Positions 1 through 64,000 of a DNA stretch of 64,000 bases are shown piece after piece (within the stretch, counting starts at the first letter, position 1; the number at the start of each line of letters is the position of its first letter). The translations under genes were made by a program, and so were the position numbers. Source of the stretch: Neoconidiobolus thromboides FSU 785 (Eukaryota > Fungi > Entomophthoromycota); assembly GCA_025603075.1 (NCBI GenBank), contig MU626363.1, positions 11,459-75,458 of the forward strand, in the 5' to 3' direction. The notes under the pieces are model-generated. The model was not told the DNA's origin. It searched no databases and saw nothing but the letters and a program-made list of their open reading frames with translations.

Positions 1-710
1 CTATAAAGTTTAACTTTTAAATCTACTGTTAATCATGTAGGTTACGAATTAAATAACTCATAATCCTAATATAGCCTTCTACTGTATTTATTGAATCCTT
101 TAATATTATTCTGAACACATCGGTATATGTTAGCAATACTAGGTATTCATAAAACTAAAGTATCTTTTCTATAACTATGTTCAAAAGCCTTCTTTGAAAA
201 TATTTTATATTTATAATTAAGAAATAAATTTGTATTGCCAAATTTATATTGTTTAATTAAAACAAATCGGTTTTTGTTTCTCAAAACTAAAATCTATAAT
301 ATGATAACTAAATTTTGTATTAGCACCTCTTTTGAGGTTAACAGTTATAAAGTTAGCACCAATCCAGACTCCCTATCAAAAAGTCCTCACACTCATGTCT
401 ATTCTTCTTCCTTGCTTTATGCCTAAACAAACGTAAAGTCCAATACAGATTTTGGCCAAATTTGAGTTGTATTATTCAAAGCCTGATATTAAAGAGTTAC
501 AAAGGTAGGTTAAAAAGTTTCCAGAAGTGGTAATTTTGGTTAACAAGCTATAAAAAAATTTACACTAATATATTGTATGTATTATAAATAAGATATATAC
601 AAAGTTTTACATTGGCCAAATAACTATTCTCTAAAACATGGGCACTGCTAATGAAATTCTTTTTACAGTTTTTTATTTGACTCCTAACAAAAAAACTTAT
701 TACATTATAT

Positions 711-809
711 GGGGATGTATTTTTTCATTTAAGAATTTTGTTAACAATTTTTCCACTTAAATAGCATTTAAAAGATGGAAAAAGTAATGAAATCAAAAAA
801 AACATCCTC
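711..809 (+). mobile_element. MITE-like hairpin element family A, copy
   Basis: GGGGATGTATTTTT...AAAAAAACATCCTC ends, family core; ATAT on both flanks (707-710, 810-813). Confidence 0.85.
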
Positions 810-1664
810 ATATCGTATTTCAAAGTTTTCACTATATTTGAATAATAGATAATCTAGTTGGTGCTAAAATCATATATATATTATTCATGGGCTACAAAAA
901 AAAATTTGATATATAAAATTTGATATCAAAAGCTTCATTACTTCATAATACTTTGCTAGATCCAGGCTGTAAATACTCTATCTCATTGTATTCCTTTTCT
1001 ATTAAATTTTAAAAAGCAGCAGTTTAGTTAATCAAAAATTTGGCAAGAATATAAGTGACGTCTTACATAATACATCCAAGAAGGACAAATTCGCTAATTT
1101 TGAGCTTGATTGCCTTTGTTTCATTTTTTCTGTAAACTTTTTGACCCTCTCTTGTAGTATGTCTTCTTATCACCCTGTAATTTTTCCTTTTGATATTTTT
1201 ATTGTTGTGATACTTTTTTAATCTTATTATTTTGTTTTAAATTTTGTTTTTTTAGTAAAATAATTGAGTTTGTGTTTATTCTAAAGATTTTAAAAAAGGA
1301 TACTTTGTGAAGTTTACCTACTTTGCAAAAAAAATGAAAACTTTATGATATTAGCCTATTAGACCCAACACCGAATAAATAAATAATTTAACTGAATTAT
1401 GAACTATATTGGCAAATAATTAACTATATAAAATGCAAATTTGTTAATGAAATGATAATAAGGCCATATATAGATTGAAAGAGCCCAATACTTGGGGGCT
1501 TCAAAGCAAATATTAAAGTAAAAACAAACAAGTATAATAACAAAAATGCAAAATTCAATAAATTTTTACTAAGAAATCATAAGAATTACATTTATAGAAG
1601 TGATACCAGTAAATAGAAGATTGAGGAGGAACTTTCTCGTTAAACAGATGTATTACTTTGTCAC

Positions 1665-2150
1665 TTAAGCTAAATTTTCATTAAAAATAGTAGCTATGCC
1701 TTCTGAAAAATTAAGGCCATTATTCAAAAACAATATATCAAACATGGAGCTATATGATACAGTGGTATAATGGAGTGATAGTGATGGGTGGTTGTCGTAG
1801 TTAAGCAATGCTACAGATGAACATTTATGACTTAAAATAAGAGAAAAATATTCCTTTAGGTAAAATACTGAGGACAATGCATTTCCTGGATTAAACAATA
1901 AAGTTGACAAATTACTATAGTTAAAGGATAGAGACGAGAGACGAGAGACGTACATTAGAGCTGTTTTGCTTTTATCTATAAAGTTCAAGTTAAAAAGTAG
2001 AATGAGGAATTAAAAATACAAAGGATACTAAATTTACTTACATAAAAACTTGATAAGCCATAGCTGTCATTCGAGAATAGAGTGTAATAACTATCATAGT
2101 TAAACTCCTCAACGTCACAGAAAAAGGGCCTTAAATGGAGATAAAGGTTT
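1665..2150 (-). other. possible fragment of a multi-exon gene or pseudogene, unknown product
   Basis: 107-codon ORF 1665-1988 with TTG start; an upstream open stretch (VLNQNLYLHLRPFFCDVEEFNYDSYYTLFSNDSYGLSSFY) follows a tttag and ends at a gtaagt donor near 2042; no recognisable motif. Confidence 0.2.
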
Positions 2151-2460
2151 TGATTTAGCACCTAAATAGCTCAACAACAAATTTCATGTTAATTTGATTT
2201 TTTGTTAGAACCAGATTAGTATTTATCTTTTTTTTTGGAATAGTTGAAATTGAAATTGAAATTTAGTAAATGAAATCTAACAACTGATTCTTTGACATTT
2301 ACGTCACCATAAAGAATTTGGTATTTTGATTCATTTTATAAATTTAGTCAACAATAATCAAATAATTTTCATAAATTTATGCTCAATTTTCTTTTTTGTA
2401 AACTTTATTGTTGCAAATAAATCCACAAATTAAATGCAAATGCGTAAAAAGTTAGAATAA

Positions 2461-2559
2461 AGGGATGTATTTTTTAATTTTACTACCAAGTTCTTCCACT
2501 CAAATAACACTTAATGGAAAAGTTGTTAGTAAAATTCTTAAGCAAGAAAATACATCCCC
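2461..2559. mobile_element. MITE family A, symmetric (left arm + left arm) chimeric copy
   Basis: AGGGATGTATTTTT...; the right part TGGAAAAGTTGTTAGTAAAATTCTTAAGCAAGAAAATACATCCCC is the reverse complement of the family left arm. Confidence 0.75.
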
Positions 2560-2945
2560 ATAAGTGATTTTAATGTTACACAGCTGCTGCAACTCTCCTG
2601 TAGTCTAATCAACTGTTCATTTAAAAATAAAGTTCGGTAAAAATATCCTAAAATTATATTCTTAAGATTTAAAAACCAATAAAACAGACAACTGGCTTTA
2701 AAAACTACAAATCAGGTCCAATAGAACTCCAGCTGCTTTAGGTAGTTTGTTGCTTTGAAAAGTGATAGCTTTTTAAAATATTGATTTATCTTTAAATATA
2801 ACTATTAAGTTCAAAGTAAACAAGATTCACCTCCTCAATGAGACACAACAAAATGAAATGTTTTAGATTTTTTTTATTACAAAAGGAAAAAAAGATGAGC
2901 TAATTATTTAACAGGAAAACGAAAAATAAACGAACTAAGGTTGAT

Positions 2946-4003
2946 TTAAGACAATAGACATTGACAATGATCCTCGTAAATCATACTCTTAATATTATCA
3001 CGATTTTGCCAAAACCAAGCATTTGGTGATATATCCATAGTGAATGAGGACTTCAAGTTGCTACAGTACCTTTTTTTAAAGATGGCTGATAAGGGCCAAG
3101 CAACGAGAAATAAGCAAGATATGACATTAAAGACTGCATACAACGGCTCATTGTTAAAGATATAGGCCCAATTATCACATCGAGCTATAGAAAGAGGGAA
3201 AAGAGCCATGAAAACAAGAGATACAATACTAAGAGGTGTAAATAAAGGGCTGTTGATTAAGGCATTTATCCAATTCCCTTGTCGAACTATTATCTCGTTT
3301 CTACTCAAAATATATTTAACACTAATAGTATGGTAATAACCTTCAATTCTCAAGGCCTTTTTGATTTTTTGAGTTAATAAGTCATAATCCCATATTACCT
3401 CCTTTACTATTTTTAACTCTTTTAAAGTGGCCTCTGACTTAATATAATTCTTGATCTCCTGCATCAATTCTTGTTGTGAATTCTCACATTTATATGGATT
3501 ATGTATCTTACCTTTCTGTGATATAAACGAAGTTAAATCAATCTCTTTATCAAAGTCTACTACATCTCGAGTTTTCATTACTTGGCGTTCTTTTCTTTTA
3601 TTGTTCTTATAATAAGTTTCAGTGACTTCATAAGTTTCTTTATGTACTCCTAAGTTGAAACATGACGTTATTATATATAATTATTTAATTAAAGTAATGA
3701 TGGATACCCTTTATACGAACCTTTAACTCAGGCTTAGAATTATAAGTATATATATAACTTTTTAATAATACAGCGTCTTTGTTTAGTCTTTTGTCATGTG
3801 AAACTATCCCACTTTGAGAAATTCTAACTTCTAAGTCTGCTGGTAATAGTCGAAGTCCTAAATTAGCCATTATTTTATGTTTTTTTTAGTTTATAAATAT
3901 ATATACCATTGCTTACATTAAATTCTGGGTCTTGCCCAATTCCTTCACTATAAGCTGGTAATCCTGAATAGCTTTTAGAACAAACTACCTCTTCTAAGTT
4001 CAT
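2946..4003 (-). CDS. conserved fungal hypothetical membrane protein (3 exons)
   Basis: ATG at 4003; GT-AG introns 3858-3906 and 3650-3707 join MNLEEV..LPAYSEG.., ORF 3685-3870 and ORF 2946-3578 in frame (..VRIKG|VHKETYEVTE..VVDFDKEIDLT..); two hydrophobic segments near the C-terminus. Confidence 0.75.
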
Positions 4004-5359
4004 GCTTGAACTATCCTAATTCGAAATTGTTTAAACAGTTTTGATTAAAAAAATTGATTAAACTCTTAGCATATATAGGAACTTTGCCAAGATTTGAATT
4101 AAATTAAGTAGAATCGTTGAGAGGTACTATTTGTTACTTTTACAAGGTTTCAGGTGATATAGGAATAATTTTTATTAGAATACTGCGATCAACCATTAAC
4201 TTTAAGGTTAAAATATAAATTAAATTATTATCCAATTAAATAGATGTAGGTATAACATTATAAGGTAATAATGTAATTTCTTTAGTTTTGTTAACTTTGT
4301 CCTGATTATATCCAACTCATTAAGCTTCAAACGGCTATATTAATACGATTTTGCATATTTTAACACATGATGGTTTAGACAATAGTAACATCTATAATAT
4401 TTGTATAACAAACGTAGATTTCTTATTTCCTTTAGTTGTTATAAGGACTAAATAACTCTAATAATTAGCCATTGGGAATGTTTAGTTAATAAACCCAAAC
4501 TCATTAATACTATGATAATTTGATAGATACCAATACATGAAACTGTGGATAACTGTCGCTTTTGCATTTGGATAAAAAAAACATAATAATTTCTTCTCTC
4601 ATATTTAATGGTTTATTACCAGTTCCTTTACTTTAATAGAATTTTAGTACTATTGCCTATGCCTTATGAAATGATACTTTGAATGAATTAACTTACATTT
4701 AATCTCTTAGTTTTTTGTACTTAAGCAATAAACTAGATATTATATCAAAATAGTAGTATTCAATCAAACTATAAGGACATTTTAAAACGTATAAACGAGT
4801 AATAATTTTTCTACAGATAGTCTAATTGTTTATCGAAATTTAAGTGAATAGCGATTGGCTCAAACAAAGTTCAATTTTATTTTTATTTTGGTTTATCACA
4901 GAAGCTAAGTTAAGTATAAACATAAAAAAAATAAACTCACTTTAAAAATGAAGGTTGAAGTAATAGCTCTTTATATACTCTTTTATTTTTAATATTATAT
5001 AACTATTAAAGTTGATTTGATTGTAAAATGTCAAAAAACTATTTAAGTCAAATTTGCCACTTTAAGAATATCCAAATTAAAAATTTGTTAACGATAAACT
5101 GAGCGACATTTTAATTCAACAAATAAAACAAAACTAAAAACAGTCAAAATGAAAAAAATGATAGACATAAATTATAAAAGTAGAAAAGCAATATAAACTT
5201 GAAAATAATTGAACTAATTTTGATAATCCATAAAGTGTATCTTATGTTCTGACTTAATACTACTTTAAATTATTTAAGAACAAACTTTTTAATTTATTTG
5301 CTTTAATTATATTATTTTTAGCTTTGACTAGTTAAAAGTAACTATAAACGTCTATTAAA

Positions 5360-7404
5360 ATGAATAAATTGTTTTATATAACAATACCGCTATTGATAGC
5401 AAATATAACATTTGGTTTAGACTGTCCAAATCCAACAGACAAATGTCGATATAGGGGTAAAAGATTTTTACCTTCCGATCCCAACGCTCCCGAATGCTGG
5501 TCATTTTCATATGATCGTTGGCAATGTACTTACAAAGTGGATGGTAAATGTGATAAAGCTTATGGCCAAATTGACATTACTGAATGTAATGTTCCACCAC
5601 CACCTCCAACTCCAGAATGTCCAAAAGCTACTGACGCTTGTAAAACTGGAGATATCCTTTGGAAGGCAGATAGTCCAAATGCACCAAAATGCTGGACTAA
5701 AAATCCATCTGTTCAATTTGGATGGATTTGTAGAGGAGACTCAGAAGATGAGTGTGATGCTTCAAAAGGTGAAGCTGATCTAACCAATTGTAACATTAAA
5801 CCACCAGTTCCAACCCCAGAATGTCCAAAAGCTACTAATAAGTGTAAAACTGGTGATGTTATTTGGGATGCTAATAGTCCAAATGCACCAAAATGTTGGA
5901 CTAAAAATCCATCCGTTGAATTTGGATGGACTTGTAGAGGAAATTCTGGTGATAAATGCGATGCTTCAAAAGGTGAGACTGACATCAAAACCTGTAATAT
6001 TCCTCCTCCAGCTCCAACCCCAAAGTGTCCAAAAGCTACCGATTTTTGTAGAAATGGTATCGGATCCTGGAGAGCTAATGATCCATACTCACCAAAATGT
6101 TGGTCAAAAACCTCTTCAGGGTGGAGATGTCAAGGAGATAGTGATGCTAAGTGTGATACATCTAAAGGTGAGGTTGACCTTAAAGCATGTAATATTCCAC
6201 CACCAACTCCAGAATGTCCAAAAGCTACTGACTCTTGTTTAGTTGGTGATATTGCATACCGTGCAGATGATCCAAGTGCACCAAAATGTTGGAGTAAATC
6301 TTCAGCATCTCAATTTGGATGGTCATGCTATGGAAGTAGATTTACAACTTGTGATGCTTTAAGAGGTGAAGTTGATTTAGGTACTTGTGGTATCACTCCA
6401 CCAGTTCCAACTCCAGAATGTCCAAAAGCTACTGACTCTTGTTTGGTTGGTGATATTGCATATCGCGCATCTGATTCNNNNNNNNNNNNNNNNNNNNNNN
6501 NNNNNNNNNNNNNNNNNNNNNNNNNNNNNNNNNNNNNNNNNNNNNNNNNNNNNNNNNNNNNNNNNNNNNNNNNNNNNNNNNNNNNNNNNNNNNNNNNNNN
6601 NNNNNNNNNNNNNNNNNNNNNNNNNNNNNNNNNNNNNNNNNNNNNNNNNNNNNNNNNNNNNNNNNNNNNNNNNNNNNNNNNNNNNNNNNNNNNNNNNNNN
6701 NNNNNNNNNNNNNNNNNNNNNNNNNNNNNNNNNNNNNNNNNNNNNNNNNNNNNNNNNNNNNNNNNNNNNNNNNNNNNNNNNNNNNNNNNNNNNNNNNNNN
6801 NNNNNNNNNNNNNNNNNNNNNNNNNNNNNNNNNNNNNNNNNNNNNNNNNNNNNNNNNNNNNNNNNNNNNNNNNNNNNNNNNNNNNNNNNNNNNNNNNNNN
6901 NNNNNNNNNNNNNNNNNNNNNNNNNNNNNNNNNNNNNNNNNNNNNNNNNNNCAATTTGGATGGACTTGTCAAGGAAATTCGAATACCAGATGTGATTTCT
7001 CAAGGGGTGAAGTTGATATAACCATGTGCACATTTCCTCCAGTTCCCCCAACTCCAGATTGTCCAAAAGAAAAGGACTATTGTCGTAATGGTTATTCTTA
7101 TTTTTATGCTTCTGATCTCAAGGCACCTGCTTGTTGGAGAAAGACAAAACTTGGATGGACATGTAATTGGAAGAAAGGATACACCTGTGATAAAGGTGAA
7201 GTAGATCTCACTGTTTGTTTCCCATATAGACGCAGAAAGTGCCCAAAAAAAAACTATGATAGTTATTCCCACTATGGTTCAGGTTATGGCTCGGGATATA
7301 AGCCAGGATATAATACACCTAAACCTGGTTATGGGTCTGGCTATAAGCCTTCTTATGGCTCAGGCTATAATCCAGTATACAATCCAGTATACAAAGGTCA
7401 TTAA
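5360..7404 (+). CDS. secreted six-cysteine tandem-repeat protein, paralog 1 (spans assembly gap) with Gly/Tyr-rich tail
   Basis: Signal peptide MNKLFYITIPLLIANITFG; 63-68 aa units CPKATD-C..AP.CW.K..GW.C.G....CD...GE.D...C.PPP; after the gap the repeat resumes (QFGWTCQGNSNTRCDFSRGEVDITMC) and runs into ORF 7024-7404, stop at 7404; no intron seen. Confidence 0.88.
6478..6951. other. assembly gap (474 N) inside the repeat gene
   Basis: N run; the coding frame differs on the two sides, so the gap size is an estimate. Confidence 0.99.
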
Positions 7405-7579
7405 GTCAACAAATTTAGATTCAATCATCCTCAAAGTAACTATGAATGAATGCTGCTTTTTGAAATTAATTTAAATAAAAAGGATCATGGTTCTAAATAT
7501 CTATGATAACAAACCTAAAAAAATTTAAACTTTGAACTCTAGAATACAAGCTACTCATTTGCTAGAATATTTAGAATAT

Positions 7580-7678
7580 GGGAGTGTTTTTTTTGACTTC
7601 ATTATTTTTTCCATTTTTTAAGCGCTATTTGAGTAGAAAATTTGTTAGTAAAATTCTTAAATACAAAAATACATCCCC
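7580..7678 (-). mobile_element. MITE family A copy
   Basis: GGGAGTGTTTT...AATACATCCCC; ATAT on both flanks. Confidence 0.85.
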
Positions 7679-7689
7679 ATATATTAAAT

Positions 7690-7786
7690 AGGGATGTATT
7701 TTTTTGCTTAACAATTTTACTAACAATTTTTCTACTCAAATAGCGCTTAAAAAATGAAAAAAGTGATGAAGCCAAAAAACGCTCCT
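7690..7786 (+). mobile_element. MITE family A copy (inverted relative to the copy 11 bp upstream)
   Basis: AGGGATGTATTTTTTT...CTCAAATAGCGCTTAAAAAATGAAAAAAGTGATGAAGCCAAAAAACGCTCCT. Confidence 0.8.
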
Positions 7787-8135
7787 AATGTTATGTGGTA
7801 TTTGTAAAATTAATCAAAGTTTTATACCTAAGTTCTTCATCTAGCATATTAGTATTTAACTGAAATGTTTTCTATTTAAATGATGTACCGTACAGCTCAA
7901 ACTAAAAGGAAAAAAACAAGGGATACTTTGGTTATAATTGGCTATTAGAGCATTATAATATGTCTGACTAAGTTCAAGCCTGAAGTATTCTCTCCAAATT
8001 TAATTAAAGATGAATGGACATTTTCATTTTGTATTTGCTGAATTTATTTATAAAGTTTTTCTTTTTTCTTTTTTCTTTTTTCTTATCAAATACAAAATAT
8101 CAGAAATAGAACTGATAAAAATGATCCTTTTATAT

Positions 8136-8230
8136 TGGGGTATTTTTAGTTTCATCATCTTTTTTATCTTTTAAGCCCTATTTAAGCAGAGAAATTGTTA
8201 GTAAATCCTTAAATCTAGAAATACATCTCT
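8136..8230 (-). mobile_element. MITE family A copy, diverged
   Basis: Family core TTTTAAGCCCTATTTAAGCAGAGAAATTGTTAGTAAA; ATAT on both flanks. Confidence 0.7.
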
Positions 8231-8429
8231 ATATACATTTCGAATTATTCATATAATATTTTTTTAATAAAATTAGTAATAGAAATATATAATAGAGATA
8301 AGTTCCAACCTTTAAACATTTCAATTAAATTTTGTTAGCTTTTTTATCAAAAATAAAATCAATATAAAATTTTGTTAAATTTAAATTCAAAATCATTTCA
8401 ACTTATTAAAAAGTATGAATTTTAGATAT

Positions 8430-8525
8430 GAGGGTGTGTTTTTTGGCTTCATTACTTTTTCCATTTTTTAAGCGCTATTTGAGCAGAAAGATTATTAGTA
8501 AAATTAAATATAAAAATACATCCCC
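8430..8525 (-). mobile_element. MITE family A copy
   Basis: GAGGGTGTGTTTTTTGG...AATACATCCCC; ATAT on both flanks. Confidence 0.85.
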
Positions 8526-9277
8526 ATATCTTTGTTTTATTTTTGTCTTAAAAAAGCAAAAGTTTTAAAATTATAAAACTTGCTTTAATTATTTATTTAA
8601 CTAAATAGTGATAAATTAAACAATTCTACAATAAATAATAGTTTTTTGATATATTATATTAGTTACTAATTTATGAAGATTTTAATAATAACATTTTTGT
8701 TTACTTCTATTTTTTATTAAAGCATTATCATTAAATTAATAAATAAGATTATAATTTTTTATGCATTATTTTAAATTATAAAATAATTCTATAAATTATT
8801 AGTTGTTGATAATCAATTAAGTTTCATAAAGTATGAGTTAGCTCAAAAGCTTGGTTTAAATTCTATCTAACTTCTTTTTTACAAAAATTGCAAATCAAGC
8901 ATCAAGTAGTGTAGAAATACTTGCTTTTTGCTTGATTTTAGAATAACTTATTCAAAAGTTTTTTATTCAGTTTTGCTTAACAACTTTTTAAAAATTTATG
9001 CTATAGAAAATGTATAAAAAAGAATTAGTATTTTTATTTTTGATTTCAATTTAGCTTTTAAAATTGCCCATATTTCTAAAAATTTAATAAGCTACTAACA
9101 ACCAAGTTGCCAAATTATAATTCAATTCCAAAATAACACAGAGCTAGGTGTTAAGATTTTCGGAATGGTTTTTAATTTAGTCAATTGAACAAGAACATTC
9201 AGATAAAAAATTAAATAAAAGCTCTAAAGTTGAAACTAAATAGCTTAGCCTATCAACTAATTGAGATATATATGTGT

Positions 9278-9593
9278 CATGGTGTATGTCCAAGAAACCA
9301 TACAAAGACATATATGCTATTTTTACTTATAGTCTATGTACTTTTATACAAAAAAAGGGAACATTTTTGTTACAAAAATTTTACCGTTTGCTTGAAAAAT
9401 AGTTTATGCAGTTCCACATAAACTAAGCCCAATTTTTTTATATCTATAAGAATATGCAAATTTTTTTCAGGCAAATGGTAAAACTTTTATTACAAAATGT
9501 CCACTTTTTTTTGTAAAAGTACGTAAACTATAAGTGAGAATAGTGTATATACGTCCTGGAAAAAACTACTTATGACTTGGTGGATATTACATG
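9278..9593. repeat. long imperfect inverted repeat / foldback element (family B)
   Basis: Left arm ACTTATAGTCTATGTACTTTTATACAAAAAAAGGGAACATTTTTGTTACAAAAATTTTACCGTTTGCTTGAAAAA (from 9325) matches the reverse complement of about 9460-9535; similarity extends outwards more weakly. Confidence 0.8.
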
Positions 9594-9806
9594 CTTAGTT
9601 GCTTATACTTCAAGACGCTTATTACAGAGTATAAAAATAAAATATTTTATATTATTACTGTACAATATTACAATATCCCAATGCATTTAATAAAATAAAA
9701 TATTGCTTTATATTTAGCTATAGTTAAAGTGGTAATTTTTGAACTTTTTTTTCTAAAAAGTTTTGCAGATTTATTACCAATATTTCCCACATATTGTTCA
9801 TGATAT

Positions 9807-9907
9807 GGGGATGTATTTTTTTGTTTAAGAATTTTACTAACAATCTTTCCACTCAAATAGTGCTTAAAAAATGGGAAAGTAAAATTTAAACATAAAAATA
9901 CATCTTC
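9807..9907 (+). mobile_element. MITE family A copy with chimeric right end
   Basis: GGGGATGTATTTTTTTG...; right end AAAATTTAAACATAAAAATACATCTTC is left-arm type; ATAT on both flanks. Confidence 0.8.
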
Positions 9908-10206
9908 ATATATATAATTTCTCAAGCTACTGCTCAAGATATATAATACATTTCAAAAAGAATTGGTGATAATCTGGAATGCATTTTTGGGTTGAAGTTC
10001 TGGCGGTTAATAGGCTACTTAAGAAAGTATTTAGATTATAATTATAATTCAATGTTTTAAACCTTGATAAAATATTCCTATTTTTAATGCATAAGCTAGG
10101 AAGAATCCTTTTTTTGTAGTTTATTAAAGAATTAGCAAATTATTACCAAATAACTTAAAATCATATATAATAAAGCAAGTAGTATCCAAAGCTTGATGTC
10201 TTTAAA

Positions 10207-10954
10207 ATGTCAAGTCAAGAAAGTTTAATATTAAATTTAAGTAGATTTTCGCATACTTTGGATGAAAATCTCATAACTTCAATAAAGAAAGATCACAATT
10301 TAATAAAATATTTATTTGAAGAGTTTCTAAAGCTGTCTTTGGAATGTCATAAAATAAAGTTGAGCAACGAAATAATACGCCAAAGTAATTTTTATGTAGA
10401 CAAAAACATCAATAACTAATGTGATCTTTTAGTTTCGGTTCATAACATTGCTGAGGAATTAACAGTATATCCAGTAATAAAAGATAAACTTGGGGAATAC
10501 ACATATATTCAGAATTTAAATGAGCACCGCAATCTGGAAAGGGAGCTTCGCAAGCTACCAAATTATTACTCTGAAGTTGGTTCTGAAGGATTCTATAAGA
10601 TTCTTATAACAATTGTCGAGGTAAAGGTTATATAAATATAAAGATTATTTAACTGTTTTTAGAGTTTCATTGCCCATTCGGAAAAAGAAGAAAAAGAAAT
10701 CTTACCCAAGTTAATCGAAAAGTTGACTGATCATGAAAAAGAAGATATTACTAAATCCTTTATATATAAACGATCGAAAGTTCCAACCAGGTAATTGATA
10801 TTAGCATTTTTATTTTTATTTACTAATTATGATTAGACCTCATCCTGGAGTAGCTATTAAATTCCCATACAAAAGCATTATCGCCACTCTTCAAGCGCCA
10901 TTGGATAAATTCATGGATATATTCACAAGGGATTTTCCTATTGTTAGTCATTGA
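10207..10954 (+). CDS. hemerythrin/HHE cation-binding domain protein (4 exons)
   Basis: Introns 10385-10432, 10621-10662 and 10791-10836 give IKKDH..ISVHNIAEELTVYP..EHRNLE..FIAHSEKEEKEILP..VPTRPHP, the H/HxxxE/H/HxxxE pattern of fungal HHE proteins. Confidence 0.88.
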
Positions 10955-12298
10955 ACTTCACCTATTATACTCTATGCTTTATAAAATAGCTTAATTATAT
11001 ATATTATATTTTAGATTGGTATTTTTGTTTTACTGTTTTGTAGTCTATTAAATATCTTTTACTAGTATTTATATACTCTAAGGTATTTCAAACATAAATA
11101 ATTTGCGATTTGGTATTCTATTATTCAATAACGTTTAAAGCTAACAAAATAAAAAACTTAATAGATTGGACCACTTTATTTGGATAGATATACAACTTGA
11201 GATTCAAATTAACTCAACGAAATAGATCTACGTGCAAGTTTATTCTCATGTAATTTGCTTCTACAATCTCTTCATAACTTCCCATTAAATCTAGATATTA
11301 AATAGTCTAGTATCCCGTATGATCTATAAATACCATTTATTTGAGAATTACTAAAAGGGCTTTTTTCCAACGATTCTTTCAAGTTTTTTATTTTATTATA
11401 GTAAATTTTCCTAGTTTTTTATATTGACTTTATATTAATGTATACATATTCTAGGTCCTATTTGTATAACAACTATCTGAGTAGAGATTGTATTTGAATT
11501 CTATTATGCACTGAATAATTGGGTGATTCATGAATAGAAAAGGCTATATATAATTTTAGTAAGTAATAGAGTGCTAATTGAGCTGATAAATTAGTCAATT
11601 TTAACTATAATAATTTAATGTGTTAATATTTAAGTTATCTATTGATATGAAGTAACAATATTTGTTCATAAATTAGCAATTCAATATAAATCAAAAACTA
11701 GTTTTAGTATGAAAAAAGGGAAAACTATATAAACTAACTTTACTATAGTTATTAATTATTAATTATAACATATTATGATTCACATATATTGTTTTAGTGC
11801 TTTTTCCCATGAACATTGTATTTAATCATTTTGGAAACGTAAGAATATATTAATTTATTGTAATAAGTTCATTTAAAAACTATATATCTTACTAAAAGAT
11901 GAGCATCCCGAATGGACATATTTCTTGTTTTATATTATCTATTTTTGAAAATCAATCAATTATATCATTTTAATATCTATAATTAATTGTTTCTCATAAA
12001 CTAATTGTACAATTCGAATTTAGCAATTCTCCCAAACCTTATGACAATTTCATTTCGTATAAATAGTAATAATCAATTAATTATATAATGATTAAAAGTG
12101 GTAATTTGATTATTGAATAGTCAAAAATAAATGAATTGTTTAATTGCTTACTAAATATAGTAAGTGAAATAATATTTTTATATAATTAATTATTGAACAA
12201 AAAATTACTAATAATATCAAAATGTATAAAATATATAAAATATACAACTCTAAATTTAAATTTATAAAAGTTTTATTTAAAAATATTCAATAAATAGC

Positions 12299-12802
12299 AT
12301 GAGCTACCACAGTTTGATTAATTTATTCTTAATTATATCTCTAATAAAACAAGCTATCCCATTTCCACTTACCAACGCCAATGTAAATACTCCCTTACTA
12401 AACAACCAAAAAATAAATTTCAATCCAGTGTACTATATCCAAAGGCTAGACAAAAGAAATCAAGGATCAGAAATTTCAGTCAATAAAAATATAGCATTAA
12501 GTAATACCACGGATATCACTCCATCAACAATTAATGTACCATTGATTACAGGAATTACCCTTGGATTAATAGTATTGGTAGTCCTTGGTTTTATGATCAT
12601 ATTTACCATATACAGAAGGCAATCAAGGATAAAGGAGGAAGCAGATCCTCAAAATGATGATATACCGTTGATTCAGGAAAATAAAACAAATATGAATAGT
12701 TTTATTAATTTGTATGAAACAAAGGAAAGATATTCTACAATTTTTGGCTACTATCAAGGGGACGAGATCTCTAAGTTGGAAAAAGCACAAGTAAAAACTT
12801 AA
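12299..12802 (+). CDS. small single-pass type I membrane protein, unknown function
   Basis: Signal-peptide-like N-terminus, possible Kex2 site (LDKR), TM segment LITGITLGLIVLVVLGFMIIFTIY followed by RRQSR. Confidence 0.7.
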   Translation: MSYHSLINLFLIISLIKQAIPFPLTNANVNTPLLNNQKINFNPVYYIQRLDKRNQGSEISVNKNIALSNTTDITPSTINVPLITGITLGLIVLVVLGFMIIFTIYRRQSRIKEEADPQNDDIPLIQENKTNMNSFINLYETKERYSTIFGYYQGDEISKLEKAQVKT

Positions 12803-13239
12803 TTAATAATATAGTTGCTTTCTGATTAGTTTCTTTCTACTTGCTTACAATTTGACTATTTTTAAGTACTCCTAAAGCTTCTTTGGTCTTATTATAAGAA
12901 TCAAGATTAAAACAAGAAAATAATAGCCAACTGTTATTCTTAGGAATAAGAGCTATTCTTTGTATTGATTTTATTGTTTAGTTGGATCTATCTACCTAAT
13001 TAGTACTCACATTTCAAAATGCAAGAAATAAATTAATAATTAATCTATCCTTTCGCCCATTTATTGTATCTACTATACTATCGTTCATCTTGTATTCCTT
13101 CGTATTAAACCAGAACTAAAAAGTACTGAAAACTCCTAATAAAAACAACTAATAAATAAATTTTCAATGGGAATGCACTATAGGCGAGGGTCTTTTTTTT
13201 GTAGCAATTTTTAGACAAGAAAAATTCCAACCAAAAAAA

Positions 13240-13335
13240 ACACTTCCATTTTTTGGTTTTATTGTTTTTTCCATCTTTTAAGCACTATTTGAGCGAAAAA
13301 ATTAGCAAAATTCTTAAACACAGAAATACATTCCC
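13240..13335 (-). mobile_element. MITE family A copy, left end lost or degenerate
   Basis: TTTTCCATCTTTTAAGCACTATTTGAGCGAAAAAATTAGCAAAATTCTTAAACACAGAAATACATTCCC. Confidence 0.7.
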
Positions 13336-13895
13336 AAATAGTGATCAAATTAAAAGCCTCTTTATCTACTTTTAACAGACAATCGATATACCCAGATTTT
13401 CAACTAAAATGCTATAATAAACATTATCAAGGATTAAAATTCAATATTATTATCAGGATCAATATTAAGGCTGAATAGTCTAGTCTTAGACTAGGCTCAT
13501 TTAAGGTCTTCTTATTTATTTATTTATTAGCAACTTTTTCTGAAAATTTATTCGTCATTGAAAATTTTGAAAGAAGGAAGACCCTGCTCAAAGGTCCATT
13601 TCCCCCCTCCCCCAAAAATCTTAGTAGATAGCTAAATCTGAGATTAAATTTTTTCGAAACAGATTCTCCACTTTTTAGCCGAAAATCTGTTGACCAATAG
13701 GGATAAAAATTAACAGATTGAAGAACTAAAATGATTGGAAATAAAAAATAAAGGACAAATCAAATTGTTGAATGAAGAAAATTTCAATTTAATAATCCAA
13801 AAAACTCATATTATTTTTTTAATTACTTACTATTTAATAAAACTATTAATAATAATAATCATTTTTAATATTATAACTGCTTACTAGTTAGAAAA

Positions 13896-15020
13896 ATGAA
13901 ATTGAAATATAGAAGGATTAAACCTGCTATTTATCATTTAAACAAAATACGAAGCAATTCAACATTGTCCACCATTGACAAGGCATATTTTACTTTATCC
14001 CCATTTTATAAAGCAAGCAGGAATCCGATAGTTCTATGTCATGGTAAGTAGGTATAAAAAATATGTTAAGTTATTAACCCAGATTTTAGGCCTATATGGT
14101 TATGATAAAATAGCATTTGAAAATTTCCCTTATTTACAAATTAATTATTGGCAAGGGATCGCAGAATCACTAAAACAGTTAGGGAATGAAGTTATCATTG
14201 CAAAGGTACCAAGGTAATTAACAATTTGATTTAATATTACTATTATAAATAGTTTTATTTATTAATCAAGTTTAGAACGGGGAGTATTGAGGAGAGAACG
14301 AACCAATTAAATTTATTTTTAGAAAGGGTAGTGTCCGATAGAGAAGTTAATATTATTGGGCACAGTATGGGTGGGTTAGATGGTAGATATTTGATAAGTA
14401 AAGTAAAGAACAAAAAATATAAAGTATTGAGTTTGAGTACAATATCTACCCCACATTATGGATCTCAATTTATGGATTGGTGTCAAGAAAACTTAAATTT
14501 AGGGAGAAAGAAGAAAGAAAATGAAAACCCAATCTATACGGACATAAATACAAACCGGCCTTTACTTAATAAATTACTGGTTAACCTGGATGCCCCCGCT
14601 TACTATCATTTAACTACTGATTACTGTAAAAACATTTTTAATCCTAATACCCCGAACTGTAATGATGTGAAATATTTTTCATACAACGCTTATATTGAAA
14701 AAATGAATAAATTCGCTTTACTATATTTACCATGGAGCATTATCAAAGAAAGAGCCGGAAAGAATGATGGTATAGTGGCACTCAACTCTTCAGTATGGGG
14801 TGAGCATGTAGAAACAGTGGAAGCTAGCCACTTTGACTTGGTATCAAGATATCGTTGGATTTATGCTTTTTTATCACTTTTGGGTTTCCAGGATCCAAGA
14901 TATCATCATAATCCAAAACTTCCTTTGCCTAAGTCTTTGTTTTTAAACCCTAGTCCAAATTTAGACACCATTGAGTTTTATTTGAGAATTTCTAATTTTT
15001 TGTATTCGAAAGGGTTTTAA
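13896..15020 (+). CDS. triacylglycerol lipase, TGL2/lipase-2-like alpha/beta hydrolase, paralog A (3 exons)
   Basis: ATG at 13896; introns 14044-14089 and 14214-14275; PIVLCHGLYG, GHSMGGLDGRY nucleophile elbow, TPHYGS, NDGIV, SHFDL. Confidence 0.9.
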
Positions 15021-17841
15021 ACATTAGCTTGTTTGATATTCCCCTTTCTTTTGTTTGCTTTAGTATAAAAAGTCTACCTTTTATAATAGATTATATGTTT
15101 CTTTTACTTTTTAAATACAATCTATTTACTGGTAGTACTAACGAAAATAAAATCTAAATCATAATAAAGCCTTATTATATCAAATTTAGTTAAAAAATAT
15201 GCTGACCTATTTTTAAACTAGCATTAACTTGAGCAGCAGCATAGACCTCCGATTACCTACCATGTATGTATGTTTTTGTATTAGTAAATGCACATCCTTA
15301 ACATACCAATGCATCAACTACGAAATATGACTATATAGTAGTTAACCTATACTTATTAATTTAAAGGCACACAATACACCAATCGGGGAAAAATTCAATA
15401 ATGGTAGAAGTCATAATTATTTTAATGGATTGAGGATTGTTTAGAGCATTAATGTAAAGTTCCAAAAACAAAACTAATAATGACCAAATGAGTAAACTCC
15501 ATTTTGTTTCAACTAATAAGGTTTATATAACCAAGTTTTAAAGTTAATGAATAATTATAATCTTTATATAGTAAAAAACACTTGAAGAAATTATTAATCT
15601 ATATTGGCTTAAAAGCTATTGCTTTGAGATTTACTATTGGATATACAGAGTCACATAGCTACAATATGCTATTTATAACTTTACAATTTAAAGAAACCTT
15701 ACTCAACATACTAGCATAAAGAAGGATCGCGGCCTAATAGCTAAGGGATTTGGTACGGATCAAGCGAGTCCTAGAGGAACCATTTTCAATTCTTTTTCCA
15801 TGCTGCTAGAAATATGGTTTAAAAAAACTATGCACTCTGTAATATTTTAGTTGGGTTTAATCATTTTAGAAAGAATGTTAAATATTAAATTTTGATACTT
15901 GTGTTAATTGAATTCACATTTTTAAGAAGGAAGATTAAATTTCGAATTTTCTACTTCAAGAAAATACTTGAAAAATACTTGTCTAAAGAGCGTTTACCAG
16001 TTCAAAGTATCAGGCACATACTGTCTAAAAAAACAAGTAAATAACAGTTAAAAAATATTAGATTATTAGCAGTTGAAGGAATAATTCGACCAAAGAAACT
16101 TTCAGCAAGATTATTTTCCCCCTTTTGGGATAGCCCTTTATAAAAATAAAGTTTTTAGCGAATTTAGATTAATATATTACATAATATAAGTGAATGGACT
16201 ATTATAAGCTGGAAAACTAAAATTATAGCTTTTTACAAATTTACAAAGTATTTCTAAGATTCTGGGCTGATTCTCTGGTATGTTATGCTATCCATCCTTT
16301 CAGGTATACTTTATTAAATTCTACAAAAATAATTCGGTCCAATTCTGAATTTGTAAAATGGACGCAGTTCTCTAATATATATAGACTATTATTAATAAAA
16401 TTAATTGTTTTAATAACGGCATTCAAATTTGAATTTTTTTAAAATCGCCAATTTACAGAATTAAGTTTTTGTCAAATTTAGTCTAAATAATAATTTTTAA
16501 AACAGTTTACCGCAATTCATAAAAGTTGAATAATTACAATATAGTGTGTGTAGTCAAAAATATATAACCTCATCATGATTTTTAGTTATAGTATAAATAG
16601 AGGACAAGCTAGAATATTTAACTAGATGACAACAACTATGATTGGTTTTAATTTTATAAAAAAAGCCAGACTTAATATAAATGCCCATAATTGTTCTGGA
16701 AATGTTCAATATAGTAAACTTCTCATTTTAGAGAGCTTTTGTTTAATAATAAGGTCTTACTGTTGTTTATGTAGTTTTAAAAATGAGGTTGAAGTTTCTT
16801 CTTTATTGAATTAATGGTAAGTCAAGGTTAATTTATTATGATTCAAATAAGATCGATCCTTTATTAACGCTTGCTTATAAAGTACTTTAACATCTCGGAT
16901 TTAAATCCGATTCCTATTTTGATAATTTTTTAAAACAAATTTAATTTTTAACTTTTAATTTTTTAAAATAGCGGATTTATATTACACATAGTAGTTTACT
17001 TATTAATAATATATATTAATATCTGTTTTTAAAAATTTGGTTTTAATCTAAAGATTATTATTTTAATGACTATATTTTATTCTTTAAAGCTAATAACACA
17101 CATCCCCATTAAATCAATCTGATTGCTTCAAAGCACCGAGTAAAAACAAATTTCATTTAAATTTGTAATTTTTAGCTATTAATTTAGGTCATAAAATCAT
17201 AAAATCATAATAAATAAAAATATATTAAAGTTAATCAATTTTTATTTGAGAAAATCCGCACCTCGTTTTATATCACTCTAATTTTATTGAATTCCCCTAT
17301 TTACTTTATTACCCTGTTGCGCCTAACTTATTGTATTGAAACTTGCACTAAAACTCTACTGCTTTTTTAGAATAGACATAACAGTGGCTTGATACACAAT
17401 AAAATGAAATGTAATACAAAGATAAAAGTAAGTTGAAGTAGCATACTATATAGATATTTCTTTGACAATACTAAAAATTTGTTTTTGGTTTCGCGTCTGG
17501 TCCCACTCCCGTTCAGGTCTGTCTATCCAAATATAAATACTTTTTGGCTAAAGAATTTTCGTTTATTCAAATTTAAATAGCACAAATGGATTATATATAA
17601 GAAACTTTCGATCTCTCTATAATTTATGAGAACTTACATCTTATTTTCTTTCAATTTGTAGTTAGCTCCCTTTACTGACCTTAACAAATACTATTTAGAT
17701 ACGTAAAGTCTAAGCGTTTTGATACAGTGTCATTTGAATCATTTTCATAAAGAAAGAGATTAGTTGTATTTAATATTACACCAAAATGAAAGTTATAGAG
17801 CTTTTATAATAATAGAGTACTATTGGATATAAAATACAAAT

Positions 17842-17939
17842 GGGGATGTATTTTTTATTTGAGGATTTTACTGATAGTCTTTGCACTCGAATAATGCTTA
17901 AGATATGGAAAAAGTGATGAAGTCAAGAAAAATATCCCT
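17842..17939 (+). mobile_element. MITE family A copy, diverged
   Basis: GGGGATGTATTTTTT...ATATCCCT; flanks AAAT/AAAC. Confidence 0.75.
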
Positions 17940-18040
17940 AAACATTAAAGCTGAGTACTATACAAAATTTTATTTTTTATAAAAAAAATGCAATAATTTA
18001 AATGCAATATATAATAAAAATACAGCCAAATCTAATCTGA

Positions 18041-18880
18041 TTATTCTTCGATTATAGTAGTAGGCGAATAAATCAGATTATCCCTCATAATGATATTAGC
18101 GATTTCTCTTGACCTTTGACATCTTTTCGATTTTAAGTGGCGGTTATAAATATCCGCTCTATAAAAGCTTTTATTACAGGCATGGCAAACATAAGGGCGT
18201 TGAGAAGTATGGGTGAATAGATGTCTTTTAAGGGAATTTTTACGCGAAAACGAAGCCTTACATTCCAGACAATTAAATCGATCATTAGGATCATGACATG
18301 ATTGAATTAAAGTTTGATTTACAGCCTTTTGATAGTGGCCATTTAACAAGCTAAGTTGAATATGGCTTTGATTTAAACTTGTTAAATTCGAGTTGGTCTC
18401 AAAATTAGGAGAACTAGTTTTTAATAAGCGAGAGTTATCATGAAATGGATTAAACATGGTCGTTTCTACCACCGAAAAACTACGGTTCCTTCTTCCTCCT
18501 CGTTGAGTTAAAAGATTTTTATTTAAAGAAGATTCATTCATCAATGAATTGTAGGGTTTAAACGTAGATGGAATCGATATAGAATTTTGACTCGATTTAG
18601 GAGATGCTGGTGAGCTTTTAGCTAAACTTATTGGGGTGTTTAAATAATATTCAGATACAGAACCACGTCTGCGCTGTGGTACTCCACTAGGGATCGTTGG
18701 TCCAACAATATCCTTTAAAGAAGGTAATTTTGTATGATAGGGTGAAGAGTATGGAGGGGTATTAGAAATAGGGGAGTTTGGTGGTAATAGGCCATTAGAA
18801 ACAACGGGCAATTTCAGGTAATTGTTAGTAGCTGGTTCAGCAGATGTGTTTAAACCTAACTCTGTATTATGGAGTGACAT
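18041..18880 (-). CDS. C2H2 zinc-finger transcription factor (two fingers)
   Basis: FNCLECKASFSRKNSLKRHLFTH-TSQRPYVCHACNKSFYRADIYNRHLKSKRC; S/P/N-rich N-terminus with PKA-type RRGS and RNRS sites. Confidence 0.9.
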   Translation of the reverse strand: MSLHNTELGLNTSAEPATNNYLKLPVVSNGLLPPNSPISNTPPYSSPYHTKLPSLKDIVGPTIPSGVPQRRRGSVSEYYLNTPISLAKSSPASPKSSQNSISIPSTFKPYNSLMNESSLNKNLLTQRGGRRNRSFSVVETTMFNPFHDNSRLLKTSSPNFETNSNLTSLNQSHIQLSLLNGHYQKAVNQTLIQSCHDPNDRFNCLECKASFSRKNSLKRHLFTHTSQRPYVCHACNKSFYRADIYNRHLKSKRCQRSREIANIIMRDNLIYSPTTIIEE

Positions 18881-20765
18881 TTATTTTCAGACAAAAATTA
18901 GTTTTAAAAAATTAAAATAAAAATTGTCTGGACTTGAGTAATTTATAGTATTTTATAGTGGCTTAAGTTTAAAATAGCTATTAATTTTGAAATTGTGGTT
19001 GAAGTTATGCAAGTTATCCTACACCTTTTAACTTCAAGTGCATGATAATTACCCCTTAGCTTTTTCAACTTCAAGTTTACAATTCTTTGAAAATCTAAAT
19101 TTATAAATTTATGCCTTCAAGTTCTGTACGTTGATTGGTGTAAATAAAGAGTAAAAGCTAAATTCAATCCCTTTTGACTGAAAATGATAAAGAGAATAAA
19201 ATTGTGGTTCATACATTGGAGAGAAATAAGAAAGCTAAAAAAGACTTGTAATAAAAAGTGTGTAAAAAAGTTAAATCAATTTCACCTTATGATGACGCAT
19301 TATAGTTTCGTTTCAAAGAAATGAGATAAGCCATTACTTAAAATAATAGTTTATGGAGGTAAAACCAGCTGTATTAGTAAATAATTTGTATTAAATCAAG
19401 TTAGACCTTATATTGAAAGCCTCATAGCAGATAGAACTAAGAACCACTAATTGAGATCATTTTTCAGGAGAATAATACAGGAAAGGAAAATAGGGATTTA
19501 AAAAAACAAATTTAACTTCAACTTAAGTCATACTAAATATAAAATAAATAAATAAAATAAGGACTCATAAGAGTAATATTTAATGAAATCGTTATTCATA
19601 TAATGATAACATTTTCTTTTTAAATTTAAAGACTTAAAATACAACAATAAAACAGATTTTAAAGTGACTAAGTGAGTATATTTTAATGTAATTTTAATTT
19701 ATTATTACTATTTATAGTAGATCGTAAATTACTACATTCTAGCTTTTTTTTATTAACTTAACGTTTTTTTATTATTAATTATCCCAGGTACTAAAAAATG
19801 AAGTATCATTATAAGCTTATATATTGATAATAAAACTTAAACAATGATAATAAACTTTAATTCGTGCAGTTTTGTATATTTAAAATTAACCTTATTATGG
19901 TGAAAAAACTTTGATGGTATTTTCGTATTAAAAAATAATTTATGACCATTATTTCAATTGCTGTTGTTTATTTGAAGAACAATGACTAAAACTATGCTAC
20001 ATAATGTTTGCTAAATTGTATAAAAGATATTAGTTATACATTATAGGCCATTAGTTGAGAATAGTATAAAAAAACTCGTACATTTGAAATCATTTTATTT
20101 ACCATTTATTAATATAATAGTTGGTAATATTAATAATATTAGCTATACCAATCAATTTGAGAATAAAAACTATGTTATGCCGAGTTGATAGTAAATACTC
20201 ATTGTTTATAAAAAATTATGTATGTTTCCTGAAACATCTTTGATTAATTTAGCTAAAATAATTGACATAGTTGAGAATTGTATAAAAATTTACACATTTT
20301 AACTTCATTTATTATTTTTCATTATTTTACTAGTGTTATAGCCTATTAGATGGTTGAGAATAAAATTCACTTTATGCTAAGGTAATGATAAATGAATAAG
20401 ACATATTAATATTGAACCTAAGTTTTTGTGAAATTTATTAAATAGTATCGATAGAACAATGTAAAATATTCAATGTATATTATATTTGGTACTTTATTAA
20501 CTTAATGCACTGTATTTGAGTTTAAATATCATCTTAAAAGATATATAAACAGCTGAATGTCTTAACAAGCATTTTTGCCAAGTTTTATATAGTTTTAATA
20601 ATTGCTTTATAAGTTCTATTCTTAAAGCTATTTATATCGAAATGTTCTTGCAGTTCAAAAATAATATTAAGTCTACTTATATTTGCTTTAATATAAAATT
20701 CAAAAGCTGTAGGGCAAGCATAAGCGCTTGACAAACCCAGCACTAAAAGTGGTATTAATAATTAT

Positions 20766-21641
20766 TCATTTTAATTGTAATTCTAAATTTTCTTTTTTCA
20801 TAGTTTTTTGAATCCATGGAAGGTAGCTTCTGACTTTAGCATAAGTACCAGGAACACCAGGTTCTGCGCATTTTATCCCATTGGAAACAACACCTACAAT
20901 TGAATATTGCCCATCTTCGTCTGACTTCATTAAGGGACCACCAGAATCTCCTTGACACGCATCTTTTCCTCCTTCTTTAGTACCAGCGCATATAGAAAAC
21001 TTCTCGTCCAAAGAAGGCCATGTTTTTTTACATGTTTTCGTATCAATAATTTTAAGACTAACCTTTAACAAGGAATTTGACATTTGACCTTCAAACTTAG
21101 TATGTCCCCAACCAGCAACGATAAAAGATTCATCTTTATAATTCTCTTCAATATCGCTAATTTTTGGTACAATTTTCCCATCTTTAACTTCTTCTTTTAA
21201 TATAAAAATACCAATATCATCTAATAATTCAATTCCCTTTTCGCTATAATTCCCATGTTTGATTGTTTTCAAAACTTTGTATTCTTCTCCATCAACCCCA
21301 TCCAGATCATTTTTTCCATACCCAATGTACAAATCTTCCATTTCATACTTATCTGATATACAATGTGCTGCTGTCAAGACTACTTTCTCATGAATCAAAG
21401 TACCACCACACATATGTCCACTATATTGATTTCCAATTGATACTAGCCATGGAAATTCACTTTTGTTTGCTTTTACTCCTCCCACTATTCTACCATCTGA
21501 TGTGTTTGGATTATCAGTTAGACTCTGCTGAATTGTTTCAAGACTTGGCTTAACCTTTGCGTACCCTCTTGGGTCAACTCGATTTAGTTTACTTAGACAT
21601 CTGGTAGCTAAAGCACTTGCAATTATCTTTATTAGCCGCAT
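20766..21641 (-). CDS. trypsin-like serine protease (S1A), intronless
   Basis: R|IVGG activation site, TAAHC, DDIGIF, DACQGDSGGP (Asp in the S1 pocket), PGTYAKV. Confidence 0.95.
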   Translation of the reverse strand: MRLIKIIASALATRCLSKLNRVDPRGYAKVKPSLETIQQSLTDNPNTSDGRIVGGVKANKSEFPWLVSIGNQYSGHMCGGTLIHEKVVLTAAHCISDKYEMEDLYIGYGKNDLDGVDGEEYKVLKTIKHGNYSEKGIELLDDIGIFILKEEVKDGKIVPKISDIEENYKDESFIVAGWGHTKFEGQMSNSLLKVSLKIIDTKTCKKTWPSLDEKFSICAGTKEGGKDACQGDSGGPLMKSDEDGQYSIVGVVSNGIKCAEPGVPGTYAKVRSYLPWIQKTMKKENLELQLK

Positions 21642-22063
21642 AAAAGAAAAGTAAATCCTTTTTGTTTCTTTTAGTTTAATCTATTATGTTACTACATAAT
21701 TCTTTTAATTTATTAATTCTTTTAGATTTTTACCATTTTTATAATTTTTGTGCTTTTTAATTTAGTTTCCAAACATTGTAAACAAGCTGGTAGATTAACT
21801 GAGTGAGTATGAATAAAATAGCAAAACCAATTAACTTTATGTTTCACCCTTATATTTTTCTCATTATTCTACTCTATTTTTTGTTCTACCTTAAATATGA
21901 ATGTTTTGAGCAAAAAGCATTTTTAATAAAAGGGACATAAGCAAGAATAAGAATCCTTTACTAAAATCGCTTCCAGTCTAAATACTTCATTTGATTCCAG
22001 TAACCTTTTGTTTGAAACTATATTCGTCCTTTAATATAATTAATAAGTGCTCCTCCAGCATAT

Positions 22064-22105
22064 GAGGCATTTTTTTCGGTTTTCATCACTTTTCCCATTT
22101 TTTAA
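22064..22105 (-). mobile_element. MITE family A half copy (right arm only)
   Basis: GAGGCATTTTTTTCGGTTTTCATCACTTTTCCCATTTTTTAA. Confidence 0.5.
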
Positions 22106-22477
22106 CTAAATAAGAATAAAAATAATTTTTTATAAAATACGTGCTTATGTTGGGTTTATTAACCTAAGTAAAGTTTTTCAATTTGACACATATTAAAAAT
22201 TATAGAAATGTAGCAGTATGTTAATGAAAACTGTATAATGAATTGACATTGTTATTGAAAGATTAAGTTAAAATTAAAACTATTAAATTTTATCACTTTT
22301 TCGTATATCAAAAACAAAAAATTTTCAATAAATTAATATAATAGAATATAAACTTTACACTTTATTGTAAAAATATACGTAGTAGAAAAACTCAATTAAG
22401 AAACTCTAGTACTTCAACTTATGTAAAGTTTTTAATATAAATATGCATACAGTGGTATATGTTTGCATGAAGTTTAT

Positions 22478-22574
22478 GGGGATGTATTTTTGTGTTTAAG
22501 GATTTTACTAATAATTTTTCTGCTCAAATGGCGCTTAAAAGGTGGAAAAAGCAATGAAACCAAAAAACATCCCC
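22478..22574 (+). mobile_element. MITE family A copy
   Basis: GGGGATGTATTTTTG...CAAAAAACATCCCC; flanks TTAT/ATTT (not matching). Confidence 0.85.
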
Positions 22575-23307
22575 ATTTATTAATAAATATCTAAACAATC
22601 ATATTTCAAATAGGTTATCAAGTTTAATATGATATGAAACTTAACTAACATTTAGCTTTTTTACACAATTTGTTAAGTACTATTGACAATTAGAATCGTT
22701 TTCTACTTTAACTATTTTATATTAGACTAAAGATTTTAATTAAGTATTGATGTTAATACTAATTTACTCAATCTCTTAATTTAATTACATAAACCTAGAT
22801 CCAAACTTTATGATTTTTTTATGGTCAAATATCACTATTATAATTTTATATTAATATCTGGTATTATACTGAATTTACTTTAAAGCTATCATACTTTCAT
22901 GAAAAATAATTCACTAAACAAAGCCATAAAGAAATGGTAGCCTTTATACAAGCATGTTAAATGTATTGAGTACTATCCAGCTAATTTTGTTAAATCGGAC
23001 ATTTAAAAAAGGTCAAAAAGCTATAATATATCAAATCTTGATATAGGATTTGATCCAATATTTAATACAAAGAAAACAATATTACGAATCAATACTAAGA
23101 ATATTTATACTCCATTTATGACGGAATTTTTTAATTTGATTTATCTTCAGTTAACCATGAATATTCTTAAATTGTATAATATTAGGGAATGATCTAAGTA
23201 CTATAACGAAGTTTTATCTAAAATCAGACCTTCGGCTTATTTTTAATATTTTTTTAAAAATGTGCTTAAATGATTTCTAGCACTACACGATTCAAAAAAC
23301 ACTATAT

Positions 23308-23406
23308 GGGAATGTATTTTTGTATTCAAGAATTTTACTAACAATTTTTCCACTCAAATAGTGCTTAAAAGATCGAAAAAATGCTGAAACTAAAAAAAAC
23401 ATCCCC
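23308..23406 (+). mobile_element. MITE family A copy
   Basis: GGGAATGTATTTTTG...AAAAAAAACATCCCC; ATAT on both flanks. Confidence 0.85.
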
Positions 23407-23790
23407 ATATAAATATTTTTTGGCTATATCATAAAGATATCTCAGTATTTTAATATTAATTGTATAGTTTATATCAAATTTGTGTAAAAAATTACTATAT
23501 GTCAAAATCTTAATAATGAGTTTTTTAAAACTAAAGTTATCTTATTGTATTCGTTTATACAATAAATAAATAGCATGAATTATTAATAGAATGATCGAAG
23601 CTAAAATAAATTGAAAGTAAATAAAAACTAGATTACTAATATAAATTTCTAACTTATGTAAATCAAATTTAGTGTGACAATTCATTGTAAATAAATTCAA
23701 ACATACAAATAATTTCTAATTGTAATCATACAAGTATATAAAGGCAATGAATTCAGTTTTCAACTTGAATAGTTAAATGTTATTTTAAAC

Positions 23791-25425
23791 ATAGAAGTGT
23801 CTTCTATAGATACTCAAATTGATGATGCTTTTAGCGTCCATAACAGCGAAAAACAATTAGAAAGTCAAGCTTCAATAAATCCTTCCAAGCTCGATCAACC
23901 AAAAGTTGAAGTATCAAAAACAAGATTCCTTTTAATTATGTTAGGTTTGGTTTTGTCAATATTTGTAGCAGCCCTAGATACTACTATTATTGCTACTTCT
24001 TTAGCAAACGTTACCTCTGATTTTAATGCTTTTGACCAAGTAACTTGGGTTACTACTTCTTATTTATTATCTTCTACCGCTTTCCAACCATTATATGGTA
24101 AATTTTCTGATATCTTTGGTCGACGTGATGTTATGTTATTTGCCCTTGGTGTCTTTTTAGTTGGTTCAGTACTATGTAGTGCTGCACAAACTATTGAGGT
24201 TTTAATTATTTGTCGTGCTATTGCTGGTATCGGTGTTGGTGGTCTTATATCTCTTTCAGTTATTATTATATCCGATATTGTTTCACTAAGGAAGAGGGGG
24301 TTATATATGGGTATGGTTAGAGCTAATTTTGCTGTTGCTTCAGTTGTTGGTCCATTGATAGGTGGTGCTCTTACCGAAGAAGCTAGCTGGAGGTGGTGTT
24401 TTTACATTAACATTCCAATTTGTCTACTAGCTATGTTTGTTATAGGCTTTTTTCTTCGTTTACCTACATCTAAACAAAACATGAAAGAAAAGTTATCTAG
24501 AGTCGATTATTTAGGTTCAGCCACCTTACTCATCTTTACTTCACTTATAGTATTGGGCTTAAATTGGGGTGGACAACAATATCCCTGGAACTCTACAGCA
24601 GTTGTTGTTTCGCTCTGTTTAGGTATTGCCTTCTTACTCCTTTTTATTTTCTTCCAATGGAAAGTATCTAAAGAGCCAATCATACCAGGGCATGTTTTAG
24701 TTCGTAATGTTATATCTGCAGATTTCACAGCCTTCTTTAATGGGTGTATGCTTTTTTCAACTGTTACTTATTTACCATTATATTATCAAATTGTACATGA
24801 GGAATCATCCATTAACTCAGCCTTAGAACTTTTGGCTACCATGTTGGAGGTAGTCTTCTGCTCAACAGGTTCTAGTATTTTTATTGTTAAAACTGGTATC
24901 TATCGCCCTCTTTCTATAACTGGTGCTGGTATTGGTGTTATTGGCACTTGTCTTATGGGATCTTTAATGAGGGTTGATATTTCAAGGGCAGAATTGATAA
25001 TTTTTTCTTTGTTTATCGGATTGGGCATAGGGCTTTGTATTCAAGTCAACACAATTGCATCACAAGTAGCTGTTGATATGAAAGATGCAGCCATTGTAAC
25101 ATCATTGGTAAGTTTTTCACAATCTTTAGACGGAGTAATAGGAATGGCAGTGTTAGGAGCAGTATATCAAAACGTATTAGCTTCCTCCTTAGCTAAAAAT
25201 GCACCAACTGTCAATATTGGATCTTTATTTCAATCATCGACTTATATTCAAACTTTGACACCAGAACTTAGAGCCGTAGTAGTTCAATCTTATGTTGATG
25301 GTTTCCACTCTATGTTTTTAACTGGGATTGCTTTCTTTTCTGTCTCATTTATAGCTCCACTTTGTTTAAAGCATATCCCTTTAAAAAATCGCGGGCCTTT
25401 AGTTCCACAGGAAAATTTAAAATAA
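23791..25425 (+). CDS. MFS drug:H+ antiporter, DHA2 (14-TMS) family; in-frame ATG missing, possibly decaying
   Basis: AALDTTII, YGKFSDIFGRR, GPLIGGAL..WRWCFYINIPI motifs; intronless ORF; the expected start reads aaacATAgaa (23791). Confidence 0.85.
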   Translation: MEVSSIDTQIDDAFSVHNSEKQLESQASINPSKLDQPKVEVSKTRFLLIMLGLVLSIFVAALDTTIIATSLANVTSDFNAFDQVTWVTTSYLLSSTAFQPLYGKFSDIFGRRDVMLFALGVFLVGSVLCSAAQTIEVLIICRAIAGIGVGGLISLSVIIISDIVSLRKRGLYMGMVRANFAVASVVGPLIGGALTEEASWRWCFYINIPICLLAMFVIGFFLRLPTSKQNMKEKLSRVDYLGSATLLIFTSLIVLGLNWGGQQYPWNSTAVVVSLCLGIAFLLLFIFFQWKVSKEPIIPGHVLVRNVISADFTAFFNGCMLFSTVTYLPLYYQIVHEESSINSALELLATMLEVVFCSTGSSIFIVKTGIYRPLSITGAGIGVIGTCLMGSLMRVDISRAELIIFSLFIGLGIGLCIQVNTIASQVAVDMKDAAIVTSLVSFSQSLDGVIGMAVLGAVYQNVLASSLAKNAPTVNIGSLFQSSTYIQTLTPELRAVVVQSYVDGFHSMFLTGIAFFSVSFIAPLCLKHIPLKNRGPLVPQENLK

Positions 25426-26079
25426 GTTAATTTGCTAATATCGTATCATTTATCCACAACATAGATTGGTAATTTAATTAATCTTATGAATAAACTCGAC
25501 TGTTTTCAACAACTCTTTCTATTATTATTTTTTAATATTTTACAATGTAAGTTTTATCGAGTAATGAATCAATATTATCCATATAGTCTAAGTTGTATGA
25601 ATTTTTAATCATTAAGTACAAAATATATAGCGATTGTATTCTATTAATACAAATTATTTGGCATCTAAATCATAAAAACATGAGTCTTCTGGATAGAATT
25701 ATGGACACTTTACTGAAAATGTAATGCAACATAACATTTTTTAGGCATTATGTATAAGACTGTTTTTATATACAAGCTTATTTTATAATTACAGTGTATT
25801 GAATATCTAAATTTAAAAATGATTATTATTAAAAAATGAATATAGAGTCCATTTCGCCACTCAAAAGTACTCTATGGAGCCATTTCTTTAAATAAATCAC
25901 TGCTTACCCTTTTGGGATCAAGTAGGCTTAAAAAAGATTGTGAATACCTCCAAAAACATTATTATAGCACTTTGGAAACTATAATTTACTTATAATAGCT
26001 TAAATTAATATTAAGATAAATAGTTTTGAAAATTTTATTTCTAATAAATATATTTCGGTACTTTAAAAATACATTAAAA

Positions 26080-29000
26080 CTAGCAAGTTGTTATATCGGT
26101 TTCTGAAGAACTACAGCCATTACGCGAGTTCCTACAAAACCATCCAAAATAAGATTTTGACCAGCATTTAGGAGTACCATAGGAATAGCGATAATAAGAG
26201 CGTCCATAGCTATCATAGCATTTATCGTAATTTGCAGGACAATTGTTAGGAGGTTGAATAGAACAAGTTTTAATATCAACTTGATCTTTAACACAAGAAG
26301 CACCAGATTTAAAGGAGCAAGACCAACCATAATTAGTTTTAGTCCAGCAAGTAGGAACAAATGATTCAGATGCATAGAAATAATAGTAACCATACCAACA
26401 GTAATCATTTTTTGTTGGGCACGTCACAGGTGGTTTTGGAAAAGAGCAGGTTGAAATATCCTTTTCTCCTTTAAGTGCATTACATTGGCCGTTAACTTTG
26501 GCAATACAACTCCATCCATTTGCGTTAGCTGCCCAGCAGCTTGGTGCATTGATACTGCTAGGGCTAAATTGTTGTCCTTGGAAATTACAAATATCGGTGG
26601 AAGTTGGACATTTAGGAACAGGTGGGGGTGAAATATTACATGCCTTAATATCTAATTGTCCTTTAGAATTGTCACATTTAGAGTTAAAGTCTCCTTGACA
26701 ACTCCATCCCGAAGAGGTCTTAGACCAACATTTTGGTGCATTTGGGTCATTGGCTGTGAATCCTGCACTTCCAGAATTACAGGTATCGGTGGCCTTTGGA
26801 CAATCTGGGATTGGAGGTAGAATATTACATGTTGTGATATCTAATTGGTTAATAGTAGCATCACATTTACCATTTGAGCCATTCAAACAGATCCATGTGC
26901 CAGATGATGATTTAGACCAACATTTTGGCACATTTAGATCATTTGCTTTGAAGCTTGTAGTACCAGAAGAACAAGCTTCCGTGGCTTTTGGACAATCTGG
27001 GATTATAGCTGGAGGAATATTACATGATTTAATATCTAATTGACCTTTAGAAATATCACACATGGTATTTAAGTTTCCTTGGCAAATCCACCCAGAAGTA
27101 GTTTTAATCCAACATTTTGGTGCATTTAGGCTGTTTGCAGCAAAAATAACATCACCGGATTTACAGGTATCGATGGCTTTTGGACAATTCGGGATTGGAG
27201 GCGGGATATTGCAAGTTGAGATATCTAACTGACCCTTTGAGGTGTCGCATGTAGGATTAGAATTCCCTTGACAACTCCATCCGAGGGTAGTTTTTGACCA
27301 ACATCTTGGAGCGTTCGGATCATTGGCTGCAAATGTGACATTACCATTTGAGCAAATATCTGTAGCTTTTGGGCAGGCAGGAATTGGTAGAGGAAGGTTA
27401 CACGTACTAATGTCTAATTGGCCTTTTGAGGAATCACAAGCAATTTTAACACTTCCTTGACAGTTCCATCCTGAAATAATCTTTGACCAGCACTTTGGTA
27501 CATTTGGATCGTTAGCAACAAATGTGGAATTACCATTTGAGCAAGCGTCAGTAGCTTTTGGACAAGCAGGGATTGGGGGTGAGATATTACATGTTGTAAT
27601 ATCTAACTGCCCTTTACTAGTGTCACATCCAAAGTTATTAGATATTCCACAGGTCCATCCAGAAGTGGATTTAGACCAACATTTTGGTGCATTTGGATCA
27701 TTAGCGGCAAATACGGCATTACCATTTGAACATGTTTCCACAGCTTTTGGACAAGTAGGAACTGGAGGTGGGATATTACAAGAATTGATATCTAATTGGC
27801 CTTTAGCAACGTCGCATTTAGCGTTAGTAGCTACTTGGCATATCCACCCTGTAGTAACTTTAGACCAACATCTTGGTACATTTGGATCATTGGCCAAAAA
27901 CGTTCTGGTACCAGAGCTACAAGTTTCGGTAGGTTTTGGGCATGTAGGAATTAGAGGTGGAATATTGCAAGTTGATATGTTCAATTGGCCTTTGGTAGCA
28001 TCACAAATATCACTAGCACTTCCTTGGCAAATCCATCCTGAAGTAGACTTTGACCAACACTTTGGAGCATTTGGATCATTAGCTGTAAAAGCTGTAGTAC
28101 TAAAATCACATGTTTCTGTTGGCTTTGGACAAGTGGGAATTGGTGGCGGAAAATTACATGTAATAATATCTAATTGGCCTTTCATGGCATCACATGCAAC
28201 ACCAGCACTTCCTTGACAAACCCAACCAGAAGATGATTTCATCCAACAATGAGGAGCATTTTGATTGTTAGCTACAAATGATTCAAATCCGTTTGAACAA
28301 ATATCAGTTGCTTTAGGACATGTAGGTACTGGAGGTGGAATATTACAAATACTGATGTCTAGTTGGCCTTTTGAAGAGTCGCAAATAGTATTAGTATTCC
28401 CTTCGCAATTCCATCCAGAGGCTGTCTTTGACCAGCATTTTGGTACGTTTGGACTATTCGCGCTAAAAATAAGAGTACCATTTGTACATGTGTCAGTGGC
28501 TTTTGGGCAATCTGGAACTGGAGGTGGGATATTACATGTTGTAATATTCAGTTGGCCTTTATTAATGTCACATCCAGCATCAGTACTTGGTTGGCAAGCC
28601 CATCCTAAATTAGTCTTAAACCAACATAACGGAGCTTTTGGATCATTTGCTAAGAAGGTTTTGGTACTGGAAACACATGTTTCGATTGCTTTTGGGCACG
28701 CTGGAATTGGTGGCGGAATGTTACAAGTAGATATATTTAATTGACCTTTCAAGGGATCACAGACACCACTAATGCTTACTTGGCAGATCCACCCTGAAAT
28801 AGTTTTTGACCAACAACTAGGTGCTGTTGGATCATTAGCAACAAAGGTAGAACTACCATTGATACATGTGTCTGTGGCCTTCGGACAAATTGGAATTGGA
28901 GGTGGAAGATTACAAGCAGTAACGTCCATTTGACCTTTGGCAGCATCACATGAATTATTGATTTTATCTGAACATTGCCACCCATCGATTCCCTTTATCC

Positions 29001-29328
29001 AACATAAAGGTGCTGTTGGATCGTTTGGTTTTAATAGAATGTTATTAACTTTACACACATCTGATACGAGGGGACAAACTGGTTTAGGCGTTGGATTGGT
29101 ACAACTTTTAATATCAACTTGATTAAAAGCTACATTACATATACCGTTATTCCTGGAATAACACTTCCAGCTTGTGCCAACGCTTAACCAACATGGGGGT
29201 ACAGCTGGATCAGTATATTTGAAAGTCTTAAAACCTACTTGACAGGAGTCGGTAGGCAGTGGACATTTTTGAGAAAATACTGAGGTTAGCGCTATTAACT
29301 GTAAAGTTAATAGAATGAAGTTTTTCAT
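26080..29328 (-). CDS. secreted six-cysteine tandem-repeat protein, paralog 2 (17 units)
   Basis: Likely start at the ATG at 29328 (MKNFILLTLQLIALTSVFSQ signal peptide) rather than 29412; 17 consecutive ~63-aa units with 6 Cys each; the last two are Tyr-rich; no TM or GPI tail; intronless. Confidence 0.92.
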   Translation of the reverse strand: MKNFILLTLQLIALTSVFSQKCPLPTDSCQVGFKTFKYTDPAVPPCWLSVGTSWKCYSRNNGICNVAFNQVDIKSCTNPTPKPVCPLVSDVCKVNNILLKPNDPTAPLCWIKGIDGWQCSDKINNSCDAAKGQMDVTACNLPPPIPICPKATDTCINGSSTFVANDPTAPSCWSKTISGWICQVSISGVCDPLKGQLNISTCNIPPPIPACPKAIETCVSSTKTFLANDPKAPLCWFKTNLGWACQPSTDAGCDINKGQLNITTCNIPPPVPDCPKATDTCTNGTLIFSANSPNVPKCWSKTASGWNCEGNTNTICDSSKGQLDISICNIPPPVPTCPKATDICSNGFESFVANNQNAPHCWMKSSSGWVCQGSAGVACDAMKGQLDIITCNFPPPIPTCPKPTETCDFSTTAFTANDPNAPKCWSKSTSGWICQGSASDICDATKGQLNISTCNIPPLIPTCPKPTETCSSGTRTFLANDPNVPRCWSKVTTGWICQVATNAKCDVAKGQLDINSCNIPPPVPTCPKAVETCSNGNAVFAANDPNAPKCWSKSTSGWTCGISNNFGCDTSKGQLDITTCNISPPIPACPKATDACSNGNSTFVANDPNVPKCWSKIISGWNCQGSVKIACDSSKGQLDISTCNLPLPIPACPKATDICSNGNVTFAANDPNAPRCWSKTTLGWSCQGNSNPTCDTSKGQLDISTCNIPPPIPNCPKAIDTCKSGDVIFAANSLNAPKCWIKTTSGWICQGNLNTMCDISKGQLDIKSCNIPPAIIPDCPKATEACSSGTTSFKANDLNVPKCWSKSSSGTWICLNGSNGKCDATINQLDITTCNILPPIPDCPKATDTCNSGSAGFTANDPNAPKCWSKTSSGWSCQGDFNSKCDNSKGQLDIKACNISPPPVPKCPTSTDICNFQGQQFSPSSINAPSCWAANANGWSCIAKVNGQCNALKGEKDISTCSFPKPPVTCPTKNDYCWYGYYYFYASESFVPTCWTKTNYGWSCSFKSGASCVKDQVDIKTCSIQPPNNCPANYDKCYDSYGRSYYRYSYGTPKCWSKSYFGWFCRNSRNGCSSSETDITTC

Positions 29329-30263
29329 TTGAAAGATTCTTTTAGTTATTTTAAAGGGGTTTTGTTTCTTTATATTTATGATTTGGTTGATAAAATTAGG
29401 CTTTAATGGCATTAATATTTAAAGTTGATGTAGGCTATCTTTTTAAGGCTTAATTATTGTGACTTTTTAGTAAGATTTAAAGTGACTGAAATTAATTGAC
29501 AGTTTACTATTTTTAAATTATAATTAAGTTGTTATATTCAGTGATTTCGGAGAAACGTTATATAATTAATTTACTAAAAAATTTATATAATCATAATCAT
29601 AACAAAGATTTAAAATAAAAGATTTAAAAAAATTTAATTACAACTTTAATGTTTCAAAACAGGGGCTTTATAATTTATCGCTTAAATTCCTAATAAATGT
29701 TTAATATTTTTTATTTAAGCCATTTTTTTAGTCTAGAGCTCTAATTTTGAACTATATAAATTAAAATAAATTTTATGATTAGCTTGATCTATAAATAATT
29801 TGAAATAGAATGCCCTTAAAGTAGAGTATAATAACTTTTAGAATAATTTAATTAAATATTATTGTAATAAAGTAAAGATGATAATAAAAGTAAATTAAGG
29901 CGTAATATTGCAAACGCCAAATGATAAGCTGTAAACTACATACCTTGAAAGGCCTTTAACAACAAAATTTTATAATATGAAGAGTAAATTTTATAAATAT
30001 TGATCTTTTATATTAATCTTAAAGAGATTAACAAATATAATTATAGGCATTAACATGACTAAAAATTAAGCTATTATTTATAAGCACTGGTATTTTAGAT
30101 TACTTGTATTTTTTATAACTTTAAACAGAATTAATTTTGAGATCAAAATAGCTATTAATAACTTAAACAAAAAAACATCTCCGTTTATTTAATGGGTATT
30201 TGTTTTTGAAATTCATTATTAAAACAGCAAGACATTATACTTTATATTGATAAAAAATTTCAT

Positions 30264-30354
30264 GATTTCGTCACTTTTTCCATTTTTAAGCGCCATTTGA
30301 ACAGAAAGGTTGTTAGTAAATTCTTTACTCAAATGAAACAAAAAAAACATCCCC
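30264..30354 (-). mobile_element. MITE family A truncated/chimeric copy
   Basis: Core identical to the 30474 copy over about 55 nt; ends in right-arm type TGAAACAAAAAAAACATCCCC. Confidence 0.7.
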
Positions 30355-30473
30355 AAATAGTTTATAAAAAAGTTAATACAGTGCATTCATGCTATGACTT
30401 TTGTAATATTAAAAATTGAAAAAACAGGTTAAGTTGGTTTTAAAACCACGAACTATTTTTCCTCTCACTATAT

Positions 30474-30570
30474 GGGGGCGTTTTTTTGATTTCGTCACTT
30501 TTTCCATTTTTAAGCGCCATTTGAACAGAAAGGTTGTTAGTAAAGCTCTTAAACACAAAAATACATCCCT
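30474..30570 (-). mobile_element. MITE family A copy
   Basis: GGGGGCGTTTTTTTG...AATACATCCCT; ATAT on both flanks. Confidence 0.85.
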
Positions 30571-31665
30571 ATATCAATAACAAAAATAGACTCTTATCAA
30601 ACAATACACATCTAAATGAGGGTTACTTTATTACGGTTTATTGTTATCTTTAGGAAATCGGATTGTAATTTTCCTTATAAACCCATATGTTAAACAATAC
30701 TAAAAGAGATGATTATTTAGCTTTTGCAGCCTAGGGAAGTATATACATTGACCTCTTTGTTTACCTTTACAGCCTTTTTATTTTTTATATCCATTTACTA
30801 TAATTGAGTTTAAGTAAGGTCCTTTTTTACATTGATAATGTTTAGTAAAAATAAATAAAATAGCTTTTTATACACTCTCTAACAAAATTGATCAAATTTT
30901 TTTTAGAAAATAAATTCTGGATAATTATTAGTTGTATATATTGATAAATAAAGTTACCAGGTACTATAAGCATCAATATTGTCAAAAACTGATAAATAAT
31001 ATTTATAAGCTCCTATGCTACAATTTACTTATATTTTCATAATATTAGTTCAAATTGAAAGACTTTGAAATTAAAAGTAGGGTATATTGAAGATCTATAT
31101 GAGCAGTAATACACCATTTTGTTTTAGTTTAAGCTGTTTTACTATATAGTTGTCGTAAAATTTAATTTTAAAAGTTGAGTTAATTAAAACTTCAATTTGA
31201 AAAAAGTTTATTTAATTAAAGTTTCTAAATTGAAAAATAAAATAAAAACCAAAGAAAACTTCAATCCACAAGTCAAACTCTAAAAACTCTATTCATTAAA
31301 CTTAAGTTTTAATCAAAAAGGATACTTTTTCAAAAGATTTAGTTCCAAGAAACCTTAGCAAAGTGTACGTTAATTGGCTCAAAAACTTAACGGCTAAATT
31401 TTTAAAGTTTTAGTTGGAGCAAAAGTCAACTAAAGGATTAGTATTAGCTACTAAGTTCCATGTGATTTGCTGGTTCAAACGGTGGGTAATTCCACCATCA
31501 TGGTTTTTATATAGTAACACGAAAGACCAATAAACGAAGGAGTAGGATAAGATGTATCCACTTTAATTTGACAAATAGGAATAGTAAAGATTAAGAAATG
31601 AAGTAGCTTTTATAAATTAAAATAGTTATCCACTTTTAATAGTTTTAAAGCTTAATTTTTATAAA

Positions 31666-32957
31666 ATGAAAAAAAAAGTTACTAATACTCAAAAATTACA
31701 GCCCATTCCACTACCATCAACTCAAACTCACTTTGAATTTTTTGTAGCTCATCAATTAGGTAACAATTTTATAATATAATCACGATCATAATCATAACTA
31801 ATCTTACTTTAGAACTTTCACTTACTCTAATAACTTTAATATTATTTGGCTATGGTTTAGAGTTACCTTATTTTAATTATTTTGTAAAGATCCAAGGCAA
31901 AACGATAAATGGATTATATGAAAAGACATGGATGGATTTGGCTTTTATCTTTTTTTATTTTTTAGTATTCACTTTTTTACGTACATTTTTATTGGATTAT
32001 GTATTCGTTCCTTTTATTCGCTGGTATGGTGTCAAGAGTAAAGGAAAACAAGAGAAGTTTAAAGAGCAAGCATTTTCAAGCTTGTTTTACACAATTTCTT
32101 GGCTATCTGGGATGGTAAGTTTTTATTGTTATTAAGATATAGTTTATTTCATATTGATACTAAAATTCGTGATTTAGCATTTGTTAGTCAGTAGTGATTA
32201 TTATATGAACCTTGAAAATTTATGGAGAGGCTATCCACACTTGGAACTGGATTTTTATTTTAAAACGTATTATTTAGTTCAAATGAGTTATTGGCTTCAA
32301 CAAATGTACTTTGTACAAATTGAAGTTAGGAGAAAAGATTATTTGAATATGATTAGTCATCATGTTATCACCAATTCTTTAGTTGTATTTTCTTACATTA
32401 CAAATTATACTAGAGTTGGCCATGTTATGCTTGTACTAATGGATTTTGCAGATATTTTCCTTTCGGTAAGTTTTATAGTCTAGTTTCGAATATGGTTATT
32501 AATCAATTATAAATACTTAAAAGACAGCTAAAGTATTGAATTATCTACGATTGAAGCTTATTTGTGATATTACTTTTACAATCTTTTTTATTTCTTGGAT
32601 AGCTTCAAGGCATATTGGGTTCGGTATGGTTATGTGGAGTATTATGTTTGATCCAGAAAAAGTAAACCCAAATGAGAAGTGGGATCCTAAAAATGGTATC
32701 TTTTACACTTCTAATACAAGACGTTTCTTTTTGGTTTTGTTAACAGCACTACAAATATTGATGTTTGTTTGGCTTTGGATGATTTTACGCGTACTTATTA
32801 AAGTAATTGTTGGTACTGGTGCAGAAGATGTTAGAAGTTCAGATGAAGAGTAAGTTTTATACTGATTTGTTTAAATAAATATTTATTTGTTAATTTATTT
32901 ATTAGTGATGATGTTGAACATGAAACAAAGGTTTTGAATGAGAAGAAAAAAGCTTAA
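31666..32957 (+). CDS. LAG1: ceramide synthase (sphingosine N-acyltransferase), LAG1/LAC1 TLC-domain family, multi-exon
   Basis: Lag1 motif RRKDYLNMISHHVIT..YTRVGHVMLVLMDFADIFL; C-terminal GAEDVRSSDEDD; exons linked by GT-AG introns from the ATG at 31666 to the TAA at 32957. LAG1 vs LAC1 is not resolved. Confidence 0.88.
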
Positions 32958-33657
32958 CTTTTTTATTGAAAATGACAAGTAAAAAAGAATAACAATTAAC
33001 TAATCTGGGTTTACTATATATAATTTTAATTAGACGTATTGGACTAATCTTTAATTTCTTCCGTAAAAACAAATTTCTTATGGGGCTCTACCTTAATTTT
33101 AGTATAAATCTTTTTTTTGAAATTTTATTATTTTTACTTCTTGCTATTTTTTATATTGTTTTTTGGAGAGTTCTATTACTATCAATGATGGTGCCATTAT
33201 CGTTGATAGCAGATAGAAGGCCTCTTACCTTTATATAATGTATACTAGGATGTGTTTCTTTGCTTTAATATTTGATCAATAGTTTCTTCAAGCTTCTATT
33301 GCATAAGCAATAGACAAATAAATGAACTTAAAAGATTTACATATCAAACTGTTTATTTGTGTATGAAATGGGAATGTAGTTTTTAGTCTCATTTCATTAT
33401 CTATCTTTTAGTATTTGATTACAAATTTTTCAAGCTTTTTTATGTAAAGTAAAGAATATTTATATATTTTTGAATGACTCATACTTTGAATACTGCTTTG
33501 ATTGATATTTTTCTGTTTAGTTTGTATATCGTTTATTACATTGAGTAAACCTCAAATTAATATCAATGCTTCGCAGGACAATATTATTAGTATTTTGATG
33601 AGTTATTCAATGTTGATAGTCCACAGAAGATAGTGAGTTACTTGATATTGACAATAT

Positions 33658-33754
33658 GGGAATGATTTTGGATTTCATTACTTTTTCCACCTTTTAAGCG
33701 CTATTTGAGTGGAAAGATTGTAGTAAAATTCTTAAACAAAAAAAACACATCCCC
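33658..33754 (-). mobile_element. MITE family A copy
   Basis: GGGAATGATTTTGG...ACACATCCCC; ATAT on both flanks. Confidence 0.85.
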
Positions 33755-33901
33755 ATATACTATACTATACAACATTACTAGCAATTTTTTTAAAGAGTTA
33801 AAATCAACTCAAAAAACAATGATTTGACAGAATTTAAACTCAAACTAAAGAAATCAAAATCTTTAAAAACGCTTAACTTATTTTTTTGAAAAAAAAGCAA
33901 T

Positions 33902-35688
33902 ATGGGACCAGAAAATAATTCATCACCTACAGCTACCAGTAATAATACTAGTAACATGACTTCGCCAGCCATATCAAATATAAAATCCCCTCAACCAAGT
34001 GAGAATAATGAAGTAAGAAAAAGTAATAAAGAAATGACTAAAGCTGAGAGAAGAGCACTTCAGGTAAGTTATTAATAGCTTATCAAAAGAAATTCTTTAA
34101 TTAAAATCATTTGGAAATCTAGGAAAAACAACGTGCCGAAAAAGAAGCTAAAAAGCAAGGAAGTTCCAGTAATACAATTTCTAAGCAAAATAAAAAAAAT
34201 GAAGGAACAAAAGCTAATACAACTCCATCAAACAAATCACTCAAATTGGAGGCTCCTATGAATGCTCAGTCCAAAGATAAAATTAAAGAGAAATCTTCTG
34301 AAGCCTCAAAACTTCAAGGTTTATCTTTATTTAAACATCTAGAAACATCGACCAAATCTAGTAATATATCCATTAAAGATGTTCATCCAGCTATTATTGA
34401 ATTAGCTAGTCAATTTAAAGATTATTTAATCTGTGGTTCGAACGCTCGTTGTATAGCTATGTTACAAGCATTTAAACAAGTAATTACGGATTATATGACA
34501 CCACCACATACTCCATTATGTCGTCATTTAGTTGCTCATTTATCCCCTCAAATTACTTATTTAGTTACGGCTAGACCAATGTCAGTGACTATGGGCAATG
34601 CTATTAGATATTTAAAAACTGAAATATCTACAGTGGATCCAGATTTACCAGAAGATCAAGCAAAGAAATATTTATGTGAAAGTATTGATCAATTTATTAT
34701 TGATAGGATAACAGCAGCAGATGTTATTATTGCAGAAAATGCGATGGGTAAAATCAAAGAAGGAGATGTGATTATGATTTATGGAAGGTAAGTTAAAATA
34801 ATGACAATAATAATTTTGAATATTAAGTTTGTTAATGGTATTTTTTAAATTAGCTCTTCTGTAGTATTACAGGTTTTGGAATCAGCTATTAAAAAAAAGA
34901 TACAGTTTAGAGTTATTGTAGTAGATGCTGGACCTAGGTTCGAAGGTAATTACTAAGGAGCTTATTTTTGATAAGGATAATGACACTAATAAATAAATTT
35001 AAATTAGGTAAACATATGTTAAGAAAATTAGTTGAATTGGGAATTGAGTGTAGTTATATATTATTACATGGGGTAGCTTATATTGCTAAAGAGGTAAGTA
35101 TTAATTATTATCAATATCAATATATAACATTGTAAGTTGAGAAAGGAAGAAAATGTAGAAAGAGGATATTAATAATAATATTGTATTTATTTTAGGCTAC
35201 CAAAGTGTTTTTAGGTGCTCATGGTTTATTTTCAAATGGTACTTTATTATCTAGAGCGGGTACTGCTATTGTTGCTATGACTGGTTATGATCAAAAAATA
35301 CCCGTAATTGTATGTTGTGAGACATATAAATTTAGTGAGAAAGTACAGTTAGATTCCATTGTTTGGAATGAAATTGGTAAGTTATTAACTAATTAATAAT
35401 TAGATCATATTGATTTAATATTAATATTAACATTTTATATTATTTATAGGTAACCCAGAAGATTTAATTACTACAAATAATAATCCATTTTTATCCAACT
35501 CTAATAATATTACTGATGATAAATTTAATTTGGAAAGTTTTAAAACAATGAATAATGTATTTGGCTTAAATTTGTTATATGATTTAACACCACCTCATTA
35601 TATTTCTATGGTTATTACAGAAGTAGGTATGATTCCTTGTACTTCAGTACCAGTGGTATTACGTGAATATGGTACTTTAATGCAATAA
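33902..35688 (+). CDS. GCD2: translation initiation factor eIF2B subunit delta, multi-exon
   Basis: [10 protein letters not shown]|[75 protein letters not shown]. Confidence 0.92.
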
Positions 35689-36080
35689 ATTAAAGAGTGA
35701 AGTAAAAGAGAGTATATCAGACATATCACAAAGGAGGAAGTTAATAAATAGATTTATTATGTAACTTATAATTTTTTTTATTTAAAGTAGATAGTCAGTT
35801 TTTTATCAAATATTAGATTATTGAGTTATATATTGATGACTATAATATAAAACTATTTTATATTTTTTTTAAATTAAATATATTTTACTTAAATGTATTC
35901 ATTTTTAATTGATTTCTAATAAAGATTAATAAATTTAAACTTAGCTTTAAATTCTCGATGTTGATTGGTTAATGATTCAATTATAAATTTCAGCTACCTT
36001 ATTTTTAATCGAAAATAATAAATCTAATTTCATTTGATTTTATATACCAGTTACTATTTCTTTAATCATAAAAATTAAAA

Positions 36081-37493
36081 ATGAGTAATCAGCTCTCGGA
36101 AAAACAAACTAGTTTTAGTGGCTCTTATGCCTTAGATCAATCTATAGCTGGATTAACAGCAGGTGCTATCTCAACTTTATTATTACATCCTATGGATTTA
36201 ATAAAAACTAAAATACAAGGTAAATTACAGCATTATATAAACTAATGATAATAACGAAATAATAATACTAACACGTTTTTTCTATTATTGTAGCCGATGA
36301 TTTTAAAAAATTAGAAAACAAGAGAATTATAGGACGTAGTATCTCTGCAATAAAATCTGTAATAAAAACGGATAGTTTATTAGGATTATATCGAGGTTTA
36401 TCACCTAACTTAGTAGGTTCCGCTCTGTCTTGGTCATTTTATTTTGGTTGGTAAGTAGAAAGTAATCTAATTTATGTTTAATATAAGATATTTAATCACT
36501 ATTTAATATTAATATTTTCTACTATCATTAGGTATAGTATAATAAAACAACAATATCATTCTGATTTAGGAGATGGTAGAATATCTAATAAATTATCTTC
36601 AACTCAATATATGTTAGCTTCTGCACAAGCAGGTGCATTAACTGTATTATGTACTAACCCGATTTGGGTAGTAAAAACTAGGATGTTAACAAGTCATAAA
36701 AATCAAGCGGGAGCTTATAGGGGCTTAGTAGGTAATACATTAATAATAATAACGACATAATTGTTTTTAGTACATATTATATCGAATATTGAGCATTTCA
36801 TTAATTTAATTTTATTGTTAGATGGGTTAATAAAATTAGTACAATTTGAAGGTATACGTGGTATGTATCGAGGATTAACACCAGCTTTATTTGGTACATC
36901 ACATGGGGCTGTTCAATTTATGGTTTATGAAGAACTAAAAAAATGGAAAAGTAAAAAAAATTTATTAAAAAATAAGGATATTAAGTTAAAAGATGGTTTA
37001 GTAAGTTTATTATCATATTATATTATTGATTTAAATTATATGTTTTAATATTCCTCTTATTATTACTTAGCCTGTTATGGATTATCTTTGGATGGCTTCT
37101 TTATCAAAAACAATGGCCTCAATATTGACATACCCTTATCAAGTAGTTAAAACTAGATTACAAGTAATTATTTTTGTATTATGTCATAATACAATATATA
37201 ATAGTTTATTTATTAGAAACAAGTCGATTTAAAATCCAACACAGAATATAAAACTACATTAGATACTATAAGTAAAATATTTAAGTAAGTTTGATTATTA
37301 CATAATACAATAATGATCAACTAATAATTAACATTTAATAATTTAACCTTAATTTAATAATAGAAATGAAGGTATAATGGGATTTTATAAAGGATTAGGG
37401 CCTAATATATTAAGAGTGCTACCGGGTACTTGTATTACATTTACTGTCTATGAATCTTTATCCAATTATTTTAGAAATGGTACTTTTTTTTAA
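36081..37493 (+). CDS. FLX1: mitochondrial carrier, FAD/folate transporter FLX1/SLC25A32-like, multi-exon
   Basis: Three PxD/x..K.R/K carrier signatures ([32 protein letters not shown]); [53 protein letters not shown]. Confidence 0.85.
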
Positions 37494-38077
37494 AAAAAAA
37501 TATATTGTAATTAATTTGAATAAAAATGTACGATGCTTGTGTTTTATTATATTATTATTGATTATAGTTTATTAGTTGTTATATTACTTATTATGGTTGG
37601 TAATTTAGTAGTACACAATATTAGATAGTTAACAATTATCCTATATAAACTAGATAAAGCTATATGTTGTTTCAAAGCTTAATAACTAAAATGATTGACC
37701 CAAACAGTTAAATTAAACTATGTTTCTTTTAGCTAACCCATGTTGTAACAATGTTATTCAATATTGATTATTAAAATACTTAAGTTGGAATATTAAATAT
37801 TTTGGCTTGTTACTTTAATCAAGTAGTACACTCACTATCTTTGTACCAATAATCATGTACTAATATCATTATATAAAAGCAATTACATAAAAAATATATT
37901 ATTTTATGATAGCTTTTATTATTTAATGATGGATTAAGTAACCACCAGCTGTTTAGTACGAAACAATATACACTTGACCACGAACAATAATAGCAAACTT
38001 AATTTATATAATAATTTATTAACTAAATGACCTTTTTTTTAAACAAATGGTTTAATATTAATTTAAGTTTAGTAAAT

Positions 38078-38176
38078 GGGGATGTATTTTTTTGTCTAAG
38101 GATTTTGCTAACAATCTTTCTACTCAAATAGTGCTTAAAAAAATGGAAAAGTAATGGAACCAAAAAAAACATCCCC
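38078..38176 (+). mobile_element. MITE family A copy
   Basis: GGGGATGTATTTTTTTG...AAAAAAACATCCCC; AAAT on both flanks. Confidence 0.88.
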
Positions 38177-38529
38177 AAATTTTTGTTTAAAAATAGAACT
38201 ATGAATAATCTATAAAGTTTTTATACTTAAAGCTACTGTAGCAAAGCTATCAAAGAAAATAGTTTAAGCTAGGGGAATCTTTATCAAAAGTTTAATAGAA
38301 ATAATAAAAGATTAAGGCTAAAAAAAGAAAACTAATGATTTGATTGTATGAGAAGCTAGATTTTTTAGAGTTTAAAGGTGAAGTGATAAAAAAAGTAAAC
38401 ATAGAGTTTTAAAAAACTGGACGTATTGTAAAGGAAAAATCTGCTTTTTATTAAGTTAAACTGGGATAGAAACTTTATTCAAGTACTTGAAATCCGCTTA
38501 GCAAATTTAATAGTTAATTTAAAAAGCAT

Positions 38530-38625
38530 AGGGGTGTTTTTTTGATTTCATTACTTTTTCATTTTTCAAGCAATATTTGAGGGGAAAGAGTGTTAGTAGA
38601 ATTCTTAAATAAAAAACATATCCCT
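38530..38625 (-). mobile_element. MITE family A copy, diverged
   Basis: AGGGGTGTTTTTTTGATTTCATTACTTTTTC...TGTTAGTAGAATTCTTAAAT...ATATCCCT. Confidence 0.75.
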
Positions 38626-39663
38626 ATATGTTTAACTTGTATATATGAAGTTATTAAATTTAAAAAAGTCATTAAAAGCTGTATCTGAAGTTTAAAAACC
38701 GAATACTTTATCAAAATATCCATAAACTAACTGATAAATAAGACTAAATAGTTCAATAATACTATAAAGAAAAGTTTTAATTCAACTTGTTTATCCTAAG
38801 CACTCATTTGTAAATAATCTAAGAATTAAAATAGAATGTAATAGAAATATTGGTGGAACCACTGACAACTTAATCGGCATCTATTAGTTCATACAAAGTT
38901 TTTGTATAATGTAATCATGAATTATTTTCTTGTTTTATTTTTCGTTATAATGAATACAGGAAGGTTTTTAATTTACCAAACATCTTATAACTTTAATATT
39001 TCAAACTTTGAGTAATTTTAGAAAATTAAAACAAAAAAACTAAGAGTAATTTTTATTATTTAATAAGAAAATAGAAGTATAAATAACTAGTAAGTGTACA
39101 ACATAATCAAAAGTATTGACTAGTTTATTTAACTAAGAGCCATCCGGTAGAATACTTTGGCAATATCACTTCACTATTGCATGGATACTGGGAGCTATAA
39201 TAAAAATTGTTAATAACAACATAAAACAACAATTGATGATCTCTTCCACCAATCGCTTACCCCCACCTTATCCTTATCTAAATATCGTTAGATGCCTGCC
39301 ACCCCTACCATGAGTTAGCTTCTGATAAGCAAATAACAGTCGATTAAGAATATTCTGAAGTAGTGATAAATAAACTTCCTAACCATCAACTTACTTACCT
39401 ATGTCAATTACCCACCCAATAAGGACTAATCAAAACTACTTAATAATAGGAAAGTTGGTGGCAATAAGCTAAAACTTGTTTATAATAATGTTTAAATTAG
39501 CTTAAAGCCTAAGTTTGATTAATATTGACTGTAAGACCTTGAAGGAAAGTATAAGCAAACTCAGAGATGTTTAAGTTCGTGAGGATTAAGCAGTTACTAT
39601 CATCATTTTTCTAATGATAACGCTTAGTATTGATTGTAGTTAAATAGGAAAAGAAAATGATAC

Positions 39664-39864
39664 AAGGGTATTTTTTGGCTTCATTACTTTTTCCATCTGA
39701 GGGATGTATTTTTATGTTTAAGAATTTTACTAACAAAATTTCCGCTTAAATAGCACTTAAAAAATGGAAAAAATAATGAAATTAAAAAAAACACTCCCAT
39801 CTTTTAAGCACTATTTGAGCGGGAAAATTGTTAGTAAAGTTCTTAAACATAAAAACACATCGCC
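39664..39864 (-). mobile_element. MITE family A copy interrupted by a nested second copy
   Basis: Removing 39699-39802 restores an intact copy (..TTTTTCCATCTTTTAAGCACTATTTGAGC..). Confidence 0.85.
39699..39798 (+). mobile_element. MITE family A nested copy
   Basis: GAGGGATGTATTTTT...AAAAAAACACTCCC flanked by ATCT (39695-39698) and ATCT (39799-39802); one extra base at the left end relative to consensus. Confidence 0.85.
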
Positions 39865-40222
39865 ATATAGTTGTCTAACTAAAGTATAAAAGAAACTTTT
39901 AGTACAACAACTTGAAGCTTTTTATTAAACTATTTTTTGATACTATACTTTTTAATAAGACTATTGAATTTTATAATAGTATCTTTTATTTTTTTTATAT
40001 TATATAGTTCATAGCTTATTATATGCCATCCCTATTAAGTCTATCTTAGCCATATAAAATAAGACTTTGACAAAGCCAGTTAATTAAATAAAAAATGCTT
40101 TCAATTTTATTTATTGAATACTAACTTGGATATTAAACGTTAAAATTTATACCATGATTTAATAGTTTATATTTTTATTATTTAAATGTTTTTTTACAAG
40201 TTGATAAACAATAATAACATTT

Positions 40223-40322
40223 GGGAGTGTTTTTTTTTGACTTCATTATTTTTTCCATTTTTAAGCGCTATTTAAGCGGAAAGTTTATTAGTAAAACTTT
40301 TAAACAAAAAAAATACAGCCCT
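40223..40322 (-). mobile_element. MITE family A copy
   Basis: GGGAGTGTTTTTTTTTG...AATACAGCCCT; flanks ATTT/ATAT. Confidence 0.8.
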
Positions 40323-41285
40323 ATATACTTATTATTCATTGAGTTAGTGGCGATTCATCCTAATAAAATTTAATAAAGTAGGTAGTACAAAGATAAAGGA
40401 AAAATCGAAAGGAGATCGAAGGATAGAATTAATAGAGATTTTGAATGTAGATTTATACTTGATCTAAACAAATTTCGTATTATTTAAATTGATTATTAAA
40501 AAGAGTTAATAGCAAGTACTATTTAAACTTAGCCCATCCGGTCCGATTCAGCTAAAAAGGTTGGTATGAAAAGTCATTATAATATCTAGAATTATATAAT
40601 ATATATATACTATTCTGGTAATATTTTTTGGCAAGTTTTTATATTAAAGTGTCTTATATTATACTAGAACTGAATCCTTTTTAAGACTTTAAAAAATAAC
40701 TAAATTTGCCATAGTTCAATAAATAATACAGTAGGTAATATTAAATAAAAGCTATTAGAAACTTCAAATTTTACTCTACATTTTGTATTAATATATTATA
40801 ACAGTTAAAGTTAGTTGCTCTTACAAAAACATTATACACTTTTTTGCAGAAATCCATAAATTTTACTAGAGTTGTTAGACTGTTTACATCTCCAATATCA
40901 TAATATCAAATGTAGTATAGAGCTTAATATTCTTGATAAGTTTTATGCCATATTATTTGACAAATTATTCATTGAGTTATGATATGTTTAATCATATTTT
41001 TGTGATTTTCACTTTTTAAAGCTAAAACTAAGGTCATTTATTATAAATGATTTACAATGCATCAAAAATATATTTATTTTTTGCTTTCAATGTTGAAAAG
41101 TAGTCGACTTTATTGTTGCTCAATGTATATTATATTAAACAATCTAAAATAAAGCTTATTAAAAAGATTAAACTTTAAAATTATAATAATAAATGTAGCA
41201 TAAAGTATGTTGAAAACCTGGTTGCTTTTAAAATGAGTCTCTGTGTACTACTTTGGGCTGTTTTTTGAGTTATAGGGAATTACTT

Positions 41286-41384
41286 GGGAATGTATTTTTT
41301 TGTTTAAGAATTTTACCAAAAATCTTTCCGCTCAAATAACGCTTAAAAAATGGAAAAAGTAATGAAATCAAAAAAAACATCCCC
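41286..41384 (+). mobile_element. MITE family A copy
   Basis: GGGAATGTATTTTTTTG...AAAAAAACATCCCC; ACTT on both flanks (41282-41285, 41385-41388). Confidence 0.9.
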
Positions 41385-42364
41385 ACTTGCTTATTTAAAA
41401 TTTTGAAAAAATTAAAAGGCTATCTAATATTATTTAATATAACATTAATTATTTTAATGATGAGAGTATAAAAAACGATGTCAGATTAATTTTTATGTAA
41501 TAATTTATGTCCATGTCATTAAAATTATATATCTACATTATATAAGTCTAAATGATAGTGTCCTCAAAAACAAATTCCTCTGTCTTCAAGTTGAAATATC
41601 TACTATAGTATTTAATATACTAAAACAATTTAGTATAATTTTAATAGATGTTATAAGTAATGTTTACTTCTATTTTTAAATATTACTAAAAATTTTAATG
41701 ATAATTATAAATAATTGGCCTCTTTGGTCTAAAATATTTGAATAATACTTGAAAATTAATATTAGGTATGACATTATATTTTGCCTTTTTTTAAAAACTT
41801 ATACTCTGACTTAACTGCTTTGAACTTTTCAAACTAATTTATCTAGTATGAATTATTATGCTCTTATTATTAAAATAAATCGATAATACCATTTTATTTT
41901 ATTAATTGTAAAAAGTCTTAAAGGTGTTTAATTCTTTATCTTAATTTAAATGCTATCAAAATACAAGCAATGATAACAAGTTACTATATTTAATCTGGAT
42001 ATTGTATTATATTAGTTAAGTTTACAAACATGCACTCAAATCAATCAAGTAATGATTAAATGACCTAATAACGTCAAACTTAGATTACTATTCAGTTTAA
42101 AATAAATTTAAGCAGCAAATCAATTAAAGAGCCCAAACAAAATAGTTCAACTTCAATTGTGGCTTGTCCAAACCAGCATATTGTAAGACTGAACACATTG
42201 ATTGGTTTAAGAACACAAGTAATTCCCAAATTTAATAAAAAGTTAACGAATTATGAGGTAAAATGATAAATTAGCATGTGAATCTAACATAGTCAAGTTG
42301 AAGGGGAATAACAAATTTATTTTTTAATAGTATAAAAGAATGTATAATTAATTTATAAAAAATA

Positions 42365-43559
42365 ATGAATCGTAAATTGGCCATTAACTTCAACTTTGAT
42401 ACTATAAAACAGGCTCTAAATATTGTACCGTTTAAATCAACTATCAAAAGCCTACTTAAAGCCACAGTAACTCAGCAAAAAACGAATATACAAGAAAAGA
42501 AAAAAGAAAAGATTAAAGCTAGTCAAAGTATCTATGTATTAAGACCAAATTATAAACCTACTCGCAACCCAGTAGTATTATGTCATGGTAGGCTATCAGT
42601 ATCTCCCATTTTTCTACTAAGCTAATATTTTACACTTTAGGCCTATATGGTTTTGATAAAATAGGTAATAAAATCATTTAATTCACATTCAACTAAAGCT
42701 GAGCTCATTTAAATCAGGTTTTGATAATTTACCAACATTACAGGTACATTACTGGCAGGGCGTAGCTGAAGCATTAGAAAAGATGGGATCGAAAGTAATT
42801 GTAGTGAAAGTATCAAGTACAGGCTCGATAGCAGAAAGAGCACAACAACTTCATGAATTATTAAATAAGACATTACCCGGTCAACAGGTAAACTTGTTAG
42901 GGCATTCAATGGGAGGATTAGATGGTAGATACCTTATTAGTAGAATACCAAATGAAGATAAAAAATATAAAGTAAAAAGTTTGACAACAATATCGACTCC
43001 ACATAGAGGTAGTAGCTTTATGGATTGGTGCAGGGATCATTTAAAAGTAGGTAAAATTTCAAGCGAAGAAAAGATAAAAGATAAACATGAACGACAACAA
43101 TGGTTTGAAAGAGTGATGAGTTATTTGGACGCTCCAGCTTATTCTCACTTGACAACAGATTACTGTAGAAACAAATTTAATCCAAGTACCCCAGATGACC
43201 CTAATGTAGCTTATTATAGCTATAATGCTTATTTAGATAAAATGCATTACCTTTCCTTTTTAAATTTTCCATGGCAAATTATTAATCAAGTGGAAGGTAA
43301 GAATGATGGTTTAGTTTCACTAAAAAGCGGAGAGTGGGGTCAATTAGTTGAGACAGTACAAGCCAATCATTTTGATTTAGTGGTACGCTTCCGTTGGTTG
43401 ACTGCTATTGGGCGAGTGATCGGGTATGAAGATGCCAGATATAATATAAATCCCTCTTTGTCCTTACCTAAAACATTATTATTGAGCCCAGAAACGGAAT
43501 TCGACAATATCGAATTTTATCTGAGATTATCTACCTTTTTACATTGCAAAGGATTTTAA
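42365..43559 (+). CDS. triacylglycerol lipase, TGL2/lipase-2-like, paralog B (3 exons)
   Basis: Introns 42588-42640 and 42665-42717; PVVLCHGLYG, GHSMGGLDGRY, TPHRGS, NDGLV, NHFDL. Confidence 0.9.
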
Positions 43560-43653
43560 ATTACGTTATAAATTAATTAAATTATATATTATTATGTTAT
43601 TACGTATATTACTTTATTATACTCTCATTGTATATTTTATTATAATCACTTTT

Positions 43654-44846
43654 TTAGCTAAACTCATTGATTAATAATGAATTAAAGTAAGTTGGGTTAT
43701 CTAAAAACAATTGATGCCCTGCGTTTGGTACTATTTTCAAATTAGATCCATCTGGTAAACTTGTTATAAGTTTGTATGCATGATCAGGGTTCATCCAATC
43801 TCTATCCCCATCTATAAAAATGAAGATACTTATTATAGATTATTAATATACATGTTAAAAACACTTACAAACAAATGTAATAGGTATATGAATATTAGTT
43901 AACCTATACTTTAAAGGATACCTTGCATAAGCCCCAGCTTGTAAAATAGAGCCTAGAGCATATTCGCCAGAGCCTGGTAAAGCAGCTATATCAAACAAAT
44001 ATTCTTTAAGTAAAGCTTGTTCATTTTCTGGTAAGTTTGGAAACCTTCCCATAATGTACCTTAGTACTAAACTTTCCCCATAGGGTCCTAAGCTACGCAC
44101 AATCTTTTGTGGGGTCATATGACGATCCCATAACCAGTTGATCCACTTAGGAGCTGTTGCTCGATGCCTCGTATCTGGCTTAACAGCTGGTTTTTCAGGG
44201 ATGCCAACTAACGTTAAAATAGATAAGTTAAGCTAGATATTATAAATATAAGGATCTTACCTGGTGATAATAAAATTAATTTGTCTACTCTTTCAGGATA
44301 TCTCATACTATATAAGGAAGCTAGATACCCACCAAGCGAATGGCCTACCAACTGAAGTTTATCAATATTCTTGTTTTTTCGCCAAGCTTCTAAACCGTTA
44401 ATAAAAAAGTCTTCAGCTTTATAAGTAATATCCACGCCATCTTTGAATGAATTTAATAGGTCTGGTCTTGAAGATAAACCCATCCCTAACCAGTCTAAAT
44501 AATGTAGGTTATAATTGGAACTCAATTGACATAATGCTCCCATGTTTTTCATATAAATACCTAAACCCACTCCGAACCCGTGTAACATTACAATGTTTTT
44601 TGTGTTGTTGGTCTTGATACTTAATGTGTGTATAAATTCACCATCGTCTACTTTTTGATTATACAATTGTACGGGTTGGTCATTGTTTAAAGTAATGGCT
44701 TGATTGTTATTTATTTTTTGCAATTCGTAAACCGTATTTAATATTTTAAGTTCTGTTTGCTGTGCTATAAGCCATCGATCTCTTTGATAAAAATTGACCA
44801 AGGTTTTAAGTTGATGGCTTAGTTTATTCTTTAATTGATTTCGCAT
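43654..44846 (-). CDS. alpha/beta hydrolase of the ABHD5/ICT1/CLD1 family (3 exons)
   Basis: MLHGFG, DWLGMGLSSRP, GHSLGGY, LLSP|.GIP, final exon YGDRDWM..AGHQLFLDNP (HX4D motif); TAA at 43654-43656. Confidence 0.88.
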
Positions 44847-45178
44847 TTTAAAAAAGAATCAAATTTTATCATTAGTAAGTTTTATAATAGTTGTTGATTA
44901 TTAATCATAAACAACTACCACGTCATGGAAGAATTTGAATAATATAGATAATAAAATAAAATAATAATAGTAATCAAACTATAAACTTATTTAATGAATT
45001 AAAAAATAAAAAATAAATTTTATGATAAACAATTAATAGAATCAACAATTTTAAGAGAGAGCATATGTAATAGAGATAGAAGGGTAATATATGCCCAACT
45101 TTAAATAAACTTATTAGTGTTAGTAAAAGGGGATGTAAAGAGTTATAAAATCTAAAAAAAGAATATAAAAGTAAAATA

Positions 45179-46670
45179 TCAATCTTGAGCTTGTGGTGCT
45201 ACCACAGCCACTAAAACCGTGATATCATCCCTTTTACCACCTTGAAACTTTATGCCCTCTTTCTTAGCTCTTTCTTCAAAAGGTGTAGATTGATTGGTCG
45301 TGGTCTGTTGTGATACTTTGCAGGCACGAGCTGCTAAAGCATGAGATAAGTCTCCAGGTCTCAAATTAGCTTCATAATGACTTGATGCATTTCTAAGGCT
45401 CGTTGATGTAGTGCAAAACCCCAAAACTTCATTATAGGAACTTGTATCATATACCCAATCAAAGTCGGGCTTCCATTTTGTTACTTCTTCTTCAATATCA
45501 GAAAGGAATAAATTGTCAAATAAACCATCACTTCCCATTACTATAACATCTCCTTTTTCTACTGAATATGAGTAGTATTGTGCATCTTTTGGTCGATCCT
45601 TAGAATTTGTGCCCAATTGATATGGGAAGTTGAATGAATGTTGTTGCTCTAAAGTTTGGAAAATAACAACGCCGTCTCTTAAAACTACTACTCCACAATC
45701 ACCCAAATTCGCAATCCTCAATTCGTTATTTCGAAGTATAACAATACATGCTGTACTTGAGCCTTTTATTTTCTAAGTAAATATATAAATATAAATTATA
45801 ATTAGTATATAATCATAACACTTACATAACTTGAAGCTGATTCAATAGCTAAACGATAACTATTTTCAAGAATCTTAATAGGATCTACTTGATGATAAAA
45901 CAACCGCTGTTCACAAGGTGATAAATAAACACCACCTTCAGCTGGTGACTGCGAAGAATTGTAATCCAAACTCTCTAACTTTGAAAGTTCTTGACAAGCA
46001 AAATGCATCAAGTTGCGCGAAAAGAAGGCAGAGTTTGCACCTAAACAACATTAAGTTCAAACGTTATTGAAACAAAGAAAGAAATACCTTTCACTTTTCT
46101 CCATCCTCCTACTCCATCTGCTACCCCTAAAGAGTCTTTACGTATGAAACATGCATCTTCACCAAACCCCTTACTTAAATAAAACTTATCTTCATCTGGA
46201 AAAGGTAACTTTGAATTTGTTTTTGGTATCCCTGTAACTCCATAATCAAAGTAATACTGCTGCCAAGGATGTAAATGCATTCCATAATCTGATTGTTGAT
46301 TCCAGTCTTTAACTATTGGTGGCGATGGTGACGGATAGTACAAATCGAAAAATCCAGCGTCTGAACGAGGATTATAAATTGTACTTGAATTAAATTCATT
46401 ATTTACTAGGGGTAGCATCCCCATTGAATCCCCCATCGATTTATTGTTAGTCCCTTGATTAGGGTAAAAGGATGAATAGCCACCATTTCTAAGGGCTAAC
46501 TGAGTTTCCCCAAAGTTGTAAGGTACCTGACAGTGGTCCCCGACCTTTACAGTGCCCAACGTAATTTGACTTAAATATTTATAAAATTTTGAGGCATTAG
46601 AGGTATCCTTCAAAACTTTAGAAGCCTGCCTCGCCTTGATTAAACTTGATGCTCTCAATACTGCCGACAT
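45179..46670 (-). CDS. PTC7: PP2C-family phosphatase PTC7-like (3 exons)
   Basis: GEDAC, GVADGVGGW, GSSTAC, ANLGDCG, QQHSFNFPYQLG, SDGLFDNL, GGKRDDITV. Confidence 0.88.
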
Positions 46671-47627
46671 GCTTCAAAAAAACTTGCTTATTAAAATGAA
46701 TCCTAATTTTGATAGAATTGATTAGAACAGAAACCGTTAATTTTATAAAATCTCTCACCATTACTTTTTACTAATTGTTTTGGTTAGGTTAGAAATATCA
46801 ATTGAGACTTAAATTTTATTGGCTAAATTTTAATTTTTATTCCTAATAGATCTTATTCTATTGGCCATTAACATATACACTTGATCTCATTGGATCATTC
46901 TGACATTGTGTCACTATGTCCAAACAAACGCTTTAGATATTATCTAAAATTAGCAGGTTGAAGGCTAATCTTAGGAAAAATGGCTTTAAATCATTTACCA
47001 ATATTAATGTGACTGCTGACAATTTAAGAACTTTAGATCCAGAAAATAAATAGTGCACCATACCCTGATGATTTCATTGGTTAAGCGAAGTTATTCAGAT
47101 ACTTGAGCTTATTTTATATTTCAATTAATAAACTGTGGATAAAATAATATTCATTTTAATTTATTTTATATTATGTTGAGCTACTAAAATATTATTTTAT
47201 TAGAACACTTGGAGGTGCTACGCACATTATTTAATTTACTTGATTAAAATTTTACGGCTTATAAACCAATAAGTTAATTTTATTCAAAATATCAATTATA
47301 AAATATTATCACAATATTCAAGAATGTTTATTTAGTTAAGAAATTAATATCAATTATTTTATGATAGATTATTGAGTTAAAAAGATGAAAAACAAATAAA
47401 CTGATAGACTAAAGCTATATCATTTTTATTAAAAGAAGTTAAAAGAGGTACTAGAACAGCAATTGAACAACATTGATAAATCTAAAAATGGAAAATAAGC
47501 AAGTTAAAATGTTAAAAATGTCAATAAAAATAAAACGGAAATTAAGAAAGGTTATAACAAGAAAAAAAAATAAGAGATGTATAAATAACATATTGTGTTT
47601 TTATTTTACAATATTAAATATTAAAGA

Positions 47628-49199
47628 ATGAATTTATTTATACGTCTATTTTTCCTTTTATTAACTTGTTTAAATATAACTTATAGTTTAAGGTAATACT
47701 AAACTAAACCTATTATTTAATTAATTAAATTTTGCTTAGGGCTATAGCAGCTATAGATTATGAAAACGAGGCAGGAATTAAGCCAATACCATTATTAACT
47801 AATAAATTAGAACCTATGATGGCTGAAGGCAAAGGTTTAATATTTCAACAAAGAGTTGATCATTTTAATTTAAATGATAACAGAAATTTTAGTCAACGCT
47901 ACTATCAAAATGACAACTATTATAAAGTGAATGGACCACTATTATTATATATTGGTGGGGAAGGCAAGTTAGTCTCAAGAAGTAGTGAAAGTGGGTTTAT
48001 AGTAAGGATAGCCCAACAACTTCAAGCTATGATTTATACCTTAGAGCATCGCTATTATGGGGAAAGTAGATTATTTGAAGATATGAGTGTAGATAACTTG
48101 AGTTATTTAAGTAGTCTACAAAGTTTAAAAGATATTGAATCCTTTTTACAAAGCAAAAGAAAGGAGAATCAAAAGGTAATTGTTGTTGGTGGTAGTTACG
48201 CTGGTAATTTAGCTGCTTGGTCTAGAAAATTGTTTCCAAATTTAATTGATGCGGCTTTAGCTTCTTCTGCTCCAGTAAAAGCACTTGGAGATTTTTATCA
48301 GTATGATCAAATTACTGCGATTTCATTTGGTGAAAAGTGTGCTAATATCATTGCTAACTTTACTAAAAACTTGGACACATTATTAAATAGTAAAAACAGT
48401 AATGCAATCTCAAAAGTTAAAGAACAATTTGAATGTCAAAGTGTAATAGATGACACTATGTTTGTATCTGTGCTATCGGATATGTTTGCAACAGCAGTGC
48501 AATATAATCGACCTAATGTACCGTTTAATGTGAATACTGTATGTAGTAATATAGATTATAACATGTCATTCAATGAATATTTAGCATATTTTTCAACTGC
48601 TGCCAAGATTTATTTCAAATCTCAAAATAAATCGTGCTATGATTTAACCTTTATAGATGAAATCAAAGATATCAAATACAATCCAGATAATGCTAACAGA
48701 CAGGTAGATTATATTATTAAGCTGATTATGTGTATATTTATTTATTTACTTTTGTTACATTATATAGTGGACTTATCAAACATGCACTGAATTTGGATAT
48801 TATCAAACAGCACCAAACAGTGGAATAAGTCTAAGGTCCCAAAGATTAACGTATGATTGGATTTATAACACAGTATGCTCTAAGCAACACTTTAGTAAAT
48901 TAATTGGCCCACCTAAAGTCGAAGATATAAATCAAAGGTATGGTGGAAATGAATTAATAAGCAAAGTCATCTATACAAATGGAAAATTAGATCCTTGGTC
49001 TTACTTATCAGTATTACCCAATAAAGACAGCCCCATGAATAACGATATAAGCAATATGAATACAAGTAATAATCTGGTACTTTTGATTACTTCTGCTTCC
49101 CATACTCAAGATCTTTTACCTGATTTTGATAATGATCCCTTAGATTTAAGATTAGCAAGGAGTTTAGTATTAAAAAAATTAGCGGAATGGATAAATTAA
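47628..49199 (+). CDS. secreted serine carboxypeptidase S28 family (3 exons)
   Basis: Signal peptide exon from the ATG at 47628; introns 47693-47739 and 48704-48767; QRVDHF, GGEG, LEHRYYGES, GGSYAG, ASSAPV, WTYQTCTEFGYYQ, NGKLDPW, HTQD. Confidence 0.92.
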
Positions 49200-49391
49200 T
49201 AAAAGTATAATATAATTGAAATTAAATAGCATCACTATCTAGTTTATTATTATCAAACTATTCCAACAACCATTGTTAAAAATAAATCAAATTGAGTATT
49301 ATTCATAATTACTAACATCAAACTGTTGTAGAAATTGCTGTCATTTGTTCCATTCAATTACTTAAGATAGCTACTATATCTAAGTACTCGT

Positions 49392-50855
49392 TTAGTTCTC
49401 AGTAAATATTATCAAATCTTTCTTTAGTAAATGCTTTGCACTTAGATGTTTTTTAAGGGATTCACTATCACTACATTTGATCACTTTTAAGTCGGGCGCC
49501 ATTATAAGCAATGCTTCTAGTATAACATTATCAATAAAAGATCCCTTAATACCTATCGCCCCCAATTTTAGTGGCTTGGTATTCAAATTCATTAATTGGG
49601 GCATCATAGTATTTACTGGTATTTCGCTCCTTGTCCTTGTAGATGTTATATCCAATGTTACTACATTTAACAAACTCATAACTAAGTAACTTAAAAATAA
49701 AAAACCAATTGGATAAGCACCCCGGATTGCTAATGTTGCAAGGTTTGCTATTGGAGCAGTATCCATCTTTCTGCGCCTTACCAATAATGAAAAATGCTCA
49801 TCTGTTATACTATTCCCATTTAAAGATAGTGTTCGTAAAGTTGGATGCTGGAATATAGTTGTAACATGCTCAATAGATAAATTTGCACAGTTATCTAATG
49901 TCAAAGTAACTAATTGAGGGAATCTCTGCATTGTAAAATAATATTCGACATCCATATTCAAACGTGCTAAACTAATTGTACTTAATCCATAATTGCTGCC
50001 TACTAATAATTGTGAAAATTTGATCCCTTCTTCAATCAATTGCTTACTGCCTACTATTTTAAGTCTCTTTAATTTTGGTATCTTACTGTTTAATAACTTT
50101 AGTTTGGCTGTGTTTTTAGTGATATCGGCCAATGCCCCAAATGACAATTCTTTATATCGATGTATCGATTTTTCTAATGCTAAGAGACCTTCTTCATAAA
50201 ACGCTTCCGTTGCCAAATCCAAACAATCTAACTCTGGAAATCTATTTTCTATATACCTTATTGTGTTATCTTCAACCAAAGTTAGCTGACCCAAACTTAA
50301 CGTCTTTAAACTGTCATTTAAAAAAAATAATATTTCTTGTAAACAAGGGGTCTCAATATTCATTCGATTAATTCTTAATGTTAGTATCTTTGGAAATTTG
50401 GGTATCTGTGCTAAAGTTGTGATTTCTTTATTTACTGGACTACCTAAAGTTAAATGTCGAATTTCTGTTCCATAGTACTTATACACTAAATCTAACACTT
50501 CATTTACTGGGCATTGTTCGATTTTAATAGTATATATAATTTTGCAGTTTTTAAATAAAGTTTCATAAAACGGAAGGTCATGAGAGTTAGTTAACATGAT
50601 CCTCCTCACATAACCTCCATATTTTACTAAAGATTCTTCCATTTCAATCTCTGCTTTCTCTTCGTTGTATTCTACCCACTCTTCGGTAAACTCATAGTTA
50701 ATTTGTCTTAATATAATTTCACAAAACGTAGTATTTAAGTCCATTAGCCTTAACTTTTCCAATTTGGACGCCCAATGAATTAATTTCAAAATTGTATTTT
50801 TAGTGTACCTATTCTTTTCTTTCAGCTTGACTGACTCATTATTATTGGTACTCAT
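49392..50855 (-). CDS. leucine-rich-repeat (RNI-like) protein, possible degenerate N-terminal F-box
   Basis: 487-aa intronless ORF with repeated LxxLxL motifs (LKTLSL, LVTLTLDNC, LRTLSLNGN, VVTLDIT); F-box assignment is weak. Confidence 0.65.
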   Translation of the reverse strand: MSTNNNESVKLKEKNRYTKNTILKLIHWASKLEKLRLMDLNTTFCEIILRQINYEFTEEWVEYNEEKAEIEMEESLVKYGGYVRRIMLTNSHDLPFYETLFKNCKIIYTIKIEQCPVNEVLDLVYKYYGTEIRHLTLGSPVNKEITTLAQIPKFPKILTLRINRMNIETPCLQEILFFLNDSLKTLSLGQLTLVEDNTIRYIENRFPELDCLDLATEAFYEEGLLALEKSIHRYKELSFGALADITKNTAKLKLLNSKIPKLKRLKIVGSKQLIEEGIKFSQLLVGSNYGLSTISLARLNMDVEYYFTMQRFPQLVTLTLDNCANLSIEHVTTIFQHPTLRTLSLNGNSITDEHFSLLVRRRKMDTAPIANLATLAIRGAYPIGFLFLSYLVMSLLNVVTLDITSTRTRSEIPVNTMMPQLMNLNTKPLKLGAIGIKGSFIDNVILEALLIMAPDLKVIKCSDSESLKKHLSAKHLLKKDLIIFTEN

Positions 50856-51116
50856 CCTTTTAATAACTTTTAATTAAAATTGTTGATGTAAATTGTATTT
50901 AACAAACATTTTACAAATACTCATTTTTAAGAATACTTTAAACATGAACCATTGTTTTTATTGGCTACAATTTATAAATCATTCAATTTTATGGGAAACT
51001 GAAATTCTATTATAAACATAAAATTATTAAAAAATCAAATTTCCATCCAAAAATAATTTGAGTTTATTATATTAGGTGATATATAAATTGGATTTTGTAG
51101 ATGGAAGATAGTAAAA

Positions 51117-54100
51117 CTAAGCATTGTTAGTTGTATTTTGATTTTGCTTATCAGTGGAGAATGATCTGGAATGGGAGGACATAGATTTGCGAGAACGACG
51201 TAAAGCAGAGAATACTTTATTTTTACGTTGAACATCACGACCAACAGACTCCCAAATCATTTGTTCTCTACTAACAAGTGGGGTACGGTATTGTCCTTCA
51301 TCGGAACTAAAATCAGGTAGTAAACGAAGTACTAAGCCAACTGGGAGGGAAAGGGACCCAATAAGAATGGAGATGAACCATTGATAGGCAGTAAGTGGAA
51401 CAGTTGAGAAGGCAGCACCACCAAACAAAACTAAAATAATTTGTCCAACAACCACAACTACTTGCACCAATACAAAAATTTGGTTATGAGTAATGTTTTG
51501 TAACACGTTGACTTCATCATTGATACGGCGACAATTTAACTCATTGAATACTTGCAAAAAGACAAATGCGTTGAATACACAAGTACGAAGAACTGCTTCG
51601 CCATCTGGACTACCAATATCAATTTGAAGTAGCTTATCTCCAAAGTAAATAAAGGCGAGATTAATACAAACTAAAGATTAATATTATAATTTAAAAAGTA
51701 ATAATAAAACAAACTTACTTTGGAAAATTGCTTGCCCAAAAATATGTTTCCACATTTTATTGGTAATTAATGGTGCTTTGCGATCAGTTGGGAGAGATTC
51801 TAAAAGTTCATCAGTTGGTGGCTCAGTAGCTAATGCAAGTGCAGCAAGGGTATCCATAATGAGATTGACCTTAAAAATTAGTAAATATATGTAGCAATTA
51901 AAATGAAGCTTACCCAAAGAAGTTGAACAGAGGTTAAAATAGATTCATTATTAGAGTTGGTAAGTGCAGAAATAAAGGCCAATATTACGGCAGTAATGTT
52001 AACTGTAAGTTGGAATTGTAAAAATTTACGTACGCCTTGGTTTACTGCACGACCCCATTTCATTGCCTTAACAATAGAATTGAAGTTGTCATCCATAAGG
52101 ATAATAGCTGAGGCTTCTTTAGCTACTTCAGTTCCAGCAATACCCATTGAAAATCCTACATCTGCCATCTTGAGCGCTGGTCCATCATTAGTACCATCGC
52201 CAGTCATTGCAACGACATCTCCAAGTTTTTGAAGAGTACGGACAACAATTTGTTTATCTGAAGGAGAAGATCTAGCCAAAACTTGTAATCTAGGAACAGT
52301 TTCAGCTAATTGGCTTTCATTAAGTTTACGTAATTCAGGACCAGTCATAACAGTACCACCCTTAGAATAGATACCAGCTTTGGTAGCAATAGCTTTGGCA
52401 GTTTCAAGATTGTCACCAGTAATCATTTTAACGTATACACCAGCATCACGACATTTAGTAACAGAGTCTTTAACTCCATCACGTAATGGATCCTCAATAC
52501 CAACAATACCGATCATTACTAATTTTTCAAGTGGTGCTTCCTCTTCAGAAAAAGAATCTAAATCACTTTGAGAAACTTCTCTAAAGGCTAAAGAGATTGT
52601 ACGTAATGCTTCAACAGCGAATCCATGGATAGTGAGCTTAAAGTTTTCTTTAGCTTCTTTAGATAATGGCTTAGTTTCTCCATCACCATCTAAGTAATGA
52701 GTACAGGCTCCTAAGATGATTTCAGAGGCACCCTTAGAATATACACGATACTCAGAGTTACTATCGGGAGTTTCTACAATGGTAGTCATGGATTTGACTT
52801 TCGAAGCAAAAGGATAAACACGAGCTTGTTTGCGGTGTTTACGAATTTGGTTATAATCTTCACCCATCCCTTTAAGGAAAGTCAAAAGGGCTACTTCGGT
52901 CTTAGAGCCGATGAAAGTAAAGTTACCATCTTCATCTTTTCCTTCAAAAGCGGATGAATTACAAGCAATGGCTTCATTGAGAGTAATTAAAACTTGTTCA
53001 GGAAGTTTTTGCTTAAATTCACTCAAGCCCTGGCAACCTTCAAGAGATTTTTCGGAAACTACTGCTTGTACAACAGTCATTTTGTTTTGAGTTAAAGTAC
53101 CAGTCTTGTCACTACAAATAACTGTTGCGTTACCCATAGTTTCACAAGCAGCTAGAACACGCACTAAATTATTGTCTTTAATCATTTGAGTGGTGGCATA
53201 AGCTAAAGCTAATGTTACTGCCATAGGAAGACCTTCTGGCACAGCAACAACAACAATAGTAATAGCTTGGATAACTATTTGTACCATAGCTGAGAAGCCA
53301 TGAGCAAAATCAGGGATATCCTTATTAATAGCAGCAGTAATCCAATATTTAAGACTAAGTGTAATTAGCATGAGAATAGCAGCAGCCATACCTAGTTTAG
53401 CAATAGATTCTGCTAAAGAGTCTAACTTTAATTGAAGGGGTGTTTCTTCATCTCCACCGTCACGCATAGCCATCATGGTTTTTCCACTAAAAGAATTAAC
53501 ACCAACGGCAATAACTAAAGCACGACCAACACCTTCTTGAACCTTTGAGCCACTAAGAATAAAAGGATCGAGTTCTTGATCTAAAGTACCTTTTTTAATA
53601 GCATCAGATTCACCTGTAGCACTAGACTCATCACAAACTAAATGGTGACCAGAGATGTAAACGCCATCAACTGGGCAGATATCTCCAGGCTCCATACATA
53701 AAACATCACCTACAACAAGTTCAAACACAGAAATTTCTTCTTCACGGCCATCACGTACTACTTTGACTAAACGATCATCTTTTTTAGCATTTAATTTGCG
53801 GAATTGTTTTTCCTTTTGATAATCATTGACAGCGTTGGTAAGGACAACAACTAAGACTGCAACAATAATAGCAGCACCTTCTACCCAACCAACCCTAGGT
53901 TCATCCCCATTAGGGTCCTTTTGAGAATCTTCATACAAGCCAACGGCAAGTGAAACTAAAGAAGCAATACTCAATAAAATCAAAGTATGATCTTGATAAG
54001 CTTCCCAAATTAAAGAAAGTAAAGAACGTTGCTCAGTTTCAGGCATAACGTTTTTACCGTATACTTCCTGACGAGCACAACTACCACTATCATACCCTTG

Positions 54101-54301
54101 GATACTTTCATCTTTCAAAAGACCAGTGCTAAGATCAACCTTTAAACCTTTAGCTAAACCATCAACATTACCTAATTTTTTTAATGAATCTGGGGATTTC
54201 GGGTCCACTAAGTCACATAGCTGGCTTGGTTCAAATGGAAATGGATTATTTGCTTGATGCTGGCTTTGCCCATTCAACAATGGGGTTCTTTCAGTCGGCA
54301 T
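51117..54301 (-). CDS. PMC1: P2B-type Ca2+-transporting ATPase (3 exons)
   Basis: DESSATGES, VVAVPEGLP, CSDKTGTLT, TGDN, TGDGTNDGPALK, W|VNLIMDTLAALALATE; likely start MPTERTPLL at 54301. Confidence 0.95.
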
Positions 54302-55343
54302 TTTGTAAAGTTTCAAACTATTAAAAAGTTGGAACTAACTAGAGTATTTATATTTATAATAGGTGATGTAATCCCGAGTATATAAACCTTAAATTCATTG
54401 GCTATAATTTTCTTGTCTGGAATATAGATTGATCACTATTACTATAGCCAGTATTTAGCTAATACTTTAAAGCTCACTGGTCTTTGGGATATACCACTAA
54501 CCAAAAATGATTGGCTTAAAAATCTTAATATTTGTTTAAGGTAAAATAGTTCAAATTTTTCAGAGGTTTGGAATTGATAAAGTAACACTATCTACCTTCA
54601 AATATAGCAACTATTTATAGGTATTTCAATATTAGATTATTAGATTATTCAAGCTTTTATTAAAAAATAAGCTACTATTTTCATGCTAAAAAAATATTAG
54701 ACATTTATATCTTTAGATCTACTCTAGTATTAAACTGATGGCATTTGGTCAAAGTTTCTTATTTTTAGAGCAATACATAATATTAAATGTGAGTTGGGCT
54801 TTTATTCGATTTCTGCACTTTTTGAACAAACTCAAGACTGTTAGGATATATAATTGCAATAGTACTTTGTTTTGCTATATTTGTTAGCAGTCATTATGTC
54901 ATCATAAGATTAATCCCTTATTGGAAATTTCAAAAAAGCCACTGTTACAATTAATAATATCTTTTAAAATTGAGATAGTATAGGAACTTACGAAAAATTT
55001 TAATTTGTTTCTCAAAATCCAGCTTTGGTTAAAAGCTTGTATTATATGAATAACCATGTACTGCAATGTTTCATTTAGAAATTATTTTAAGCATGAATCG
55101 AGCATCTATTTTTTTACAATAACCCAATACTAAAATAGAAAAGTTACCAAAACGAGTTTATCGAATACAAACTAAAAATGCTCAGCCCATGTTTAAATTA
55201 AATCCTGGATGAAGCATTTTAGCATGTAGTTCCTACCTAATATTAGTTTTAGACTGATTTTTCAACGAATAAAATACTTTTAGTCTTAGTTTTTGAAATT
55301 AAATATTCACTATCCCCAACTTTTTTATGTAAACATAGCATAT

Positions 55344-55437
55344 GGGAGTGTTTTGACTTCATTATTTTTTCCATTTTTAAGCGCTATTTGAGCGGAAAAA
55401 TTGTTTGTAAAGTTCTTAAACGCAAAAATACATTCCC
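55344..55437 (-). mobile_element. MITE family A copy
   Basis: GGGAGTGTTTTG...AATACATTCCC; ATAT on both flanks. Confidence 0.85.
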
Positions 55438-55933
55438 ATATTGTAGTCAAGCTAATTTGTTCATAAAATCTCAATTTTAAACAGCCAATGACATTATCAT
55501 TAATATTAAAGTACTTTATAACAAACTGCTCCATCAAAGGTTACAATTTTGAGTATATTTATGCTTTTGTGAATAAGGTCAATGTTTCTGAATAAACATT
55601 TTACTTTAGAAAAGAATATGTCAAAGAATAATACACTGCACATAAGAAGCCTCCATCTAGGTACGTCCCTTTGCTTAAAATTTAACGTTCAGTAATAACT
55701 CTTATATAGCTATAATTTTAAATCTGGATGAAAACAGAAGATAAAGAAGTAATAAGACGTGAATGGAATATGGTCAAAAAAAGTGAAAGCAGTAAGAACG
55801 ATGATGATTGAAATCCCAATTTTGAATAAGTTTAGAGGATTAGAACTTAAAACTAAGGAATTCGAAAAAAAATGTTCTATTAGAATTAAAGATGTTAAGA
55901 AAAGCTTAAGTCATAAACCCAAATTACAATTGA

Positions 55934-57306
55934 ATGGCGTCAACCTATACATACTTCCAATGGATTTGTAAAAAAGCTCTCTTGAAAGTACACATCAATT
56001 CAATTTAGTCCTATTTTTATAACTTTCTTTTTAGCAAAAGCAATTTATAGACTTGCTTATTGAAATCTTGAAACACCCTAACAATAATGTTGTATATATA
56101 GACAACTCGAAAGTCAGATATTTAATAAAATGCAGAAAAAGAAATCCCCTTAGTTATTGCATGCTGTACTTTCTCCTTTCCCCTTTCCTTTTCCAATTAA
56201 TTTAATATTCAGAAAATGCCTATTATTCGAAGATAATTATTTTTACTTTAAACTTAAAAGGATGGCCGATTTGAGTTCAAAAGATTATTTATTCAATTCG
56301 TTCCTATTGTAAATATGTTATTTAACCGAACTTAGTCAAGGATTTTGGACATTGCTTTGTAAATATGCGGTAAGTTGTTTAAATTATTCTATTTTGTTTA
56401 ACTTCAATCGCCATTTTTAATTAAAGGAATAGAGTAATGTACTTATAAATTGATTAAAATCTAACAGCGATAATAGGCTGATGCACTCCTCAGGACTTGT
56501 CGATGAAATAGATAGTAAAATCCTTTTAAAAAATAAAGATCACTTTACTTTAGATCGTAGTATGGTATGGGATCATTGGACTCCCTGCGAATTTATAGTC
56601 ACAGAAGATTATGAGAAATATATAACGTATAAACTACTATCTTTAAACCTTTGCTTAGTCTTAACTAGATCGACATTTTCTATGGCTAAAGAAAAGGTGT
56701 TCTATATATATTAGGTATATAAATATTAAACAATTATTATTTAGCTACTTGAAAATGAAATAAAAAAGCTTAAACTTTTGTTTATATTTGACTTTGAGAA
56801 AAATACAGTTATACCCAATGAAGCGGATCAGCAGAGTCGCCAAGTTTATGAATCAATTTATAAACCATATTTAATAATTATATGTGGTTTGAGAAAATCA
56901 AAGAAAAGACCAAGCCATCACTATCGAGAAATCCCCTTTTTTACTAAATTATGTCTCAGGTCCTATTAAATTTATCATAATTATTTCTCTTTATCCAAAG
57001 CTTAAGTTACACTAAGGGGGGCCACAGTTTAGATTTCAGAGTATTTAATGTTTTTCACTTAAAAAAATTGGACCTGAGCTTTTAGACATTTTGAACAGCT
57101 TAAAGAATTTCACAACTAGGGAGCCTAATAATCTACATAGCATTTCTTTATATATCAGCATTACCTTTATAATTTCTTGTTATTATGGATGTACTGTCTT
57201 TGTACGTGATTATAGTCCTGAAGACAGTTTACTCTTTTCAAAGCCCCTTGAAACTTTAAGAGCTATTTCTAATTATTTTGCGACAGTGACATATGAAAGA
57301 TCCTGA
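55934..57306 (+). CDS. multi-exon gene of unknown function (boundaries uncertain)
   Basis: A chain of short open stretches separated by about 36-55 nt GT-AG segments can be joined in frame (MASTYTYFQWICKKALLK|QKQFIDLL..|KCLLFED..|QGFWTLLCKYA|..WDHWTPCEFIV..|..REIPFFTKLCL..); no family recognised. Confidence 0.45.
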
Positions 57307-57497
57307 CACTATTGAAACAAAGAAAAGGGAATCAAACCTGTATATTGCCTCCTCTTAGAAAATTAAATTAAATTGTGCTAAAAATAAAAAATAAAAGTGC
57401 ACTAAAATGAATAAAAGTTAATGTGAATCAAAAAGAAATAAAAAGAAAGTTAAATAACTATTTCAGAACATTTTATTTAATAAAAAGATAAGAATGA

Positions 57498-58595
57498 TTA
57501 ATAAAATCCCAACTGATTTTGGTGAAGAGAGTCATATGTAGCAGATGGGAAGTAAGGCTGATCAAAACTTTGATTTAAGTTTGGTTGAATATTATGGGAT
57601 TCTGTTGTAGGTTGGAAGGCATCTATGAAATAATTGTTATTATAATCACTATAATGAGAGTCATAATAATGCTGGTTTTCCAGTGGATCAGAATACCCTA
57701 GGATGGTATCGAATTGTGGAGTTGCACTCAAATGTGGGGATACATTAGCGGAATGAGAGTAAATCATTGGTTGAAATTGGTCATTTGATAATAATAATGG
57801 ACTAGTATCGTTATTCATAAATAGTGTATTAAATTGAGGCATATTATTATTTAGAGTTGGGGTTGCTACATTATCAATCTGTATATCTGGAACAATAATA
57901 GGAGGATTATTGATCTTTATGTCATTATAGTAGTTATTATTTTGATTAAAATTACTCTTGACTACAACATTTGCCAAACTATAGTTATCGCTATTTATTT
58001 GGGTTTTTGAAAATAAGTTTATATCAACTGGATTGTTGTTTAATACATGGGCTAAATCTAATTGGAATTTACGTTGGAATTTTAGTATCCATGAGATATT
58101 AGGTGTAAAATTAGGCAAGTTCATTTGTATAGATAAATTATAAGCATAACTTATTATGTCCTCTTTAGTAATATCATTTCTAATCTTAATTAATTGATTC
58201 AGCCCTTCATTTTCTTTGGCTTCATTTCCTCTATAAATCTTTGGCTTTTGGTCAACATTTAATCCATAAGTACACCATTTAAACAGTTCAATTTCTAAAT
58301 CATCAAACTCTCCTTTTCTCAATCTTTTTCTTGAATCATCATAAAAATCCAATGCTCCTTCTGTCACCAACTTTTTATTTAGTAATATTTTGGTTACAGT
58401 ACTCCTTCCTACCTTTAGTCTATTTGCTATAGCTTGATGACTTAACCCTTGTTTCGATAACTCTATTATTAATTTCTTACAGCCTATATCAAGTACCTTC
58501 CTTCTTTTTATCTCACCATCATTTTTCTTATGTGTATTGCTGTTATTGATGCACATAACAGATAAATTATCGCTCAATGACTGCACTGAATCCAT
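57498..58595 (-). CDS. CENP-B/pogo-type double-HTH DNA-binding protein without DDE domain
   Basis: SHQAIANRLKVGRSTVTKIL (psq/CENP-B HTH1), RKRLRKGEFDDLEIELFKW..ITKEDII..FTPNISWILKFQRK (HTH_Tnp_Tc5-like), then an N/Q/P/S-rich low-complexity tail. Confidence 0.8.
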   Translation of the reverse strand: MDSVQSLSDNLSVMCINNSNTHKKNDGEIKRRKVLDIGCKKLIIELSKQGLSHQAIANRLKVGRSTVTKILLNKKLVTEGALDFYDDSRKRLRKGEFDDLEIELFKWCTYGLNVDQKPKIYRGNEAKENEGLNQLIKIRNDITKEDIISYAYNLSIQMNLPNFTPNISWILKFQRKFQLDLAHVLNNNPVDINLFSKTQINSDNYSLANVVVKSNFNQNNNYYNDIKINNPPIIVPDIQIDNVATPTLNNNMPQFNTLFMNNDTSPLLLSNDQFQPMIYSHSANVSPHLSATPQFDTILGYSDPLENQHYYDSHYSDYNNNYFIDAFQPTTESHNIQPNLNQSFDQPYFPSATYDSLHQNQLGFY

Positions 58596-59935
58596 GCTTT
58601 GTTATTTATTTATTTATTTGAAATATCTTCAATAGACTGTTAACCTCCCTTTAAATAATTTTAAAAGCTTATCACGGCAAAATCTGTAATTTGACCATAA
58701 TATATGTTCTTTTAATTTTAAGAACATTGGTAAAGTTTATAATTAATGAGGAATAAATGTTGCCTTTTTAAGTAGGTCACATTTTTAATACAAGAATTTT
58801 AATTCTAATTAGGAAATAAATTATTTCATATCGCTTTATAACTTCTAATTTAATATAAAGCTTTTAATTAAATGCAAAAATACAATAGTTATTTTATCAA
58901 AACATTACAATATTATCATAATTAAATCTATTATTTTATTATTAGCATTATTATTCAATAACTTTACCTTAAAAATCTTGCACTACACCAAATTTTTATA
59001 GCAACTTTTAATTACTAATTGAAGACTAATTTTAAATTGTTTTTATAAAATTTTATTAATTAATATGATAAAAACTAACATGATGAAACCTCAAAATTAA
59101 ATATCATATCTCAAAATATCTTTTTTCTATATTATAAGCTGTTATTGACAAAAGCATCAAGAATATCATTCCTAGAACTAGCTACATTTAAATGTCTTTA
59201 TTTTATTTGTATGTAAAACTACTTCAATTAAATACTGCATATCCTCCTTTTGATCCATATTTTACCTATTATGATATCCAATCATATTAATTTATTTCTC
59301 AAATCGAATTCTGATAATCCTAATAAAACGTTATAAAAGGTCAAGTTTAATTTTTGAAGTTTTTAACTCTGAGATAAAAACATATAAGAAAGCTCTAACA
59401 AATTTCGTTTTTTGATTTTTTTGCAACTGACTGAAGTTACCTAAAATTTTATTAGTTTTATATTTTATCAGCTTGTTTAATATCTCCTTAGCTTTTTTAA
59501 ATAAAATATTGAGCCTTTTATACTTTTACGTTTTTGAAGAAGGATTATAAAATGCGATTTCAATTAAAATACAACCAATTTATTAACACAAATAGCTAAT
59601 ACAAAGGAATAGAATAATTTAAAGGTAAATACTTGGTCTTATCAAAAAAAACAAGGGTAGTACTGACAGTATTTGTTGTCCATTCAGAATTAAGCTAATG
59701 AGCCTTATTAAGTCAAAGATTCCTTTTATGACCCCAAATATCTAAAAGAAAATCCTTGAAAGATATGATACAATTGTCTCAATTAATGATATTAGATGTA
59801 TATTGAGAGATTCATGTAATTTTCTATCCTCTTTCGTTGTTTAATGTTACAGCTTAATATTGTTTATTATAAGTAAATTGACTACCAAGTTTTGTAGAAT
59901 GACTTATTAAATTTTTATACTTTTGATAAATATAT

Positions 59936-60033
59936 GGAGATATATTTTTGTGTTTAAGAATTTTGCTGATAACTTTTCCACTCAAATAGCACTTAAAAGA
60001 TGGAAAAAGTAATGAAGCCAAAAAAACACCCCC
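59936..60033 (+). mobile_element. MITE family A copy
   Basis: GGAGATATATTTTTG...AAAAAACACCCCC; ATAT on both flanks. Confidence 0.85.
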
Positions 60034-60791
60034 ATATATTATTATTTATACTATAATGAGCTTTGATTGAAATCAAGATCATCATAAATATTTTGTCAAG
60101 TATTAAATTTGAGATCTTTCATTTTTGATGTTATAATTTTTTCTAAAATTATTGAAGCTTCAAAGAGGTTCAAATGATTTACTAGTCAATTAGGATTTGT
60201 ACAATACATGATACAAAAAGGAGATTAGTATAAGAAGTAAGGGAAGATACTCATGCCCAAAATTAATTAGGCTTAGAAGACCCCTTTGTTCACAACCTTC
60301 TTTTTTACGTTGATCTCAAAAAGCCTAATGTTTAATCAATGGCGGCTTTTTAATTGTAGAATAATCTAATATGCTACAATTGGTTGTTTTAGGCCAGTAG
60401 TTTAAGATAAGAATTGGGCTCTCTTTGGGTAATATAAGCTCTAGTTAAGAAATATATGTTTTTTTAGTCTGAGCGTTACTATTGTGTCCAACGTTCTCTC
60501 TTTTCTTATTTAAATCCACAAAATTTTCTCAACAAATACTGATATAGACATGAAACTCTAAAAAAAATATACCATTATTTTTGAAACTAATATTTTGAAT
60601 TAAAAGTCTATTTTTTAAGCCTTTATGGTCTAAAGATAAATCTTATAAAATGTTTTGCTACATTCTTTAAATAATATTACTTTTAAAAATTTTCTAAATT
60701 GTGAATGCTTTTAGCATCAATAATAAAAACTTAATGATTACAATATGTATCATAGCAGTTGAAGGTATAGTAACTATATGAATATTAATAT

Positions 60792-62997
60792 TTATTTGTT
60801 ATTAAATTTAAGTTTGATAAGGTATCTATAATATAATGATTAGTTTTAGAAATGTATTATACATTAAACCTACTTCATTTTGATTTGATCAATGTCATAA
60901 ACAATATACTCGTTGTATTGTAAAAAAAGACTAGTATCATCCGAAGATATAGGTGCACCTTTTGGTACTACTGTTTTATTTTCAAGTATAAGATCATCTT
61001 TTGGATCTGGATATAATCGACCCAATCCTTTTGTACAATGTGCTTTATTGTTTTTAGAATTTTCTCCAGCATAATAATCTGAACCTTTTAGTTTGAATTC
61101 ATCTCCTAGTGCAACTTCACATAACAACATTAATCCTTCATTATTCGATATACTAGAACAGCAGTAATTGGCACTCTATATTTTTTAAGAATAATTGAAT
61201 AGATTATTGAATAGTAATTACCTTTGATACAATATCAGCAAAATAAACACCTTTTCCAAACATATACCCTGTAACTGGGGCTTCAGGAGGTGCAATTCTA
61301 AGCCCCTGAGATAAAATACCGACGAAATTGGTCATTCTAGACCCATGCCATAATAATTTTCTGTTATGCAATGATTCAAATTTCTTAAAGCTTTCATCTT
61401 CTCCATTACGAATTAATTCAAAAGCATCTTGAACCTATAAAAAATTAACAAGTTACTTGAAAAACTAAAAAACAATTTACCTCTAAATCATACCAATTAT
61501 GAGTACTACCGTGTGTGTTTTTAACATATTCTTTAATAAGCTCAAATTCTTTTCCTCCTTTATCAAGTGGTTTAATATTATTATTTAATGCTTTATACCT
61601 TGAATCAATAGGATTAACACTAGTATCGATTTCATCAACTTTTTTCATTAAACTATTGGCTATTTGTATTTCAGCTAATGATTCTACTAGCTCAAGCTTA
61701 TTTTTTAATAATTCTTTTGTTGCAATAACAGGCGGTCTTCTCATACCATAAGCATGAGGTATAATTGTGTAAAATAAAGAACTTAGTTCTTCGAGTTTAG
61801 AGTATCTAATTAAAATTAGTTAATAATTTAATTTGTTTAATATCAATTACTTATTCAATGAATTTGTCAACTCTTCAGCAATATCTTTCAAAACTTGCAT
61901 ACTCTTTTTTATATGATCTTTTGTCAATTTCCCAAGAGGCATTTTCTTAGTATCATAAGAAAATTGAGACATTGAATCATTCATCATTTTGACATCAAAC
62001 ATCCTTTTAACTAATTCATATACCCTTGGTTCTAATTTTGATTTAGCTACTGGTTTTTCATCCGAATCTTGGTCTTTTGACTTTATGATTCCATCCACAC
62101 TCTTGTCATTGCCATCATCATCATCTTCATAATCTCTTTCCATCACAAAATACTTACCAGATCTATGAGTATAAGGAAATACCTGCCATCTATTACCACT
62201 TTTTGCAAAGAATTTAGAAGTAAACTTGCTAATTGCTTGGTCAAGATTTTGATTGAACTTATCCAAAGAAGTTTGTCCATTTACTCCAACCCTACCCCAT
62301 CTGGCCCAAACGTAGTAATTATTTTTGGTATCAACAAGTAGTTGCAGAACAAAGAATTTATTGTTATTTTGTCCAAGATTAGTTTGATTTAACATAGCAT
62401 CAAATAATATATTATTTTCTAAGTACACTGAAACTTCAGATCCAATTGAACAAAGTTCATCTACAGCCTTGATTATAAATATTAATTTTGGATTCAAACA
62501 TTAATACAAAACATTTACTTTCTTTGCAATACCTTGATCAAAAGTAGCAACTTTGTTAATTTTAGATGCTTTATTATCATCTTCTGTATCACTTAGTGCT
62601 CTTTTTATTGACTTTATTGCATCATCAGATAGTATTAAATATTCATCATGTGAAACAATCTCATCTTCCTCAATACACTTTTCAACAAATTTTAAACTGA
62701 CAATAAAAGTATCTTTCCATCCCATTGCTTGAGTTAATTTCTTAGGCATATCTTTTTTATCCTCTTCAGTTGCAATGATGTAGTTTAGCTAAAAAATATT
62801 AAAAGTTTGATCTAGTTTATTATTTTAGTTACCTTTTTTAGATAACGTGTTAAAACAATACCACCTAACTTTTGAATTTTGTCAACTATTTGTAACTTTT
62901 CACCTTCAATAACAGCAGTCTCAGTGAATAAAATAGAAATTCCATCGAATAAAAGTTTGCTTGAGTTGATATTATTTGATCGTTTAGCTTTGGCCAT
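60792..62997 (-). CDS. PARP: poly(ADP-ribose) polymerase (BRCT-WGR-regulatory-catalytic), multi-exon
   Basis: BRCT-like N-terminus; WARWGRVG (WGR); MPLGKL; [35 protein letters not shown] (H-Y-E triad intact); last exon [10 protein letters not shown] ends at 60792. Confidence 0.92.
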
Positions 62998-64000
62998 TGT
63001 TTTTATCTTTAATTTTTAATTTCAAATCTTCATTTTTGTCCTTTATATACTTTTCAATCCTCTAAATATTACACTTGTTATGCCTTTTACCGTATTTATT
63101 CATGTTATATATTTCAACTAATTAAAAAGAGTTTAACTCATCTAAACCAGAATTCACTGCGCAAGCACGATATTCAGTTAATAGAATTCTATAGCTATTG
63201 GATTCTTTTAAATAGCGCAGCAGTTACTCTTTAATTTTTATTCCACTTGTTTTTTACTGCGCATTATATTTTTAATATATGGGATTGTCTGAATTATTTT
63301 CATTATTTTATCCACTTTTTGAAAAATTTTGTATTTTAAAAACTTCGCTTAAAATTCTATAAAATCATATCTTTTATTAAAACAAAAGTAGCCAGACACA
63401 GTTCTAAATCATTTGATTATAGTTTATACTGTAAGTTAGTTGAATTTCTACTAGATCTTAAATACATGTTCTTATAAAGCTTAATTGAGAAATATTTATT
63501 ATCAACTGCTTTATAACCAACATCCCAGATTTATTATCAAATAAATAAACTACTTTAATATTATAATTACATTATTAATATATTGCCAAGTTAACAAATA
63601 GCTGCATGGGAGGGAGCGGTTAGCCCAAAAACTATAATTAACCATCTCTATATAGTACAAGTAATAATAGTTTTTACATATTATTACAGTTACTTGTTCT
63701 TTGAATATTTATTAACTTAGCTATTAATAACTTAAGTAATCTTAACATTTAACAATCTATTTTTATCATTCAACAAACTACTTACTTGCTTAGTAAATAT
63801 TGAAATTTTTAAATTCTCTGTTATTTTCGTAAGGTAAGCTGGGATCGATCTTTTAATCCTTATATTTTCTATAGACTCTATAACTCTAACAGCAACGTAG
63901 TTTATTGTTATGTTTAATAAAGTGTAAATACTTTTTAATGCCCTGCATCTCTATTATTCTTTTTGTATTTTTGTTTCTTTTATACTTTTTAAAAATTATA

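Follow-up and report, generated by a model that had tools for sequence, protein, structure and literature searches.

The window analysed here is a stretch of 64,000 nucleotides from the genome of Neoconidiobolus thromboides. A single uninterrupted open reading frame is listed on its minus strand from 26080 to 29412, and a stop-free run of its length, 1110 codons, has a chance probability of ~1e-31 at the given base composition. Translation from the ATG at 29328 gives a protein of 1082 amino acids plus stop, with a predicted size of ~113 kDa. A paralogous gene lies 20 kb away. The features are as follows.

26080-29328, minus strand: complete intronless coding sequence for 1082 amino acids plus stop, consisting of a signal peptide and then 17 six-cysteine units (open reading frame and translation)
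29329-29412, minus strand: 28 in-frame upstream codons within the deposited 1110-amino-acid model, probably a 5′ leader and not coding, as paralogue N-termini suggest
29269-29328, minus strand: signal peptide, amino acids 1-20, the sole hydrophobic segment (translation; paralogue N-termini are alike)
28888-29265, minus strand: units 1-2, a divergent N-terminal cap that clusters with the first units of paralogues (unit comparison)
26611-28887, minus strand: units 3-14, the core array (unit comparison and Tandem Repeats Finder)
26422-26610, minus strand: unit 15, a divergent transition unit (unit comparison)
26083-26421, minus strand: units 16-17, a tyrosine-rich C-terminal cap, kin to the units that end paralogues P0002 and P0008
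5360-7404, plus strand: paralogous gene with a signal peptide, at least seven units and a Tyr/Gly/Lys/Pro-rich tail

The start at 29328, proposed in a preliminary description of the locus, is favoured over that of the deposited model because all paralogues open directly with the signal peptide. One lysine separates the hydrophobic segment of 20 residues from unit 1. No other hydrophobic window is present in the 1082 amino acids, and the protein stops at its last cysteine, the sixth of unit 17; thus there is neither a transmembrane segment nor a GPI signal. The C-terminal hydrophobic attachment signal of GPI-anchored adhesins is absent from the 17-unit protein; neither Pir nor any other known motif for linkage to the wall was detected in it, and no enzyme domain was found. 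Plus-strand open reading frames within the repeat, at 27524-28216, 28265-28744 and 26750-27043, were set aside as antisense artefacts of a stop-poor repeat. A sequence search for a promoter motif common to both window paralogues gave AT-rich chance words only.

The units lie back to back, with starts at residues 22, 85, 148 and so on to 1030. They are 63 or 64 amino acids long, apart from the last two, of 60 and 53, and Tandem Repeats Finder independently gave a period of 189 nucleotides, or 63 codons. The module proper comprises ~55 amino acids, and the linkers are proline stretches of eight residues. All 102 cysteines of the protein are in the units, exactly six in each. Also invariant in 17 of 17 units, together with cysteines C1, C8, C25, C35, C43 and C55, are P2, P23, W26 and W33. 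Every unit displays the spacing C-x6-C-x16-C-x9-C-x7-9-C-x9-11-C with a proline after the first cysteine, a tryptophan after the third and an aromatic residue two positions before the fourth. The more general family signature is C-P-x5-C-x16-C-W-x6-aromatic-x-C-x7-9-C-x5-D-[IVL]-x2-C. The preliminary description had depicted a secreted beads-on-a-string protein of 17 six-cysteine units after a signal peptide, with no transmembrane or GPI tail, and the translation, the cysteine count and the hydrophobicity bear this out: the signal peptide is followed by 17 proline-linked units only. The unit consensus given there equals the one recomputed over the 17 units.

The two ends of the array differ from its middle. 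Cap units at both termini are conserved between paralogues, and the middle has expanded independently in each. Identity among units 3-11 is 67% at the nucleotide level and 62.5% at the amino-acid level, and units 3-13 group as a clade within this gene. The distribution of tyrosine is polar, as 15 of the 17 tyrosines of the protein are in units 16-17.

Between units, dN is 0.28 and dS about 1.5, a dN/dS of about 0.19. Saturation of the synonymous sites marks the units as old copies, and together with the low dN/dS it implies that the gene has been kept by selection. At 41 conserved columns pN/pS is 0.12, versus 0.95 at 22 variable columns, which suggests that scaffold residues are strongly constrained and that the loops drift almost neutrally. 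Variable positions are scattered through all loops, with no single reactive-site loop enriched. The array provides a worked example of an old tandem repeat that retains an exact unit length.

The single RNA run listed for the species contains a fraction of 0.00 of the sampled gene words. Stage-specific expression would account for this, and a silent gene would do so equally well. A repeat frame that is silent or decaying and now serves no function would also agree with the lack of RNA-derived fragments of the protein in protein collections, but such an explanation is highly improbable given that a frame of 1082 codons stays open in a genome of 27% GC and that all 102 cysteines are retained despite saturated synonymous sites. 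In addition, DNA runs labelled as other organisms carry 86-93% of the gene's words, and paralogues and orthologous members are retained in four genera.

A profile of the unit was scanned against 1.84 billion proteins and only about 20 true relatives were detected, with profile E values of 1e-135 to 6e-4. The named ones all belong to the Entomophthorales: paralogues in N. thromboides, and proteins of Entomophthora muscae, Massospora cicadina and Conidiobolus coronatus, annotated throughout as 'hypothetical protein'. Three word-indexed protein searches, with the whole protein, an alignment of two-unit proteins and a four-unit piece, added no further relatives, and no literature on the family, its locus tags or run SRR18067301 was found. 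Judged by these sequence scans, the module family is restricted to Entomophthorales. Its members range from single-unit proteins of 81 amino acids, through small two-unit proteins of 129-148 amino acids, to one of 18 units. Every full-length member, the 17-unit protein included, has a signal peptide followed directly by units, and no other domain occurs in any member. Long paralogues in the same genome, KAI9295939 (1190 amino acids, 18 units) and KAI9297756 (765 amino acids, 10 units), are only 27-29% identical to the 17-unit protein. The paralogue at 5360-7404 is broken by an assembly gap (N run 6478-6951), so that its count of at least seven units is a lower bound. Family-wide, C1, W26 and C55 are found in 100% of units, C25 in 99%, P2, C8 and C35 in 98% and an aromatic residue at position 33 in 94%; conservation outside the cysteine and proline scaffold is limited to three aromatic positions and one acidic residue.

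The preliminary description had suspected an undescribed domain family, unlike CBM1, CBM18, CFEM, hydrophobin or EGF patterns, and had proposed a unit profile search and a Foldseek comparison of a predicted unit structure as checks. The suspicion held. With the whole protein and 85 family units, Pfam searches at E values up to 10 assigned no family, their matches being single, scattered and due to chance; there was no match to CBM14 (PF01607), CBM18 (hevein), CBM1, CFEM or hydrophobin, and the EGF-like model matched one of the 85 units at E 0.087, a chance level. Among PDB sequences, a profile search matched none at E values up to 10. Two confident AlphaFold unit models (pLDDT 85.9 and 84.9) share the same five strands, and the module is predicted to be mostly beta. 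Fold searches with these models in six libraries, including PDB, AlphaFold DB, Swiss-Prot models, ESM Atlas and the viral BFVD, yielded nothing significant. The best matches among AlphaFold DB clusters, with E about 1 and TM 0.50-0.59, are leads only; they comprise 'TNFR-Cys' proteins of oomycetes and, from a fungal 'chitin-binding type-4' protein, the C-terminal module. The best score of an ESM Atlas feature search, 0.71, is below the meaningful level. A likeness to kringle, FN2 and thrombospondin type-1 repeat domains, suggested by the motif 'P-x-C-W ... W-x-C', was dropped because neither Pfam nor fold searches matched them. Together, the lack of a Pfam match and of a significant fold match and the confinement of relatives to Entomophthorales argue that the module is an uncatalogued, lineage-restricted domain family.

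The same searches bear on a carbohydrate-binding function. The arrays might represent a multivalent lectin, a new family of carbohydrate-binding modules that would hold chitin or another glycan through Trp26, aromatic 33, aromatic 15 and Asp51. With equal reserve, the consequence would be a high-avidity grip on insect cuticle or peritrophic chitin, or a coat that hides or protects the fungus's own chitin. The three aromatic positions and the acidic one are the sole family-wide conserved sites outside the scaffold, the module resembles CBM14 in size and in its six cysteines, and a ligand of periodic structure would be well matched by units of strictly constant length. Two leads point the same way: the match to the 'chitin-binding type-4' C-terminal module, which is non-significant (E 1.4, TM 0.55, rmsd 2.9 over 54 residues), and a peritrophin-A cluster at 0.64 in a language-model search, a lead only. 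Nevertheless, a lectin is somewhat unlikely. No Pfam carbohydrate-binding model is matched at the threshold above, neither Foldseek nor VIA-align recovered a solved carbohydrate-binding module structure, CBM14 included, and fold searches with the unit models gave no match to the Tachycitin/Avr4-like fold of CBM14. An invariant tryptophan in a disulfide module of 55 amino acids may simply belong to the core. Of the interpretation offered in the preliminary description, the undescribed family and the secreted array stand; the chitin- or glycan-binding, wall or adhesive role stays a proposed function, no similarity to a carbohydrate-binding module having been detected.

In five or six informative units cysteines have been lost jointly, which suggests the disulfide pairing C1-C6, C2-C4, C3-C5. 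C1 and C6 are missing together in units of C. coronatus and E. muscae, and C2 and C4 in two N. thromboides units. Kunitz-type inhibitors are paired in the way that the losses in these few units suggest for the module. With the module size, this putative topology brings to mind a host-directed effector: a multi-headed inhibitor or decoy acting against serine proteases of the insect phenoloxidase cascade or against immune receptors, in which the variable loops would give each unit its own specificity. Kunitz inhibitors also occur as arrays, loop variation upon a fixed scaffold is near-neutral, the two-unit members resemble small secreted cysteine-rich effector candidates, and a trypsin gene is nearby. 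An effector of this type is decidedly unlikely, however. Kunitz/BPTI (PF00014) is matched neither by profile HMM, in the protein or the 85 units, nor by fold, and the same is true of Kazal, TIL and pacifastin by Pfam and fold searches. Variable positions are in all loops and not in one reactive-site loop, a pN/pS of 0.95 signifies relaxed constraint and not positive selection, and the tyrosine-rich cap would be left unexplained.

The reading preferred here, with a rough probability of 0.45, is that the protein is a non-catalytic extracellular scaffold or adhesive of the spore, conidium or infection-stage surface. Were each unit closed by a C1-C6 disulfide, and the remaining cysteines paired C2-C4 and C3-C5, the chain would form a proline-rich thread carrying 17 rigid beads ~2.5 nm apart. 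The end fixed in wall, glue or cuticle, by cross-linking or by sticking, might be units 16-17 here and the Tyr/Gly/Lys/Pro-rich tail in the paralogue nearby. The conserved tryptophan, aromatic and aspartate positions could either make up the mini-core or provide, unit after unit, a contact site of low affinity, with chitin as one conceivable ligand.

Genes near the locus encode trypsin, lipase-like hydrolases and an S28 peptidase, secreted enzymes of a kind that is typical for pathogens of insects. The genes around two of the paralogues offered no hint as to function. Counted for the scaffold or adhesive reading are the architecture, secretion, purifying selection, tyrosine polarity, conserved caps and secreted-hydrolase neighbourhood. 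Also counted are the restriction to Entomophthorales, the lack of other domains in members, the reproducible models, the joint cysteine losses, the composition of the paralogue tail and the absence from the RNA run. On the other side, no wall-anchoring signal is recognised, there is no fold or sequence likeness to an adhesin, wall protein or carbohydrate-binding module, and the tyrosine-rich end may carry another meaning. A review (PMC8588673) describes the adhesive material of these fungi as undetermined, which is likewise counted for this reading. A more far-reaching proposal, unlikely as it stands, is that the unit has a disulfide-rich fold that is truly new and that founded a chitin-binding, cuticle-binding or adhesive family invented in Entomophthorales. 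In that case the arrays would be the proteins behind the sticky coat or glue with which discharged conidia, or the dying host, are fixed.

Entomophthoralean fungi are important natural pathogens of insects and are known to manipulate host behaviour. The module family is well defined, lineage-restricted and amenable to structure modelling. Comparative work on these fungi has been based on domains from Pfam, CAZy and MEROPS (PMC11105155), and proteins such as the 17-unit array therefore go unseen. Should the module bind cuticle or chitin, or form spore glue, it would offer a molecular handle on adhesion and add one more fold to those that bind carbohydrates or act as adhesives; failing both, it still represents a clean new domain family for databases.

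Several known systems show comparable designs. CBM14/peritrophin-A arrays, as in insect peritrophins and the Avr4 protein of Cladosporium, are secreted and consist of six-cysteine modules of ~60-65 amino acids with conserved aromatics and Pro- or Thr-rich linkers. The Entomophthorales units are alike in size, six cysteines, aromatics and tandem layout, but differ in cysteine spacing and do not match PF01607. Kunitz/BPTI domains have six cysteines paired C1-C6, C2-C4, C3-C5 and occur in tandem arrays. They and kringles resemble the present module in the six cysteines, in the tandem arrangement and in a pairing, proposed here from few units, that would tie together the termini of each bead, whereas cysteine spacing and predicted secondary structure differ and neither Pfam nor fold searches link them. 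Dictyostelium spore coat proteins and apicomplexan oocyst wall proteins are secreted, non-enzymatic arrays of small disulfide modules, and walls of this kind are assembled by disulfide and tyrosine cross-links. The array design is alike, and the language-model search placed clusters of this kind among its nearest, but their scores of 0.57-0.65 are below the meaningful level and no homology was detected. The paralogues and relatives differ from the 17-unit protein in having 1 to 18 units and, in C. coronatus, units lacking C1 and C6, but they are built from the same six-cysteine module and, as in that protein, the units come directly after a signal peptide.

The window is A + T-rich (22-38% GC, typically ~27%), and the region at 26-30 kb is higher in GC, at 33-38%. 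An uninterrupted minus-strand open reading frame spans 26080-29412; at this base composition, 1110 stop-free codons would arise by chance with a probability of ~1e-31. Translation from the ATG at 29328 yields a protein of 1082 amino acids. The deposited model comprises 1110 amino acids, starts 28 codons upstream of this ATG and is a single-member cluster in NCBI. Position 29328 is the likelier translation start, since a signal peptide directly opens all paralogues. Two family genes are present in the window:

26080-29328, minus strand: gene of the 17-unit protein; N-terminal hydrophobic signal peptide of 20 residues, then one Lys, then the units
5360-7404, plus strand: neighbouring paralogue, split by an assembly gap of 474 N (6478-6951)

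Plus-strand open reading frames within the repeat (26750-27043, 27524-28216 and 28265-28744; 97-230 amino acids) are not genes; they are antisense by-products of a stop-poor periodic sequence.

The preliminary description had proposed a secreted, beads-on-a-string protein of 17 tandem six-Cys units following a signal peptide. This architecture is confirmed by the translation, by the Cys count (102 residues, six per unit and none elsewhere) and by a 189-nt period detected with Tandem Repeats Finder independently of translation. Units start at residues 22, 85, 148 and so on to 1030; 14 of them are 63 or 64 amino acids long, and the final pair measures 60 and 53. The unit consensus computed over the 17 units is that originally read from the sequence, with C1, P2, C8, P23, C25, W26, W33, C35, C43 and C55 (numbered within one unit) invariant. 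The proposed lack of a membrane or GPI tail is also borne out: hydrophobicity over the whole chain reveals neither a membrane segment nor a GPI signal, because the signal peptide is the sole hydrophobic stretch and the chain stops at the last Cys. The mature protein is ~113 kDa with a pI of ~8, and contains 19% Ser + Thr, 10% Pro and 9.6% Cys.

The suggestion that the units represent an undescribed domain family survives searches of Pfam-A, PDB sequences, AlphaFold DB folds and the literature. Pfam-A gives no match to the 17-unit protein except a meaningless one of 16 bits, and when 85 units are scanned with a cutoff of E 10, no Pfam family is matched by more than two. At the same cutoff, the unit profile matches no PDB sequence. 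AlphaFold2 models of the unit are confident and reproducible (pLDDT 85.9 with 23 sequences, 84.9 with 85); both display strands at 7-9, 14-16, 25-29, 32-35 and 49-51, plus two short helical turns (45-47 and 52-54). Against AlphaFold DB clusters, the model finds nothing better than E ~1 (TM 0.50-0.59). Four oomycete proteins are matched weakly in their N-terminal modules, and one fungal 'chitin-binding type-4' protein in its C-terminal module; the latter match is a lead only. No description of the family or its locus tags was found in the literature; the principal comparative study of this fungal group restricts its domain analysis to Pfam, CAZy and MEROPS (PMC11105155). Judged by sequence and predicted structure, the module thus appears uncatalogued and without a detectable fold relative in the Pfam, PDB sequence and fold searches.

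A HMMER profile of 23 units, run against 1.84 billion representative proteins, has only 24 matches at E up to 1e-3, about six of them partial matches to unrelated repeats. The named true matches are confined to Entomophthorales (Neoconidiobolus thromboides, Entomophthora muscae, Massospora cicadina and Conidiobolus coronatus), and three more protein searches add no further relatives. N. thromboides FSU 785 has at least 10 family genes, the paralogues belonging to assembly GCA_025603075.1; they include an 18-unit protein of 1190 amino acids and a 10-unit protein of 765. In every full-length member, a unit directly follows the signal peptide. Some members are clustered: KAI9292912 and KAI9292913 lie side by side on one contig, and KXN67481 and KXN67480 of C. 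coronatus are adjacent genes. The deposited 483-amino-acid model of the 5360-7404 gene probably has too low a unit count, because it bridges the assembly gap as an intron.

Over 98 units, conservation extends to the six Cys, Pro2, Trp26 (100%), an aromatic residue at 33 (94%), an aromatic residue at 15 (63%), Pro23 (71%) and Asp51 (79%), the last followed by Ile, Val or Leu. In some units, cysteines are lost in pairs. The first and sixth are jointly absent from C. coronatus units and one E. muscae unit, and the second and fourth from two N. thromboides units. The C. coronatus pair KXN67481/KXN67480 keeps only C2-C5 and represents a naturally occurring 'open' form of the module. These joint losses, few in number, suggest disulfide pairs C1-C6, C2-C4 and C3-C5. 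If this pairing is right, both ends of each unit would be tied together, and the chain would form a proline-rich thread of 17 rigid beads with ~8 linker residues between them.

The unit copies are old, and the gene is maintained. Mean nucleotide identity among core units 3-11 is 67%, and the closest pair of the entire array reaches only 73.5%. Between units, mean dS is ~1.5, with synonymous sites saturated, and dN is 0.28 (ratio ~0.19); despite this age, unit length is still 63-64 amino acids. pN/pS is 0.12 in 41 conserved columns and 0.95 in 22 variable ones, which is nearly neutral, with no positive selection. In a unit tree, units 1, 2 and the near-terminal 15 group with first units of close paralogues, units 16-17 group with last units of paralogues, and units 3-13 form a separate clade; the tree is short, lacks support values and is suggestive only. 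The array therefore seems to have lengthened through duplication of its middle units, between caps that were conserved. The last unit is closest to the last unit of KAI9293270 (54% similarity), which suggests that this type of C-terminal cap is conserved.

Sampled words of the gene are absent from the only RNA run listed for N. thromboides. Either stage-specific expression or a silent reading frame would fit this absence, but the selection signature speaks against silence, which is very improbable. DNA runs under other organism labels contain 86-93% of the sampled words, so the gene is conserved in other isolates. Complete two-unit members (P0013 and P0014) are found on ~1-kb Logan contigs of run SRR18067301. 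This run may derive from the transcripts of a further entomophthoralean fungus, in which case it would provide the sole hint of family expression.

The neighbourhood is hydrolase-rich and of secretome type, typical of an insect pathogen; the gene neighbourhoods of two paralogues have no informative content. Open reading frames in the window include:

14331-15020, plus strand: lipase/thioesterase-like alpha/beta-hydrolase
20766-21641, minus strand: trypsin, intronless (Pfam E 2e-50)
23797-25425, plus strand: MFS (DHA2/TRI12-like) transporter, listed from a GTG start only
42783-43559, plus strand: lipase/thioesterase-like alpha/beta-hydrolase
47732-48790, plus strand: S28 serine carboxypeptidase
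57498-58595, minus strand: probably a Tc1/mariner-like transposase remnant, because of weak HTH matches of Sleeping Beauty transposase type

Entomophthorales are fungi that discharge sticky conidia. The 17-unit protein is tentatively read as an extracellular, non-enzymatic scaffold or adhesive at the surface of a spore, conidium or infection stage (probability roughly 0.45). It lacks catalytic domains and motifs, and its units combine a constrained scaffold with free loops. Secretion is common to all family members, and the range is that of sticky-conidia fungi. A multivalent chitin or glycan lectin, representing a new CBM, would overlap with the adhesive reading and is a less probable possibility; a host-directed multi-headed inhibitor or decoy is more doubtful still. 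The module would gain in interest if it turned out to be the entomophthoralean glue or a new fold that binds cuticle or chitin.

Secreted proteins built as tandem arrays of small disulfide modules are of a familiar kind. The distribution of tyrosine in this one is strikingly polar: 15 of 17 residues fall in units 16-17 (26083-26421, minus strand) and the other two in unit 1, leaving units 2-15 free of tyrosine. As a scaffold or adhesive, the protein might be cross-linked or stuck by this Tyr-rich end. The neighbouring paralogue at 5360-7404 ends in a low-complexity tail of ~45 amino acids rich in Tyr, Gly, Lys and Pro, which recalls adhesive or cross-linkable proteins.
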